Virus record (IMG/VR): IMGVR_UViG_3300025150_000005 | Direction: 5' to 3' (one strand) | Length of the DNA: 64,000 nt | From: an uncultured virus (IMG/VR IMGVR_UViG_3300025150_000005) | Taxonomy: Duplodnaviria; Heunggongvirae; Uroviricota; Caudoviricetes | Shown: positions 1 to 64,000 of the stretch, piece after piece | How positions within the stretch are numbered: position 1 is the first letter of the stretch | How the letters are laid out: each line of letters begins with the position of its first letter | The notes under the pieces: model-generated | Told to the model about the DNA's origin: nothing | Database searches by the model: none | The model's input: the letters and a program-made list of their open reading frames with translations, nothing else | Position numbers and translations under genes: made by a program

Positions 1-9406: not shown

Positions 9407-10245
9407 CTCGTTACGCCTGCGAGTTCGATGGCAAGTCGGTCACCTACCGTTTCGGAAAGGAGAAGATCTGGAGCATCGCCGCGACGAGTCTCGCGCGGGC
9501 TGTCCGCGCGTTTCGTGTGGGTGCGCTCCACCCGCACCAGTACAGCACTGCGCGGGTCCAGACCAGGGGAGTGAGCGACACCGGGAGCACGGATTACCTG
9601 TATCTGTCTTCGGAGCCTGGGGGTGTCGTCCCTGTGCGGGTCGGGAGCCAGCACGTCGCGGACATCGCTCCCGAGGGTGATGAAGCTGCAGACTACCAGC
9701 TCGGCGTGCTCCCGACAGAGGTCGTGGGCAGCCTCTCGGACTCGACCAGTCTTCAAGTCGCCGGGACTGCGACGGGGCTCGATGTGGCCGCGCGGTGCGA
9801 GATCGAAGCGCGGACGCGCGCGCTCACGGAGAAGATGGGCCAGCTCGCACAGATGCGACACGAGCTGATGCGTCAGCGCCAGGAGTTGGAGGCCGAGGTG
9901 GCTCGACGAGTCGAGCAGATCTGGCTGATCGAGCTGTTCCTGGGGACGAAGGAGGAAGTCCATGTCCTCCGCGAAGGGGAGCCTGCGCTCGCGTCTACGC
10001 GGATCACGGTGCGTCAGCAGGTGCTCTGCATGGACGAGGAGATCGCGGTCTACGACTGGGTCCACGACCTGGACCGCGACGGGGGGTTCGACTACCGCGA
10101 CCTGGAGGCATTCGACCGCTGGCTCCTCGACGATGCGGGACACCTCAACGCAGTCCTCCCTGAGCCCAAAGGGATCGCAGCTTTCCGCGTACGGCGCTGG
10201 ATCAAGGATCGACCGAACCACGATTTCGTAGCTGGCACAAGGTGA
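9403..10245 (+). CDS. Coiled-coil mobile-element hypothetical protein (possibly truncated)
   Basis: Coiled coil followed by IELFLG..EE...LREGEPA....ITVRQQVL.MDEE. Confidence 0.65.
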   Translation: MTRYACEFDGKSVTYRFGKEKIWSIAATSLARAVRAFRVGALHPHQYSTARVQTRGVSDTGSTDYLYLSSEPGGVVPVRVGSQHVADIAPEGDEAADYQLGVLPTEVVGSLSDSTSLQVAGTATGLDVAARCEIEARTRALTEKMGQLAQMRHELMRQRQELEAEVARRVEQIWLIELFLGTKEEVHVLREGEPALASTRITVRQQVLCMDEEIAVYDWVHDLDRDGGFDYRDLEAFDRWLLDDAGHLNAVLPEPKGIAAFRVRRWIKDRPNHDFVAGTR

Positions 10246-10510
10246 AGGCGGCTGGGCGTGAGCGCGAGCGCCCCTTCGTCGCGCTGGTCCTTCAACAGCA
10301 GACCTCTGTCGCTGCGCCCACTGAAACTGATCTGGCGCGGGTCGAGCGCCTTGTTCGCTGGTGGAAGATGAAGACCAAGGAGAACCGCGACATCGACGGC
10401 GATAGCGCGAAGGCGTTGCGGATGATCGTGCGCGCCTTCGACGCGGGCGAAGACTACGACAACGATCCAGAGCGCCTCCTCTTTGGGGCGCGTGACGAGC
10501 AGGTGGAGAA

Positions 10511-11035
10511 GTGAGCCTTTACACGCCACACCGCGGGATCGGCGCCGTGGACATGGGCCAATGTCGCGTGGAGGTCTACCATTCCATTGGTGGCCTCGCG
10601 CAGTGCGCGCGCAAGCCAGTCGTGGTCGTCGAGGACATCGGCTACTGTCGCCAGCACGCGCCCGAAGGCACGCTGAAGATCTCGACCGAGACGCTCTACA
10701 GCGCCCACATCGCAGAAGGACGTGTGCGGGTCGCGACGACGAGAGCGCTGCCCACTCCCAAGGGCTGGACACTCACCAGCTCCGGTGATGCGTTCGGCCA
10801 CGCTCGACGCCTCTTTCGCGAGGACGTTGGCAAGGCGATTGGTCGGTCGCGCAAGTACCTCGGCCTGACCGCGGATGAGGCGGTCTCGGCCCTGCGCGTC
10901 GCCCTGTCGCGCCGGGTGACGAGCCTGCGTACTCAACTGGAGAGCGACACCAACGATCTGAAGGCGGTCGAATACCATCTTCAACGTGTCGGGGCTGAGG
11001 GCGCCTCGCCCGCAGGCCCGACCTCTGAGGACTGA
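10511..11035 (+). CDS. Hypothetical protein
   Basis: GTGA overlap with 10242..10514; Cys motifs. Confidence 0.6.
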   Translation: MSLYTPHRGIGAVDMGQCRVEVYHSIGGLAQCARKPVVVVEDIGYCRQHAPEGTLKISTETLYSAHIAEGRVRVATTRALPTPKGWTLTSSGDAFGHARRLFREDVGKAIGRSRKYLGLTADEAVSALRVALSRRVTSLRTQLESDTNDLKAVEYHLQRVGAEGASPAGPTSED

Positions 11036-11102
11036 TCTCCAGGCTTGTCCCTCGATTCCTCCCTGCCTATACTTCGGGACGGATTGCTGCAGGAGTTCCC
11101 GC

Positions 11103-11543
11103 ATGCGCCTCCGTCTTGCCCTCCTGGCCTTGCTCGGGCTCCTCCTGCCCGCAGCCGCCGGCGGTCAACAGTCCGTCACGATCTACTCGGGGGCGCACGT
11201 TTGCGCCCTGGACTTGTCGACCATCAACAACACCACCTGGAACGATCTGACCAGCGCGTCCTTCTTCGATCAGACCAGCGCCGACGGGACCGCTTGCCCG
11301 GCAGGCGCGACCATCGTCGCGCTGTCATGCTACATGGCCGCGAGCACCGACGACACGCGCTTGGCGCTCACGGCGCGCGACGCGGCTGATCCGGCAACCA
11401 ACGCGATCCTTTGCCCAGGGGCTGGTGCTGTCTCGCTGTCGCTCTACGGCGTGGAGTGGACCGTCGCGGGTGTGCACACCATCAGCGTCAAGAAGACTAC
11501 GGCGGGTGATGCTGGGTACCTTCTGATCTGGACCAACCAGTGA
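11103..11543 (+). CDS. Secreted protein with signal peptide
   Basis: MRLRLALLALLGLLLPAAAGG signal peptide; AGGAG RBS. Confidence 0.75.
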   Translation: MRLRLALLALLGLLLPAAAGGQQSVTIYSGAHVCALDLSTINNTTWNDLTSASFFDQTSADGTACPAGATIVALSCYMAASTDDTRLALTARDAADPATNAILCPGAGAVSLSLYGVEWTVAGVHTISVKKTTAGDAGYLLIWTNQ

Positions 11544-13135
11544 GCGGCGTGATGCTGAGATGGGCCCGTGTGTGGACGCTGGTGTCCACAGCGCTCTTCG
11601 CGACACACGTAGCGCGGGCTGACCCTGCCGGCCCCCCTGGCGGTTTCACGCCTCCGGGCGGTGGTGGAGGCACGCCCCTCCCTGCGGCTCTGCAGGATCT
11701 GGCGGACGCTGGCCTGGCTGCGTCGGCGGATCTGTTCTACTACACCACCGCGGCTGAAACCTGGGCTTACGGCGCCGTCACAGCTGTGGCGCGTACGCTC
11801 ATGGCGGCGACGACTGTCGTCGCTCAGCGTACAGCGCTCGGGCTCGGCGCCTTGGCGATCGTGGACGACACGTCGGGTGTCCCCATCGCGAGCTGTGCCG
11901 ATGACGCCAACTGGACAGGGGGTGTCTGCCCGAGCTTCGAGGACGAGGCGGATAACCAACTCGCGTTTCGCGTCCAGACGCTCGAAGATGCGACTGTCAG
12001 TGCAGGCGCGGTCACGCAGGACGTGTTTGCACTCGCGCATGGGTTCTCAGTCGGGACGATCGTCCAGCTCACGGGTGTCGGTTGGGTAGGTGCGCAGGCA
12101 GACTCCCTGACGAATGCGCAGTGGCAGGGAATGGTGTCTGCGATCCCCGACGTGGACAACTTCACCGTGACGTTGGCCGGTGCAGTCTCACCGCTGTTCG
12201 GGTTGACGACCGGGACTGAGTATTACCTGGATTCTGGCATCGCTGGTGGGTTCACGGCGACTGAGCCGAGTCCGCCAGACGTGTCGGCGCCGATCGGGTA
12301 CGCAGTAAGCGGCAACACGATGTGGATCCAGCCGCTGCGGCCGTTGGATTTCAACGGCGCAGACGGGCTCGCGTATACGCCAACGACTTCGAGTGACTGG
12401 AATCCGGTCCCCACTGACGTTCAGGGCGCACTGGATGAGTTGGGTTCCCGGACGTTCCCCAGTGCGACACCAAATCCGAGCCCATCGGTTGCACCAACTG
12501 TCGAGTGGCACCCCAACGACGACACGCTGCGGGCGATAGGGAGCGCCGCCTTCGCCCTCTCGTCTGGGACCGTCAGCACGATTCGCAGTGCGGGCAAGAG
12601 TGTCGTCGTCTTCAATGGTTCCACGTTCTACACATTCGGGACAAATCTAGGCTACCCGGCAAGCTACACGTTTGTCTTCGCGGTGCACTTCACTACGATT
12701 GGCGCTCAGGAGTATATAATGGGGGCTGCGCCAGCTACTGGCGCTAATGAGGACACATGGGGCGGCATGGAGCTGCTGGCGACAGGGCAACTCCGATACT
12801 ACTTCGGGGATGGCGCCGCGGGCAGCTATGGGATAACGACACTTGCACCAATCGCAGCCGCGAAGACATGGTACGTCATCGCAATGCGGTACACGACTGG
12901 ATCCACAGAATGTGAGATCTGGGTCGACGGCACGTCGTACGCGATAACGACTGAGGTTACCGCCGCGTCTGCTGCTGGCGGCGACGGTGTGAGCCCCTTT
13001 CGAATCGGACGGCTCGGGCTTTATAGCAGTGGCCTCGCGTTGAATGCGACCCTCGGCGACTTCTACTACTGGGACAGTCCTCTCTCGGACGCCAACCGGA
13101 TCATCGTGCAGGACGCACTTCAGGTGGCGTACTGA
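11540..13135 (+). CDS. Spike/fibre-like secreted protein with C-terminal LamG/concanavalin-like domain
   Basis: Signal-like N-terminus, PTDVQGALDEL fibre motif, WYVIAMRY..IWVDG..FRIG..DFYYWDSPLS LamG signature. Confidence 0.7.
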   Translation: MSGVMLRWARVWTLVSTALFATHVARADPAGPPGGFTPPGGGGGTPLPAALQDLADAGLAASADLFYYTTAAETWAYGAVTAVARTLMAATTVVAQRTALGLGALAIVDDTSGVPIASCADDANWTGGVCPSFEDEADNQLAFRVQTLEDATVSAGAVTQDVFALAHGFSVGTIVQLTGVGWVGAQADSLTNAQWQGMVSAIPDVDNFTVTLAGAVSPLFGLTTGTEYYLDSGIAGGFTATEPSPPDVSAPIGYAVSGNTMWIQPLRPLDFNGADGLAYTPTTSSDWNPVPTDVQGALDELGSRTFPSATPNPSPSVAPTVEWHPNDDTLRAIGSAAFALSSGTVSTIRSAGKSVVVFNGSTFYTFGTNLGYPASYTFVFAVHFTTIGAQEYIMGAAPATGANEDTWGGMELLATGQLRYYFGDGAAGSYGITTLAPIAAAKTWYVIAMRYTTGSTECEIWVDGTSYAITTEVTAASAAGGDGVSPFRIGRLGLYSSGLALNATLGDFYYWDSPLSDANRIIVQDALQVAY

Positions 13136-13596
13136 TGTTGAGCAAGCAGCGTAAAGCGATTCTGACCCTGCAGGCACAAGTGCTCATCACCACACTCGGC
13201 ATTTGGGCGGCCGCGCCTGAATGGGCAGCCGAGCAACTCGTGTATGCGCTCGTGGTAGGCGTGAGCGGTAATGTCGTCGAGCGACTTTCAGGGACAGTCG
13301 CAGCCCAAGCGCACGATCCGCGGGACTTGGACGATCAGCGGAAATTCTACCTGACTTTCTGGGGTCAGATCCTACTCTTCATCCTGGGCGTCCGTGCTGG
13401 CTGGTCAGCAGACGACGGCCCACCTGAATGGGCGGCACAGTGGTTGGTCTTGGGCCTCGCTGCAGGGACAGGAGCTAACGTACTGGAACACCTGACCGCA
13501 ACCTGGGCACGTATCAATCGGAGAAAGACAGCAGACTCAGTGCCGGGTATAGACGCCGTGCCAGTGCCGGTACTAGTGTCTGAGGTGCCTACATGA
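13135..13596 (+). CDS. Membrane protein with internal duplication (holin-like)
   Basis: Two repeats of RK..LT...Q.L...LG...PEWAA..LV..L..G...NV.E.L. Confidence 0.65.
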   Translation: MLSKQRKAILTLQAQVLITTLGIWAAAPEWAAEQLVYALVVGVSGNVVERLSGTVAAQAHDPRDLDDQRKFYLTFWGQILLFILGVRAGWSADDGPPEWAAQWLVLGLAAGTGANVLEHLTATWARINRRKTADSVPGIDAVPVPVLVSEVPT

Positions 13597-14111
13597 GCGC
13601 CTTGCGTATCCTCCGCTCTGCCCTGGTCCACCAACTCGAACCGACGCTGCGCGACCGCATTGCGCGGGCACACGCCGCGTTGGAGGACGCTGAGGCACGT
13701 CTCGAAGCCCATAGCGCCGAGAAGGCCCGCGCCGTCACGTCGGCCCTCGAAGAACGCGACATCCAGATTGGACGCGTGACGCAGCTGAGCCGAGAGGCCG
13801 CGGACGCCGTTCGTCAGCTCGCGGACGCCCGTGTCGAGTTCGACCTCAAGCTCGCCGATTACACACAACAGATCACGACTCTCAGCGACGCGCTCACGAC
13901 ATTGCAGGCGACCGCGACGGACGCCATCGCGGACATGATGGGGCGGGCCCGTGCAGAGCGCGCAGAGCACGCAGCACGCGAGGCGGCCCTGGATCTACAA
14001 CGTGACGAGGCCGCCCAGCAGGCACAGGGGTACCTGCGTGGCCTCCGCATCTGGCGCGTCTCGGCGATCGCCGCGTGGGTTGGGCTTGCAGTGGGCGTGG
14101 TGGCGCTCTAG
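13593..14111 (+). CDS. Coiled-coil protein with C-terminal TM helix
   Basis: Ala-rich heptads, terminal hydrophobic segment. Confidence 0.7.
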   Translation: MSALRILRSALVHQLEPTLRDRIARAHAALEDAEARLEAHSAEKARAVTSALEERDIQIGRVTQLSREAADAVRQLADARVEFDLKLADYTQQITTLSDALTTLQATATDAIADMMGRARAERAEHAAREAALDLQRDEAAQQAQGYLRGLRIWRVSAIAAWVGLAVGVVAL

Positions 14112-14133
14112 CCAAAGTCGGCCACTTTCCCGC

Positions 14134-14163
14134 TTGACGGCGCACCTACGTTTGTATTAGGGT
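14134..14163 (+). promoter_or_regulatory. Sigma70-like promoter with shared operator
   Basis: TTGACG-GCGCACCTACGTTTGTAT-TAGGGT. Confidence 0.8.
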
Positions 14164-14289
14164 CCCTGCTGTTTCGCCCTGCGCCCTTCGTAGGACTGCA
14201 CGTTCAGCACCCGAGGTTCACGGTGTGGATCGCGTGGCGCTGGCGCTTGAGGGCGCGGCAGAGGTCATCGAGCGGGGAGGGCACTGGCG

Positions 14290-14610
14290 ATGAATCGACG
14301 ACTACCGACCTGCGCGTGGTGTGGCGAGCGCCTACGTGGCGCGCAAATCCGCGTCATCTACCGCGATCTCCCCGGAGCCCCGGAGGTCGGCTGGCACGCC
14401 GACACAGGGGGCGTGGACCGCCGCAGAGGCCCACTCAAGCGGTGCTGGGACGAGGACCCGATGTTTCAGGCGCTCATGGATAGCCGCGACGCCCGAGACG
14501 ACGCCGAGACGGAGGGGCACATCCGCACGATCCAGACGCGCGGCGACAACCGCGTTTCGGCGCGCCGGGCGTGGCACGATTACCTGCGCCTGACGGCCGT
14601 GCCGCTGTAG
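14290..14610 (+). CDS. Hypothetical protein with CxxC
   Basis: GGGGAGG RBS; CAWC. Confidence 0.6.
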   Translation: MNRRLPTCAWCGERLRGAQIRVIYRDLPGAPEVGWHADTGGVDRRRGPLKRCWDEDPMFQALMDSRDARDDAETEGHIRTIQTRGDNRVSARRAWHDYLRLTAVPL

Positions 14611-14693
14611 TGCGAGATGTCCGGCGGCGGCTGCATCGTCGTGCGCGTAGAGGGCAAACCAAACCGATTCGTGAGAAAGGCAAGGATCCGCTG

Positions 14694-14897
14694 ATGGACG
14701 ACGAGAGCACTTGGCTTGGCCAGGGCACTGTGATCAAAGCGACGGATCGCGCACTGCTGATCCGTATCGTGACTCGCGACGAGCCCATCTGGGTCCCCAA
14801 GTCGCAAATCCACGACGACTCCGAGGTCTACGCCGAGGGCCACGAAGGTGACGTCTACGTCACGTCCTGGTGGGCGGCGAAGGAAGGGTTGGACTGA
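14694..14897 (+). CDS. Small conserved phage-type protein
   Basis: TDRALL...WVPKSQI..DSEV..G..G...V..WWA..EG. Confidence 0.7.
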   Translation: MDDESTWLGQGTVIKATDRALLIRIVTRDEPIWVPKSQIHDDSEVYAEGHEGDVYVTSWWAAKEGLD

Positions 14898-16362
14898 CTC
14901 GATGTCGAAGCCGAGTCGAGACACCGTCCCGCCCATCCCGCGGCCAGCGAGACTTCCTGATTCGGCGCCCGATGGGGCTCAGTGAGTTCGAGAGCCACGT
15001 GTTTCACCTACTTGCGCTCCACATCCAACCAGACAAGCTCGAAGCTGCGATCGCCGCATCCTTTGGGCTCACCACGCCGGAGCTGCAGGAGATCATCGCG
15101 GAGACCTTGGACCCATACTACAACCGCCTCGGGCTCGCCGAACAGAAACGGTTGCGTGAACAACGCACCGTGCGCCACACGACGGCCTGATCGGGGGCTG
15201 CGTTTCCGTGAACCAGGATCGTCCAGTTGCTACGCCGTCACGCCCGAATACGCTGGAGCATGTGCAGCTCGCTGCAGAGGTCTCGACGCTACGCCTTGCG
15301 CTTCGTCGAACCCACGCGGCTCGACGCGGAGTGGCGACTGTGGACGTCGCGCTGGACCGTGAGGATCAGGAGGATTAGACGTGGCTGACGCCTACCTGCT
15401 TGCACGACTGTCGACGCTCAGTGGACAGATCCGGGAGATCGAGATCCACTGCGAGCGGGTACCTCCGCCAGCAGACTTGGACCCGAGCTGGTCCGTGTGG
15501 GCGGTGTTGCTAGATGGATCAGCGTTGCCCGTTTCGCCGTTCGTTCGTTCGCTGGCTGATTCCGAACCGACGCGCACTCGCGTTCGTGTACGCCAGCAAC
15601 AGCATCATCACTCAGCTCAGGTCGCCCGAGTGGACCTGGGCCCATCGCTTCTTGCGACCCCAACTTCGAGATGAGGTTCTTCGCCAATGACCGTCGAGAA
15701 GGGCAGCACGACCCCCCTCGAAGCCGCCGAGAGCGCACTCGCCAACGCGACGCGCGATGCCGAGACGGCGTCCCGGTGTGCAGCCGCAATCAAGATCGAG
15801 GCCGGTGCTCCCCCTGCTGTTGCGTCCCACGCGGCTCAGGCCTACGCCGCCGCAGCACAAGCCTGGGGCGCTGTCGCACAGGCCGAGGCAACGCTCTACG
15901 CGGCGGTCTCAGGCGGGGTGCAGGCACGAGCCGTGCTGACCGCGACGGAGCGACTGACGGCGCCGCGATGAGCACGAACTACTACTGGCGCGTCACGCAG
16001 GACGACGAGGAGAGTGTGCTGCCTGACGTCGGCGACTCGAACCCGAGTATCCACATCGGGAAGTTCGCAAGTTGTACACCACGCACGGGTTTCCCGCACG
16101 CGAAGGTTCTGCGAGAGTCGACGGTGCGCACGACGTTCGCCTGGACGCAGCACTTCGTGGGGTCGCGGATCTACGCGGAACGGCTCAGCGAGGGTCCCGC
16201 CGTGTTCAGCGTGACGATCCAGGCTGCGGGGACCTGACCGCCTCGTGGTCGACTGCGCCGACCTGAAAATGTGGGGGGAGGGGGCGGGCTCCGAGGTCGT
16301 CGCCCCTGGTCAGTGGTGCTGATCCACCATGGGTTGACGAGACGCACCTGCTGTCGCATCAT

Positions 16363-16743
16363 GTGGGCGTGTATCAACCGCCTCGCCCACGCGTCTTCCG
16401 CGCCGCTGTGCACGTACGGCCGACGCACTCTCACGCGTTCGGGGGTCCGCCTGTACTGCAGGCGTCAGACGAGCGCCGCGTCGAGGGTCAAGTCCTCTCC
16501 TACCCCAACGCGGAGATCACCCACCCTGGTCTCGTTATTGTGATCCCGCCGCCCAATGGCGGTGCCGTAGCAGCGGCCAACGCCGTTGATGCCATCTGGT
16601 GGAAGACTGCAATCGTGCAGGGCTTCGCTCAGGCAATCTCCTTTGCCACCTTCGGTGTGGCCCTGTACCTGCTTCAGCGCGCTCAGGGCAAGAAGAGCGA
16701 GTTCCAGATGCCGACGCCCGTCGGGACGCCATTACCCCGTTGA
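16363..16743 (+). CDS. Membrane protein
   Basis: C-proximal TM followed by basic residues. Confidence 0.55.
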   Translation: MGVYQPPRPRVFRAAVHVRPTHSHAFGGPPVLQASDERRVEGQVLSYPNAEITHPGLVIVIPPPNGGAVAAANAVDAIWWKTAIVQGFAQAISFATFGVALYLLQRAQGKKSEFQMPTPVGTPLPR

Positions 16744-16769
16744 CAATCGACCTACGTTTGCAGTAGGGT
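16740..16769 (+). promoter_or_regulatory. Sigma70-like promoter with shared operator
   Basis: TTGACA-ATCGACCTACGTTTGCAG-TAGGGT. Confidence 0.85.
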
Positions 16770-16795
16770 CCGCCCTGACGCTTCAGGGGGTCCCG

Positions 16796-17656
16796 ATGCA
16801 AGAGTCAGAGCCCACGTCACTGGTCACAGCGCTGTTCTACGGTACGCTCGCCGATGCGCTGGGACTCCCTGCCGATGCGAGGCGTCCCGCCGACGTCATC
16901 GCACGCGTACGGCAGCTCGTCGCGTTCCGCGCGCAGGTTCGTGTGCCGGTGCGAGATGCGCTGCGTGACTACCTGCTGAAGGCGTCGATTGCCGAGGATG
17001 CCGTGGTCCTGCGACGCGCACACAACGGATCTGCCATGACCGCAGGCGAGATGCTCGACGTGCTGGAGTCAGCGAGTCCCGTCGCCGACGACTTCCTGGC
17101 CGACGTGTACGGTGCCGCGATCCTCGCAGTCGCGACGCGGGAGGCCCAACGCCCTGAACCCGGGACCTACGAGCTGAAGCAGGTCTGCCGTGCACCCGCG
17201 ATCGCGGTGCAGCACCTGTTCGCGCCCCTGTGTGCCAAACGGGACCGCTACGCCCACTTGACAGTCCTCGCGGATCACGTGGTCGAGCTGCGCGGACGAC
17301 CGTCGCAACACGGACGCGAGATCTCACCCGGTGAGTGGGCTTTCAAGACGACCTTGGGAGACGCCTACCTGCAGCTCGTACCCACGCGAGGTCTGGCCCT
17401 GATCAGCGCGACAGAGGCCACATTCGGCGCGCAATTCGCGGCGGATGAGTCGTCCGACGTGCTGCTCGACGAGACGCTCGCGCGAGCACGGGCGTGCCAC
17501 GAAGAGGCGCGGGTCCCGCTCGACGCGCTCTGCGCGATGCTGATGGGGGCTGGGCTGCGGCGTGGGCAGATTCAACTGCTGCGGTGGTCGTCGAGCGGCT
17601 GGGACGCCTACGACAGTGGGATGCTCGCGTGGTACAAGCGCAACCTCTATGTGTAG
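16796..17656 (+). CDS. Hypothetical protein
   Basis: AGGGGG RBS downstream of the promoter. Confidence 0.7.
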   Translation: MQESEPTSLVTALFYGTLADALGLPADARRPADVIARVRQLVAFRAQVRVPVRDALRDYLLKASIAEDAVVLRRAHNGSAMTAGEMLDVLESASPVADDFLADVYGAAILAVATREAQRPEPGTYELKQVCRAPAIAVQHLFAPLCAKRDRYAHLTVLADHVVELRGRPSQHGREISPGEWAFKTTLGDAYLQLVPTRGLALISATEATFGAQFAADESSDVLLDETLARARACHEEARVPLDALCAMLMGAGLRRGQIQLLRWSSSGWDAYDSGMLAWYKRNLYV

Positions 17657-17883
17657 AGGCATGATCGGCCCACCCGCGCAAGCGCGTGTGGGCCGATCAG
17701 AGCGTACACCGCTAAATGCCAGCGACCGTCCCGAGAGGGAACGAGACGGCCGCTAAACTGGCGCGATGCGCGCCCTGAAAGGCGCGCCGTAGCAGGGCCG
17801 GGCCTTTCGCTGAAAAATGTACCAGCGCCTGTGTGCGACGTCAAGACTGGCGACGGAGGTCCGCAGTGGCCCGACAAGAAACG

Positions 17884-18198
17884 ATGTACGCAGCCAACTG
17901 GTCCGACCGGGTGGGTCGGTACTGCTCAGTGTTCATGTTCTGGAACCGGGCCATGGTGTCCACGTGCGGCGGACCACACGAGCCGGTCCAGGTCGAAGAG
18001 GTCCCCTATGGCGAGCCCGAGGGCCCGTACTGGGCTTGGGAGGACTGGACCCGGGATCAACGGCCCTGGCGGATGGTCCAGTGTAGCCTGCCACAGCTTG
18101 AGATGTGCTCCCCAGACGAGTTTCGTTCTGCCATCGCAGACGGCCAAGGCCGGATCGTCAACCTTCGTCCTGTACCTGCAACGGAGACCACCCCGTGA
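17884..18198 (+). CDS. Hypothetical protein
   Basis: GTGA overlap with sbcD. Confidence 0.6.
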   Translation: MYAANWSDRVGRYCSVFMFWNRAMVSTCGGPHEPVQVEEVPYGEPEGPYWAWEDWTRDQRPWRMVQCSLPQLEMCSPDEFRSAIADGQGRIVNLRPVPATETTP

Positions 18199-19394
18199 AC
18201 GAGTTCCGTGTCCTCGTCGTCGCTGACACCCACGTTGACGATCGTATGGCCCTGGGCGGCGCCACGCCAACCCTTCCCAACGGGGAGCCCCTCGTCCTGG
18301 CCCAGGCGCGTACCATGATGGCCTGGGTGGGTGCAGTCGCACGAGACTATGGCGTCTCGACCATCGTGCACACTGGTGATCTGTACGAGCGGCCCCAACC
18401 GACGCCTGCTTCTGAGACAGTGGCTGCTGAGGCGCTGGATGCGTGGTGCGAAATCGCAGACGTGGTCCTGCTGCTCGGTAACCACGACCGGCCACAGGGT
18501 GTGGCCAAGCACGCTTTGGAGCCACTCAGAGGACGTCGCCCTGGCCGGCTCCATGTGATCGATCGGCCAGCCACGCGCTCGCTGCCACACTTCCTGGTCG
18601 CAGCTGTCCCGACGCCGACACGTACCTACGCGATGCGTGTCGCAGATGGGCGTGAGATCAGCAACGCGCTGCTCTCCGAGCACCTGGATCAGATCGTCGC
18701 GGACTTCGCGCAGATCGCACGCAACAATCCGAATGTCCCTTCACTCCTTGTGGGCCACGGGACACTCGGGGGCGCGACCTTCCACGCGTATCAGACCGCT
18801 CCGATCAGCGACGTGCGAATCTCCACGGCGCACTTCGACGCCTTCACGACGACTGCCTGGGGCCACCTCCATCGGCGGCAAGGTGCGCCCGGCTGGCCCG
18901 GGTCGCATGGCTACGTCGGCTCCCCCGACCGCCACGACTTCGGTGAGGAGGGTGAGGCGAAGGGCGTTACGGTCTTCACCTTCAAGCGAAGCGCCGAAGG
19001 TGAAGCCTGGACCGCAACGTGGGAGTTCGTCGAGAACCTGCACGCGCGCGTCTTCCGTACCATCCCCGTCGAGACGTTCGCCCAGGCCCCTTTCGACACG
19101 TTGGCGGCGACGCTCATCGGGACCATCTCGCGCGTGACGGGCGAGATGGAGGACGGTGCCGATCTCGACGCGGTCGTGCAGACCATCCAGGCGCTCAAGC
19201 GGCGGGGCCTCATCGTGCGCAACGAGGTCACGACCGTCTGCCACGACCGCTCGCGGCTCGGGCCACAGGGCGCCCGAGAGGCGTTCACGTTGATGAACGC
19301 GGTCGCAGCTGCGTGCGAGGCCCGCGATGACCTGCGCCCCCACAAGGATCTCATCTTGTCGACCGTCGCCGAACTGCGCGGAGGTGCCCTATGA
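18195..19394 (+). CDS. sbcD: SbcD/Mre11-family metallophosphoesterase nuclease
   Basis: ADTH, TGDLYE, GNHD, GHG, GHLH, YVGSP..DFGE motifs; adjacent to sbcC. Confidence 0.9.
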   Translation: MNEFRVLVVADTHVDDRMALGGATPTLPNGEPLVLAQARTMMAWVGAVARDYGVSTIVHTGDLYERPQPTPASETVAAEALDAWCEIADVVLLLGNHDRPQGVAKHALEPLRGRRPGRLHVIDRPATRSLPHFLVAAVPTPTRTYAMRVADGREISNALLSEHLDQIVADFAQIARNNPNVPSLLVGHGTLGGATFHAYQTAPISDVRISTAHFDAFTTTAWGHLHRRQGAPGWPGSHGYVGSPDRHDFGEEGEAKGVTVFTFKRSAEGEAWTATWEFVENLHARVFRTIPVETFAQAPFDTLAATLIGTISRVTGEMEDGADLDAVVQTIQALKRRGLIVRNEVTTVCHDRSRLGPQGAREAFTLMNAVAAACEARDDLRPHKDLILSTVAELRGGAL

Positions 19395-22231
19395 TCTTGC
19401 TACGCGTCTCGATTCGGGACTACCGCATCATCCGCACGGTGGATCTGGACTTCACGGAGATCACAGCGGCCGCCATCGCGGGACGCAATGGCGAAGGGAA
19501 GTCCTCGCTCATCGAGGCGATCTGGTGGTGCCTCTTCGGGCGGAGTCGATCCGGCTTCGACGGACCGCGCGTGATCCGGCACGCTGTCAAGCGCGCGTCG
19601 GTCGAGGTCGAGGTCGAGGTCGCCGGTGCGCAGTGGAAGGTCACGCGGACACAGACCCGATCCAGCCAGGATGTGCAGCTCTGGTTCTGGACCGGGGTCG
19701 AGTGGGAGAACAGATCAGGGAAGACCGCGAAGCGCGGTACGGATACAACGCAGGACCGCATCGTCGCGGCGCTGAAGGTCTCGTACGAGATCTTGATGGC
19801 GGGCCCCGTCGCGATGCAGGACGACAGCGATCGCTTCGCGCGAGCTGCACCCGAGGACCGTCGCGAGGTCGTGCGTCAGATCCTCAACCTCGACGAGTAC
19901 AAGCGCCTCGCTACTGAAGCTACCCAGCAGGCCAACGCGACGATGGCTGAGGCCACAGCGGCTACGCGGCTGGTCCCGCTGATAGAGGCGCTGGACGAGA
20001 GTCTCGCGCTGTCGCAGGCCGTCAGGGCGTCGGCGGAGGTTGCTGCAGGCGCTGCGGCAAATGCACTGGAGGCGGCCCACATCGTCGAGGCCGATGCGCG
20101 TCGGGCCGAGGGCGTCGTCGCTGCACAGGCGGCGGAGGCGCAGACTGCACAGGCCCAGTTGCCCGCCCTCCGCGCGAGTCGCGATGCGTGCGCACAGGCG
20201 CGACACGCGGCCGCGCAGGAAGTTAACCGGCTCATCCTGGTGGTCGAGGGGATGCCGGCGCTCCAAGCCCGAGCCGTCAAGCTGCCCGTAGCACGACAGG
20301 CGGACGCGTCTGCGCGTGACGCCCTTCAGGCCGCAGTCACGTCGACCGCCGAGCGTGAGCGCCTCGTAGCGCGACGTGAGGAGTTGTCAGCAGTCGTCGC
20401 AGCTGAGACGGGGCGAATGGACGCTGCTCGCGCAGAGCTGGAGCATTGCCCTCGTCTGGAAGCTGTCGTCGCGACGATCCCTGTGCTCGAAGCGCGCCTT
20501 GCCCAGGTGCGGGGGACCCTGGCGGCAGCTACCGACGCGGAGCGCGCGCTGCTCGAAGCGGTGGGGGACATCGACAACGCGCTTGACGTCGCTGCGAGCC
20601 GAGATGCTCGTGTACGGGCTCTCGCGCAGCAGGCAGAGTCCGAGGCGGCTGTAGCCGCAGCGCGACAGGTGCGGGACAACGCGCGTGAGGTGATGCACAC
20701 TGCTGAGCGCACCCGACATCAGGCAGGGGTCGATCATGAGCAGCGACAGAGTGATCTCAGCACTGTGCAGGAGCGCGCTGGACTCCTGTCTGACGTTCCG
20801 TGCACAGCCCACCCAGAGTGGACTGGGCCCAGGGGTTTCCCATGTGACCTCGCAGGGACGTGTCCACTCCTTGCTGATGCGCATGGTGCAGCGGGGCGCG
20901 TCGAGGTCCTGGCGGCTGAGCTGCTGACCTCCGATGAGAAACGCGCACTCGCCGAGCAGGCGTGGATCGAAGCCAGTGCGCACCACGTCACCACGTGCCA
21001 GAACCTGTACGCGGTCGAGGAGCATCTCGGCCTCGTGCAGGAGTCGCTGCGACGCGCAGACACCGCACTCGCGACCGCGCGACAAGTTGCCCAGGCCCGA
21101 GCCTGCGACCAGTACGCGACGGCTCAGCGCACTGTCCAGCAGGCCCAGGGTGCCCTGGACGACGTCACGTCCGACTGGCACGAAGCGCAGGGGGCCCGGC
21201 AGGCTCTGGCGGCCCTCCAGGGCGCCCAGGGGCGTCTCGACGCAGCGACGCAAGCGCATCGTGAAGCAGCATGCGCCCGTTTCGACATCGACGACCAAAT
21301 CGCGTGTTTGCAGGTCCCAGATCAGGCCCAGCTCCGCCTCGCCGTCACGCGTGCAGAGGCCGCCCTGCAGGACGCCATGGACGCGACAGCACAGCTCACG
21401 GCGGCCAGCGCGGCGACGGCACAGCTCGAAGCCGCGCGCGCAAGCTACACGGCCCGCACGGCGGACCTGACGACGGCACAGGAGAAGGTCGACGCCGCCT
21501 CGCAGGTGTCTGACGCGCCGATCCGAGCCCTCGAAGCGGCGTGTACACGTGTCCGCGAGGCAGCCCAAGCGCGTGCAGGCTGTGCACGGGCCCTGGAGCA
21601 AGCACGCGACGTACTGCGTGACATCCAGGGCACCCAGGCCAGGGACACGGCCGAGCGCGTGCGCCTCCAGGGCGAGATCGACCGGGGAGCTGTCCACGCA
21701 GAGCGCGCGCGGCTCTACCAGCGGACGTCGGACGCGCTGACCATCGCGGCGATCGATCAAGTCGAGCGCGCGCTACCTCTCGTCGAGAGCGCGGCCAACG
21801 CGGTGCTGTCGATGACGTCCAGCCGCGGGATGACGGTGCACCTGCGGACGCAGCGTGTGAAACGCGACGGCACAGGCGTCATCGAAACCCTCGACATCGT
21901 GGTGCAGGACAACGAAGGGACGCGACTCCGCGAAGACCTGAGCGGCGGCGAGAAGTTTCGCGTGGACATGGCCTTGCGGCTCGGGCTCGCGCGGCTGCTG
22001 TCGGACCGTGAGGGCACGCCTGTAGACTTCGTCATCATCGACGAAGGTGGCATCGGGTCGCTGGACCTTGAGGGCGCCAACGCGGTCAAGGAGGTTGTCG
22101 CAGGTCTCCAGCGGATGTTCAAGCTCGTTCTGCTGGTGACGCACATCCCGGACGTCGCTGAGTGCCTCCCAGTCCGAATCCAGATGCAACTGACAGATCA
22201 GGGCTCGATTGTCGAAGTGCAGACCACATGA
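19391..22231 (+). CDS. sbcC: SbcC/Rad50 SMC-like ATPase
   Basis: GRNGEGKSS, long coiled coils, central Cys cluster (PC..C...CPLL), LSGGE, IIDEG, VTH. Confidence 0.9.
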   Translation: MILLRVSIRDYRIIRTVDLDFTEITAAAIAGRNGEGKSSLIEAIWWCLFGRSRSGFDGPRVIRHAVKRASVEVEVEVAGAQWKVTRTQTRSSQDVQLWFWTGVEWENRSGKTAKRGTDTTQDRIVAALKVSYEILMAGPVAMQDDSDRFARAAPEDRREVVRQILNLDEYKRLATEATQQANATMAEATAATRLVPLIEALDESLALSQAVRASAEVAAGAAANALEAAHIVEADARRAEGVVAAQAAEAQTAQAQLPALRASRDACAQARHAAAQEVNRLILVVEGMPALQARAVKLPVARQADASARDALQAAVTSTAERERLVARREELSAVVAAETGRMDAARAELEHCPRLEAVVATIPVLEARLAQVRGTLAAATDAERALLEAVGDIDNALDVAASRDARVRALAQQAESEAAVAAARQVRDNAREVMHTAERTRHQAGVDHEQRQSDLSTVQERAGLLSDVPCTAHPEWTGPRGFPCDLAGTCPLLADAHGAAGRVEVLAAELLTSDEKRALAEQAWIEASAHHVTTCQNLYAVEEHLGLVQESLRRADTALATARQVAQARACDQYATAQRTVQQAQGALDDVTSDWHEAQGARQALAALQGAQGRLDAATQAHREAACARFDIDDQIACLQVPDQAQLRLAVTRAEAALQDAMDATAQLTAASAATAQLEAARASYTARTADLTTAQEKVDAASQVSDAPIRALEAACTRVREAAQARAGCARALEQARDVLRDIQGTQARDTAERVRLQGEIDRGAVHAERARLYQRTSDALTIAAIDQVERALPLVESAANAVLSMTSSRGMTVHLRTQRVKRDGTGVIETLDIVVQDNEGTRLREDLSGGEKFRVDMALRLGLARLLSDREGTPVDFVIIDEGGIGSLDLEGANAVKEVVAGLQRMFKLVLLVTHIPDVAECLPVRIQMQLTDQGSIVEVQTT

Positions 22232-22599
22232 GCAAGGCGCTGAAACGGCCGTGCCGGACCTGTCCCTACCGTCAAAGCTCGAAGGCGTGTGACATGCCGG
22301 GTGGCTTCGATCTGACGAACGCAGAGAGGTTCGCAGTTGGGACAGTCACGCAGGGCTTCGGCCCGATCGCGATCTGCCACGATCACGACGATGACGATCT
22401 CGTGCTCTGTGCTGGCTACGTGCGTGCCCAGCTACTCGACGGTGTGCCGAACATCAACCTGCGTATAGAGATGATTCGGCGGCGCTTGCTCGGGACACCT
22501 GTTGAGATGCCCGAGGGCGACGCCGACTTGCTCGATACGTATGAAGAGATGGTGGCGAAGATGCAGGGAGATCCGGGGAGCCGCCGCAGTCGACGTTAG
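22228..22599 (+). CDS. Cys-rich DUF6283-like protein
   Basis: PCRTCPYR...ICH...LCAG. Confidence 0.65.
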   Translation: MSKALKRPCRTCPYRQSSKACDMPGGFDLTNAERFAVGTVTQGFGPIAICHDHDDDDLVLCAGYVRAQLLDGVPNINLRIEMIRRRLLGTPVEMPEGDADLLDTYEEMVAKMQGDPGSRRSRR

Positions 22600-22904
22600 C
22601 CGACGCGCCGCCAACGCCGCGGTTGACCCGTGTGCTCAGCGAGGCCCTTCTGGCGAAGGAGTTGTAGCGCGCGGTTGGCCTTGGGTGCGCTGCACGTGCG
22701 GACGTCCAGCGTGCGCGCGATCTGGGCGCGAATCTCCTCGGCCGATCGATCGTCCTGCGGTCGGCCGAGGACGCCATACAACCGCCACAGCTCCTCTTCG
22801 GTGAGGACCCAGTACGGATCAAGGGCATCGTCGTAGCGACCTCCCTGCCACGTCTTGCCCGACCACGTCGCGGGCCAGTTGGCCGGACGATTCGTCTCAG
22901 ACAT
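22596..22904 (-). CDS. Hypothetical protein, possible winged helix
   Basis: GAGGAG RBS; converges on the + strand block. Confidence 0.55.
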   Translation of the reverse strand: MSETNRPANWPATWSGKTWQGGRYDDALDPYWVLTEEELWRLYGVLGRPQDDRSAEEIRAQIARTLDVRTCSAPKANRALQLLRQKGLAEHTGQPRRWRRVG

Positions 22905-23111
22905 CGAGCGACTCCTCTTGATCTCGAACTGCGCGGCACATTTCATCGCTGGACGACCAGCATCGTGCCATTGGTGCCAGTACATCATCGAGTAGATGCG
23001 GTGGCGTGCGTAGGATGAACGGGAGCAGGGACAGACGCGCGTGCATCGTCGCGCGCGTTTGGACAGCGCGAGGATGTCCACAGACAGGGCACGTTGTCGG
23101 CGGTGCTGTGC

Positions 23112-23583
23112 TCATGCGTGACCCGGCTCTGTGCCAAGTCGGCGCTGAACGTCCGACCACAGGTTGCGCACGGGCTTCGACTGGCGCTCCGCGTAACTGA
23201 TCGCGTTCGCTGTCCCGCCTGTCGGTGATCCATCCCACACGGCCCAGACCACGTCAGCCCGGTCGACCATCCACTCATTGCGACGTTGTAGCTTCCAAGC
23301 AGCGTAGGGTGGTTGGGCGACGAAGACGACGCGTGTGGCCTGCGACAGGATGCCCGTGTAGTCGTCGCGCGACGACGGGGGCCATGGCGCCTCCTGGCCT
23401 GGGAAGGGGACAGCCGCGACGAGAGGGATACTGAGCGCGAGCGTGATTCGCACTGCGATTTGGTCGACCCCGAGCGCCATGCCGGAGATGACCTGTGTTG
23501 GGCGGGCCTCGATCAGTGCTGCGTGAATGGCGTCGTACACGGCACGCTGCACCGGGTTTGGAGCGTAGCCACCTAGTTTGTTT
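23112..23583 (-). pseudogene. YspA/DUF1273 SLOG-family protein, 5'-truncated by an IS end
   Basis: NKLGGY...ISGMALGVDQ...RNEWMVD..AVWDG..GGT.N; the expected upstream TGHRP is replaced by the IS terminal repeat. Confidence 0.8.
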
Positions 23584-23710
23584 CTTGGCTATCCGGTTGC
23601 CTCAGAATCGGCCCCCTCTCCCGGATCCTGGGATCCAGGAAGCCCGCGACGCCAGCCCCGCCTGTATCCTACTCGCACCTACAGACGTGAGCTAGCTAGC
23701 GGCGCGCGGT

Positions 23711-24007
23711 CTAGTGTCCGACTGCTTGTACGGTCACCCACACTTCGGCACTGTCATTAGTGTTCAGGTGCGTGAGCGTGAGCCGCGTTGCAGTGAAGTG
23801 CCACACGGACTGCTCGACATCCTGGGAAGGATCACACTCCCGACGGGGGCCCGCCTGCCCCGCTGCGTTATAGGTTTGGGCGCAGACAGCACCCCTGCGT
23901 ACATAGACGCGTACGATAGCCGGGTGGCAGCCGTTTACCACTTCGTAGGAAAGTGGCAGCTTCCGGTCACCACTCGGGAATCGGTACAGAGTCGACAAGT
24001 CGCTCAT
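23711..24007 (-). CDS. IS passenger, small beta-rich protein
   Basis: Aligns by eye with 54374..54634 (EVV.G..P..VRV...RG...Q.VW.F.A.R). Confidence 0.7.
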   Translation of the reverse strand: MSDLSTLYRFPSGDRKLPLSYEVVNGCHPAIVRVYVRRGAVCAQTYNAAGQAGPRRECDPSQDVEQSVWHFTATRLTLTHLNTNDSAEVWVTVQAVGH

Positions 24008-24052
24008 GATCTCAGTCCGAGGTTCTATTGTCACAGCGCCACCTCCCAATTA

Positions 24053-24176
24053 GGCGCGCTGGACCCTTGTCAGAGCGGCCACGATCCACTATGGTCGTGG
24101 CTAGCTTGGGCGCTCTGATTGGTCCAGTGCGCACACACTCGAAGCCGCTCGGGGTACCAGCCCGAGCGGCTTCAAC
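24053..24176 (-). ncRNA. Candidate structured RNA/leader in IS1595 element, copy A
   Basis: 13-bp hairpin plus a long interrupted stem; near-identical copy at 54741-54862; upstream TAGACC-17-TACTAT at 24213-24185. Confidence 0.55.
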
Positions 24177-24227
24177 CTCCCTAGATAGTAAGCCCATCCA
24201 AACGGGCGGTCTAGGCTTTCGTCGCAC

Positions 24228-25334
24228 CTACAAGCATAGGTTGCCATCCGCGTCCCACACGGGCGCGAACCCGTAGGCCAGCAACTCCTCGGGCAGCACA
24301 CTGAACACGTCCCCGACACCCACGCCATCCCACGAGCCCCCCGGGTTCTCCCTCACGTTCGCCAGCCCGTTGTAGTGCGCGCGGTACGTCACCGCAGGGG
24401 TTTCGGCACCGATCTGGAGCAAGGTTCGGAACGACCGCATCCGGGCGAAGCGCCGGTTGAAGCGGAACACGTACTCGTTGAGGTACTCCTGTAAGTGCTA
24501 CTTGCGCACGGCGCCGTGATACGTGCCGAGCAACCACGCCTTGAGATTCGAGATCACGAGGTGCACGAGCGGCACCCAGCTCTCGATGACCTCCTTGTTC
24601 TTCTTCGTGACCAGCCACTCATGAACGTAGCCCAGCTCGTTGAGGCCCATGTAGCTCTGATCCGCGTCGGACAGCACAACAGATCCCGGCTCGGTCCAAT
24701 CCTGCACGAACTTCTCGACGGTCACGGCCTTCTTGTCGGGGATCTTCCGCATCCGAAGGCGCCCGGCATAGAAGCGCTGCTTCTTCTCGCGGAGGTTCTT
24801 GGGCGGCGTCCCTTCGCGCATTTCGACGCCGATGATCACCAGCGCCTTCCGCGTCTTCCCGCGGCCTTCGCCACGGTTGACGCCGCCGACGTAGGCGATG
24901 TCCAGCTCTACGGGGTACTCGCCACCGATCTTGTCCTGGTTGAGGCGCGTCATGCCCTCGCGGAGCTTGCGTAGGAGCATGTAGGCGGTCTCGTAGCGAC
25001 CGATCCCGAGCTGTTTCCTGAACTCCAGAGCGGAGAGTCCAGGCGTCGAGGTCGCGACGAGGTAGGCGCCCCAGAACCAGACGCGAAGCGGCTGCTTGGT
25101 GCGGTGCATGATCGTGCCCGCGGTGACGCTGGTCTGGTGTCGGCAGGCACGGCATTCGAGAAGGCCGCGCGTCGCGATAACGTAGGGGTAGTCTCGCACG
25201 CCACAGGCCGGACAGGTGAAGCCGTTGGGCCAGCGGACCTCCGCGAGATAGCGTACGCAGGCTGCATCGTCGGGGAACATCTGCTGAAATTCGATCAGGT
25301 TGCGAGGGTAGGTCGGGAGGGGGTTCGCGCGCAC
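24228..25334 (-). pseudogene. IS1595-family DDE transposase with a premature TAG at 24498-24500
   Basis: RWPNGFTCPAC..LECRAC Zn ribbon, VELD, LSD, HLQEYLNEYVFRFNRR; copy B has AAG where this copy has TAG. Confidence 0.9.
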
Positions 25335-25730
25335 GTGCGGGACCTATGGATATAGGAGGATGCGTCCACCGTAGTGACGCGCGGCACGACGGTCAACGCG
25401 AAGAGGCGAACGGGAAAACGTAGGTACAAACGTAGGTCAAGTACGCGGCACGAAACGAGAAATCGTCATTTGGGCCTTGCGCGGATCGGTTCGGGTCAGT
25501 ATTTCTTTGGGCGTACCGAACTGGGAGGTGGCTCCCCTAAATCCTCGGATTCGGCAATGGTGTCGGGTCCAGGAATGCGAAACCCCCGCGGATAGCCGTC
25601 CGGGGGGGTTTCTTCGAAAGACAGTGCTGAAGCTAGCAGCACAGCCCACGCAAACGTAACCGTACCCGATTACGTCTGTTGCTGCAAGGCATTAGCACTT
25701 CACGTTCTGCGCAAGCGGAGAGGAGGTTCT

Positions 25731-26147
25731 ATGTCGAGCAGTAGCTCCAAGTTCATCGCTGTCATCGTCGCCCGTGTTCTGCGCGAGGTTCAGTGGTTCC
25801 TCGACCACCCGGACGTCGCCACGGTCTACGTCGGCCGCACCTACGACCTCAAGCGGCGACGCCGTGATCACGTCGCCGCGGGTCGTGGGAGCATCTTCTT
25901 CCCCCTGACGCGCATCATCGGCCACCGCCTCACCGAGCTGGTCGAGACGATGGTCCTCACGCTCCTCTGGGGGCATCCGAAGCTCATCAACCGCGAGGCC
26001 GATGGGCGGGGCGCCCTGCACGCTGGCGCGAACTTCATCTACGTGATGGTGGAGGTGTGCACGAAGCAGCGCCGCGACTCGCGCCTCGCTCTCGACGAGG
26101 ACCGCGTGGAGAAGGCGACCAGCACCGGGGGGTTCATCTTGATTTGA
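25731..26147 (+). CDS. GIY-YIG-like nuclease
   Basis: VYVGRTYDLKRRRRDH ... E ... N; GAGGAGG RBS. Confidence 0.65.
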   Translation: MSSSSSKFIAVIVARVLREVQWFLDHPDVATVYVGRTYDLKRRRRDHVAAGRGSIFFPLTRIIGHRLTELVETMVLTLLWGHPKLINREADGRGALHAGANFIYVMVEVCTKQRRDSRLALDEDRVEKATSTGGFILI

Positions 26148-26215
26148 GCTACTGCAGGCACCACGGCTCCAACAAGGCGTTCCACGACTCGACGGCCTGC
26201 CAGTAACTCCCTGGT

Positions 26216-26267
26216 GGGCTGCACGCTACTCTCAAGAGAAACCCTCTTTAGACGTAGCGTGCAGCCC
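26216..26267. terminator. Long inverted repeat
   Basis: GGGCTGCACGCTAC / GTAGCGTGCAGCCC perfect 14-bp arms with further inner pairing. Confidence 0.5.
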
Positions 26268-26337
26268 GTTAACGAGCCTCGCACGCCTTCGTTCCCCGGG
26301 CTATACTCCCGTGAGTATCTCTCAGGGAGGTGAGCCA

Positions 26338-26769
26338 ATGTTCCAGGTAGCAGACAGTCGTGATGGACGCGGTGTGTTGCTCGGCGTTCGCGGGCTTGGG
26401 GCCAGTGGGGCGCGCGAAGCTGAACGCCTCGCGCGGCTGGCCATGCCGGCCGGCGGGGCGCGCCCCGCAGTCGGACGCCAATGCTGGTGGGTTGAAGGTC
26501 AGCTCCGCTGCGCCAACGTCTATGCCAAGTCCTCGATCGCTGCAAAGCGTGAGGCTGTGGAGCCGCTCCACTTTGGCGTTCGTGGGCTCGGGACGGCCGT
26601 GCCGACGTACCCGGGGTACACCCTGTCCACACGGAACGCGCCCCGGGTTTCTTTGCCGAGTAGCGAACCGCGACTGACCCTGGCAAGCCGCGGTCAGTCG
26701 TGGGGTGCGCTGGCGCTAGGTGGTCTGGCACTACTCGGCGTGGGGCTGTGGATCGGGAAGCTGCGCTAA
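26338..26769 (+). CDS. GLG-motif protein with C-terminal TM anchor
   Basis: GVRGLG occurs twice; terminal TM plus KLR; GGAGG RBS. Confidence 0.75.
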   Translation: MFQVADSRDGRGVLLGVRGLGASGAREAERLARLAMPAGGARPAVGRQCWWVEGQLRCANVYAKSSIAAKREAVEPLHFGVRGLGTAVPTYPGYTLSTRNAPRVSLPSSEPRLTLASRGQSWGALALGGLALLGVGLWIGKLR

Positions 26770-26806
26770 GTACACGATCCCGCTTGGCTGATAGAAGGGG
26801 CGGGCC

Positions 26807-27898
26807 CTATAACTGCCACGGCGCAAGTAGCGTGGCCCACGCAGCACGCTTCTGCGCGTACTCCGCTGGACAGCGGTCCACGCGTTGCTGGAAGTCCGGG
26901 AAGATCTCGACCAAGAAGCCGTAGGACGCAGGGTCGCTCCCGTAGACCAGACAGATCATGTTGTAGAAGCGCTGGAGGTTCAGGCCATGCTCGTCGGCCA
27001 AGGCGATGTTAGGGGCTGCGTCCTGCCCCGTCAGGTACCAGTAGACCGCTGCGAAGACTGCGGCCTCCCCATGTCCGACCGCGATCAGATAGATCGAGGC
27101 GAACTCATCAACAGCGTCCTCCTCGCGTCCCACAGCGGGTAAATTGAGCAGGTGGATGAGCCCGTGTCCAGCTTCGTGGAGGAAGATGAAAGCCCAGGTC
27201 CACAGGCTCGCGTTTTCGACCTCCTCCGGAGTCCAGGCCTCCACTCCTGCAAACCCAAACCAGATCTCCTGTAGCAGGTCCAAGCACAGGGTTATCTGCG
27301 CGTCAGCTGGGTAGTAATAGGCGTTCGCTTGGCCGCACACCTGATGGAAGATCGGTACAGTGGTCGGCAGTGCGAGAACAGCGTTTAGCGAGTCGACCAT
27401 GATTCCGAGACGTCCATCGTTGATAACGAAGTCCTGATACGCGCCAAGCTCCAGGTCGGGAACCTCGTCCCATTCGAGGACGAAGTCTCCCAAGTCGGGC
27501 GGACCAGGATCCCCGCCGAATCCTGAGTCGCCCCCAAAACCGCCAAAGCCACTGGGGTCGCCGCCAAAGCCGGGATCCCCGCCGAGCGAGGGCTCACCAC
27601 CAGCTCCGGGTTCGTCCCCACCCGCACCAGGAACAGCCCCAGCATCTCGGGGCGGCGGGTTCTGAGGTGAGGCGTCCCTGGGCGGGAACGGCGAGAAGAC
27701 TGTGGCGTCCGCCGTGCTGCCGCCACTCCCGCCTGCTCCACCTGACGGAGGCACACAGCGCCACGTGTCCTCACGCTGCTCACACACGAGGCCTGCGCCG
27801 CACCCGCTAGAGCTGGATAGGCACCCGTCGTCGTCCCCGCCCTGGCCTTCACAGCCCGCGAGGGCAACCACGATCATGATCAGTCCGACAATCCTCAT
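26807..27898 (-). CDS. DUF4344-type zinc metallopeptidase lipoprotein
   Basis: Lipobox LAGC, Gly-rich GGDPGF repeats, HEAGH, GREEDAVD, DEH...QRFYN..C.VYG. Confidence 0.85.
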   Translation of the reverse strand: MRIVGLIMIVVALAGCEGQGGDDDGCLSSSSGCGAGLVCEQREDTWRCVPPSGGAGGSGGSTADATVFSPFPPRDASPQNPPPRDAGAVPGAGGDEPGAGGEPSLGGDPGFGGDPSGFGGFGGDSGFGGDPGPPDLGDFVLEWDEVPDLELGAYQDFVINDGRLGIMVDSLNAVLALPTTVPIFHQVCGQANAYYYPADAQITLCLDLLQEIWFGFAGVEAWTPEEVENASLWTWAFIFLHEAGHGLIHLLNLPAVGREEDAVDEFASIYLIAVGHGEAAVFAAVYWYLTGQDAAPNIALADEHGLNLQRFYNMICLVYGSDPASYGFLVEIFPDFQQRVDRCPAEYAQKRAAWATLLAPWQL

Positions 27899-28026
27899 TA
27901 GCCCCTCCCCCTTGTAGGGCCTTGGTTAGCCCCAGCAGTACACCAGACCCCGTGTCCGGCCAGTACGGCATACCGGACTTCGCGCCGGCCGCCAACATCT
28001 ACGTTTCCACCCCGCGGAGGTCCGGG

Positions 28027-28263
28027 GTGGATGAGCTTCAGCAGAGGATGGTGAACCGGATCCGTGAGCTGGCGCGAAAGCGCGGGATTGCGATCACGCA
28101 CATACCGGATCGGTGTGGAGTCGGGCGCTCGCACTTCTTCGAGGTGATGGCGGGCCGGGCGTCGCCGACCCTGGAGTGGGTAACGAAGATCGCGGTGGTG
28201 TTCGAGGTGGATCCGGGAGAGCTATTGGCGCCAGGCGCTCAAGGTGCTGGTGGCGCCCCCTGA
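28027..28263 (+). CDS. XRE-family HTH regulator
   Basis: RIRELARKRG...GVGRS....GRASPTLEW..KIA..FEVDP.EL. Confidence 0.75.
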   Translation: MDELQQRMVNRIRELARKRGIAITHIPDRCGVGRSHFFEVMAGRASPTLEWVTKIAVVFEVDPGELLAPGAQGAGGAP

Positions 28264-28628
28264 GAAGCCGGTTGCGGTGTTTGACGAGCGACGGCGTCCC
28301 GGTACATCCCGTAGCTCGCTATAGCCGCGAGGACAAACGTCAGAATGACGAGCGCCCACGTAGCGTGCCGCGTACTACTAGCGATCTGCGCCACCCTCGC
28401 ATCCGCGCGCCGGTTCTCCTCCTCCATTCGCTCAAGCCAGGCGGCGAAGTGCTCGTCGCGCGCCATCTCCACCTCCTTCGCTAAAGAGTCGAGCGAGGCC
28501 TGCCACGCGGGTAACTGGTCGACAGTAAGCTTATGTCCTGTCGCCATCTCTCAGAAATTCTCGGCGCTAGCACAGTAGACTCGTCGTGCCTCTTTGAGCT
28601 TGTCGTCAGCGTCTATAAGTCGAGACAT
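28239..28628 (-). pseudogene. Coiled-coil/TM protein with an in-frame TGA at 28551-28553
   Basis: AGGAGG RBS before ATG 28628, in frame with 28239..28547. Confidence 0.55.
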
Positions 28629-28862
28629 GGGCGCACCTCCTGTGCGCCGCAACGTATCCACGAACTGATCAGTTTACCAACTTCCTTCGGAAGTCATTCC
28701 GAGTGATAATAGGCAGTCTACCGCGCGCGCGTCGGGCTCTCCGTGTCGGTCACGTAGCGCCGAGCCGGATGAAGCTCGCCGTCAACCCGACCTCGAATGG
28801 ACCAGTGGTGCATCAATGGGACTCCGGGTATGCGCGTCGACATCGCGCTGGTGTCAAGGGCT

Positions 28863-28891
28863 GTTCTACTGCAAACGTAGGTCGGCGTCAA
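28863..28891 (-). promoter_or_regulatory. Sigma70-like promoter with shared operator
   Basis: TTGACG-CCGACCTACGTTTGCAG-TAGAAC. Confidence 0.7.
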
Positions 28892-30019
28892 TCGCCGTGA
28901 AGGGGTGTCGAGTCTTCCCAGATGCGCTGGACAGCGTCCTGCAGATCGTGGAACGAGGTCGCCCAGCGCTCAACGAACTCGGGTGCGACACCGTAACGGA
29001 TCGCCACTGGTCCTATCTGACACCCGAAGGGCGCTTGCGGCGACGTGTGTCGCACAACGGTCTGCACAGCACACCGCAACCCCGCCGTGTCGGCCCACGG
29101 CGTGCCGTCGGGGGCGACGATGTCCAGGTAGGCGTAGATGGGGTTCCCCCCGAGGGGTGCGACGGTGTGCATCCGCAGTAGCGTGCCAGGGTTCGCCTCG
29201 GGGAAGTCCTGTAGGGACGTAGGCCACGGGATTGGACCATGCTCGTAGAGGAACGCGTGGATCGCGGTCTCGTCAGTGCCCTTGGCGCGGATGATGTGGG
29301 CTGAGCCGTACACGCGGCACCTACTGCGCTTCCTGGCTGGCGGCGTACTTCTCGCCGAGGATGGCGCGGAGCGTCTCGGTTTGCTCACGCAACTGGGCGC
29401 GTCCCCGGCGAAGCAGCTTCGGCAAGGGCTCACCTGCAGCGGCCTCGACCGCCGCTCGCGTGATGGAGATCGTGTTGACGATGCTGTCCGTGTGGTCGTA
29501 GTAGTCCGCGAGCAGGGGCCCCTCACGCTGCGCGCGGGGGAGGGCGTCGAATCGCTGCTGTGCTTCGGGCTCATCCCACGTCGCAGCGGCAAGCTGGACG
29601 AAGGCATTGGCGCGCTGGTCGACGTATACGAAGACGATGGAGCCGTGCTTGGCTGTGTCGGACATCTGGGGGCACTCCTGCGACGATCAGCCTTGGAACT
29701 TGGCCTTGAGTCGTTGGAACTCGGCGTGTTCCGCGGCGTCTCGCTGGGCCTGCTCGTCAGCGTCCAGGGCCGCCTCGTGTGCGGCTCGGAGGCGTTCGAG
29801 GTCGAAGGGGACGCGGCTGGCCTCGTACAGCTCGACCGTGTCGATTCGCGATTCACTGTCGGCGTGGAGACCACCCATCTCACGGAGGTGCTCTGCAGCG
29901 GCCGCCAGGGCGTCGCCCGGACCATATGCATCGATCTGCACGACGCGTACACCGCAGCCGATAGTGTAGTCGCAGCCCTCGCTCTGTCGCATCACGAGAA
30001 TGTACATGCGCTTCCTCAA
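28888..30019 (-). other. Three small hypothetical genes (28888..29313, 29321..29665, 29687..30019)
   Basis: Tightly packed ORFs with RBS and typical codon bias. Confidence 0.6.
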
Positions 30020-30025
30020 TGTCGT

Positions 30026-30727
30026 TTATGGGGATACAGGACCACGTCCGGTCCAGCGCTCGGCGATGAGCGATTCAGGCTCGACGTCCTGATACTTCCA
30101 CGCCCAGTAGTACACGGAGTCGATGCTACGTGTAGGTGGTGCGTGGTCGTGGCAGATCGTGTACTCGTCGTCCTGGACGCTGATGATCACGCCTGTGGGA
30201 CAGAAGCTGGCCTTCGGCGACGTGACACGCACGCGCGTGCCGACGAAGAGCACACCGGGACGCGCCTTCCAGAAGCGCCACGACCCTCGCGTGCAATATG
30301 CCAGTGCGACGCGGTGCGCCGCATCGAGACCGACACCTGCGAACGTCGCGAACTCGCACTTGGGGTGATCTGTCCAGCTGCCGAGCAGTGTATACTGCTC
30401 GGCGCGTTCCCAGCACTCGGTCTCTGCCAGCACGACAACGACGGGCTTCCCGAGCCCCAGTGCCATCCCCACCTCGACCAGCGCGCCCTTCAAGGGCAGG
30501 TCGGGCCGATCGACGTAGAGTATCAGGAACGCCGAGGCAGCAACCTCGCGCTGGATGCGTGTCCACAGCTCCGCAGTGTTCCGCGTCTCACCGGGACCCG
30601 CCTCATCGATCCAGGTCGACACGACATTGAAGCCCTCGTCGCGGAGCTGGCGCCACATCGCGGGGCGTGCTGGCACGCTGGCTCGGCTCGCGACGTAGAA
30701 GGGGACTGGTGGTGGGGTGGTGGTCAT
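30026..30727 (-). CDS. Nucleoside 2-deoxyribosyltransferase-like protein
   Basis: FYVAS...VVSTWID...KGALVEVGMALGLGKPV. Confidence 0.75.
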   Translation of the reverse strand: MTTTPPPVPFYVASRASVPARPAMWRQLRDEGFNVVSTWIDEAGPGETRNTAELWTRIQREVAASAFLILYVDRPDLPLKGALVEVGMALGLGKPVVVVLAETECWERAEQYTLLGSWTDHPKCEFATFAGVGLDAAHRVALAYCTRGSWRFWKARPGVLFVGTRVRVTSPKASFCPTGVIISVQDDEYTICHDHAPPTRSIDSVYYWAWKYQDVEPESLIAERWTGRGPVSP

Positions 30728-31919
30728 TACGAGTCGGCTCCCGATCTGTCTGGCGATGGGTTACAGCACGTCAGTCCGGGGCGCGTGTCTCAGCCACCTG
30801 CGCGCCTCGGGCGCGTGCGCGCTCCTCGACTGATCCTGCCCAGGCAATTGCCTTCTCGATGAGGGCCTCGACGCTGGGCGCTCCGATGATGATGTTGTAG
30901 ACTCGCGCACGGGAGTGTGAGCGAGCGCGGCCATCCGCACCGAACGTCTTCGCTGGCGCGCTCACGAAAGCGAGCCAGCCTTCGAGACTGTCTTCCTCGA
31001 ACGCGTCACGGATGTTCGGAACGTTGTCAACCTGCCAGCCGAGCGGGTACTGGTACAGTTTGAATCGGGACGGGCCGCGTCGAGGCGCTGCTGGGGGACG
31101 CTGCGCGAGGCTGCGACCATGTCGTCGGGGGTGGGGAAGTCGTTGTTGTCGTTGTCGGGCATCGGCTATTGCTCCTTCGTCGGTTCAGGACGTGTCCGTT
31201 GGTCCCTCGGGCGCGCGTCTTTCCGCTTGCCGCGCCCGTCAGGGCGCAGCCCCTCGCGCCACGCTCGACGCCACCCAAGTCGCATGTGTGTCCCGGGGCG
31301 TCCAGGAGCACGTAGCCGTTGCCGTTGACGACGATCCCGTATCCGGCATGCAGGACACCCAACATAGTGGAGATGCGGATCTTGGTAGGAGGGTCAGTCT
31401 GCTCTACGTTGTCGATCAGTGCGATGCCGTAGTGGCCATTCACGATCACACTTAGAGAATAACGCGAGCCTTCCCACTCATGATGGCACGTCGGGCACAG
31501 CCACTGGATTTGGTTCCCCGCAGGAGTGGCGTAGCACACGTCGATTCGACAGTCGCAGCGTGGGCAGCTCATGCGTCGGGCCCCTCGACGTCAGTGCGCG
31601 TGGTGCCGACTAAACGAGTCAGTCGGTAGCGCTTTTCGCCGACACAGGTAACGAAGTCCTCGCCGACCTCTAGCGGATGGTACCCCGCGAGTCGGAGCAT
31701 CAGGTCTGGGACCGACACCTCTTGGCCTGCGAGCAGAGACAACGTCGCAATGGCGGTGATCGCATCGTCAAACCGTCGCTGGCACAGTGCCTCGACGATC
31801 TCCTCACTGTAGCCACGGATCATGTTGTCGATGTTGGTCAGAGCGGACATTCTGTCTCCCTATCGGTCAAGGTGGGGGCACGCGGAAGCACGCTGCCGGC
31901 AGCCGTAGCGTGCGCGCCT

Positions 31920-32426
31920 CTACCACACGTCCTGCGAGAGCTGGTGGTCATCGGTGCCGTTGTCCCCGATCAACCCGAGGTATGCTGGGTTGTCTCGGCG
32001 TGACAGCTCCGTCGCCCAGAGCGTGCCGTCCGCCGTGACGGGGGGCGCCCCGGGCCCTTCCGTCCGCCAGCACAGCACGTCGCGCATCGCGAACGTACGT
32101 AATGCCTGCCGATCCTGAGCGAAGGCGTCGAGCAGCCACTGCTTCTCTGAGTGAGCGGGAGACTCCCCGAAGAACAGATGAAGAGGCGTGCACTCACGCC
32201 ACGCGACCTCGCCGCGGTGGTTGCGGTAGAGCAGCCACACGGTGTTGTCAGACCACGCGTCGTGGCAAGTCAGACACGACCAGTCCTGAATCCCCGCCAC
32301 GTCGCTGGGTCTCTCGTAGATTTTGTCCACGGGCGCGCCACAGTAGGGACAACGGGTGTAGCTCATCGACTCGTGTCCTTGTTCTCGTAGAGTGTCCCGA
32401 AGAGCAACGCCTTGAGGTGCGCTCAC
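31920..32426 (-). CDS. Zn-ribbon plus WYL-domain protein
   Basis: CPYC..CLTC; YRNHRGEVAWR...P....FG.....QWLL.A...DR...RTFAM. Confidence 0.75.
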   Translation of the reverse strand: MSAPQGVALRDTLREQGHESMSYTRCPYCGAPVDKIYERPSDVAGIQDWSCLTCHDAWSDNTVWLLYRNHRGEVAWRECTPLHLFFGESPAHSEKQWLLDAFAQDRQALRTFAMRDVLCWRTEGPGAPPVTADGTLWATELSRRDNPAYLGLIGDNGTDDHQLSQDVW

Positions 32427-32914
32427 TCTTCGGGGACACGCACTTCGGCCAGCTGACGAACAGCCGCACCGCGCTCTACCACGTAGTCCGGATCGAACGT
32501 GTACGTGTCAGGATTCTCGGGGTCGAGCATCGCCAGGGCCAAGTCGGCGTACCCCTTCGCGCAGGCGAGGAGATCCCGGACGGTGCCGAGGCCACGCACG
32601 CGTCCCATGCGGAACCGGAATGCGCCCCCACAGTCCTGGATACCCCAGCGTGCGCGCACCTCACGTACGCGACCGTGATCAAGGCCACGGTAGAATCGGC
32701 CAGTGGGGCTGAGGGAGAACTCGACGTCAGCCAACGCCCACGCGACGAACCGCCCCTGAGCACGGCGAAAGCTCACGTGCTCAGTACCATGTTCCAGGTC
32801 GGGCTCCCAGCGTTCGATGAGGCCCTGATCCCGCTGAACGCAGATGTCGCGCAGGGTGCGCAGGTACCGTGCTTCGATGTCGGCGATGTCGGGCGGGGGA
32901 TCGGTTGGCGTCAT
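32423..32914 (-). CDS. Hypothetical protein
   Basis: GGAG RBS downstream of an operator-promoter. Confidence 0.65.
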   Translation of the reverse strand: MTPTDPPPDIADIEARYLRTLRDICVQRDQGLIERWEPDLEHGTEHVSFRRAQGRFVAWALADVEFSLSPTGRFYRGLDHGRVREVRARWGIQDCGGAFRFRMGRVRGLGTVRDLLACAKGYADLALAMLDPENPDTYTFDPDYVVERGAAVRQLAEVRVPEE

Positions 32915-32942
32915 GGTATGGGCTCCAGGCGGATATAGCGCG

Positions 32943-32971
32943 ACCCTACTACAAACGTAGGTCAGCGTCAA
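32943..32971 (-). promoter_or_regulatory. Sigma70-like promoter with shared operator
   Basis: TTGACG-CTGACCTACGTTTGTAG-TAGGGT. Confidence 0.85.
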
Positions 32972-33556
32972 GCTGCCATCACCCCACCACCCCGTACTCG
33001 ACAGTGGCGATGACGGTGTCGCCCTCGACGCGGTAGGTCACGCGTGTGATGTCGCTGGGAAGGTGTTCGTCCTCGTCACGCTGAGCGTCATCGAAGAGGG
33101 CAGCAGCTCGGAGGGCCGCCTCCTCGACACGTTTCACGACAGCGAGCGCCGCGAAGAACTCGGCGCGCGCTGCAGCGTCCAGATCGATCTCGACGACGGA
33201 CTGCTGTGAGACGCGGTCGGACTCTGTGGATCGGAGGCGGGTTTTCACTGTGTGACCTCCCGCTGGACCAATGCAAGTCGCCAGCGCGTCCAGGCGACGG
33301 CGTACGTATCGCGCCCCGCGCCGACGACAACCAGGACACCAGCAGCGAACGGTTCCCAGTCCACGCCCTCTGGCGCAGGGGGTTCACCTGTAGCCTCCAC
33401 AGGCAGGGGTCCGACGTAGTTGCCGGGCCGGTCCTTGGGGGCTTCGGCGCGTTTTCCCCTGGTCGTGGTTGTCGTCCACTGCGTTACATAGGCCATTTCC
33501 CCGACCTCCTCGTACGTGACCTCTCGCACGGACTCTAGCACGACTTCTGGGCCTAG

Positions 33557-33582
33557 TGTACGATAAAGTCCCTTATCGTACA
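33557..33582. other. Candidate tyrosine-recombinase (lox/dif-like) site
   Basis: TGTACGATAA-AGTCCC-TTATCGTACA: perfect 10-bp arms, asymmetric 6-bp spacer, AT-rich, intergenic. Confidence 0.6.
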
Positions 33583-33597
33583 GTTGGATGCTAGGGG

Positions 33598-33933
33598 TTA
33601 CACGGACTTACAGTGTGGGCCCGGCAGGTCCAACGGCAGGCCCCCCGTCTCGACGAAGTGGTGCAGCAACGGCAAGAGCGCCTGGACCATCTCCACGGTG
33701 AGGTGCATCCGGGTGTTGATGGACAACTGACCGTCCACCAGCGCCTTGAGGTCGACGGGCACGAAGCCCACGTCGGGGACACACACCTTCGGGTCGGGGT
33801 CGCGAACCCCGAGCCAGATGGCTGCCCGATCCCCGCAACTCGACTCCTGGATCACGCAGACCGCCCCAAAGTGGTCCACGAACTCACCGATGGTGAAGCC
33901 GCGCTCCGTGCTGCGCATGCTGATGGGATTCAT
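33598..33933 (-). CDS. Conserved phage-type hypothetical protein
   Basis: TERGF...F.D..G..C..QESS....IWLG...RMHLT.E.V..LLP.L..F.ETG. Confidence 0.75.
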   Translation of the reverse strand: MNPISMRSTERGFTIGEFVDHFGAVCVIQESSCGDRAAIWLGVRDPDPKVCVPDVGFVPVDLKALVDGQLSINTRMHLTVEMVQALLPLLHHFVETGGLPLDLPGPHCKSV

Positions 33934-34473
33934 TCAGATCTCCTCACGTTGGATCGTGGGTGTAGGTCAGCCCTGCGCAGTCGCGTCGTATTCCAGGTGG
34001 TGCCACGCGTCGCGGTCGATCACCACACCCTTCGCACACGCCGTCATCGTGTCGTAGCTGTAGACCCTGGGTCCGACCTGCGTGCCGCGAAGACGACAAC
34101 TGATCTCCCAGCGGTACGTGTCGGCGACTGGGCAACTACGCCAGTAGCCCTTGGCGATTACGAACGCGTCCGGGTTGACGACCACGTGCATGTCGTGTTG
34201 TTCGCGGAAGGCGCGTTCAATCGCGTGAGCCAAGCGTCGTCGTAGACTACTCATCGCCGTGTCAGATCCGTCCACCAGTGCACCAGATGCACCGCTCAAC
34301 CGACCCCACTGTGGGCGCTGCATCGTCCCAGGAGAAGTACGAGTGTCCGCACGCGAAGTGGACCTTCCACTGGGCGCCGTCTGCGCCACTATCGAGCGGA
34401 GCTAGCTCTACGCTGACAATTCGCCGCGGTACCGTGCGGCACCTGTGGCGCTTGTGCTGTGATCCGCGGCGGC

Positions 34474-34926
34474 TCACGGTTGCTTGCGCGTCCTTTGGAG
34501 ACCCCAACCAGACGGGTTGGTCTCAGTCGGCACATGCGCCCAGTGTCCCCGGGCCAATGCGCCGATCCCAGCAGGCGTCAATGCGAAGTCCGTCAGCTCT
34601 GCGGGGGTTGCCCAATACAGCGCGCTGTGCACCTTCAGTGACGGCAGTCCGACGGTGTATACACGATAGGTCCGTGCGGTGAAAGCGGGGACGTCTGGCG
34701 TGGCCTCGAAACGCTGCGTATAGCACAAGTCTCCGACAGCGATATCCAGATCCAGCTCCTCGCGCCACTCACGCTGCAAGGCCGCTTCGTCGCTCTCGCC
34801 GGGCTCAACCTTGCCGCCTGGGAACTCCCACAGGCCGCCGCAGCGATCCTCTGCGCGCCTATGGCCCAGGAGGACCCTGTCTGTGCGCCAGAGTGCGCCG
34901 ATCACCACGACGAGTGTCATGAGCAA
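34474..34926 (-). CDS. NUDIX (MutT-like) hydrolase
   Basis: WEFPGGKVEPGES.EAAL.RE.REEL Nudix box. Confidence 0.9.
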   Translation of the reverse strand: MLMTLVVVIGALWRTDRVLLGHRRAEDRCGGLWEFPGGKVEPGESDEAALQREWREELDLDIAVGDLCYTQRFEATPDVPAFTARTYRVYTVGLPSLKVHSALYWATPAELTDFALTPAGIGALARGHWAHVPTETNPSGWGLQRTRKQP

Positions 34927-34947
34927 CCCTCCACCGTGTAGGTCCCA

Positions 34948-37900
34948 TCAGGTCCTAACGCGCCCGATGTACTGGTCGTCGGCGTACTCTCCGTTCTCGT
35001 GGTCGTCGTACCAGGGGCATCCATGCGGGTTGTTGCCGTACCCGAGCAAGAGTAGCACCCACCCTCTCCGCGTCTGTACGATGAACACAGGCTGATCGTA
35101 GTACGCAGCGAACTCCAACGCCCTCATGCTGAGGTCGACCCAGTTGGCGTCAGCGGAGCGCTCTCCCAAGCTCGACGACAGATCCCCAATGAAGCTCGGA
35201 TGGAGCACCGCGAGAAGACCCGTCCGGTCTGACGGGAACGGCTCTTGCGGGTACTGGTGTTCGGCGCGGGGCTGCTTGTTGGTGTACCGTAGGTCCCGCG
35301 CGGCTGGTTGAAGCGATACCGGCAGGGACGTCGTGCTCGTGGGCAGCTTCATTACACCATCCCCTTGGCGCGCCGCATGAGCTGCTCGTCTTCAGTACGC
35401 GTTGGGTCGGTGCTGGCGCTCATACAGGCTTCCCCAACGTCGCCGGTACACGCCACAGCGTTGTGGATACCCGCGTCGGATGCCACCCCACGGCTTCCGC
35501 GACGTCGAGAGCGACCCTCCACAGCAACGACGCGTCGACCTGATCGTCTACCCCTGGCGTGATGTAGACGGTGAGGCACCACCCGACTTGCAGCCCAGCA
35601 GATCCCTGCTCGACGTCACGATCCAAGTGCACGTCGTGCACATAAGGGAAGGTCTGCTGCAGGGTGTGCAGGAGGGCTGTCCGACGTCCTTCTCGATCAG
35701 CTGCGTGCCACTGAAGTAGGGCAGCAACACGCTTCCCCGCTTCATCCACAAAGCCGGCCATCTTCACATCCTCCAGTGTCGTCACCACCGCTTCAGACGC
35801 AACGGGTTCTGCGAGATTCGTGATCACCGCCCTGCGCAGGGAATGAAGCTCTCCTCCATTGAAGATCGCACAGCAGAACTCGCAGAGGCGAATCGAACGG
35901 CCACCCTCATCTTCAGCCTCGGTCAGGACGAAGATAGCCTCGTCCGAGCACCTGACCCGACTCGCCTGCCGATCTAGCGCAGGGAACGCCCAACCAGAAT
36001 AACGCGCTGGCTTCTCGGCTTCGCACTGCATCAGTCTGTCCTCACGCGTTGTCGACGCCGCTGTTCGTGTCCGACGGCTTCCAGTCGATGATCACTCGGC
36101 TCGGGTGAAGGTCCTAGTGCCTCAGCTGCGTCTGCGGCCCTCGTCAGCAGGCACGGGATGTCGAAACTGCTGACAGACGCTGATTCGGGCAACATGACGC
36201 AGAGCGTCCGCCGTGCTTTCAGGGCCCACCTGTATCGCCCTGAGCGCCCATGCAGCTGATGCGTGTGGGCCAGCAGGACGCTGTGAACCGGAAAGTCGCG
36301 GCGGAGGTTGTCGCGTAGTGCTGCCAGTCGCTTGGTCTGATCGGTGGCGTGTTGCTGTGCCAGTGCTGCGTAGTCACGGTCGGGTGCATCGGGCTGGTTG
36401 TGGTTCATCGCGCGATCCGCTGGTAGGTGTGGGCGTTGCACGCACAGCGGTAGGCTGCACACAGCCGATTTCCGCAGTAGTCGCACAGCTTCCGCTTGGT
36501 TCGTACGCTGCAATGATCACACGGGCCAGACTTGGGGCCTGTCGGGGCGTGCTTGATCAGCGGTGACTCGTTCATGCCACCCTCCGCAGCGGAAGTCGAC
36601 GCCACCACGTCACACCGACCTGAGGCACAGACGTGTAGCCCCAATAGGCCCCGGCGCAGTGCTCGTCTGGCACCGCAGGCACATGACCGTCGATTTGGTC
36701 GCTGCGAAGCCCCGGTCGACGGCCAGGGCTCAAGCCGTCCTCGTCGACCAGCTTCGCGTCTCTGCCGTGGACCGCACACGCGCAGTCCACGCACAGCAGA
36801 TCGATCTCGACGTTATTGTAACCACGCCACAGCTTCACGCCGTGCGCGTTGCACTTGCCACAGCGGTAGTGGTCCGCATTCTTGTGGCTGGGCGAACCGA
36901 TCATGGTGTTCCCTCGCTGAGATCACGCGCCGGTGCCTTCTGGCGCGACCCGATGCCAATGTCCCCGTCCCCATGGTTCCACGCCAACGTGGCTCGCAAC
37001 CACGCGATGCGCTCCCGGACCCAGCGATCTAGATCCTGGCCGCTGTGCGGCAGGTACTGAAACTCGATCGTCGTCCGCTCCATCGCGTGTCGCTGCCCCG
37101 TGGTGAGCCACACACGGATGCCGAGGTGAGGCAGCGTCGCTTGCTTGCCCACCTCGTGCTCGGCCCGGTAGTTGATGATGAAGCCGCTCATGAAGCTCTC
37201 GCAGGAGAATCCCGCGCGAGTGAAGCGCCGCGTAACGTTGGTCGCGAGCAGCCTGCCGAGTCGGACGTGCTCACGGCGCGCGTGGTCGAGCGCCTGCTTG
37301 CGCTTTCGGTACGCCTCTTCGGCTTCGCGGGCCACGGGGACAGGCAGCGCGGCCAGCGCGGCGATGATCTCGGCTGTGGTCATGGCAGCGGTCTCCTCTG
37401 CATTGGGCACGTGGTCTTGTCGCACAGCCCGCCGCACCCGCAAACAGCGCACGTGGCGTCGCCGTAGCGGCACTTGTCCAGCCTGCGTCCGTGCGTCTCG
37501 CAGTGGGTCTCTTCGCGGTAGCGACGCCGGCGCTCGCTGCGCTTGCGGTCCATCTGCTTGCCCACATAGGGCATCAGACCATCCCCCGCTCGGCTTCCGC
37601 GAGGATCGCCGAACAGAGCACCGTCGCGGCCGTCAACTCCTCGTTCGCACCGCCCGCCTCGATGTGACCCTGGATGCGGCGCACCTTCTCGGCAAGGTTC
37701 CGGGCGAACCGCCGGGCGTCTTCTCGTTCCGCGCGTGCCTTGACGACTCCCCTCGCGGCGTCCGTCAGCCGGTCCAGCACGATGCCGAACGCTTCTCCGT
37801 GTCCCGCCTCGCGCGCGTCCCGCTCCTTCGTTGCGGCGAGGGCGATCTGACAGCACGTACACGTCAGCGGGTCGTGGGCTGGGCTCGACGCCGGCGGCAT

Positions 37901-39353
37901 TTCGGCCACCATGATCTGGCACGTCGCCGGCTCGTGCAGATTGATACCGCTCGCGCTGTCGTGGCGGACTCGAACGTCAGACACTCTGCAGCGGTCGCAT
38001 GTGTAGGGCTTATCACTCACTGGTCGCCTCCTCCTCGCGCAGCGCGCGAACTCGACTCGCTGGGAACTGGCGCAGGAGTCGCGAGACGTACTCCCACCGC
38101 CGCCGGAACGAGAGCATCGCGCGCTCGGCCTCATGCGCACGCTTGAGCAAGCTGGCACGCTCGTCTGCCCACTTCCTGCGCTCTACCGTCAGCGTCGCCG
38201 CACGCTCGCCCAGCCTGGCCTTGCAGCGGTCGAGGTCGCGCCGGAGTTGCGCTTTCTCGGCACGGGCCAGCGCGAGGTCATCCTCGATGCGCTGGAGGTC
38301 GTAGCGGTCGATCTGGACGAGCCGCGTGCGTGCAGCCTCGGCGTCGAACTGAGCGCGAAAGTGCGCCTTGTCGCGGCCCTCCTTTGCTATGCCCATCACA
38401 GCTCCTCACATTCGGCATCCGGCGGCAGGAGTTGGCGCACCGCGTTGATCGCATCTTCGGGCGTCCACTCAGACTCGCCGTGCAGCAGTTCCGCAATCTC
38501 GGTCAGCGCTGCCAACCGGGCACACAGCCAGTCAATGCAGACGTCTGGATCCTCGAAGTCGCAGCCGAACTTCCGAAGCACGCGGTCGTACTCGGCAACG
38601 GTTTCCCACTCGTCAGTCCTGGCCTGCTTGATTCGCCGGATCTCCTGCGCGTCCGACCTCATCGGCTCGCCCGACTCGGCCAACTCTCGGTCGCCGAGGG
38701 CGGCATCGATCCCAGCCGAGTAGCGCAGGTGTCGGCGCTCTGCCCACTCCAGCGCGTCGAGCAGTTCCAGCATGTCACCTCCACCGAAGATGGTCGGCCC
38801 GTCTTTGCCGATCGGCATCCCCAGCAGACCACGCAGTCGCTTTCGGCCGATGGGCGACGTCCAGCGCCCTGCGTCTTGGCCCGCTTCGGTTGGGTGGCGG
38901 CACTCGGACCCTTTCGGGCCGCCGTGCCCTCTTGGCATGCCGTCCTTGCGCGGTCGGAACAGACCACCGCAGGCTCGGCACTCGACGCGCTCCGATCCGG
39001 TGTCGCTGATCCGGGGACAGGTTTCGGTGTGCCGCTCGCGAAGCGCGGCCTCACTTCGCGGCTTCTGGCTGTTAATCACGGTCGCCTCCTTCGGGGCTGT
39101 TAACCGTTTCGATCTTGGTTGCCCCGGACTCGGCTGCTCGGACGATGGCGTGGAAGTCCACAAGATCGTCCGTCATGCCGGCGGCGAGATCACGGATCTG
39201 CTTCGCCTGCACGTCCGAGCCGAAGTGCTTGCGTAGCCGAACCTCCAGGATTCGTTGCTGATCTTGCCGTCCGAGTCGGTAGGCCAGACGCGCGGCCCGG
39301 TAGATGTCGGTGTCCATGCTGTTAACCTTGTCGGTTATTAAACGCTCAGTCAT
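34948..39353 (-). other. Run of small hypothetical genes, many with CxxC motifs
   Basis: Overlapping start/stop codons (e.g. 34948..35352, 36572..36904, 36901..37383, 38013..38399, 39072..39353). Confidence 0.6.
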
Positions 39354-39429
39354 TCAGGAATGCCTCGGGTACGTCGGGCTGATCGTAGTTCATCGTGCGT
39401 GTCCTATCTGAGCGGTGGGGCCTTCAGAC

Positions 39430-39483
39430 CTTGGCTATCCGGTTGACTCAGAATTGGCCGGCGCTCCAGGATCCCGGGATCTA
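39430..39483 (-). mobile_element. Orphan IS1595-type end, copy C
   Basis: CTTGGCTATCCGGTTGACTCAGAAT plus subterminal GGATCCCGGGATC. Confidence 0.8.
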
Positions 39484-39493
39484 GGCACATAGG

Positions 39494-40321
39494 TTACTGT
39501 GGCAAGCCGCGCCAGATCATGACCGCCGTGAGAAGCGCGATCACAATGGTTGCGCAGCCTGTGACCCACGCCGCCATACGCACACTCCGCTCGTTCTTCT
39601 CCGCACTACGGAGGTAGTCACGCATGACATTCTCGATGAGGTCTGCTTCGGCTTGGCGTTTGGTTTCATTCAAGGCAGCAAGCTCACTCTGAAAGTCCTG
39701 AGCGCGGCGATTTTCTTCCTTGCTCAAGAAGTGCGCAATTCGGTTGCGCGCCTGCACGAGCCGCTCACGGACCTCTGCCGCCGTTGCTGGTGGCTCGTAC
39801 ACAGAATCGAAGTCGAACACGTCCACAGCACACCCCCTGTGCGCACTCCCGAGCTTGTCCCCAGGCGCGTGCCGCTGCGTGATCCAGGACCCCACGACGA
39901 CTTGGGGCTTGTACGCCTCGACGGCCTCCAGCGCCTCGTAGCGCTCGATGTCGGCACCGTATTCGACGCGCGGCTGCCCTGTGAGCCTGTAGAAGCCCGC
40001 GACCTCTGGATTGTCCTGGATTCGCGAGTCCGTTCGAGGAATGCACAGAGCACGCCCCAACGCACCGTTGCCAGAACCGATCTCGATTGCGGCCCGGTCG
40101 CCGATGATGTGACGAATGTACTCGACCAGCTCGACAGTCGGGAGGCCGTAGACGCCGTGGATGTGGCACCAGTAACGCAGAACCTTCTGGGGGGTGTCCC
40201 TGAGATCCGCTGCGGGGAGAACGCGGATCCGACCATCCGGATCACGGAGCTGCATGTCGAGGCGGGTAGCTGCGGCAACCAGCGCAGGCGTGACTTCGAT
40301 GTGCTCCACAACAGGCCTCAC
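39494..40321 (-). CDS. Chimeric ORF: class I MTase-like N-terminus fused to a coiled-coil/TM IS passenger
   Basis: IEIGSGNGALG SAM motif; abrupt change near 39850; TM tail next to the TIR. Confidence 0.55.
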   Translation of the reverse strand: MRPVVEHIEVTPALVAAATRLDMQLRDPDGRIRVLPAADLRDTPQKVLRYWCHIHGVYGLPTVELVEYIRHIIGDRAAIEIGSGNGALGRALCIPRTDSRIQDNPEVAGFYRLTGQPRVEYGADIERYEALEAVEAYKPQVVVGSWITQRHAPGDKLGSAHRGCAVDVFDFDSVYEPPATAAEVRERLVQARNRIAHFLSKEENRRAQDFQSELAALNETKRQAEADLIENVMRDYLRSAEKNERSVRMAAWVTGCATIVIALLTAVMIWRGLPQ

Positions 40322-41622
40322 GATGAATGTCCCCCCGACGTACGTTCAGACTCAGCACGCCAACTCATTGACTTCAGCCAGAGATCCGCTGCACAGACGT
40401 AGCGTCGAACTCGCTGATTGATCTCCGCTAGCTCACGACCCCACCCTGCAGTAGGGCGTCGCGGGAAGGACGCGTCGGCGAGCACACACGTCACGACGAC
40501 CATCGGGATACGTCGACCGTCGTTTTTGAAAGTCGCATGGTCCAACTCGACTACGAGATCCACGACGTGCTCGCCGAAGTCGGTTCGGTCACGCTGGAGC
40601 GCCGCGCGCAGCTGATCTACGAGATGATCCGGATCCTCGTAGAACGGGGGCGCCCAGCGCGCCTGGAACTGGTCTGGGCTCTGCAGTGCCGGCTGGCCAT
40701 TTGCGGACACGACCACGTACGCGCCGGCGCGCCCGAAGAGTGGATACCCGGGCGCGTCCTGGTCAAGCGGCAATCGACGGATCTCCAATGTGGGGGGCGT
40801 GTCCTCGTCGTTCGGATCACCACACCGTCGACAGTCGTACTTCTCCCCCAACCAGCGCGCGATCACGCGTGTGGTCTCCTCCGACCCGTCCCAGAGCAGT
40901 GCGTCCACTTGCGGCGGGCGGTAGTGGTATGTGCGTGGGATCATCGAACAGACGCCCCGCGCGCTGGGCGCCAGTCCACAGGCACGACCGACACACCGTG
41001 TTCGCGGAGCCACTCACCGAGCGTCACGTCACCCGAGTGCTCGCGCCGCCAACCGAAATTGGGGCGATCACCCACCATCCCCACTTCCATTGCGATCTGT
41101 TGTCGAGCCACCTGGACCGTCTCAGCGTCGTAACTTCCGACGTAGTCACCAGCGGTTCGGAGCTGACCTGCGAAACACGCGTTGAGGACGTGGTCCAGGC
41201 CATCTCGCCCGGATGCCTCGGATGCCTCCACGAGTTGCTGGAACGTCTCGACGTCATCGACATTCCCGAACCACGCGTTGGCGTCGTAGGTGAACGCAGG
41301 CCACGGTGCGTCAGATATGGGCATCAGTGCAACTCCACTGGACCCTCAAGGATCACACACTTCACGAGCGCCCCTGCGTCGCCACCCCACGGATGAACAG
41401 CAACTAGACCCGCTGTGTCGCGACAGAACTGATCCCAACGTCGTGCGCAGGCACTCAGGCGCCGATGACGACCATCGACGTCGAACGTGACGTGGCCCCG
41501 GCTCACACTGACGACACGATACCGACACGTGCCCAGCTTGAAGCTGTCGCCGGGCTCCAACTTCGAGAAATCGAGACGGTCGAAGACCACGTGAGACGCC
41601 TACTCGCTGTCGTTGCAAGCGG

Positions 41623-41651
41623 ACCCTACTGCAAACGTAGGTCGGCGTCAA
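41623..41651 (-). promoter_or_regulatory. Sigma70-like promoter with shared operator
   Basis: TTGACG-CCGACCTACGTTTGCAG-TAGGGT. Confidence 0.85.
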
Positions 41652-41661
41652 CCCCGACGTA

Positions 41662-42075
41662 TCAGTCCATGTACCCCAACTCCTCCAGCATCAACCCGAT
41701 CGCCGCCTCGCGGTTTGCCGTCAGGTCCACCCCTGGCTGAAAGGTCCGCATCGGAAGGACCCCACCCCACTTGATTGCGGCGATCACCCCGCCGACTCGG
41801 TAGTCGTTGACGTGGCGCGCGAAGTAGCGCTCACGACGCTCCTGCACCCAGTCCTGCGCCTCGTCCCAGTCGATGTGCGTCGGGTCACCTGCGCAGAGGA
41901 CGTCCCACAGGTAGTAGGCGTGGTCCTCTGTGAAGCGCGTCGGCGGGGTCCCGCCCGTGCCGTGTCGGGCCCACAGGTCCGGGTAGCCCTTCCGTACAGC
42001 TTCGGCGAGGTCGCGTGGAAACCAGGGCCACATTTTCCGAGGTGACGACACGATTTCCCCCTTCCGCAGCCCCAC
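41662..42075 (-). CDS. Phage-type hypothetical protein
   Basis: YPDLW..HG.GG...RERYFARH..D.R..GVIA.IKWG. Confidence 0.6.
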   Translation of the reverse strand: MGLRKGEIVSSPRKMWPWFPRDLAEAVRKGYPDLWARHGTGGTPPTRFTEDHAYYLWDVLCAGDPTHIDWDEAQDWVQERRERYFARHVNDYRVGGVIAAIKWGGVLPMRTFQPGVDLTANREAAIGLMLEELGYMD

Positions 42076-42131
42076 GTTAGCCCTGTATAGTGGTCAGCGC
42101 AATGAGAGGACCACCGACGCGCTGATCGCGC

Positions 42132-42161
42132 TTGCCACAACAACTACGTTTGTAGTAAGGT
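42132..42161 (+). promoter_or_regulatory. Sigma70-like promoter with shared operator
   Basis: TTGCCA-CAACAACTACGTTTGTAG-TAAGGT. Confidence 0.7.
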
Positions 42162-42191
42162 CCACCCTGGTTTCGCAATCGGGGGCATCTC

Positions 42192-43325
42192 GTGGACCAG
42201 CTATCGTCGCTCCGGCTCGTCAACTGGCGGGCGTTCCACGACATCACGATCGACTTCGACCAGACCACCGTGATCTACGGTGACAACGGGTCCGGTCGGA
42301 CTGCGATCGTCGAGGCGCTGACCCTCCTGTCGCAGATTGGACGCCAGCGCTACCCGGCTTTGCTGCGCAACGATGGCGCGGACTCACGTCTGCGTGCTGG
42401 CGCAGCCACAGCAGGACAGCCGACTCAGGTGAGTGTGGTCTTCAAGTCGCGTGAGTCTGCCCCTGTAGCCACCTACGGGTTCGACATCAACCCGGCAGGT
42501 TACGTCGACACTGAGTGGGTCCGAGTCACGGGTGTGGTGCACTTCTTCCAACACCTGAGCTTCCCCTACGGACACCCCCAGGCGATCCGCGCAGCAGCTC
42601 ACTGGAATCGTCACCGATGTGCGTCCAGCCCAGCCTTGGTCGTCGGCGAGATCGACGACCTCCCTGGCGATCATGGCCCCCTCGGCACAGCGCTTGGTCA
42701 CCGTGTCCGCGACGCGCTGCGCAGCATCCACGTCTCGACTCCTGACTCCCGGCCACGCTACGCAGTCCCGACTTGGCTGGAAGACGTCGACGAGGACAAT
42801 GCCCAACGCGCACTGGAGATCATGGCCCTGGGCCTGAGCGGCGACGGATGCGTCGGGACGCCACACGGCCTGCATCATCTCCCCGACGGCCCCCGCGGCG
42901 CAATCGTCCTGCACAACGACGGGGCACCTGTGCCGATGTCCCGGGGTGACTGGGCATGGCTCAGCATCGCAAGCAAGCTCCTCCAACCGGCACACCACAC
43001 CATCACCGTGATCGACGATGTCGACGACCACCTGAGTGAGCACCATCTCCCACGGCTGGCGGAATTGATCGAGTCGGCGCCCGAGTCCGCGCAGCGCATC
43101 GTGACGACACGGCGACGGGACCTACTCGACTGCCTGACAGCGCCTGTGGCGAGCGTGCGTGTGCTCCAGCGGCACGGGCCGTTGGTGGGCTGCCACCGAC
43201 TCGACCCGTTCCACCTCGCGGCCTTCGTCGACGGCTTCGGGAGCCTCGGGTCGGTCATGCGGTCCGGCTACCTGGGTCGGGTTCTCGCCGACGATGACGA
43301 GCCGCAGCCGACGTTGCCGTTGTAG
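42192..43325 (+). CDS. Degenerate AAA_21/OLD-like ABC ATPase
   Basis: LRLVNWRAF...VIYGDNGSGRT (K to R), MSRG, VIDDVD, IVTTRR (His lost). Confidence 0.7.
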   Translation: MDQLSSLRLVNWRAFHDITIDFDQTTVIYGDNGSGRTAIVEALTLLSQIGRQRYPALLRNDGADSRLRAGAATAGQPTQVSVVFKSRESAPVATYGFDINPAGYVDTEWVRVTGVVHFFQHLSFPYGHPQAIRAAAHWNRHRCASSPALVVGEIDDLPGDHGPLGTALGHRVRDALRSIHVSTPDSRPRYAVPTWLEDVDEDNAQRALEIMALGLSGDGCVGTPHGLHHLPDGPRGAIVLHNDGAPVPMSRGDWAWLSIASKLLQPAHHTITVIDDVDDHLSEHHLPRLAELIESAPESAQRIVTTRRRDLLDCLTAPVASVRVLQRHGPLVGCHRLDPFHLAAFVDGFGSLGSVMRSGYLGRVLADDDEPQPTLPL

Positions 43326-43332
43326 GCCGCCC

Positions 43333-44877
43333 TCAACGCGGCAAGTGCCCCCGCATGACCTCTGCCGTGGCTTCAGCGTCGGCCTTGGCATCGCGTGACC
43401 CGTCGCCTGCGTAGTAGGTCTTCGCCTCGTTCAACGCGTTGCCGTCGTACCAGCAGGCACACCACTCGCCGTCCAACTTCTTGACCACGACGCGCGACAG
43501 GCGTGCACCTGAGGGGCGCGCTGCGCGCTTCCTGGGTGCCGCCCCATTGGCCCGCGCGTGTGCAGGCAGCTTCGCTCCTGTCAGATCCGCGTCGTTGAGG
43601 TTCGCACCATCGAGGTTCACCCCCCGCAAATCGGCGTAGCGCAGGACCGTCCGTCGAAAGAGCACGTTGCGCATGTCGGCGTTGCGCAAGTCCGCGTTCG
43701 CGAGCATCGCGTCCGTCAGCCTCGCACCTGAGAGATCCGTCTCGCGCAGGTTCGCGTCCGTCAACCGCGCGCGAGCGAAGTTGACCCCCGCCAGATCGGC
43801 GCCCTCAAAGTTTGCGCCTGCGAGCTGCTTCCCGCTGAAGTCCTGCCCGCGCAAGTCCTGATCGACGAAGTAGGGTGCGTTGGGGCGTGGCGTAGACACG
43901 CCATATGCTCCCGTGAAGTCGGCGCCGTCGACCTTGGCACCTTCGAGCTTGGCGCCGCTCAAGTTGGCGCCACGCAGCACAGCGTTGCGAAGATCCGTCC
44001 GACGCAGATCTGCGCTCATGAGCAACGCGCCAGGCAGATCTGCGTGCCGCAGATCCGCCCCACGCAGGTCCGCGCCGTCCAGGTTGACGTTGTGCCCAAG
44101 TACCCACTGGAGATCTGCCCGTTGCAGATCGGCCCCGGAGAGATCGGCCCCGCCGATGACGGCGCCGTGGAGATCCTGTCCGTAGAGATCGGCCCCCGGC
44201 AGGTAGGCGTCGCCCAGGTTAGCCTGCCGCCCAGTTGCTCCACCCGACCGACGCCACTTCTTCTGCTCGTCGAGGATGTAGCGCAGCTCGCTGCGCGGAA
44301 TCGTGCGGCCATTCACGCGTGCGGCAGGGCGTGTTGGCTTCTTCGTCTCGGGCGAGACCTTGACCCTGCGCCGAGTCGTGTTCGTCAGGTTGGCACCCGT
44401 CAGGTTGGCGCCACGCCAATCGACCTGCTGTAGAGTCGCACCCGTCAGATCAGCGCCCTCCAAGTCCGCACGTGCCATCCTCGCGTTGCTGATCTGCGCG
44501 TCGCGCAGGATCGCACCCGTCAGATCGGCGCCCTCCAAGTTCACCGTGTGGAGCCGCGCGCCGTCGAGGTTCGCCGCGGTGAAGCGCGCACCCGACAGAT
44601 CAGCGTGGTTCAACGCGGCCTGACGCAGGTCGGCGTTGTCGAAGCTCGCTCGAACTGCATCGACGAGTGTCAGATCCGCTCGAATCAGCCGCGCGCCTCG
44701 CAGGTCAGCCCCGGTCAGGATGGCGCCGTACAAGTTGCGCCCAGAGAGCACGACGTCCCGCAGATCGGCGTTGCTGAGGTTCGCCTGTGCCCCTTGCGCC
44801 TCCTCGGAGTCGACCCACAGCTCGTGTGCGTCGATGATGCGAGCAAGATCCGTCGCGGTGATTCGGCGCTTGGCCAT
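43333..44877 (-). CDS. Multi-module pentapeptide-repeat protein
   Basis: Three A(D/N)Lxx repeat blocks plus a small C-terminal domain. Confidence 0.9.
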   Translation of the reverse strand: MAKRRITATDLARIIDAHELWVDSEEAQGAQANLSNADLRDVVLSGRNLYGAILTGADLRGARLIRADLTLVDAVRASFDNADLRQAALNHADLSGARFTAANLDGARLHTVNLEGADLTGAILRDAQISNARMARADLEGADLTGATLQQVDWRGANLTGANLTNTTRRRVKVSPETKKPTRPAARVNGRTIPRSELRYILDEQKKWRRSGGATGRQANLGDAYLPGADLYGQDLHGAVIGGADLSGADLQRADLQWVLGHNVNLDGADLRGADLRHADLPGALLMSADLRRTDLRNAVLRGANLSGAKLEGAKVDGADFTGAYGVSTPRPNAPYFVDQDLRGQDFSGKQLAGANFEGADLAGVNFARARLTDANLRETDLSGARLTDAMLANADLRNADMRNVLFRRTVLRYADLRGVNLDGANLNDADLTGAKLPAHARANGAAPRKRAARPSGARLSRVVVKKLDGEWCACWYDGNALNEAKTYYAGDGSRDAKADAEATAEVMRGHLPR

Positions 44878-44908
44878 CGGACAACCCCATAAAACGAAAC
44901 GAGATCCG

Positions 44909-45952
44909 TTATAGCAGCCCCTCGGCCGGGTTGTCACGGAAGAGATTGGCCTCGCGGATGTACCGCTCGACCATCGCAGTGCTCTTGTGGCGTGTCTGGC
45001 GCTTGATCACGTGCGCGGGGCGCCCTGCCCGTGCAGCGGCAGTGGCGAACCCCGCACGCAAGGAGTGGCCTGAGTAGGCATCGGGGTTCGGGACGCCTGC
45101 GACCGCGGCTGCACGCTTCGCGAGTCGGTTGACGGCCTGCGTGCTCATTCGCTGCTCGGTGAGCACGTCGCCGTGCGGCCCGTAGATCACCAACCACAGC
45201 GGATCGCGTGGCTCCCCATCACCGATCGCGTCCAGCCACGCTCGCAGGTTCCGTACGGGGCAGGTCACGCGGCGTGTCCCGTACGGCACCGCGAGACGCG
45301 CCCCATAGCCCTCCTGATCCGTCTTCGAGCGTCGGATCGTGACCACGACGCCTCCGGTGTCGAACGTGACGTCGGCTCGGTTGAGGGCCACCAGCTCCGA
45401 CCGTCGCAGAGCGGCCGCGAAGCCGATGGTGAGCACGGCCCGGTCGCGAATGCCCCGGAGAGTGTCTGGGAGGCCCTCACACGCCTTTCGGAGCAGGTCG
45501 GGGACGTGAGGGGCAGCTTGGCGTTGTGGAGCCCCTGAGACCTGCCGTCGGAACGCCTGGAGGCGATACTTGACCTCGGGGTGCGCCTTGGGCGACGGGT
45601 GACCTGCCGCGACGTGGGCGTGGTTGATGGCGACGACCGCCGTGTCCAGCGTCGTTCGGCTCTTCCCCTCGGCGACCAGGGTGCCCAGGTAAGCCACGAT
45701 GTGCGCTGGGACTGCTGGGATGGGGCGCACCTGACGTGAGTGGCACCACAGCTCGTAGCGGCGAAGCGCGCCTTGGTACGCACGGCGTGTGTTGTCGGAC
45801 CAGATGGCCTGCCCAAGATCGGCGGCCTGCTCCATGTCCGCGATGAGCAGGGGGCTGTCCTCGACGCGCCCGACTTCGTCGAGAGCGTCGAGGGTATCCA
45901 CGTCGATGATCATGAGGTCGGTGGACAGAGGTGCGGCCTCCACGCTGTACAT
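44909..45952 (-). CDS. Cre-like tyrosine recombinase
   Basis: SAM-like N-domain (NTRRAY), ALRRSE, RSKTDQ, GHSLRAG, QTRH, RY catalytic residues intact. Confidence 0.9.
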   Translation of the reverse strand: MYSVEAAPLSTDLMIIDVDTLDALDEVGRVEDSPLLIADMEQAADLGQAIWSDNTRRAYQGALRRYELWCHSRQVRPIPAVPAHIVAYLGTLVAEGKSRTTLDTAVVAINHAHVAAGHPSPKAHPEVKYRLQAFRRQVSGAPQRQAAPHVPDLLRKACEGLPDTLRGIRDRAVLTIGFAAALRRSELVALNRADVTFDTGGVVVTIRRSKTDQEGYGARLAVPYGTRRVTCPVRNLRAWLDAIGDGEPRDPLWLVIYGPHGDVLTEQRMSTQAVNRLAKRAAAVAGVPNPDAYSGHSLRAGFATAAARAGRPAHVIKRQTRHKSTAMVERYIREANLFRDNPAEGLL

Positions 45953-45997
45953 GAAGAGGCTACCACACGGGCTGGCGTCGCAGGTTGAAAGAGAGGC

Positions 45998-46026
45998 TTG
46001 ACCCCAACCTACGTTCGTAGTAGGGT
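45998..46026 (+). promoter_or_regulatory. Sigma70-like promoter with shared operator, divergent from the recombinase
   Basis: TTGACC-CCAACCTACGTTCGTAG-TAGGGT. Confidence 0.8.
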
Positions 46027-46067
46027 CCGCCCTGCGCCTGAGCCGCTGCGAGGACGACAGGGCCAAC

Positions 46068-46729
46068 ATGGACAAGAGCCCACCGCTCCTGGGCCAGCTA
46101 CTCACAGGTCACCTGGATCTCCGCGACCTGCTCATCGCAGGTGCCGTCGAGGTGTGGGGTCTCCGCGAAGACGGCTGCGCGTCCATACACCCGTCGCCAG
46201 ATTTCCGAGGGCGTGTCCGTGAAGCTCGACACAAGTTGAAGGAGATCACAGCGACGATCGCTGAAGTCGAGGCGTGGCCTGCAACTGAGGCGCAACTGCA
46301 CCACAAAGCGCACTGCAATGCCGTCACAGAGGACCTGGACGACGCCAAGCGCTACCGCGCTGACTTGCGCCGACTCCGAGCAGAGCTGCGGGACTTCGTC
46401 GCAGCACTTCAACCGGAGCGCGTCGAAGGGCACGCGCAGGTATTGGCAGCGGCCGACAAGGCGCGGCCGACAAGGCGCGGCCGCTCCTACACGCACTTCG
46501 ACAGTACGTCGACTGGAACCGCGACGTATCCACCGCAGCCAACTTCCTCTGCCTGGGCTACACCTCCGAGGCGTTTCGCATGATGCGACTCTGTGCGCTC
46601 ATGGCCGACAAGGCGCGCTGGGGGCGCGAGCTTGAGGCCGCCCAAGAAGAAGCTGCGGAGTACGCCGCGTTCGCCGAGGCGTTCCTCGCCGCTCTGCCAG
46701 AACCCACCCCAGAACCGGAGCCTGCGTGA
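46068..46729 (+). pseudogene. Hypothetical gene, apparent frameshift near 46500
   Basis: An alternative frame continues (WNRDVSTAANFL...EPA*) to a GTGA overlap with the next gene. Confidence 0.5.
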
Positions 46730-47108
46730 CCGACGAGCAGACAAGCGAGGCGATCACCGCCCTCAAGACCATCATCTGCGCGGAGGTCAATCGCGAGGCC
46801 CCGCGCTTCCCACTCCTCAACGCCTACACCGGGGCGCTCCGGGCTACGCTGGCACACACAGGCGACATGCCGCTGGACGCGGTCAACGACTTCGCGTTGG
46901 GCGACGACGACGGACTGGGCCGCTACATCGTACTCCAGGTGGGAGAACGACCACCAAAAGATCACGCCGTACACGGCGGGACTCTACCGGGCGCTCCGCG
47001 CATCAATCCAGCGCGACCCGTCCGTAGGTGCACGTGCGCGCGCCATCTCGATCGACGCAGGCCCTGTCGCTGCGCTCTACTGCCTGCTCCACCCGGGCTA
47101 CGAGGCGG

Positions 47109-48119
47109 CTACGCGCGAGCCCTGACCCGCGCTCGCGCTGCACGCCCTGCAGCCTTCGCACGCTCGCGCTCACCCTGGTTGGGTCGCGACCCTGCCGCCC
47201 CGAACTTGGGATCGGGGCGCCACACCAGTACGGCGTCGCCGACGATCGGCGCACCCAGCAGGATCATCGCCGTCAGGTTCCAGGCAGCGTCCTTGAGACG
47301 CCCGTCGTCGTCGACTGCCAACTCCCACTTCGACGGGTCGAGCATCAGCACTCGACGAATGTCCTGGCGCATCCTCGCCAAGTTCTCGGGCAGGGGGACA
47401 GGCACGACCTGCTGCGGGCGAACCACGTCGATCGTCTGCGCCCTGGTGGCCTTGTAGTAGAAGTCGAGCGGGAAGTGATCCAGCAGTGGGAGCCCCGGCT
47501 GGTAGACGGCGTCTGCGAGAGGGACGGAGTCCTCGACACGCTCGCGGAGCAGGAACGCCACCACGCGATCGGGTAGGCCTTGCGGACCCTCGGAGAGGTT
47601 GGGACGCTGCCCTCGTGAGGGCGACGGCTCCTGCCCGGGAGGAGGTGGTGTCGCTGTGATGTAGTACGCGTTCGCTGGCCCGCCACTGTACTCCCCACCG
47701 CCGTGACGCTTCCAGGGCGACGTGTGCTGGCGACCCCCATCCTCGATCGCGGCTTCCTTCGCAGCGGTGAGGTTGCGGTAGGGGCCGCCGACGTACTTGA
47801 ACGGTGAGGCTCGGTGGCCACCCTGAAGCCAATACGGACCCTGGGTCTGCCCGACTGGCCCTGCGTTGGCCCGCACACTGTGCTTTGCTGCCCCCACACC
47901 AAGGTGCTCCGCGTAGTCGATCACGGACTCCTCGAAGCCGCGCCCCCGTACGAAGAACCCATCCTCGAAAGCGCCTGCGACGTCGTCGTCCCACCAGTCG
48001 ACGATGGTTTTCCCGGTGCGCTGATCTTCGATACTCACGTGTGCGCGGTCCCGCTCGAACCACTGCGTGACCCGCACTTCGCCTGCCCGCCAGCGGTCCT
48101 TCAGGCTCCTCTTCGCCAT
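47109..48119 (-). CDS. Multidomain protein with R-x-N linkers
   Basis: WFERDR..W.D.D....EDGF module, then RANA, RPNL and RPNQ junctions; GGAGGAG RBS. Confidence 0.75.
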   Translation of the reverse strand: MAKRSLKDRWRAGEVRVTQWFERDRAHVSIEDQRTGKTIVDWWDDDVAGAFEDGFFVRGRGFEESVIDYAEHLGVGAAKHSVRANAGPVGQTQGPYWLQGGHRASPFKYVGGPYRNLTAAKEAAIEDGGRQHTSPWKRHGGGEYSGGPANAYYITATPPPPGQEPSPSRGQRPNLSEGPQGLPDRVVAFLLRERVEDSVPLADAVYQPGLPLLDHFPLDFYYKATRAQTIDVVRPQQVVPVPLPENLARMRQDIRRVLMLDPSKWELAVDDDGRLKDAAWNLTAMILLGAPIVGDAVLVWRPDPKFGAAGSRPNQGERERAKAAGRAARARVRARA

Positions 48120-48185
48120 GTTCCGTCTCCTCCAGGCGCCAGGATGCAGGTTCAGACGCGGGTCGTCAACCGACGCAACGCCGGT

Positions 48186-49928
48186 TCAGATGTCCTGCCC
48201 AGGTCGAGCAAGGCGAAGACCACGACTGCGCGCTTCCACCTCGATTTGAGACCAGATGATGATCGACTGCGTCCCGTAGTGCTTCGCGACCGCCTCGACG
48301 GCCTTCATCGCCCGAGCGTAGAGCTTGTCCTCGTCCTTGGGACGGACCTTGGCGATGGATCCGAGGTAGACTTGCATGGCGGCGACTGCCGCCTCGATCT
48401 TCGCAGTGGGGCGACGCACGCCGGCATTCTCCCGTGGTGGACGCTGCTTGCCCATCTTGGCGCGACGCCGCACACGCGTGTTGTAGAGGTCGGTGACCAG
48501 TACCACCGCGTCGACGTCTTTGATCTGTCCGGGATCTGCGCCGACTTCCACAGCTATCGCTCGCACAGCATCTCCGATCCGCTGCGCAATGATCAGCATG
48601 GGCTCAAAAGGCATCGCCCTACGCTGCGCGAGGGTCTCCGGCCCTACGTGGTCAGCGCAGCCTTGCGGATCTGGGCGACCTCCGGTTAGGCCACGGTACG
48701 GGACCCACACGTCGTAGACATCTGGCCCCGGTTGACCCCCGAACAGGGTCCCGCGTCGTGTGCTGTCCACAGGGCGACACGGATCATCGTACGGCAGTGT
48801 GGTCCGTCGCCAGAGACGCCCGTCCGGCGTCTCCAGGAGATCGGCTGCTAAACTCCCGCGTAGCTCTTGGACGTAGGCTTCCAGGGAACGCGCCGCGGTG
48901 CGTCGGAAGTGGTCTCGGTCGCGCGCAACGGTGCTCAGCTCGAACGGGCTGTATGCAACCGTCGGTTCGTAGACGCGCAACGCGAGTCGGAGCAGCCGCT
49001 CCTGCAAGTCCTCGCCGTGCTCATGTACGTGCTCCGGCTCGTAGTCGACCTCCGACCCCGCAGTGGTGTCCCGCGCCTCCAGAGCTTCCGCAAGAAAACC
49101 TTCCAACCAATCCCCGATCTCAGCTGCACGTTCCCAGTGTGTCGTTGCGCGTTCGTGTAGTCCGTGCGTCTCGGCCGTCTCAGCTTCACGCTCGTGATGA
49201 TCAAGCTGCGCCCAGGCCGCGCGAAGCCGCTCGCGATCGCGCACTGAGAGCGCCGCCCACAGCACCTGGACGTCAACATCATCCAGGTCGACACCTGACG
49301 CGTTCGCGCGGGACCTTCGAGCATGACCGAGCCGCACGCCAGCATTCTCCCGCGGCGACTCGCCTCTGGACTTGACCTCCAGGAGCATTCGATGAACAAG
49401 GCTGCCGCCGTTCGCAGTCCGCGTCCGCCCGTGAACCTCGACAACCCAGAAGTCCGGCCCCTGGCGCTTGCGCACGATGGTGATCGCAGTCAGCGCTGGG
49501 TTGTGCTGTCGAGCGGCTGAAAGTGCGGCGCGATCCACGTCGTCGGCACTCGGATCGCCTCCGTTTCGACGCGCGGCTCGGATCGGCGTGATGGTGACCA
49601 CACCGTGGTCTGCCATCGCCGCGTTGACGTCGGGGAGGTCGTCGTAGTGGAGCGTCGATTGGAGCCCAACAGCCCGAATCACCTTGGCCCTGTCAGAGCC
49701 AGTAAGGTACACTCCAGTGACTGGTAGGTCATACTGGCGGACGGCATCGGCGACCGAGAGCGGTGCGAGCTTGTCCGTACGACGCGACCGCGCGCTCACG
49801 ATGTAGCACTTGGCGTGTCGAGCGTCTGCGCGTAAGCGTTCGTGCATGTACGCGATCGGCTTGCCGCTCGGCGTGAACAGCGTGTCGTCGAAGTCGTAGG
49901 TGACGACAAGCGGACTGCGGTTCATCAA
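48186..49928 (-). CDS. Multidomain protein: N-terminal HAD-like domain plus modules separated by R-x-N linkers
   Basis: YDFDDTLF..IVSAR..HYDD HAD motifs; RRNG, RENA (twice), RANA. Confidence 0.75.
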   Translation of the reverse strand: MMNRSPLVVTYDFDDTLFTPSGKPIAYMHERLRADARHAKCYIVSARSRRTDKLAPLSVADAVRQYDLPVTGVYLTGSDRAKVIRAVGLQSTLHYDDLPDVNAAMADHGVVTITPIRAARRNGGDPSADDVDRAALSAARQHNPALTAITIVRKRQGPDFWVVEVHGRTRTANGGSLVHRMLLEVKSRGESPRENAGVRLGHARRSRANASGVDLDDVDVQVLWAALSVRDRERLRAAWAQLDHHEREAETAETHGLHERATTHWERAAEIGDWLEGFLAEALEARDTTAGSEVDYEPEHVHEHGEDLQERLLRLALRVYEPTVAYSPFELSTVARDRDHFRRTAARSLEAYVQELRGSLAADLLETPDGRLWRRTTLPYDDPCRPVDSTRRGTLFGGQPGPDVYDVWVPYRGLTGGRPDPQGCADHVGPETLAQRRAMPFEPMLIIAQRIGDAVRAIAVEVGADPGQIKDVDAVVLVTDLYNTRVRRRAKMGKQRPPRENAGVRRPTAKIEAAVAAMQVYLGSIAKVRPKDEDKLYARAMKAVEAVAKHYGTQSIIIWSQIEVEARSRGLRLARPGQDI

Positions 49929-50540
49929 TCACGCCGCCGAGCGCGTCCCGCGCTGAGACGTCGCTGCCCGAACCAGTGCGATGACAACTGCGGGCAGCGG
50001 GAACGCGTAGGCACCACCTGCCCACATCCCCAGCGACAGCGGGGACGCGCCACGGCTGGCCTCTAGGCCAACCGTCAGACCCACCGCGACCGTGCTGGCG
50101 AGCCCACCAATGAGCATGGTCGTGATCTGATTGCCGAAGGTCGCAGCGCCGAGCGAGCACGCCGGGGGCGCCTTTCGGAGCGGCTGACCACCAGACGCCA
50201 TCAACTGGTGCGCGCGCGAGACGTGCTGGAGCGCACGCTCCGCGTACTCGGCCCCCCACATCCCCAAGTCACGCTGTGCGCGCTGGGTGAGCTGCGCAAC
50301 GTCACGCAGGTAGGCTGGGTTCCAGTTGACGGGTGCACCCGCAGGCGTCGGCCCGACGCGATTCAGGAGCGACTGCAGGATGTTGGCGAGGTCACCTTGA
50401 ATGCGCTCGCGCAGGATCGGATCGCCGGCCCGCATTGAACGCCCCCCACGCGTCAGCACGATCAGGGCGCTACCCGCCCCCGCGAGGGCTGTGGTGATCG
50501 GGTCACGGTGCGCGACGGGCATCATCGGCGAAGTGTTCAT
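49929..50540 (-). CDS. Membrane protein
   Basis: C-terminal hydrophobic helices. Confidence 0.6.
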   Translation of the reverse strand: MNTSPMMPVAHRDPITTALAGAGSALIVLTRGGRSMRAGDPILRERIQGDLANILQSLLNRVGPTPAGAPVNWNPAYLRDVAQLTQRAQRDLGMWGAEYAERALQHVSRAHQLMASGGQPLRKAPPACSLGAATFGNQITTMLIGGLASTVAVGLTVGLEASRGASPLSLGMWAGGAYAFPLPAVVIALVRAATSQRGTRSAA

Positions 50541-50584
50541 GGAAAGGGAGACTAACCGGATCTGTGCGGCTCTGCAACAGCCTC

Positions 50585-51193
50585 TCAGATTCGACGGTAC
50601 GCCGAGATCCGACTGCGCGAAGGTAGCCCCCCCAGCGACAAGATCCCCACCGCCCGCTGCTTCACCAGCGACCGCGCACGAGCCCGCGCGATCATCTGCA
50701 CCACCAACGCCCGCACCGCGATCACGAGCCCCAGTGCGGTCTGCGCCTGAGGCCCCGCTGACCGGAGCTGCAGGTCGTAGCTCGACGACGCGCCTGGCAT
50801 CCGCAAGGTGACCCCCTGCGGCATCATCGACGTCACTGCCCCCGGACTACTGGCCCCAAACGGCGACAGTGGCGGCGGTGCAAACCCCAGTCCTCCCTGC
50901 ACTCGAAGTCGGCGCCTGGGCGGCCGAAGGCCACCGAGGCCCGACGCCCCGGACAACCGGATGGCGCCGAGTGTGAGGCGCGCCCGCCAGATCAGGCCCA
51001 CTGCCTTGCGCACGTCCGGATCATCCACCGACGACAGCGCGGACTCGATGTCGTCGAGGCCAGTCAAGATCCCGTCAACTCGGCCCGAGCCGTAGCCCTG
51101 GCCGACACGCAGATCCATTGCGAGGCGTTGGATCTGTGGGATCACAGCGTTGAGGCGCATGAAGATGTAGTCGAGATTGGCGGTCTGGCGCAT
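50585..51193 (-). CDS. GLG-motif hypothetical protein
   Basis: SGLGGL, GGLGF linkers. Confidence 0.6.
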   Translation of the reverse strand: MRQTANLDYIFMRLNAVIPQIQRLAMDLRVGQGYGSGRVDGILTGLDDIESALSSVDDPDVRKAVGLIWRARLTLGAIRLSGASGLGGLRPPRRRLRVQGGLGFAPPPLSPFGASSPGAVTSMMPQGVTLRMPGASSSYDLQLRSAGPQAQTALGLVIAVRALVVQMIARARARSLVKQRAVGILSLGGLPSRSRISAYRRI

Positions 51194-51226
51194 GTGGGCC
51201 AGGATAGCTGGCCGACTGACGTGGCG

Positions 51227-51718
51227 CTAGATCGGACGAACAGCGCGACCGATCGCGAAGCCGAGTCCGATCCCGAGGAGACCGACGATCACGGACGTCG
51301 CGTCGACCGGGCTTCCGCCGCCGTCGAGCCCGTCGTCCGCACCGAAGCCCGAGAAGGGCGATGCTGGCGATCCGTACATCGCGGCGCGCTTCCGCGCGAC
51401 GGCCTTGCGACTCGTGTCCAACCGCTGGCCGTACCGGACTCCAGTGTCCTCGTCGATCCGGTACCCCGGGACGTACTGACGTGCGCCACTCGCGATGGCC
51501 GCCCCAAGCCCGTCGAGCCCGTCAGCGACACCCTGGAAGTAGGCCGGGGAGGTGACCGCGCGCTTCCGTGCAACGGCCTTGGCGCTGTTGTCCCAGCGTC
51601 GCCCGTAGATCTGCCCCGTGTCCTTGTTGATGATGTAGTTGTGGTTCGCCGTGGTGCTCCCGTCACGGAAGACAACGGCCGCCCCGAGTCCATCATTGCG
51701 ATCTTCGACGTAGAACAC
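51227..51718 (-). CDS. GLG-motif protein with tandem duplicated domain and C-terminal TM
   Basis: DGLGAA...DTG..YG.R.D.S.KAVARKRA occurs twice; SGFGA; TM plus R. Confidence 0.75.
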   Translation of the reverse strand: MFYVEDRNDGLGAAVVFRDGSTTANHNYIINKDTGQIYGRRWDNSAKAVARKRAVTSPAYFQGVADGLDGLGAAIASGARQYVPGYRIDEDTGVRYGQRLDTSRKAVARKRAAMYGSPASPFSGFGADDGLDGGGSPVDATSVIVGLLGIGLGFAIGRAVRPI

Positions 51719-51920
51719 TGTGACCGTCCCTGAGAGAAAGTGCCGACTGTTGTGGACAGTATCAGGGGAGGGGGTCCCTCTGTCAAGGGGCCTAGATCAG
51801 ATCGCTAGAACAACGAATTGAGCAGCCAATAGCCGAGCCCCCAGCACAGCGCCGCGATCGGGACCCCCCAGAAGCACCCGTAAGCCGCGCCCACGTCCTG
51901 ATCGTCACCATCGCTCATGT

Positions 51921-52406
51921 TCAACGCCCCCGCCCGTCTTCCTGCCGCAGCGTCCGCAGGTGCTCGCGCACGAGCCCCGAGATCTGAAAGAACTCCGTCA
52001 CGCCCTCGCTGTCACAAACCTCCATCTCGAAGTGGTCCCCGCCTGCCGTCGTGTAGCGGTAGAGGATTCCACCACGGATCAAGCTCCGCGTGAGCAGCAG
52101 CGTGGAGAAGTCTCCCCGTGCCATCGACGCGACGAGTCCGTCCAGCGCTGGATCCAACAACACGTTCGCGTGATCAGTTGGGGTCACGTGCACAAGCTCG
52201 TCGCCGCGCCAAGCCGCGAAGCAGATCGGGACGATGATGTCGGCCCGGTGGAAGTACACGCACAACTGCACGTCAGATGGGCTGAGGTCATCGTCGAACT
52301 GGTCGAGGATTTCGTAGATCGCCTCTCGACAGAGGCCAACGAGGGCGTCCGTGTGAGACTCGTTCGAGGCGGAGATTACGCGGCTCACGTTCGTCGACAC
52401 CGCCAT
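51921..52406 (-). CDS. Hypothetical protein
   Basis: Clean ORF, divergent from 52507. Confidence 0.6.
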   Translation of the reverse strand: MAVSTNVSRVISASNESHTDALVGLCREAIYEILDQFDDDLSPSDVQLCVYFHRADIIVPICFAAWRGDELVHVTPTDHANVLLDPALDGLVASMARGDFSTLLLTRSLIRGGILYRYTTAGGDHFEMEVCDSEGVTEFFQISGLVREHLRTLRQEDGRGR

Positions 52407-52506
52407 GTGCATTTCGAGTTGCGGCCCTCGGGGTGAGGACTATCGTACTACGAACCTACTTCCACCGTCCCCAAGATTCCGCCCGGGGATACCACTCGGA
52501 GATCGC

Positions 52507-53445
52507 ATGCACAGTAGCTACTTCAACCAGAACCCGGTGAGCGATGTCACTGGGCGCCCGAGGTCCCTCCGCACCTACATCCTGGACGGCCTCCGCGCTG
52601 CCCTCAACAACCACGTCGGCCTGCACGATCCCACGCACGTCCTGCACGACTTCGAGAGCCGCCTGTCCGCGGTCCAGGGCTGGTCGTCCGAGGACGCGGA
52701 GCGCGTCCTGGACAAGCAGCGCGCCAAGCGGCACAACGAACGGATGTGGCGGGAGGAAGCCCATGAGTGGCTGACTCAGATGCGGCGCGACGTGCACGCC
52801 CTCCGGGACGCGTGTGTGGGCGAGCCCGATGCGCCGCGCGGCCTCTCGACGGTGCTGGACGCTGCGTTCAATGGGCTCGAATACGGCGCCCATTTCGCCT
52901 ACCGCGCGGACCCTGTGACCGAGCCTCCTGGCCTCGACTACGACTACATCACGGCCGCCGGCTACCAGCAGCGCTGCATCACCTACCTGGAGGGCGAGGT
53001 CAAGCACAACCGCGTGCAGGTGCACGTGTTCAACGCACGCCACGCCGAGATGGTCCAGACCATCGAATTCCTCAAGGCCAACCTGCCAACCCCCACCGAG
53101 GACGAGGCGCGGATGGAGCAGGATCCGCAGAAGGCGCTGCGTGACCTCTTCCATGTGCCAGGGTGCGATGCGTCGCCGGGCGATTCGGCGGCCCTCGCCA
53201 TGTTCACCCAGAGCATCGAAGGCATGAACTCGGAGATCCTCTTCGCCTTCGGGCCCCTCATGGCCTTCGTCGCGAGGGACACTGCGACCCACGACATCCT
53301 GCACGCGGCAGCGACTGGTGTCTGGCCCACCCTCGGGGACCGTATCCGCGCGACGGAGAACCCCGAGCTGCTGACGGCCTTCGAGCAGGTGGACCAGCTG
53401 ATGCGCGAGGCCCAGGCGCGACGGGATCGCGGCGAGGTCGGCTGA
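52507..53445 (+). CDS. Hypothetical protein
   Basis: GGAG RBS, strong GC3 bias. Confidence 0.75.
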   Translation: MHSSYFNQNPVSDVTGRPRSLRTYILDGLRAALNNHVGLHDPTHVLHDFESRLSAVQGWSSEDAERVLDKQRAKRHNERMWREEAHEWLTQMRRDVHALRDACVGEPDAPRGLSTVLDAAFNGLEYGAHFAYRADPVTEPPGLDYDYITAAGYQQRCITYLEGEVKHNRVQVHVFNARHAEMVQTIEFLKANLPTPTEDEARMEQDPQKALRDLFHVPGCDASPGDSAALAMFTQSIEGMNSEILFAFGPLMAFVARDTATHDILHAAATGVWPTLGDRIRATENPELLTAFEQVDQLMREAQARRDRGEVG

Positions 53446-53454
53446 CGAGGCGGG

Positions 53455-53805
53455 CTAGGTGGCATCGGCCTTCGGTTCGGCGCCACCTAGCAGCCTGTAC
53501 TCCACCGAACGCCCCTCGCGCTCCGCACGCAGGATCCCCACTGTCATCCCCGGCGACACCCCGCGATCCGCGTAGACCACAGTGGCCTCGGCCTTCGCCC
53601 CCCAGGCCAACCCTGCTTCGATGCCCAGCATGCGCTCTGTACGCACCTTGTCGTCCAGGACGAGCGGGTACAGCGCGTGGGACGCGAACGGTGCCTCACC
53701 ACGAGCGAGGCAATCTCGCATCGCTTGCTTGAGGTACTCGAAGTTCGCTTCCCAGGCCTCTGGCGTGACGCCTGCGAACGGTGATTCGATCAGTACCAGT
53801 CTCAT
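53455..53805 (-). CDS. Conserved phage protein (IESPFAG/GEAPFASH family)
   Basis: LVLIESPFAG...RDCL.RGEAPFASH..Y..VLDD...ER..GI.AG..W. Confidence 0.75.
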   Translation of the reverse strand: MRLVLIESPFAGVTPEAWEANFEYLKQAMRDCLARGEAPFASHALYPLVLDDKVRTERMLGIEAGLAWGAKAEATVVYADRGVSPGMTVGILRAEREGRSVEYRLLGGAEPKADAT

Positions 53806-54373
53806 GTCGTACTGCTCCGTCAGACCTGGAGTCCCAGGGCTTGCGCGCGGGGTTGGAGGATGTCGTAGGAGACCCGCCGGGTCCACGCTGCGTCCATGAG
53901 CGCGTTGTGGGCGACGTGCTCGTCCAGCTTCGGGAACTGTCGAACCCCCAGCAGGTCGCTGAGCTGCTTGATGTCCTTTGTGTGCATCGGCATCCCCTCA
54001 GGCAGCTTGGCCATCGTCCCGAACAGCCAGCAGAGCATGACGTGGTCGTAGGCCGCGTAGTAGCCCCACAACTCGGTATGCACGCGCTCGGATGGTCCGA
54101 TGAAGCGAAGCACCGCGTCGCGGATCTCCCGGCACGTCATCCACGTGGGGTCGTCAGGGTCGGGCAGCTTCTGGAGCACGTTCTGCCGCACCCAGCCGTT
54201 TGCCAGAGAGAAGTCGGCTTCGCGGTTGCAGCAGTGTAGGTCCGCTCGACCATTCGCGTTGACCATGTCGATCGAGATCAGTTCCAACCTTGGCTATCCG
54301 GTTGCCTCAGAATCGGCCCGGCCGGCCAGGATCCTGGGATCCAGACCGGCCCCAGCTTCTCCCACGCGACCCC

Positions 54374-54634
54374 CTACCCGATGGTCACCCGGAAGCTGGC
54401 GACACCGCCCTTCTCGGGGACTTCCACGTCGACTCGACGGGCTCGGAAGTTCCAGACCGTCTGTCGCCCATGCAGATACGCGATCTCGAACCGATCCGAT
54501 ACGGTGCCACTCTTGTCGTACAGCGCGACTTCCAGAGTTCCACGCTTCATCTCCACGCGGACCTTAGAGGGGTCAGGGCCGCGTACCACTTCAATGATCC
54601 CACCATCCTCGCGTAGTCGGTAACTCGTATTCAT
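54374..54634 (-). CDS. IS passenger, small beta-rich protein (homolog of 23711..24007)
   Basis: GAGGA RBS; shared motifs with the copy A passenger. Confidence 0.7.
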   Translation of the reverse strand: MNTSYRLREDGGIIEVVRGPDPSKVRVEMKRGTLEVALYDKSGTVSDRFEIAYLHGRQTVWNFRARRVDVEVPEKGGVASFRVTIG

Positions 54635-54740
54635 GTTGTCCTCGATGATGGTTTCCTGAGAGACGTTTAGCGTCTCGTCAGAATCAGTCTGCCGGGCAAC
54701 CACAACCGCCACCTCGACGGGCCGCGAACGGCCAAGCTGA

Positions 54741-54862
54741 GGCGCACTGGACCCTTGTCAGAGCGGCCACGATCCACTATGGTCGTGACTGGCTTGGGCG
54801 CTCTGATTCGACCAGTGCGCACACCCGAAGCCGCTTGGGCTGCAATCCCGAGCGGCTTCAAC
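54741..54862 (-). ncRNA. Candidate structured RNA/leader in IS1595 element, copy B
   Basis: Near-identical to 24053-24176, with most changes in loops. Confidence 0.55.
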
Positions 54863-56056
54863 TTTTCTACGGTAGTCGTTCGACGGATCGTAATCCAACC
54901 GTTTTCGACGCATTCGATAGGCACCTACAAACGTAGGTCCCTCAGTCCTCGACGAACCCGAACCTCATCAGGTCTTCGGGCAACACGCTGGTCCAGCCAC
55001 CACCCGGGTTCTCCCTCACAGGCGCTGTGCCGTCGTAGTGACCTCGATACGTCACGGCGTCCGCCCCCGTCCCGATCTGTAGCAGCGTGCAGAACGACCG
55101 CATCCGGGCGAAGCGCCGATTGAAGCGGAAGACGTACTCGTTGAGGTACTCCTGAAGGTGCTTCTTCCGCACGGCCCCGTGGTACGTGCCCAGGATCCAT
55201 GCCTTCAGGTTTGAGATCACGAGGTGAACCAGTGGCACCCAACTCTCGATGGTCACCTTGTCCTTCCTCGTGACGAGCCACTCGTGAACGAATCCAAACT
55301 CTGGCGAGCTTCAAGCGAGGCCCGGCGGAAGTTGCCGCTTCATCACTGGATGCAGGATTACCCTACAGGGGGTTTCGGGAGGTGCTGCGAGTCCACATGC
55401 AGTCGTCGAGGTCGCACGAGTCGACCAGCCCGAGTGAGGTCGAGGCGTAGGCGCGATTACAGTCGGGTAAGACATTCTGCGCGCAGTTGGCCTAGTTTAC
55501 CGAGGCTATCGAGGGTACACTGGTCGAAGTGAATCCCGGGACCCGGATCTGCGTGTGCGCCAGTGTGGGCTGGGGGTCATTCTGAGGCAACCGGATAGCC
55601 AAGGTTCCAACTGCCCTGGGGCTTCCATGAACTCGGTGTCGTAGAAGAATCGGCGCGTTGGCTTCATGTGAACAACTCCTTCAGGAACGCTGGCACCTGT
55701 CGCCAGACAGTCGGGCTGACCAGACAGCTCAACAGGAAGCGCCACTGGTCGAGGTAGTCGAGGATCGCGTCAGTGCGCATTGGTGCCGCCATGCGGCTCG
55801 CAGGCACGCTCGACGACGTGTGCGAGCGCGTAGATACCCGCGATGATGCCGAGCGTGTGTCCCATAGTAGGCAGTGCCTGCGTGGTCTTACCACAAGGGC
55901 AGACAATCTCACCGCAGGGCAGGCTGTTCGGGATCGTCTCGATCGTGAGTGTCGCCGCGAACTGCGCACAGTGTGGACAGCGCACGGGATTGAGGGTCAA
56001 CTTGACGGTCTCGGCCATCGTACGGCCAGCGAGGTTGTCGGGGCGGTCTGCCACTT

Positions 56057-59000
56057 TCACACCTCCCCCCAATGTCTACCGATCTTGGAATCAATCGGGA
56101 AGCTCCACTCTCCCTCGATCCCTGCGAACTTGTACCGTCCAGGCATCTCCTGATGCAGCAGGGCCTGCATCGCCTGCGCGTTCGCCTCTGGGACCTCGTA
56201 CACGAGGCTGTCGTGAACCTGGGCCACCAGCCGTGCGCCGAGCGCACGACTCGGCGCGTCCAGGCGAATCAGCGCTGCGTTCGTGATGTCTGCACCGCCA
56301 CTCTGGATGGGATAGTTTGCGGCATCCGTGATGGCGAAGTCGACGCCGCTCCAGTAGCGACGACGTCCCATAATCGGGCTCTCCAGCCACCCGTACCCGT
56401 GCTGCAGCTTGCGCTTGAAGTAGAGGTCGTAGTTCTTGTGCGCCACCTGCGTGATCTCGGGGTTGACCTCGCGCCACCCGCGCAACAGCGCCGAGACCTC
56501 GCCGAGCTGAAGCCCTGGGAAGTCCCGCAGAAGCACCGCCCAGATGGTCGCGTCTGAGCCCTCGTAGTTCGCGTTGTAGACGAAGCGCTTGGCCTGCACT
56601 CGCAGCTGCACGAGCTTGGTCCAAAGCGTCTCGGTCGCAGCCTGCGCGATCGTTGCGCAGTGTGGGCAGTAGTCCAGGTGAAACTCAGCCCAGATCGCGC
56701 CGTCGCCCTTCCCCTTGTCGAACAGGCGCACACGCTCCGAGCCCCAGGGCACCGTCGCCGGCCTGGTCAGCTGCTCCGGCGTCATCTGATCCTTCGTGAT
56801 GATCCGGAACCATGCGTGACCCTCGTCGAGGGTCCCGGTGTGCGCAGCGCAGCGGGCCCTCGCCGCTTCGGCCATCTTCGCCTGGAAGTCGAGCTTGAAG
56901 AGCAGCTCGGCGTTCTTCCGGTGCACGTCCGATGACTTGAGCGCCCGGAGCAGGTTCACGGCCCCTGTGTAGATCGCGACGATCCACAGCTCCAGCGCCG
57001 AGTAGTCCGCGCCGACGAGCACGTACCCGTCCTCCGCGATGTACATGGCGCGGAGCCACTTCGGGATGGTCTGCAGGCCGGGGTCTTCGCAGGAGTACCG
57101 CCCCGACACTGTCCCGTACTGCTTCCAGATCGCACGCACGCGGCCATCTGCGCCGACGCGCAGGTTCTCGACGAAGGTCGATCGCGCCTTCTCGGCGCCA
57201 CGCAGCCCCAACAGCCCTGCGCCATCGCTGGTTGCGTCGAACGCACTCCCGATGAAGGCACGTCCCGCGTCGTCGAGAAAGGGAAGTTGCTGGATGAGGT
57301 CGTCCTCGGCCGTCGAATGCTGCGTCCCCTTCTCGGTCATCGGCGTCCGAATCTGGAACAGATCCAGAGTCGCCATCATGTGACCAGGCCGCCCGGGGCG
57401 ATAGAACTGGCGCAGGAACGACTCGTCGTCGGGGTAGGTCAACAACACGAGGTTGCGGATCTTGGTCAGGAGACCCGGGCTGTCGACCACACCAGCCGCC
57501 GCCTCGGCCTTGCTCGACCCGAGCACCTCCCCGGACACCCGGACGACGTAGCCACCCTTCACACGAATCAGCACGTCAAAACGAAGCCCGAGGTCGATTA
57601 CCTCCTTCGGAGGGAGCAATGCCTGCTTGAAAATCAGGGCCCGGTCGGGGTAATCTGCCATCTCAGTGAGCAATGCTTCGATCAGCTCATCCGTACACCG
57701 ACGCTCGACGTCGGCGAACTTCTCCAGGAAGGTTTCACGCTTGTCCGCGTCGAGGCGGAAGCCGATGCACGTCATCGCGACGATGATGCGCTGACCTGCC
57801 ATCGACTGCTCGTAGAGCGGCATCAGCCCATCCGCTGCCAAGACCTTGCGCATGATCGCCATGAGCGGTGTGGTCTGGTGGACGTCGTAGGCGTTGTAGA
57901 GCCACAGCTGACGATCGTCCTGCACGGTCAGGCCGTGTGTGCCATCGCCAAGCCCCTTCCACGACGGACAGTCCAACGCGACCGACGCGCAGAACGCCAG
58001 GGAGTGTGGCAGCTCGCTCTCGATGAGGTGGTGCGCGAGGAGCGTATCGTCACACGGGTCGAGCACCTGGATGTCGTTGGACTCCAGGCTGCCCCGGTCG
58101 TAGGCGCCCTGGTGGGCACCCTTCCTGATCTTCGGGTGCGCGAACACACGCCTGACGATCTGCCACGTCGCGCCGTCGAGGATCGACTCGCCCGCGATGG
58201 TGCAGACCGGGACCACGACGACGGTGTTGGGCGCCCACCCCATCGATAGCACGCGAAGCTGCGCATACACAGGGTGTAGGCCGTCGGTCTCGACGTCGTA
58301 CCCCATGTCGATCTCGGGGCCGTCCGTTTCCAAGCGACGGTCAGCCTCGGCGAGCAGGCGGAGCAACGCCTCGCACACGGTGCGTGGCTGGTAGATCGGT
58401 TCGGGGTCAGTCCAGAAAAAGCCCTCCCGGTGAATCCGCACAGCCTTCGCGACCCACAGCGCGAATGCCTCCCGGTACTTCTCCATGCCACGCATGATGG
58501 CGGCCGGGTGCACGGTCGCGAGGGCCATCCGCTTCCCGTCCGCGAACGGGATGGGGAAGCCCTGCTCGGCCATGATCCCCTCGCGCCCTGTGATCGCCTT
58601 CAGGGCCACCTTGCCCAAGAGCAAGTAGAACTTGGCACGGGCCACGTCGCGAATCAGCCGCGGGCGGCAGCACTCGATTGGCGTGAGGATCGGATCGGTG
58701 TCGGGCGGCTGGGCGGGGAGCGCAAGCAGCGCGGGCTCCGGTGGGATCGCGACCTCAGCCGGCATCTTGGGCGGCGGGACCGCCTGATAGACGGTCGTCT
58801 CCCACGTGGGAATCTCGATCTCAGGTGACAGCGGCGGGTCGATGAGCGGTCGATCCTCTTTCTCAGCCCGCTCCTGGAGGCGCTTGCGCTCCCGCTCCCA
58901 CACCGCGATGTCGCGAGCGTGCTCCTTCGTCGCCTTCGCGTACACCTTCTCGCGGTTGAGCCGCTCCTTCGCGACGCTCTTCTCCCAGCGCTCCCACGCC

Positions 59001-59437
59001 TTGGCGAACTTGTCCCTCCAGGTCGTGTCGCGCCGCGTGATGGCCTTCTCGCGCTTCGCCACTGCGCTCTCGAACGCACGCTGGATCTTCGCGACCGCGA
59101 CCTCCCACTGGCGCAATGTGCGGGCACGGATCCGATTCTGCGCCTTGATCTCTTTGAGGAAGGCACCCAGGTCACCATCGCCGGGGGGGCGACAGAGCAT
59201 CACGTTCGTCGCACGGCAGGCGTGGCGTGGGAGCCCGCTGTTTGCCAGGGCGCGGTTGAGCATCTGCCCAGAGGCGCCCACGAGAGGACGCCCCTGTTCG
59301 ACCTCGTTGTAACCCGGCGCCTCGGCGACGATCACGAAGTCCGCATCGCGTGGCCCGTCCATCGGGACAGGCTGACAGCCCTTGAGAGGGCACTCGTCGC
59401 ATCGCGCGCCGTGGTCGCGTGGATCGTACGTGCTCAT
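56057..59437 (-). CDS. polA: Family A DNA polymerase fused to an N-terminal family-4 uracil-DNA glycosylase-like domain
   Basis: CDECPL, EAPG, TNV.LCRPP, HPAA; exo DVET/YD/YNAYD; ADYSALE, R..AK...Y...Y, QVHD. Confidence 0.92.
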   Translation of the reverse strand: MSTYDPRDHGARCDECPLKGCQPVPMDGPRDADFVIVAEAPGYNEVEQGRPLVGASGQMLNRALANSGLPRHACRATNVMLCRPPGDGDLGAFLKEIKAQNRIRARTLRQWEVAVAKIQRAFESAVAKREKAITRRDTTWRDKFAKAWERWEKSVAKERLNREKVYAKATKEHARDIAVWERERKRLQERAEKEDRPLIDPPLSPEIEIPTWETTVYQAVPPPKMPAEVAIPPEPALLALPAQPPDTDPILTPIECCRPRLIRDVARAKFYLLLGKVALKAITGREGIMAEQGFPIPFADGKRMALATVHPAAIMRGMEKYREAFALWVAKAVRIHREGFFWTDPEPIYQPRTVCEALLRLLAEADRRLETDGPEIDMGYDVETDGLHPVYAQLRVLSMGWAPNTVVVVPVCTIAGESILDGATWQIVRRVFAHPKIRKGAHQGAYDRGSLESNDIQVLDPCDDTLLAHHLIESELPHSLAFCASVALDCPSWKGLGDGTHGLTVQDDRQLWLYNAYDVHQTTPLMAIMRKVLAADGLMPLYEQSMAGQRIIVAMTCIGFRLDADKRETFLEKFADVERRCTDELIEALLTEMADYPDRALIFKQALLPPKEVIDLGLRFDVLIRVKGGYVVRVSGEVLGSSKAEAAAGVVDSPGLLTKIRNLVLLTYPDDESFLRQFYRPGRPGHMMATLDLFQIRTPMTEKGTQHSTAEDDLIQQLPFLDDAGRAFIGSAFDATSDGAGLLGLRGAEKARSTFVENLRVGADGRVRAIWKQYGTVSGRYSCEDPGLQTIPKWLRAMYIAEDGYVLVGADYSALELWIVAIYTGAVNLLRALKSSDVHRKNAELLFKLDFQAKMAEAARARCAAHTGTLDEGHAWFRIITKDQMTPEQLTRPATVPWGSERVRLFDKGKGDGAIWAEFHLDYCPHCATIAQAATETLWTKLVQLRVQAKRFVYNANYEGSDATIWAVLLRDFPGLQLGEVSALLRGWREVNPEITQVAHKNYDLYFKRKLQHGYGWLESPIMGRRRYWSGVDFAITDAANYPIQSGGADITNAALIRLDAPSRALGARLVAQVHDSLVYEVPEANAQAMQALLHQEMPGRYKFAGIEGEWSFPIDSKIGRHWGEV

Positions 59438-59685
59438 CGTAGGTGCTTCGGCTTCCAGTCCTCGACGTGCTTGATCGCAGCGCTGCGTAGCTCGTGGTAG
59501 GTGGTGAGCGCAGCACCCGCTTCGGGTCCAGACTCCCTGGCTTCACGGAAGTCCCTGTGGGCTGCGTGGATGGCGGCCTGCATGTCCCACGGGACCTTGG
59601 CCCAGCAATACCTGCACATCATGTAGTCAACGGAACACCGCCGAACACACGTGCTACAGGAGCAGGCTCGCATCTCCTTGGCCAT
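59434..59685 (-). CDS. Small Cys-rich phage protein
   Basis: C...C......MC..CW..VP...Q..I. Confidence 0.7.
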   Translation of the reverse strand: MAKEMRACSCSTCVRRCSVDYMMCRYCWAKVPWDMQAAIHAAHRDFREARESGPEAGAALTTYHELRSAAIKHVEDWKPKHLR

Positions 59686-59944
59686 CAGGATCAGATCTCC
59701 TCGCGCTGGGCCTTGGTCTGCTCGGCGAGAGCCTTGAGTCGTTCATCCCGAACCGCGTCCTCTGCGTCGAGGGCTGCGTGCGCCCGCCGAATGCCCTCGG
59801 ACCGCGTGAACCCGCACAGGGTGCAGGTCGCCTCGTTGCCGTCCCACACGACAGTGGTCATCAGGATGCCCGGGGGTGAGTGAAGCGGACAGAACCACGC
59901 CTTCACCGGAGCCTGATCGAGCGCTGCCATCACATCGTCCTGCT

Positions 59945-60535
59945 TCATGTGTCTTCCTTCCACGTGCGGTTTGCCAGGATGTCCCGAACCGTTGCGACGC
60001 TCACCCCATACTGGCCTGCGAGGTACTTGGGGTCGCGGTTGTAACGTGCGTGGTCGCGGAGCTGCGCGACCCGCGTCACGTCCAACTTGGTGCCCCCGTA
60101 GCGCACACGACCATTGCGATGAGCGTCGGCACGATTCTGGCTGTGTGTGCCGTAAGCCAAGTTCTGGTGCGAGCAGTTTTCTTTTTGATCGTCGAGGTGG
60201 CGTACGACCTGCCCTACGGGCTGAGGTCCGATGAAGGTCACGGCGACGATGGTGTGGAGCCGCCAGCGAACCCACTTGAACCCGTCGTAGACGTTGAGTT
60301 GCGGGTAGCCCCACTTGTCGAGCGTCGGGTAAAGCGGCCGGGGCTCTCGCAGGACACGCCCCCGAGAGCGGTACGTCCGCACCTTGCCATCAGGGTGCGC
60401 CTCGTAGTGCGGGAGCCCAGGGACGCCACGCCAAGCAAGGTGCATTAGCAGCGCGTCGAACAAATCCACTGGCACTTCGACCCGAGGGCCAAAACTGTCA
60501 GCGCGCAGTGCCTGGAGCTTGTCGACGAGCGTCAT
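59945..60535 (-). CDS. NUMOD4-type HNH endonuclease
   Basis: YEAHPDGKVR; H.IVA..F.G......VRHLD....N....NL.YGT...N. Confidence 0.85.
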   Translation of the reverse strand: MTLVDKLQALRADSFGPRVEVPVDLFDALLMHLAWRGVPGLPHYEAHPDGKVRTYRSRGRVLREPRPLYPTLDKWGYPQLNVYDGFKWVRWRLHTIVAVTFIGPQPVGQVVRHLDDQKENCSHQNLAYGTHSQNRADAHRNGRVRYGGTKLDVTRVAQLRDHARYNRDPKYLAGQYGVSVATVRDILANRTWKEDT

Positions 60536-60648
60536 CACGTACAGGTGCCCTGAGCGTTGAGAAAAGCGGCGGAGGTGGGGAAACCCCACAAGGTGACCAG
60601 GAGGTGTGCGAGACCGAGAAATCGCCTCCCCCGAGGGGCTCCGCCATA

Positions 60649-60681
60649 GCGAGGGGGACTGTCGTAGACAGCCCCCCTCGC
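60649..60681 (-). terminator. GC-rich hairpin downstream of the SSB-like gene
   Basis: 15-bp stem with 3-nt loop. Confidence 0.5.
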
Positions 60682-60703
60682 GGTGCCGAGGTCCCGTGCG
60701 GGA

Positions 60704-61324
60704 TCAGGCGTCCGCGGGGATCTCGCCGTCGCCGCTGGGCGGCGGCGTGGCGTCCTTGAGCGACTGGCCGATGCCGTTGCGCACCTTGATCTGCTCGTAG
60801 GTGTAGCAGTTCTCGATGTCACCCTTGCGGATGGTCTTCGTCTCGGGCTTGCCGTCGGCGCCCAGCTTGGGCTGCTTGGTGACCTTGTCCTTGACGACGA
60901 AGGTGTCGTCGTAGACCTTGATGTAGCCCCAGGTCTTGCGGCCCTTCCACGTGTCGGGCTCGACCGTCATCGTGCGCTTGCCGGCGCTGTCGCGGGCGCC
61001 CAGGTCGATGCCGATGCCGATGAGGAAGTCGCGCATGCGCATCTTCTGCATGTTCGGCATGATCTTCTCGTACTCGACCTCCTTCTCGGGGGGGATCGAC
61101 ATGAAGAACAGCCGCGCCGTGCCAGGGCACGGGGCCCCAGCCGCGTCCGTGAGCACCTTGCAGCTGATCTGCCAGTTGGTGCAGCCGGGGTAGTTGGCGT
61201 TGTCGGTGACCTGGATGTTGGTCACTTCCATGAGGTAGTCACCGGACTTCTCCGGCGGTGCGAAAGACCCCTCGCGCCCCTTCTGGGCGTCCTCCGGGGT
61301 CCCGTAGTTCATCACGTAGGGCAT
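60704..61324 (-). CDS. SSB-like (DUF669-type) protein
   Basis: P...G.Y...V beta-rich fold, acidic/Pro C-terminal tail, position next to the AAA_24 gene. Confidence 0.55.
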   Translation of the reverse strand: MPYVMNYGTPEDAQKGREGSFAPPEKSGDYLMEVTNIQVTDNANYPGCTNWQISCKVLTDAAGAPCPGTARLFFMSIPPEKEVEYEKIMPNMQKMRMRDFLIGIGIDLGARDSAGKRTMTVEPDTWKGRKTWGYIKVYDDTFVVKDKVTKQPKLGADGKPETKTIRKGDIENCYTYEQIKVRNGIGQSLKDATPPPSGDGEIPADA

Positions 61325-61412
61325 CGTCTTCCTTCTCCACGAAGAGCGCACGGAGGTCGTCTCCGAGCGCAGGTTGGGCGAGGGGGGCTTCGCCGCCCCT
61401 CGCGACTTGATT

Positions 61413-62447
61413 TCAGCGACGGATCGGAGTCCAGGGTGGATCGACTGGCACCCCGATCACGCACAGGTAGGGCGGCTGGACGGCCTTCGACACGACCCCA
61501 CCGGGCAAGCAAGGCGCGTCTTCCGGCGCGAGGTGCACCTGCAGCACACGATACCCCCAGCGCCCCTCAAGCGCGTCCACGAAGTACGCGGAGGCACCCT
61601 TTAGGAGCCGCCCCGCGATGTAGGAGTACGGGTGGTCGCGCCGAAGCGGTTCCCAGTCACCCCCGTTCCGACGCGTCTGCACGATGAACCGATCCCCAAT
61701 CATCCAGATCAGGTGGACCTCCGGTTCAGGGGGGCCCATGTGCATGTAGCGCGAACGCGTGTCGCCCCGATCCACATACGGGACCTCGCTGAGCTGCGCG
61801 TACCAGCACCCGACGCAGCTGGGCAGATCCACGGCGGGCCGGATATCATCGGGTACACGCGTGATCTCGTCGATGTGCTCCTCGACGTCGATGCCAACCG
61901 CATCCGGTGCGTATACGAGCGACTCGTCGATGAACTCCCGCGCGCCGCAGTGCGCTGAAGCTGCATCGAAAATGCGTTCTTCAGCAGGTAGCGCGTCGAT
62001 CACATCATTGGCGCTTTTTCGGAGGAAGCGCTCCAACGATGGGCTCGCGGAGTCGAGGCGACCAGAGCCCCAGATACGGGGCAGGCAGCTCTCGACCGAG
62101 TGAGGCCTGAACTTCGAGACGCCGAGTAGCGAACGACCCTTGTCGGGTGTCAGATCGTCGACTGCGGCCTGACGATCAGCTGCACACCACTCCGCTAGGC
62201 TCGGCGCAGGTACATCAGACTGCGTACGCGCGTCTCGGCGCTGAGCCGCAGCCTTCACATCTGCAACCAGTGCGGCGCGTTCCGCCCGGATTGCCCGCAG
62301 ATCCTCTAACCGCGATGCTGGATCAACGCCGGCGCAATCCTCATAGTCCTGGGCGCTGCTGGTGCTGGACGGCGCCTGACGCAGCCCCAGTCGCACGAGG
62401 AGGCGGCCCCACCAACGCTGCAAACGACTCCACATACGTAGCCCCAT
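61413..62447 (-). CDS. Hypothetical protein
   Basis: Fills the gap within the operon. Confidence 0.55.
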   Translation of the reverse strand: MGLRMWSRLQRWWGRLLVRLGLRQAPSSTSSAQDYEDCAGVDPASRLEDLRAIRAERAALVADVKAAAQRRDARTQSDVPAPSLAEWCAADRQAAVDDLTPDKGRSLLGVSKFRPHSVESCLPRIWGSGRLDSASPSLERFLRKSANDVIDALPAEERIFDAASAHCGAREFIDESLVYAPDAVGIDVEEHIDEITRVPDDIRPAVDLPSCVGCWYAQLSEVPYVDRGDTRSRYMHMGPPEPEVHLIWMIGDRFIVQTRRNGGDWEPLRRDHPYSYIAGRLLKGASAYFVDALEGRWGYRVLQVHLAPEDAPCLPGGVVSKAVQPPYLCVIGVPVDPPWTPIRR

Positions 62448-62459
62448 CCGCCCCCACTC

Positions 62460-63329
62460 TCAGTCCAGGATCCCCAGCGCCTCGTTCTTCTTCTCGGCCT
62501 CGGTCTTCGCTGGGAGCGCCTTGAAGACGTCCTCGACCTCGCTCTCTGCGAGGAATCCCATCTTCGCGAGGATCAACATGGCCTCGGGGGGCTCCGTCGG
62601 CGACAGCACCCCCACGTTGTCCTTCGCCGCCCAGTTGTCCTTGAGGGTCGTGTGTACGCGGAAGATCGCATCACGCCCTGCGACCTCGACCTTCTCGACC
62701 CGAAGCACCGCCGAGCACGCCGTCGGGATGAGCTTCGCGGCCTGATTGGGCAGGTCGGGCCCACCCTCGGTCTCCAGACCCTCGAACTCGCCTACCCGCT
62801 TGTACCGCGGCGGCGTGTGACCCGCCAGCCAGCAGACGTGCGCAGGGATCCGGTGAATCGCGTAGCGCAGCTCTGTCAGGCGCTGCTTCAAGACGTTGTA
62901 GCCGAGCTGGTCCATCGCCTCCGGGATCGTCTTCTTGCTCGCCTCGTAGCTCGCCACCCGCGCGGCGAAGACCTCGCGCATGACCTGCTCGCAAGCGGCG
63001 GTGATGGAGTCGAACACCACCGACCGGACCTTGCCGGCCTCGGCGAGCTTGGCGACCTCGGCGATGGCTTCCTGCATATCGGCCCAGGTCTCGACGCTCA
63101 GGAAGATCGCGGGCATCCGGTTCGTCTCGCCTGGAGGCTGGAACAGCCGCGGGAGGGCCTTGTAGTCGCGCCGCAAGGGCAGACCGGCGTTGTTCTCCGT
63201 CGCGATCACCGCGCGGGGACCGGGCATCGTCGCGCCGAAAGTCGACTTGCCTGCACCTGTTGGCCCGTAGACCAGGATGCGCCCGAAGGTGTCCTGCGGG
63301 AGTCCGCCCACGAATTTCTTGACTGCCAC
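62460..63329 (-). CDS. AAA_24/Sak4-like ATPase (recombination)
   Basis: ILVYGPTGAGKST, VVFDSIT, AKD. Confidence 0.8.
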   Translation of the reverse strand: MAVKKFVGGLPQDTFGRILVYGPTGAGKSTFGATMPGPRAVIATENNAGLPLRRDYKALPRLFQPPGETNRMPAIFLSVETWADMQEAIAEVAKLAEAGKVRSVVFDSITAACEQVMREVFAARVASYEASKKTIPEAMDQLGYNVLKQRLTELRYAIHRIPAHVCWLAGHTPPRYKRVGEFEGLETEGGPDLPNQAAKLIPTACSAVLRVEKVEVAGRDAIFRVHTTLKDNWAAKDNVGVLSPTEPPEAMLILAKMGFLAESEVEDVFKALPAKTEAEKKNEALGILD

Positions 63330-63330
63330 G

Positions 63331-64000
63331 TCAGTCCTCCAACGGCTGGTTCAGAAACGCATCCATTGCGGGATCAGTCCAAGAGCCACGATCGACGACC
63401 TCGACGGCCTTCTCGACAGGCAGAGGCATCGGTTCGTCCAGGTGCCACGTCGGCGTCAGCGGATCCACCTTCACCACACCATCAGCCTCAGCTTGCTTTT
63501 GCCCAGCTTCGGTGATCTGGTACAGTGGCTTCACGACATCAGCCCCGTCGTGGCAGAGGTGCCGGTACTCGCAGCGTCCGCCAACCCCGTCGCACAGCCC
63601 GTAGAGGCTCCCGAGCTTTGGCCAGTTGGCCGCACGAGCAGCGCCTGGGCGTGCCTTCGCGTGCGCCTCCAACAACGTGTCGACCTTGCGTCCAGCTGCA
63701 ACCACGATCTGTGCGTACTGGCGCTGCCTGGGGACCGTGACGGCGACCCACTCGCGGTGAGCGCGAGGCTTGCCCGACTTGAAGCCGAGGTTCAGCAAGA
63801 CTGCGTTCATCCGTCCGTGCTTCGCCACCCGCGCGGGATCTGAGTTCCAGGCCAGCGCATGGCCCGACATCTGCCCCGACATCGCGTAGCGCTCCAACAC
63901 GAACTTGCTCGCGCTCGACAGGAACTTGTGCTCGACCGCCGCTACCCCGTCGTCGGTCACGATCACGAGATCGGCCTGACTCTGATACCGTGCGGTCTGC
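63331..64000 (-). CDS. PD-(D/E)XK Cas4-like exonuclease (5'-partial)
   Basis: D.....VEHK, Q...H, C-terminal C.....C.Y..LC cluster. Confidence 0.75.
   Translation of the reverse strand, partial: QTARYQSQADLVIVTDDGVAAVEHKFLSSASKFVLERYAMSGQMSGHALAWNSDPARVAKHGRMNAVLLNLGFKSGKPRAHREWVAVTVPRQRQYAQIVVAAGRKVDTLLEAHAKARPGAARAANWPKLGSLYGLCDGVGGRCEYRHLCHDGADVVKPLYQITEAGQKQAEADGVVKVDPLTPTWHLDEPMPLPVEKAVEVVDRGSWTDPAMDAFLNQPLED

What the first reader, a model, noticed from the sequence alone, without database searches (positions are those of the whole stretch)
23711..24241. IS1595 elements carry a conserved structured RNA plus small protein module with its own promoter
Seen: in both IS copies the transposase is followed, on the same strand, by a candidate promoter (copy A TAGACC-17-TACTAT) and then a ~125-nt element. 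The element is a GAAGCCGCTCGGG-loop-CCCRAGCGGCTTC hairpin followed by a nested GCGC/CTGG/TCAGAGCG/CACGA-CCA stem. After it come GAGGTGGCG and an 86-98-aa beta-rich ORF. By eye the non-coding element is about 90% identical between copies (24053-24176 vs 54741-54862), while the two proteins share only scattered motifs (about a third of residues). The module survives in copy B even though most of the transposase is deleted. Inference: an RNA-protein accessory system of IS1595 that I do not recognise. It could be an autoregulated leader or riboswitch, an RNA-antitoxin TA pair, or a transposition-modulating RNA.
Basis: partly seen in the sequence, partly recalled or inferred. Interest (0 to 1): 0.8.

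Follow-up and report, generated by a model that had tools for sequence, protein, structure and literature searches.

The report
Structured RNA control cassette in IS1595
Two decayed copies of an IS1595-type jumping gene in a groundwater phage-like contig carry, in front of a small cargo gene, a folded control region that probably also makes a short antisense RNA, an arrangement so far known mainly from the unrelated element IS200.

Summary
Both IS1595 copies carry, after the transposase gene, a ~125-nt two-hairpin element. It is 91% identical between copies, against 74% for the transposase DNA and 45% for the ORF. A small homologous ORF follows it.

28-bp terminal repeats and an 8-bp target duplication place the module inside the IS.

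A third, diverged copy at 25574-25704 (+) keeps the fold through 18 compensatory pairs of 41, so the structure is selected. That copy precedes an unrelated ORF.

The element is not a family trait. It was found beside none of 161 loci fetched with related queries.

The bases conserved in its loops spell a promoter, TTGnnn-17-TAnGGT, on the opposite strand. This pattern has 7 hits in the window where 0.35 are expected. The other four hits lie upstream of genes.

The predicted transcript is ~80 nt, ends at the GC hairpin, and folds alike in all three copies.

Best reading (0.45): an IS200-like control region made of a terminator hairpin, a leader stem-loop and a cis-antisense sRNA, governing a cupin-fold cargo protein. 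No expression data exist. I rate it a new variant of a known kind.

The parts
25368..25396 (-). Promoter-like site TTGACC-17-TACGGT. Its -10 ends 34 nt upstream of the GTG start of transposase A.
   Evidence: One of 7 hits of TTG-N20-TANGGT in the window (0.35 expected).
24228..25334 (-). IS1595-family transposase gene, copy A. It has an in-frame TAG at 24500..24498, where copy B and relatives have Lys.
   Evidence: Full-length relatives are 353-366 aa.
24226..24241 (-). Short palindrome ACCTATGCTTGTAGGT overlapping the transposase stop. Copy B has ACCTACGTTTGTAGGT at 54938..54923.
24185..24213 (-). Copy B has TTGGAT-18-TACCGT at 54898..54869.
   Evidence: Read. It did not pass the scan and is not conserved in sequence.
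24050..24178 (-). Structured element, copy A. Hairpin 1 is 24173..24141 and the long nested hairpin is about 24133..24054.
24067..24095 (+). Opposite-strand promoter TTGTCA-17-TATGGT inside the long hairpin of copy A.
24102..24182 (+). Predicted ~80-nt antisense RNA of copy A. It has a 5' hairpin with a 7-nt loop, then hairpin 1. Start and end are inferred, not observed.
   Evidence: -40.1 kcal/mol, z -4.2.
23711..24049 (-). Passenger ORF A, a cupin-like all-beta protein. The likely start is GTG 24034 (107 aa).
23584..23639 (-). Right end of IS copy A: palindrome GGATCCCAGGATCC plus a 28-bp terminal inverted repeat ending ...GGATAGCCAAG.
   Evidence: (D4).
25574..25704 (+). Third, diverged copy of the element (C), in the opposite orientation. 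Hairpin 1 is 25579-25612.
   Evidence: It scores 37 bits (E 2.5e-6) with the model built from copies A and B only.
25659..25687 (-). Opposite-strand promoter TTGCAG-17-TACGGT inside element C, at the homologous place. It points towards transposase A.
25570..25652 (-). Predicted ~80-nt RNA of element C, with the same two-hairpin shape.
   Evidence: -36.9 kcal/mol, z -2.8.
25731..26147 (+). ORF C (138 aa), which follows element C. It is an orphan with a weak GIY-YIG resemblance.
   Evidence: E 0.029, below the Pfam cut-off; no relatives.
55576..55603 (+). Left terminal inverted repeat of IS copy B (3 mismatches to the right repeat).
54942..55298 (-). Transposase C-terminal fragment of copy B.
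54738..54864 (-). Structured element, copy B.
54755..54783 (+). Opposite-strand promoter TTGTCA-17-TATGGT in copy B. On this strand hairpin 1 (54827-54859) is followed by AACTTTTCTA.
54374..54712 (-). Passenger ORF B. The likely start is GTG 54703 (109 aa).
54289..54344 (-). Right end of IS copy B: palindrome plus 28-bp terminal repeat. The 8-bp target duplication GTTCCAAC lies at 54281-54288 and 55604-55611.
39430..39457 (-). Solo copy of the terminal repeat (2 mismatches). No convincing transposase lies beside it.

Best explanation
The module is the cargo part of a passenger-carrying IS1595-family element that lives in a phage-like genome. The ~125-nt element is a compact two-way control region, built like the left end of IS200.

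(1) A GC-rich hairpin ends transcription coming from the transposase gene. From the other side it ends a short antisense transcript.

(2) An ~80-nt irregular stem-loop forms the 5' leader of the cargo mRNA, 24-40 nt before its ribosome site.

(3) A promoter of the genome's own type (TTGnnn-17-TAnGGT) sits inside that stem-loop on the opposite strand. It makes an ~80-nt RNA that is fully complementary to the hairpin and the 5' arm of the leader.

Pairing of this antisense RNA with the leader would set how much of the cupin-fold cargo protein is made, and would insulate it from transposase read-through.

Shown here: the anatomy, the position inside the IS, selection on the fold, and the specificity of the promoter pattern in this genome. 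Inferred: that either RNA is made, where each starts and ends, and the direction of the regulatory effect.
For: Inside the IS:
- Copy B has 28-bp terminal repeats plus an 8-bp duplication, GTTCCAAC. It splits an Rv2179c-like exoribonuclease gene.
- The C-terminal gene piece aligns to PDB 6s0m from residue 16 onward.
- The repeat CTTGGCTATCCGGTTG... is of the same type as the ends of relatives, C(A/T)TGCyTATCCGGTTG.

Selection on the element:
- It is 91% identical between copies, against 74% for the transposase DNA and 39-46% for its neighbours.
- A model built from copies A and B alone finds a third copy at 37 bits, E 2.5e-6.
- On the three-copy alignment, 18 of 41 pairs change on both sides and 96.7% of cells pair. 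Slid controls give 0-2 such pairs.

Opposite-strand promoter:
- TTG-N20-TANGGT has 7 hits in 64 kb on both strands, against 0.35 expected.
- Four hits lie 27-41 nt upstream of start codons of same-strand ORFs. The other three are the three elements, at the homologous position.
- The conserved bases ACCnUA sit in different structural contexts in A/B and in C. That fits a -10 box better than an RNA loop.

Antisense RNA:
- The three predicted transcripts fold into the same two hairpins, each with a 7-nt loop.
- In copy B the hairpin on that strand pairs fully, with one G-U, and is followed by TTTTCT.

Cargo:
- It is a real protein family: 5 further members in 1.84 billion representatives, with conserved motifs.
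- The AlphaFold2 model has pLDDT 85.
- The fold is cupin-like: VIA-align Z 10.2, rmsd 3.2, 88 residues aligned to 1y9q.

Precedent:
- IS200 has a bidirectional terminator hairpin, a 5'UTR stem-loop and the 90-nt antisense RNA art200 (PMC4513863; abstract and passages read).
Against: - There are no expression data.
- There are only three copies, all in one contig. Two of them are close kin, and the covariation was counted on an alignment fitted to the model.
- If the antisense RNA starts where predicted, it holds only one arm of the long hairpin. The compensatory changes therefore speak for the sense RNA (or for single-stranded DNA), not for the antisense RNA.
- G-U against C-A asymmetry and strand-wise energies do not pick a strand.
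- Hairpin 1 lacks a T-run in copy A on either strand.
- A sense-strand promoter is only weakly supported in A and B, and none was seen for C.
- The ribosome site is outside the antisense overlap, and no conserved anti-SD pairing was found.
- In element C the inner promoter points at the transposase gene, in sense. In A and B it points at the transposase gene's 3' end, in antisense. One common role with respect to the transposase is therefore not evident.
Confidence: 0.45

Rival explanations
1. The element is a purely cis-acting sense-strand RNA. It is a structured intergenic region or leader: a terminator plus a long hairpin that serves as a processing site (RNase III-type) or as a 5' stabiliser for the cargo mRNA. 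The opposite-strand promoter-like sequence is silent or incidental.
For: - The compensatory changes support the long hairpin, which only a sense transcript (or ssDNA) contains whole.
- In copy C the sense-orientation MFE reproduces the long hairpin, while the opposite strand does not.
- An ORF with a ribosome site follows 24-40 nt after each of the three copies.
Against: - The promoter pattern is very specific in this genome: 7 hits against 0.35 expected, and 4 of 4 non-element hits lie upstream of genes.
- The pattern is kept with exact 17-nt spacing in the diverged copy C.
- The conserved loop bases have different structural roles in A/B and in C.
Confidence: 0.2
2. The element works at the DNA level. 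It is a promoter flanked by inverted repeats (an operator for a dimeric regulator, a cruciform, or a hairpin in single-stranded DNA). The base pairing is selected in DNA and not in RNA.
For: - The promoter boxes sit inside the inverted repeat.
- Both strands fold about equally well.
- The element and the terminal repeats are the two best-conserved IS segments.
Against: - A one-sided 9-10-nt internal loop with conserved sequence (CCCAMGC), and bulges, are typical of single-strand folding, not of a duplex operator.
- Operator half-sites would be conserved in sequence rather than covary.
- DDE transposition of IS1595 has no known single-stranded stage (established knowledge, not tested here).
Confidence: 0.12
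3. The module is a toxin-antitoxin-like addiction or defence pair. The small protein is harmful and an RNA from the element neutralises it (type I or type III style).
For: - The layout is RNA element, then terminator-like hairpin, then ORF.
- The ORFs diverge strongly between conserved flanks.
- The module is kept in the non-autonomous copy B.
Against: - The protein is a soluble cupin-like beta barrel of ~107 aa. It is neither a short hydrophobic peptide nor an endoribonuclease fold.
- There are no tandem RNA repeats in the element.
- There is no PADLOC, Pfam, PHROGs (E 0.016 at best) or NCBIfam match.
- Copy C precedes a different ORF.
Confidence: 0.08
4. The RNA acts in transposition itself, for example by binding or guiding the IS1595 transposase.
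For: - All three copies lie beside transposase genes of the window's IS1595-family copies.
- Conservation of the element equals that of the terminal repeats.
Against: - The element was found beside none of 161 loci fetched with related queries.
- Most relatives with identifiable ends (23 of 32) have no room for it.
- It lies internally, ~460 nt from the right end.
- No outstanding complementarity to the transposase start region was seen.
Confidence: 0.05
5. The element has no function of its own. Its high identity between copies A and B reflects recent gene conversion or recombination between the two IS copies.
For: - One contig of run X3 joins the copy-B flank to the copy-A element. It may be a recombinant or an assembly chimera.
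- The pattern of conserved blocks around a divergent ORF also fits exchange at the conserved flanks.
Against: Conversion does not explain the diverged third copy, which keeps the fold through 18 double changes and keeps the promoter spacing.
Confidence: 0.05

Closest known systems
IS200 left-end control region with the antisense sRNA art200 (PMC4513863; abstract and passages read)
   Same: The order of parts matches: a bidirectional terminator hairpin, then a ~70-nt inverted repeat forming a stem-loop in the 5'UTR, then the ORF. A ~90-nt cis-antisense RNA is complementary to that leader, and both RNAs are highly structured.
   Different: - IS200 controls its own HUH transposase. Here the region precedes cargo ORFs of a DDE IS1595-family element, and one non-IS ORF.
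- There is no sequence or Rfam relation.
- Here the antisense promoter lies inside the stem-loop, and the ribosome site is outside both the stem-loop and the overlap.
- Nothing here has been shown to be transcribed.
IS10 RNA-OUT / RNA-IN antisense control
   Same: An IS-borne inward-facing promoter makes a short, stable, hairpin-shaped antisense RNA.
   Different: RNA-OUT overlaps the transposase start site at the IS end. Here the overlap is with a cargo leader downstream of the transposase gene.
Passenger-carrying IS1595-family elements (family description recalled; passenger regions in relatives seen)
   Same: - The transposase has the same domains, and the terminal repeats are of the same type.
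- The target duplication is 8 bp.
- Extra DNA lies between the transposase stop and the right end in 9 of 32 relatives with identifiable ends. One of the nine is two transposase copies head to head, and one has a dubious repeat.
   Different: The 7 passenger regions inspected hold unrelated ORFs. None matches the small-protein profile (best E 1.2) and none has the element.
Cupin (double-stranded beta-helix) domains, e.g. the cupin domains of XRE-family regulators 1y9q and 6b8w
   Same: The predicted fold matches: Z 10.2 and 10.0, with 87-88 residues aligned.
   Different: - Sequence identity is 8-10%, and Foldseek gives E 1.8e-3 at best.
- There is no Pfam hit.
- None of the 9 invariant columns of the 7-member alignment is a metal-binding His or Glu.

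Membership tests
IS1595 family insertion sequence | Transposase with an N-terminal zinc ribbon and a DDE_Tnp_IS1595 domain | tested here: met
   PF12760 (E 8.9e-18) and PF12762 (E 3e-18). NF033547 scores 129 bits against a cut-off of 75.
IS1595 family insertion sequence | Terminal inverted repeats of the family type | tested here: met
   Copy B has 25 of 28 matching repeats. Their outer part, CTTGGCTATCCGGTTG, resembles the ends found beside relatives. The left repeat of copy A was not found.
IS1595 family insertion sequence | 8-bp target-site duplication (the family value is recalled, not looked up) | tested here: met
   GTTCCAAC lies at 54281-54288 and 55604-55611 and splits an exoribonuclease gene. 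For copy A, no second AAACAAAC exists in the window.
Any Rfam family | Match to a covariance model at the gathering score | tested here: not met
   There were 0 matches in the whole window. With E up to 5 on 23950-25800, only chance-level rows appeared: Hammerhead_II at 21 bits against 37, and P15 at 16 against 70.
IS200-type control region (terminator hairpin, leader stem-loop, cis-antisense sRNA) | Terminator hairpin followed by a leader stem-loop upstream of the ORF | tested here: met
   This concerns anatomy only.
IS200-type control region (terminator hairpin, leader stem-loop, cis-antisense sRNA) | A transcribed antisense RNA complementary to the leader | tested here: inconclusive
   A promoter pattern and a conserved fold are predicted. 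Transcription cannot be tested here.
IS200-type control region (terminator hairpin, leader stem-loop, cis-antisense sRNA) | The stem-loop sequesters the Shine-Dalgarno sequence of the regulated gene | tested here: not met
   The ribosome sites (24047..24039 in copy A) lie 8-30 nt outside the long hairpin. Only short, non-conserved complementarities were noted by eye.
Type III toxin-antitoxin (ToxIN-like) | Antitoxin RNA made of tandem repeats upstream of an endoribonuclease toxin | tested here: not met
   There is no tandem repeat in the element. The protein is cupin-like. There is no PADLOC hit.
Type I toxin-antitoxin | Small hydrophobic membrane peptide as the toxin | tested here: not met
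   The protein is an all-beta soluble domain of 107-109 aa.
Transposon guide or bridge RNAs (IS110 bridge RNA, TnpB/IscB omega RNA type) | RNA conserved with the transposase family and built from or overlapping an element end | tested here: not met
   There were 0 matches beside any of 161 loci fetched with related queries. The element is internal, ~460 nt from the right end.
Cupin superfamily (cargo protein) | Double-stranded beta-helix fold | tested here: met
   The AlphaFold2 model has pLDDT 85.1 and pTM 0.76. VIA-align top rows are cupins at Z 9-10.2. Foldseek rows are cupins at E 2e-3 to 1e-2.
Cupin superfamily (cargo protein) | Conserved His/Glu metal-binding motifs (recalled definition) | tested here: not met
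   The invariant columns of A8 are M1, G40, R47, G53, W83, A87, R89, A101 and T106. The His of VWH is Asn in ORF B.

The most novel reading that the evidence does not exclude
The element is a portable, self-insulating expression adaptor that mobile genes of this phage lineage use to plug in cargo. It combines a terminator, a structured leader and an inward-firing antisense promoter in ~125 nt. It has been copied in front of unrelated ORFs: the cupin-like cargo of the IS, and a GIY-YIG-like gene. Its small RNA may also act in trans on phage or host messages, as RNAs derived from IS200 do in Salmonella.
Probability: 0.15. Interest if true: 0.65.

Novelty: new variant of a known kind. Interest (0 to 1): 0.42.

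Why it matters
IS1595 elements are usually read as a bare transposase gene between two repeats. Three full-text searches pairing IS1595 with 'non-coding RNA', 'antisense RNA' or 'passenger gene' listed 12, 3 and 18 papers. Judged from their titles and abstract starts, none reports an RNA regulator of this family.

If the reading holds, an unrelated DDE element has arrived at the same three-part control logic as IS200, but applies it to cargo instead of the transposase. That would show that such control regions are modular and can move between genes.

The finding also gives a clean, small test object: ~125 nt with defined boxes and stems. It also adds a new small cupin-fold protein family carried by a phage-borne IS.

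The find is narrow. It rests on three copies in one uncultivated groundwater contig, with no expression data.

Tried and rejected
Searches for more copies of the element, all negative:
- Exact or degenerate DNA patterns of the element core, of the terminal repeat and of the conserved promoter-side positions gave 0 hits in viral contigs.
- blastn of the module against phage records gave no match.
- Models R1 and R2 found nothing better than E 0.12 in 160 and 161 loci. The best hit, in L099, lies inside a transposase gene.
- R2 with filters off found only the three copies in the window.

Searches for more cargo-protein context:
- The word-indexed search found only the window's own two proteins.
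- tblastn of P0123 against phage records gave no match.
- A viral-contig scan with P0123 gave one 17-residue match, taken as chance.
- The alignment was too variable for a locus scan.
- There were 0 matches in 401 and 31 genomes of the phyla of G002 and G001. This shows nothing, because the host is unknown.
- ORF C has no relatives.
- The ESM Atlas gave scores of 0.84 or less.
- BFVD gave generic cupins only.

Close transposase relatives:
- The closest relatives (63-65% identity, P0002-P0006) could not be placed on DNA.

Sequencing runs:
- No RNA holder was listed. The holders are groundwater or aquifer DNA runs.
- Laying contigs of 4 runs showed no empty site and no variant.

Left end of copy A:
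- No repeat with 9 or fewer mismatches was found.
- No second TSD copy and no N-terminal piece of the truncated YpsA-like gene were found in the window.
- A 22-nt inverted match (24038-24059 with 25511-25532) was considered as an alternative IS end. I dropped it because it has no flanking duplication and an 11-mer match of this kind is expected by chance.

Other checks:
- Trans targets: duplex energies of the three predicted RNAs against the transposase and cargo start regions are ordinary (background fraction 0.3-0.99).
- A weak third transposase-like hit at 40884..40366 (23% identity, E 0.004) was not taken as real.
- Earlier-findings look-ups returned nothing.
Full report
**What is there**

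The finding lies on the minus strand of a 65% GC window. The window looks like part of a large phage or phage-plasmid. It encodes family A DNA polymerase fused to UDG, SbcCD-like proteins, an integrase, an HNH endonuclease and an AAA_24 protein. It has no tRNA genes and no Rfam match. DNA runs that hold the stretch are groundwater and aquifer metagenomes.

Copy A reads, in order:
- a promoter-like site, 25396..25368;
- an IS1595 transposase gene, 25334..24228, with the zinc ribbon and DDE domains;
- a ~50-nt spacer;
- the structured element, 24178..24050;
- a ribosome site and an ORF ending at 23711;
- a palindrome and a 28-nt motif ending at 23584.

The transposase gene has an in-frame TAG at 24500..24498. 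Copy B and the 353-366-aa relatives have Lys at that position.

Copy B has the same order from the last third of the transposase gene onwards (55298..54289).

**The module is inside the IS**

The 28-nt motif occurs four times in the window. In copy B one copy lies at each side, in inverted orientation (54289-54316 and 55576-55603, 25 of 28 matching). Both are flanked by the same 8 bp, GTTCCAAC.

The insertion splits an Rv2179c-like exoribonuclease gene. The piece at 54287..53820 aligns to PDB 6s0m and 4oke from residue 16 onward. A short ORF piece on the other side of the IS (55667..55605) reads in frame up to the duplication.

Among 85 relative loci with enough flank, 32 had an inverted-repeat pair scoring 14 or more around the transposase gene. 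Their outer sequence, C(A/T)TGCyTATCCGGTTG, is of the same type as the window's CTTGGCTATCCGGTTG. The motif is therefore the IS end.

Copy B is a 1315-bp non-autonomous element that still holds the module.

Copy A has only the right end. That end abuts a YpsA/SLOG gene whose Pfam match starts at profile position 34. No left repeat, no second copy of its flanking 8 bp and no N-terminal gene piece were found. The left side of copy A is therefore rearranged.

**Conservation**

Between copies, identity by segment is:
- element: 111 of 122 (91%);
- palindrome plus terminal repeat: 50 of 56 (89%);
- shared transposase DNA: 264 of 357 (74%);
- spacer: 39%;
- ORF: 45%;
- stretch after the ORF: 46%;
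- outside flank: 41%.

The element is thus as well kept as the IS ends, and much better kept than what surrounds it.

**Structure**

Both copies fold far better than shuffles (z -4.9 and -3.3). The fold is a perfect 13-bp GC hairpin followed by an ~80-nt hairpin of three stacked helices, with a one-sided 9-10-nt internal loop.

A covariance model built from the two copies alone found a third copy at 25574-25704 on the plus strand (37 bits, E 2.5e-6). It is about half identical in sequence and has the same architecture.

On the three-copy alignment, 18 of 41 pairs change on both sides and 96.7% of cells pair. With the 3' partners slid by 1-3 columns, 0-2 pairs do so. The alignment was fitted to the model, which favours the structure, but the margin is large.

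No further copy exists in the window, even with filters off.

**Not a family trait**

Two covariance models were run on 160 and 161 loci. Most of these loci encode IS1595 transposases 41-55% identical to copy A. They comprise 2 loci from genomes, 80 from metagenomes and 78 from viral contigs. One further locus, fetched through a chance small-protein match, went to R2 only.

No match had E below 0.1. The best match lies inside a coding region.

In 23 of the 32 relatives with identifiable ends, the right repeat ends 5-80 nt after the stop codon, giving an IS of about 1.05-1.17 kb. Nine have 327-1598 nt extra. Of these nine, one is two transposase genes head to head and one repeat pair is doubtful.

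The seven passenger regions inspected hold unrelated ORFs (best E 1.2 against the small-protein profile).

**The cargo protein**

ORFs A and B are homologous (30% identity, E 4e-9). A full HMMER pass over 1.84 billion representatives found five more small proteins, with E from 1e-13 to 9e-6. They share motifs such as E-V/I-V-x-G, V-R-I/V-E and Q-x-V-W-H-F/Y-x-A-x-R.

The extension upstream of the first ATG is conserved as protein. The GTG starts (107 and 109 aa) are therefore likely.

The protein has no match in Pfam, NCBIfam or PADLOC, and at best E 0.016 in PHROGs.

AlphaFold2 on the seven-member alignment gives an all-beta model (pLDDT 85.1, pTM 0.76).

VIA-align against 48,161 chains puts cupin domains on top: 1y9q at Z 10.2, rmsd 3.2, 88 aligned; 6b8w at Z 10.0. 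Foldseek agrees weakly, with E 1.8e-3 or worse. No invariant His or Glu suggests a metal site.

**The third copy changes the picture**

Element C is followed, 33 nt later, by an unrelated 138-aa orphan ORF (25731..26147). That ORF has a sub-threshold GIY-YIG resemblance and no relatives. The element is therefore not tied to the cupin-like protein.

**A promoter on the other strand**

The consensus scan flagged TTGTCA-17-TATGGT inside the long hairpin of copies A and B, on the plus strand. Read on its opposite strand, copy C has TTGCAG-17-TACGGT at the homologous columns.

The pattern TTG-N20-TANGGT has 7 hits in the window on both strands, against 0.35 expected. The largest count in 100 shuffles was 2.

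Three hits are members of the window's repeated promoter-like motif, TTGACn...TAGGGT. One lies just before transposase A. Each of these four lies 27-41 nt upstream of the start codon of an ORF on the same strand. The other three hits are the three elements.

The bases that stay constant in the 'loops' of the RNA model (AAGG, ACCnUA) are exactly the -35 and -10 boxes. ACCnUA sits in different structural positions in A/B and in C. That fits a DNA signal better than an RNA loop.

From the predicted start, ~40 nt lead to hairpin 1. The three predicted ~80-nt RNAs fold into the same two hairpins, each with a 7-nt loop. In copy B that hairpin pairs fully on this strand and is followed by TTTTCT.

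Each arm of the long hairpin is itself an imperfect palindrome. The two triplets that would pair in both folds (CUG and CAG) are among the invariant pairs. This is what a double constraint would give. It is an inference.

**Mechanism proposed**

The element is a two-way control region.

On the sense strand, hairpin 1 stops or attenuates transcription coming from the transposase gene, and the long stem-loop forms the leader of the cargo mRNA.

On the other strand, a promoter inside the stem-loop makes a short RNA that ends at the same hairpin. That RNA is fully complementary to the first ~80 nt of the leader.

This is the logic described for the IS200 left end: a bidirectional terminator, a 5'UTR stem-loop and the 90-nt antisense RNA art200 (PMC4513863; abstract and passages read). 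Here it is applied to cargo instead of the transposase.

Open points:
- whether either RNA is made;
- the sense promoter. The candidates in A and B differ, and none was seen for C;
- how pairing would reach the ribosome site, which lies outside both the stem-loop and the overlap;
- why the inner promoter faces the transposase gene in sense for C but in antisense for A and B.

Strand-wise energies and G-U counts do not decide between strands.

**Rivals**

The rivals are a purely sense-strand leader or processing site, a DNA-level inverted repeat around a promoter, a toxin-antitoxin-like pair, a direct role in transposition, and neutral gene conversion. Each is weighed in its own section.

The third copy argues against neutrality. 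The absence from relatives argues against a transposition role. The fold of the protein and the lack of repeats argue against the known RNA-antitoxin types.

**Verdict**

The element is a candidate structured leader plus cis-antisense RNA cassette, carried as part of the cargo of one lineage of IS1595-family elements in an uncultivated phage-like genome. It is a new variant of a known kind of IS-borne RNA control.

The evidence is anatomical and comparative only. It rests on three copies from one contig.

Noticed in passing
window 2299, 14144, 16750, 28869, 32949, 41629, 42142, 46007 (and variants at 24228, 25424, 54925): A repeated promoter-like motif, cTTGACnnnnACCTACGTTTGyAGTAGGGTCC. Its 14-nt core has 11 hits where 0.09 are expected. 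A perfect-palindrome variant, ACCTAyGyTTGTAGGT, sits on the transposase stop in both IS copies. A tandemly doubled variant lies upstream of transposase A.
   Followed up: partly
window 79-141, 970-1032, 3888-3950: A three-copy repeat family. It is a GC hairpin (GGGGAGGGG...CCCCTCCC) followed by TGATGGTCACGyGGTGTG (D3/D7). It may be a terminator or a regulatory site.
   Followed up: no
window 53820-54287 and 55605-55667 (-): An Rv2179c-like 3'-5' exoribonuclease gene of the phage-like genome is split by IS copy B. The downstream piece aligns to PDB 6s0m from residue 16 onward.
   Followed up: yes
window 23112-23582 (-): A YpsA/SLOG-family gene abuts the right end of IS copy A and lacks its N-terminal part (the Pfam match starts at profile position 34). 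The missing piece is not in the window.
   Followed up: partly
window 39430-39485 (-): A solo copy of the IS end with its palindrome (2 mismatches in 28). It is preceded by a promoter-like sequence and followed by a gene start. It is probably a relic of a third IS copy.
   Followed up: partly
window 23584-24307, run X3: One public contig joins the flank and end of copy B to the element and transposase tail of copy A. It is either a recombinant between the two IS copies or an assembly chimera through the shared repeat.
   Followed up: no
window 43333-44937 (-): A 534-aa pentapeptide-repeat protein (Pfam E 6e-87) lies next to a tyrosine integrase gene (44909-46105). Its repeat DNA shows up as family D2.
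   Followed up: no
L090 2952-5606: In one viral contig, two IS1595 transposase genes lie head to head between long (36 nt or more) inverted repeats, in a composite-like arrangement.
   Followed up: no
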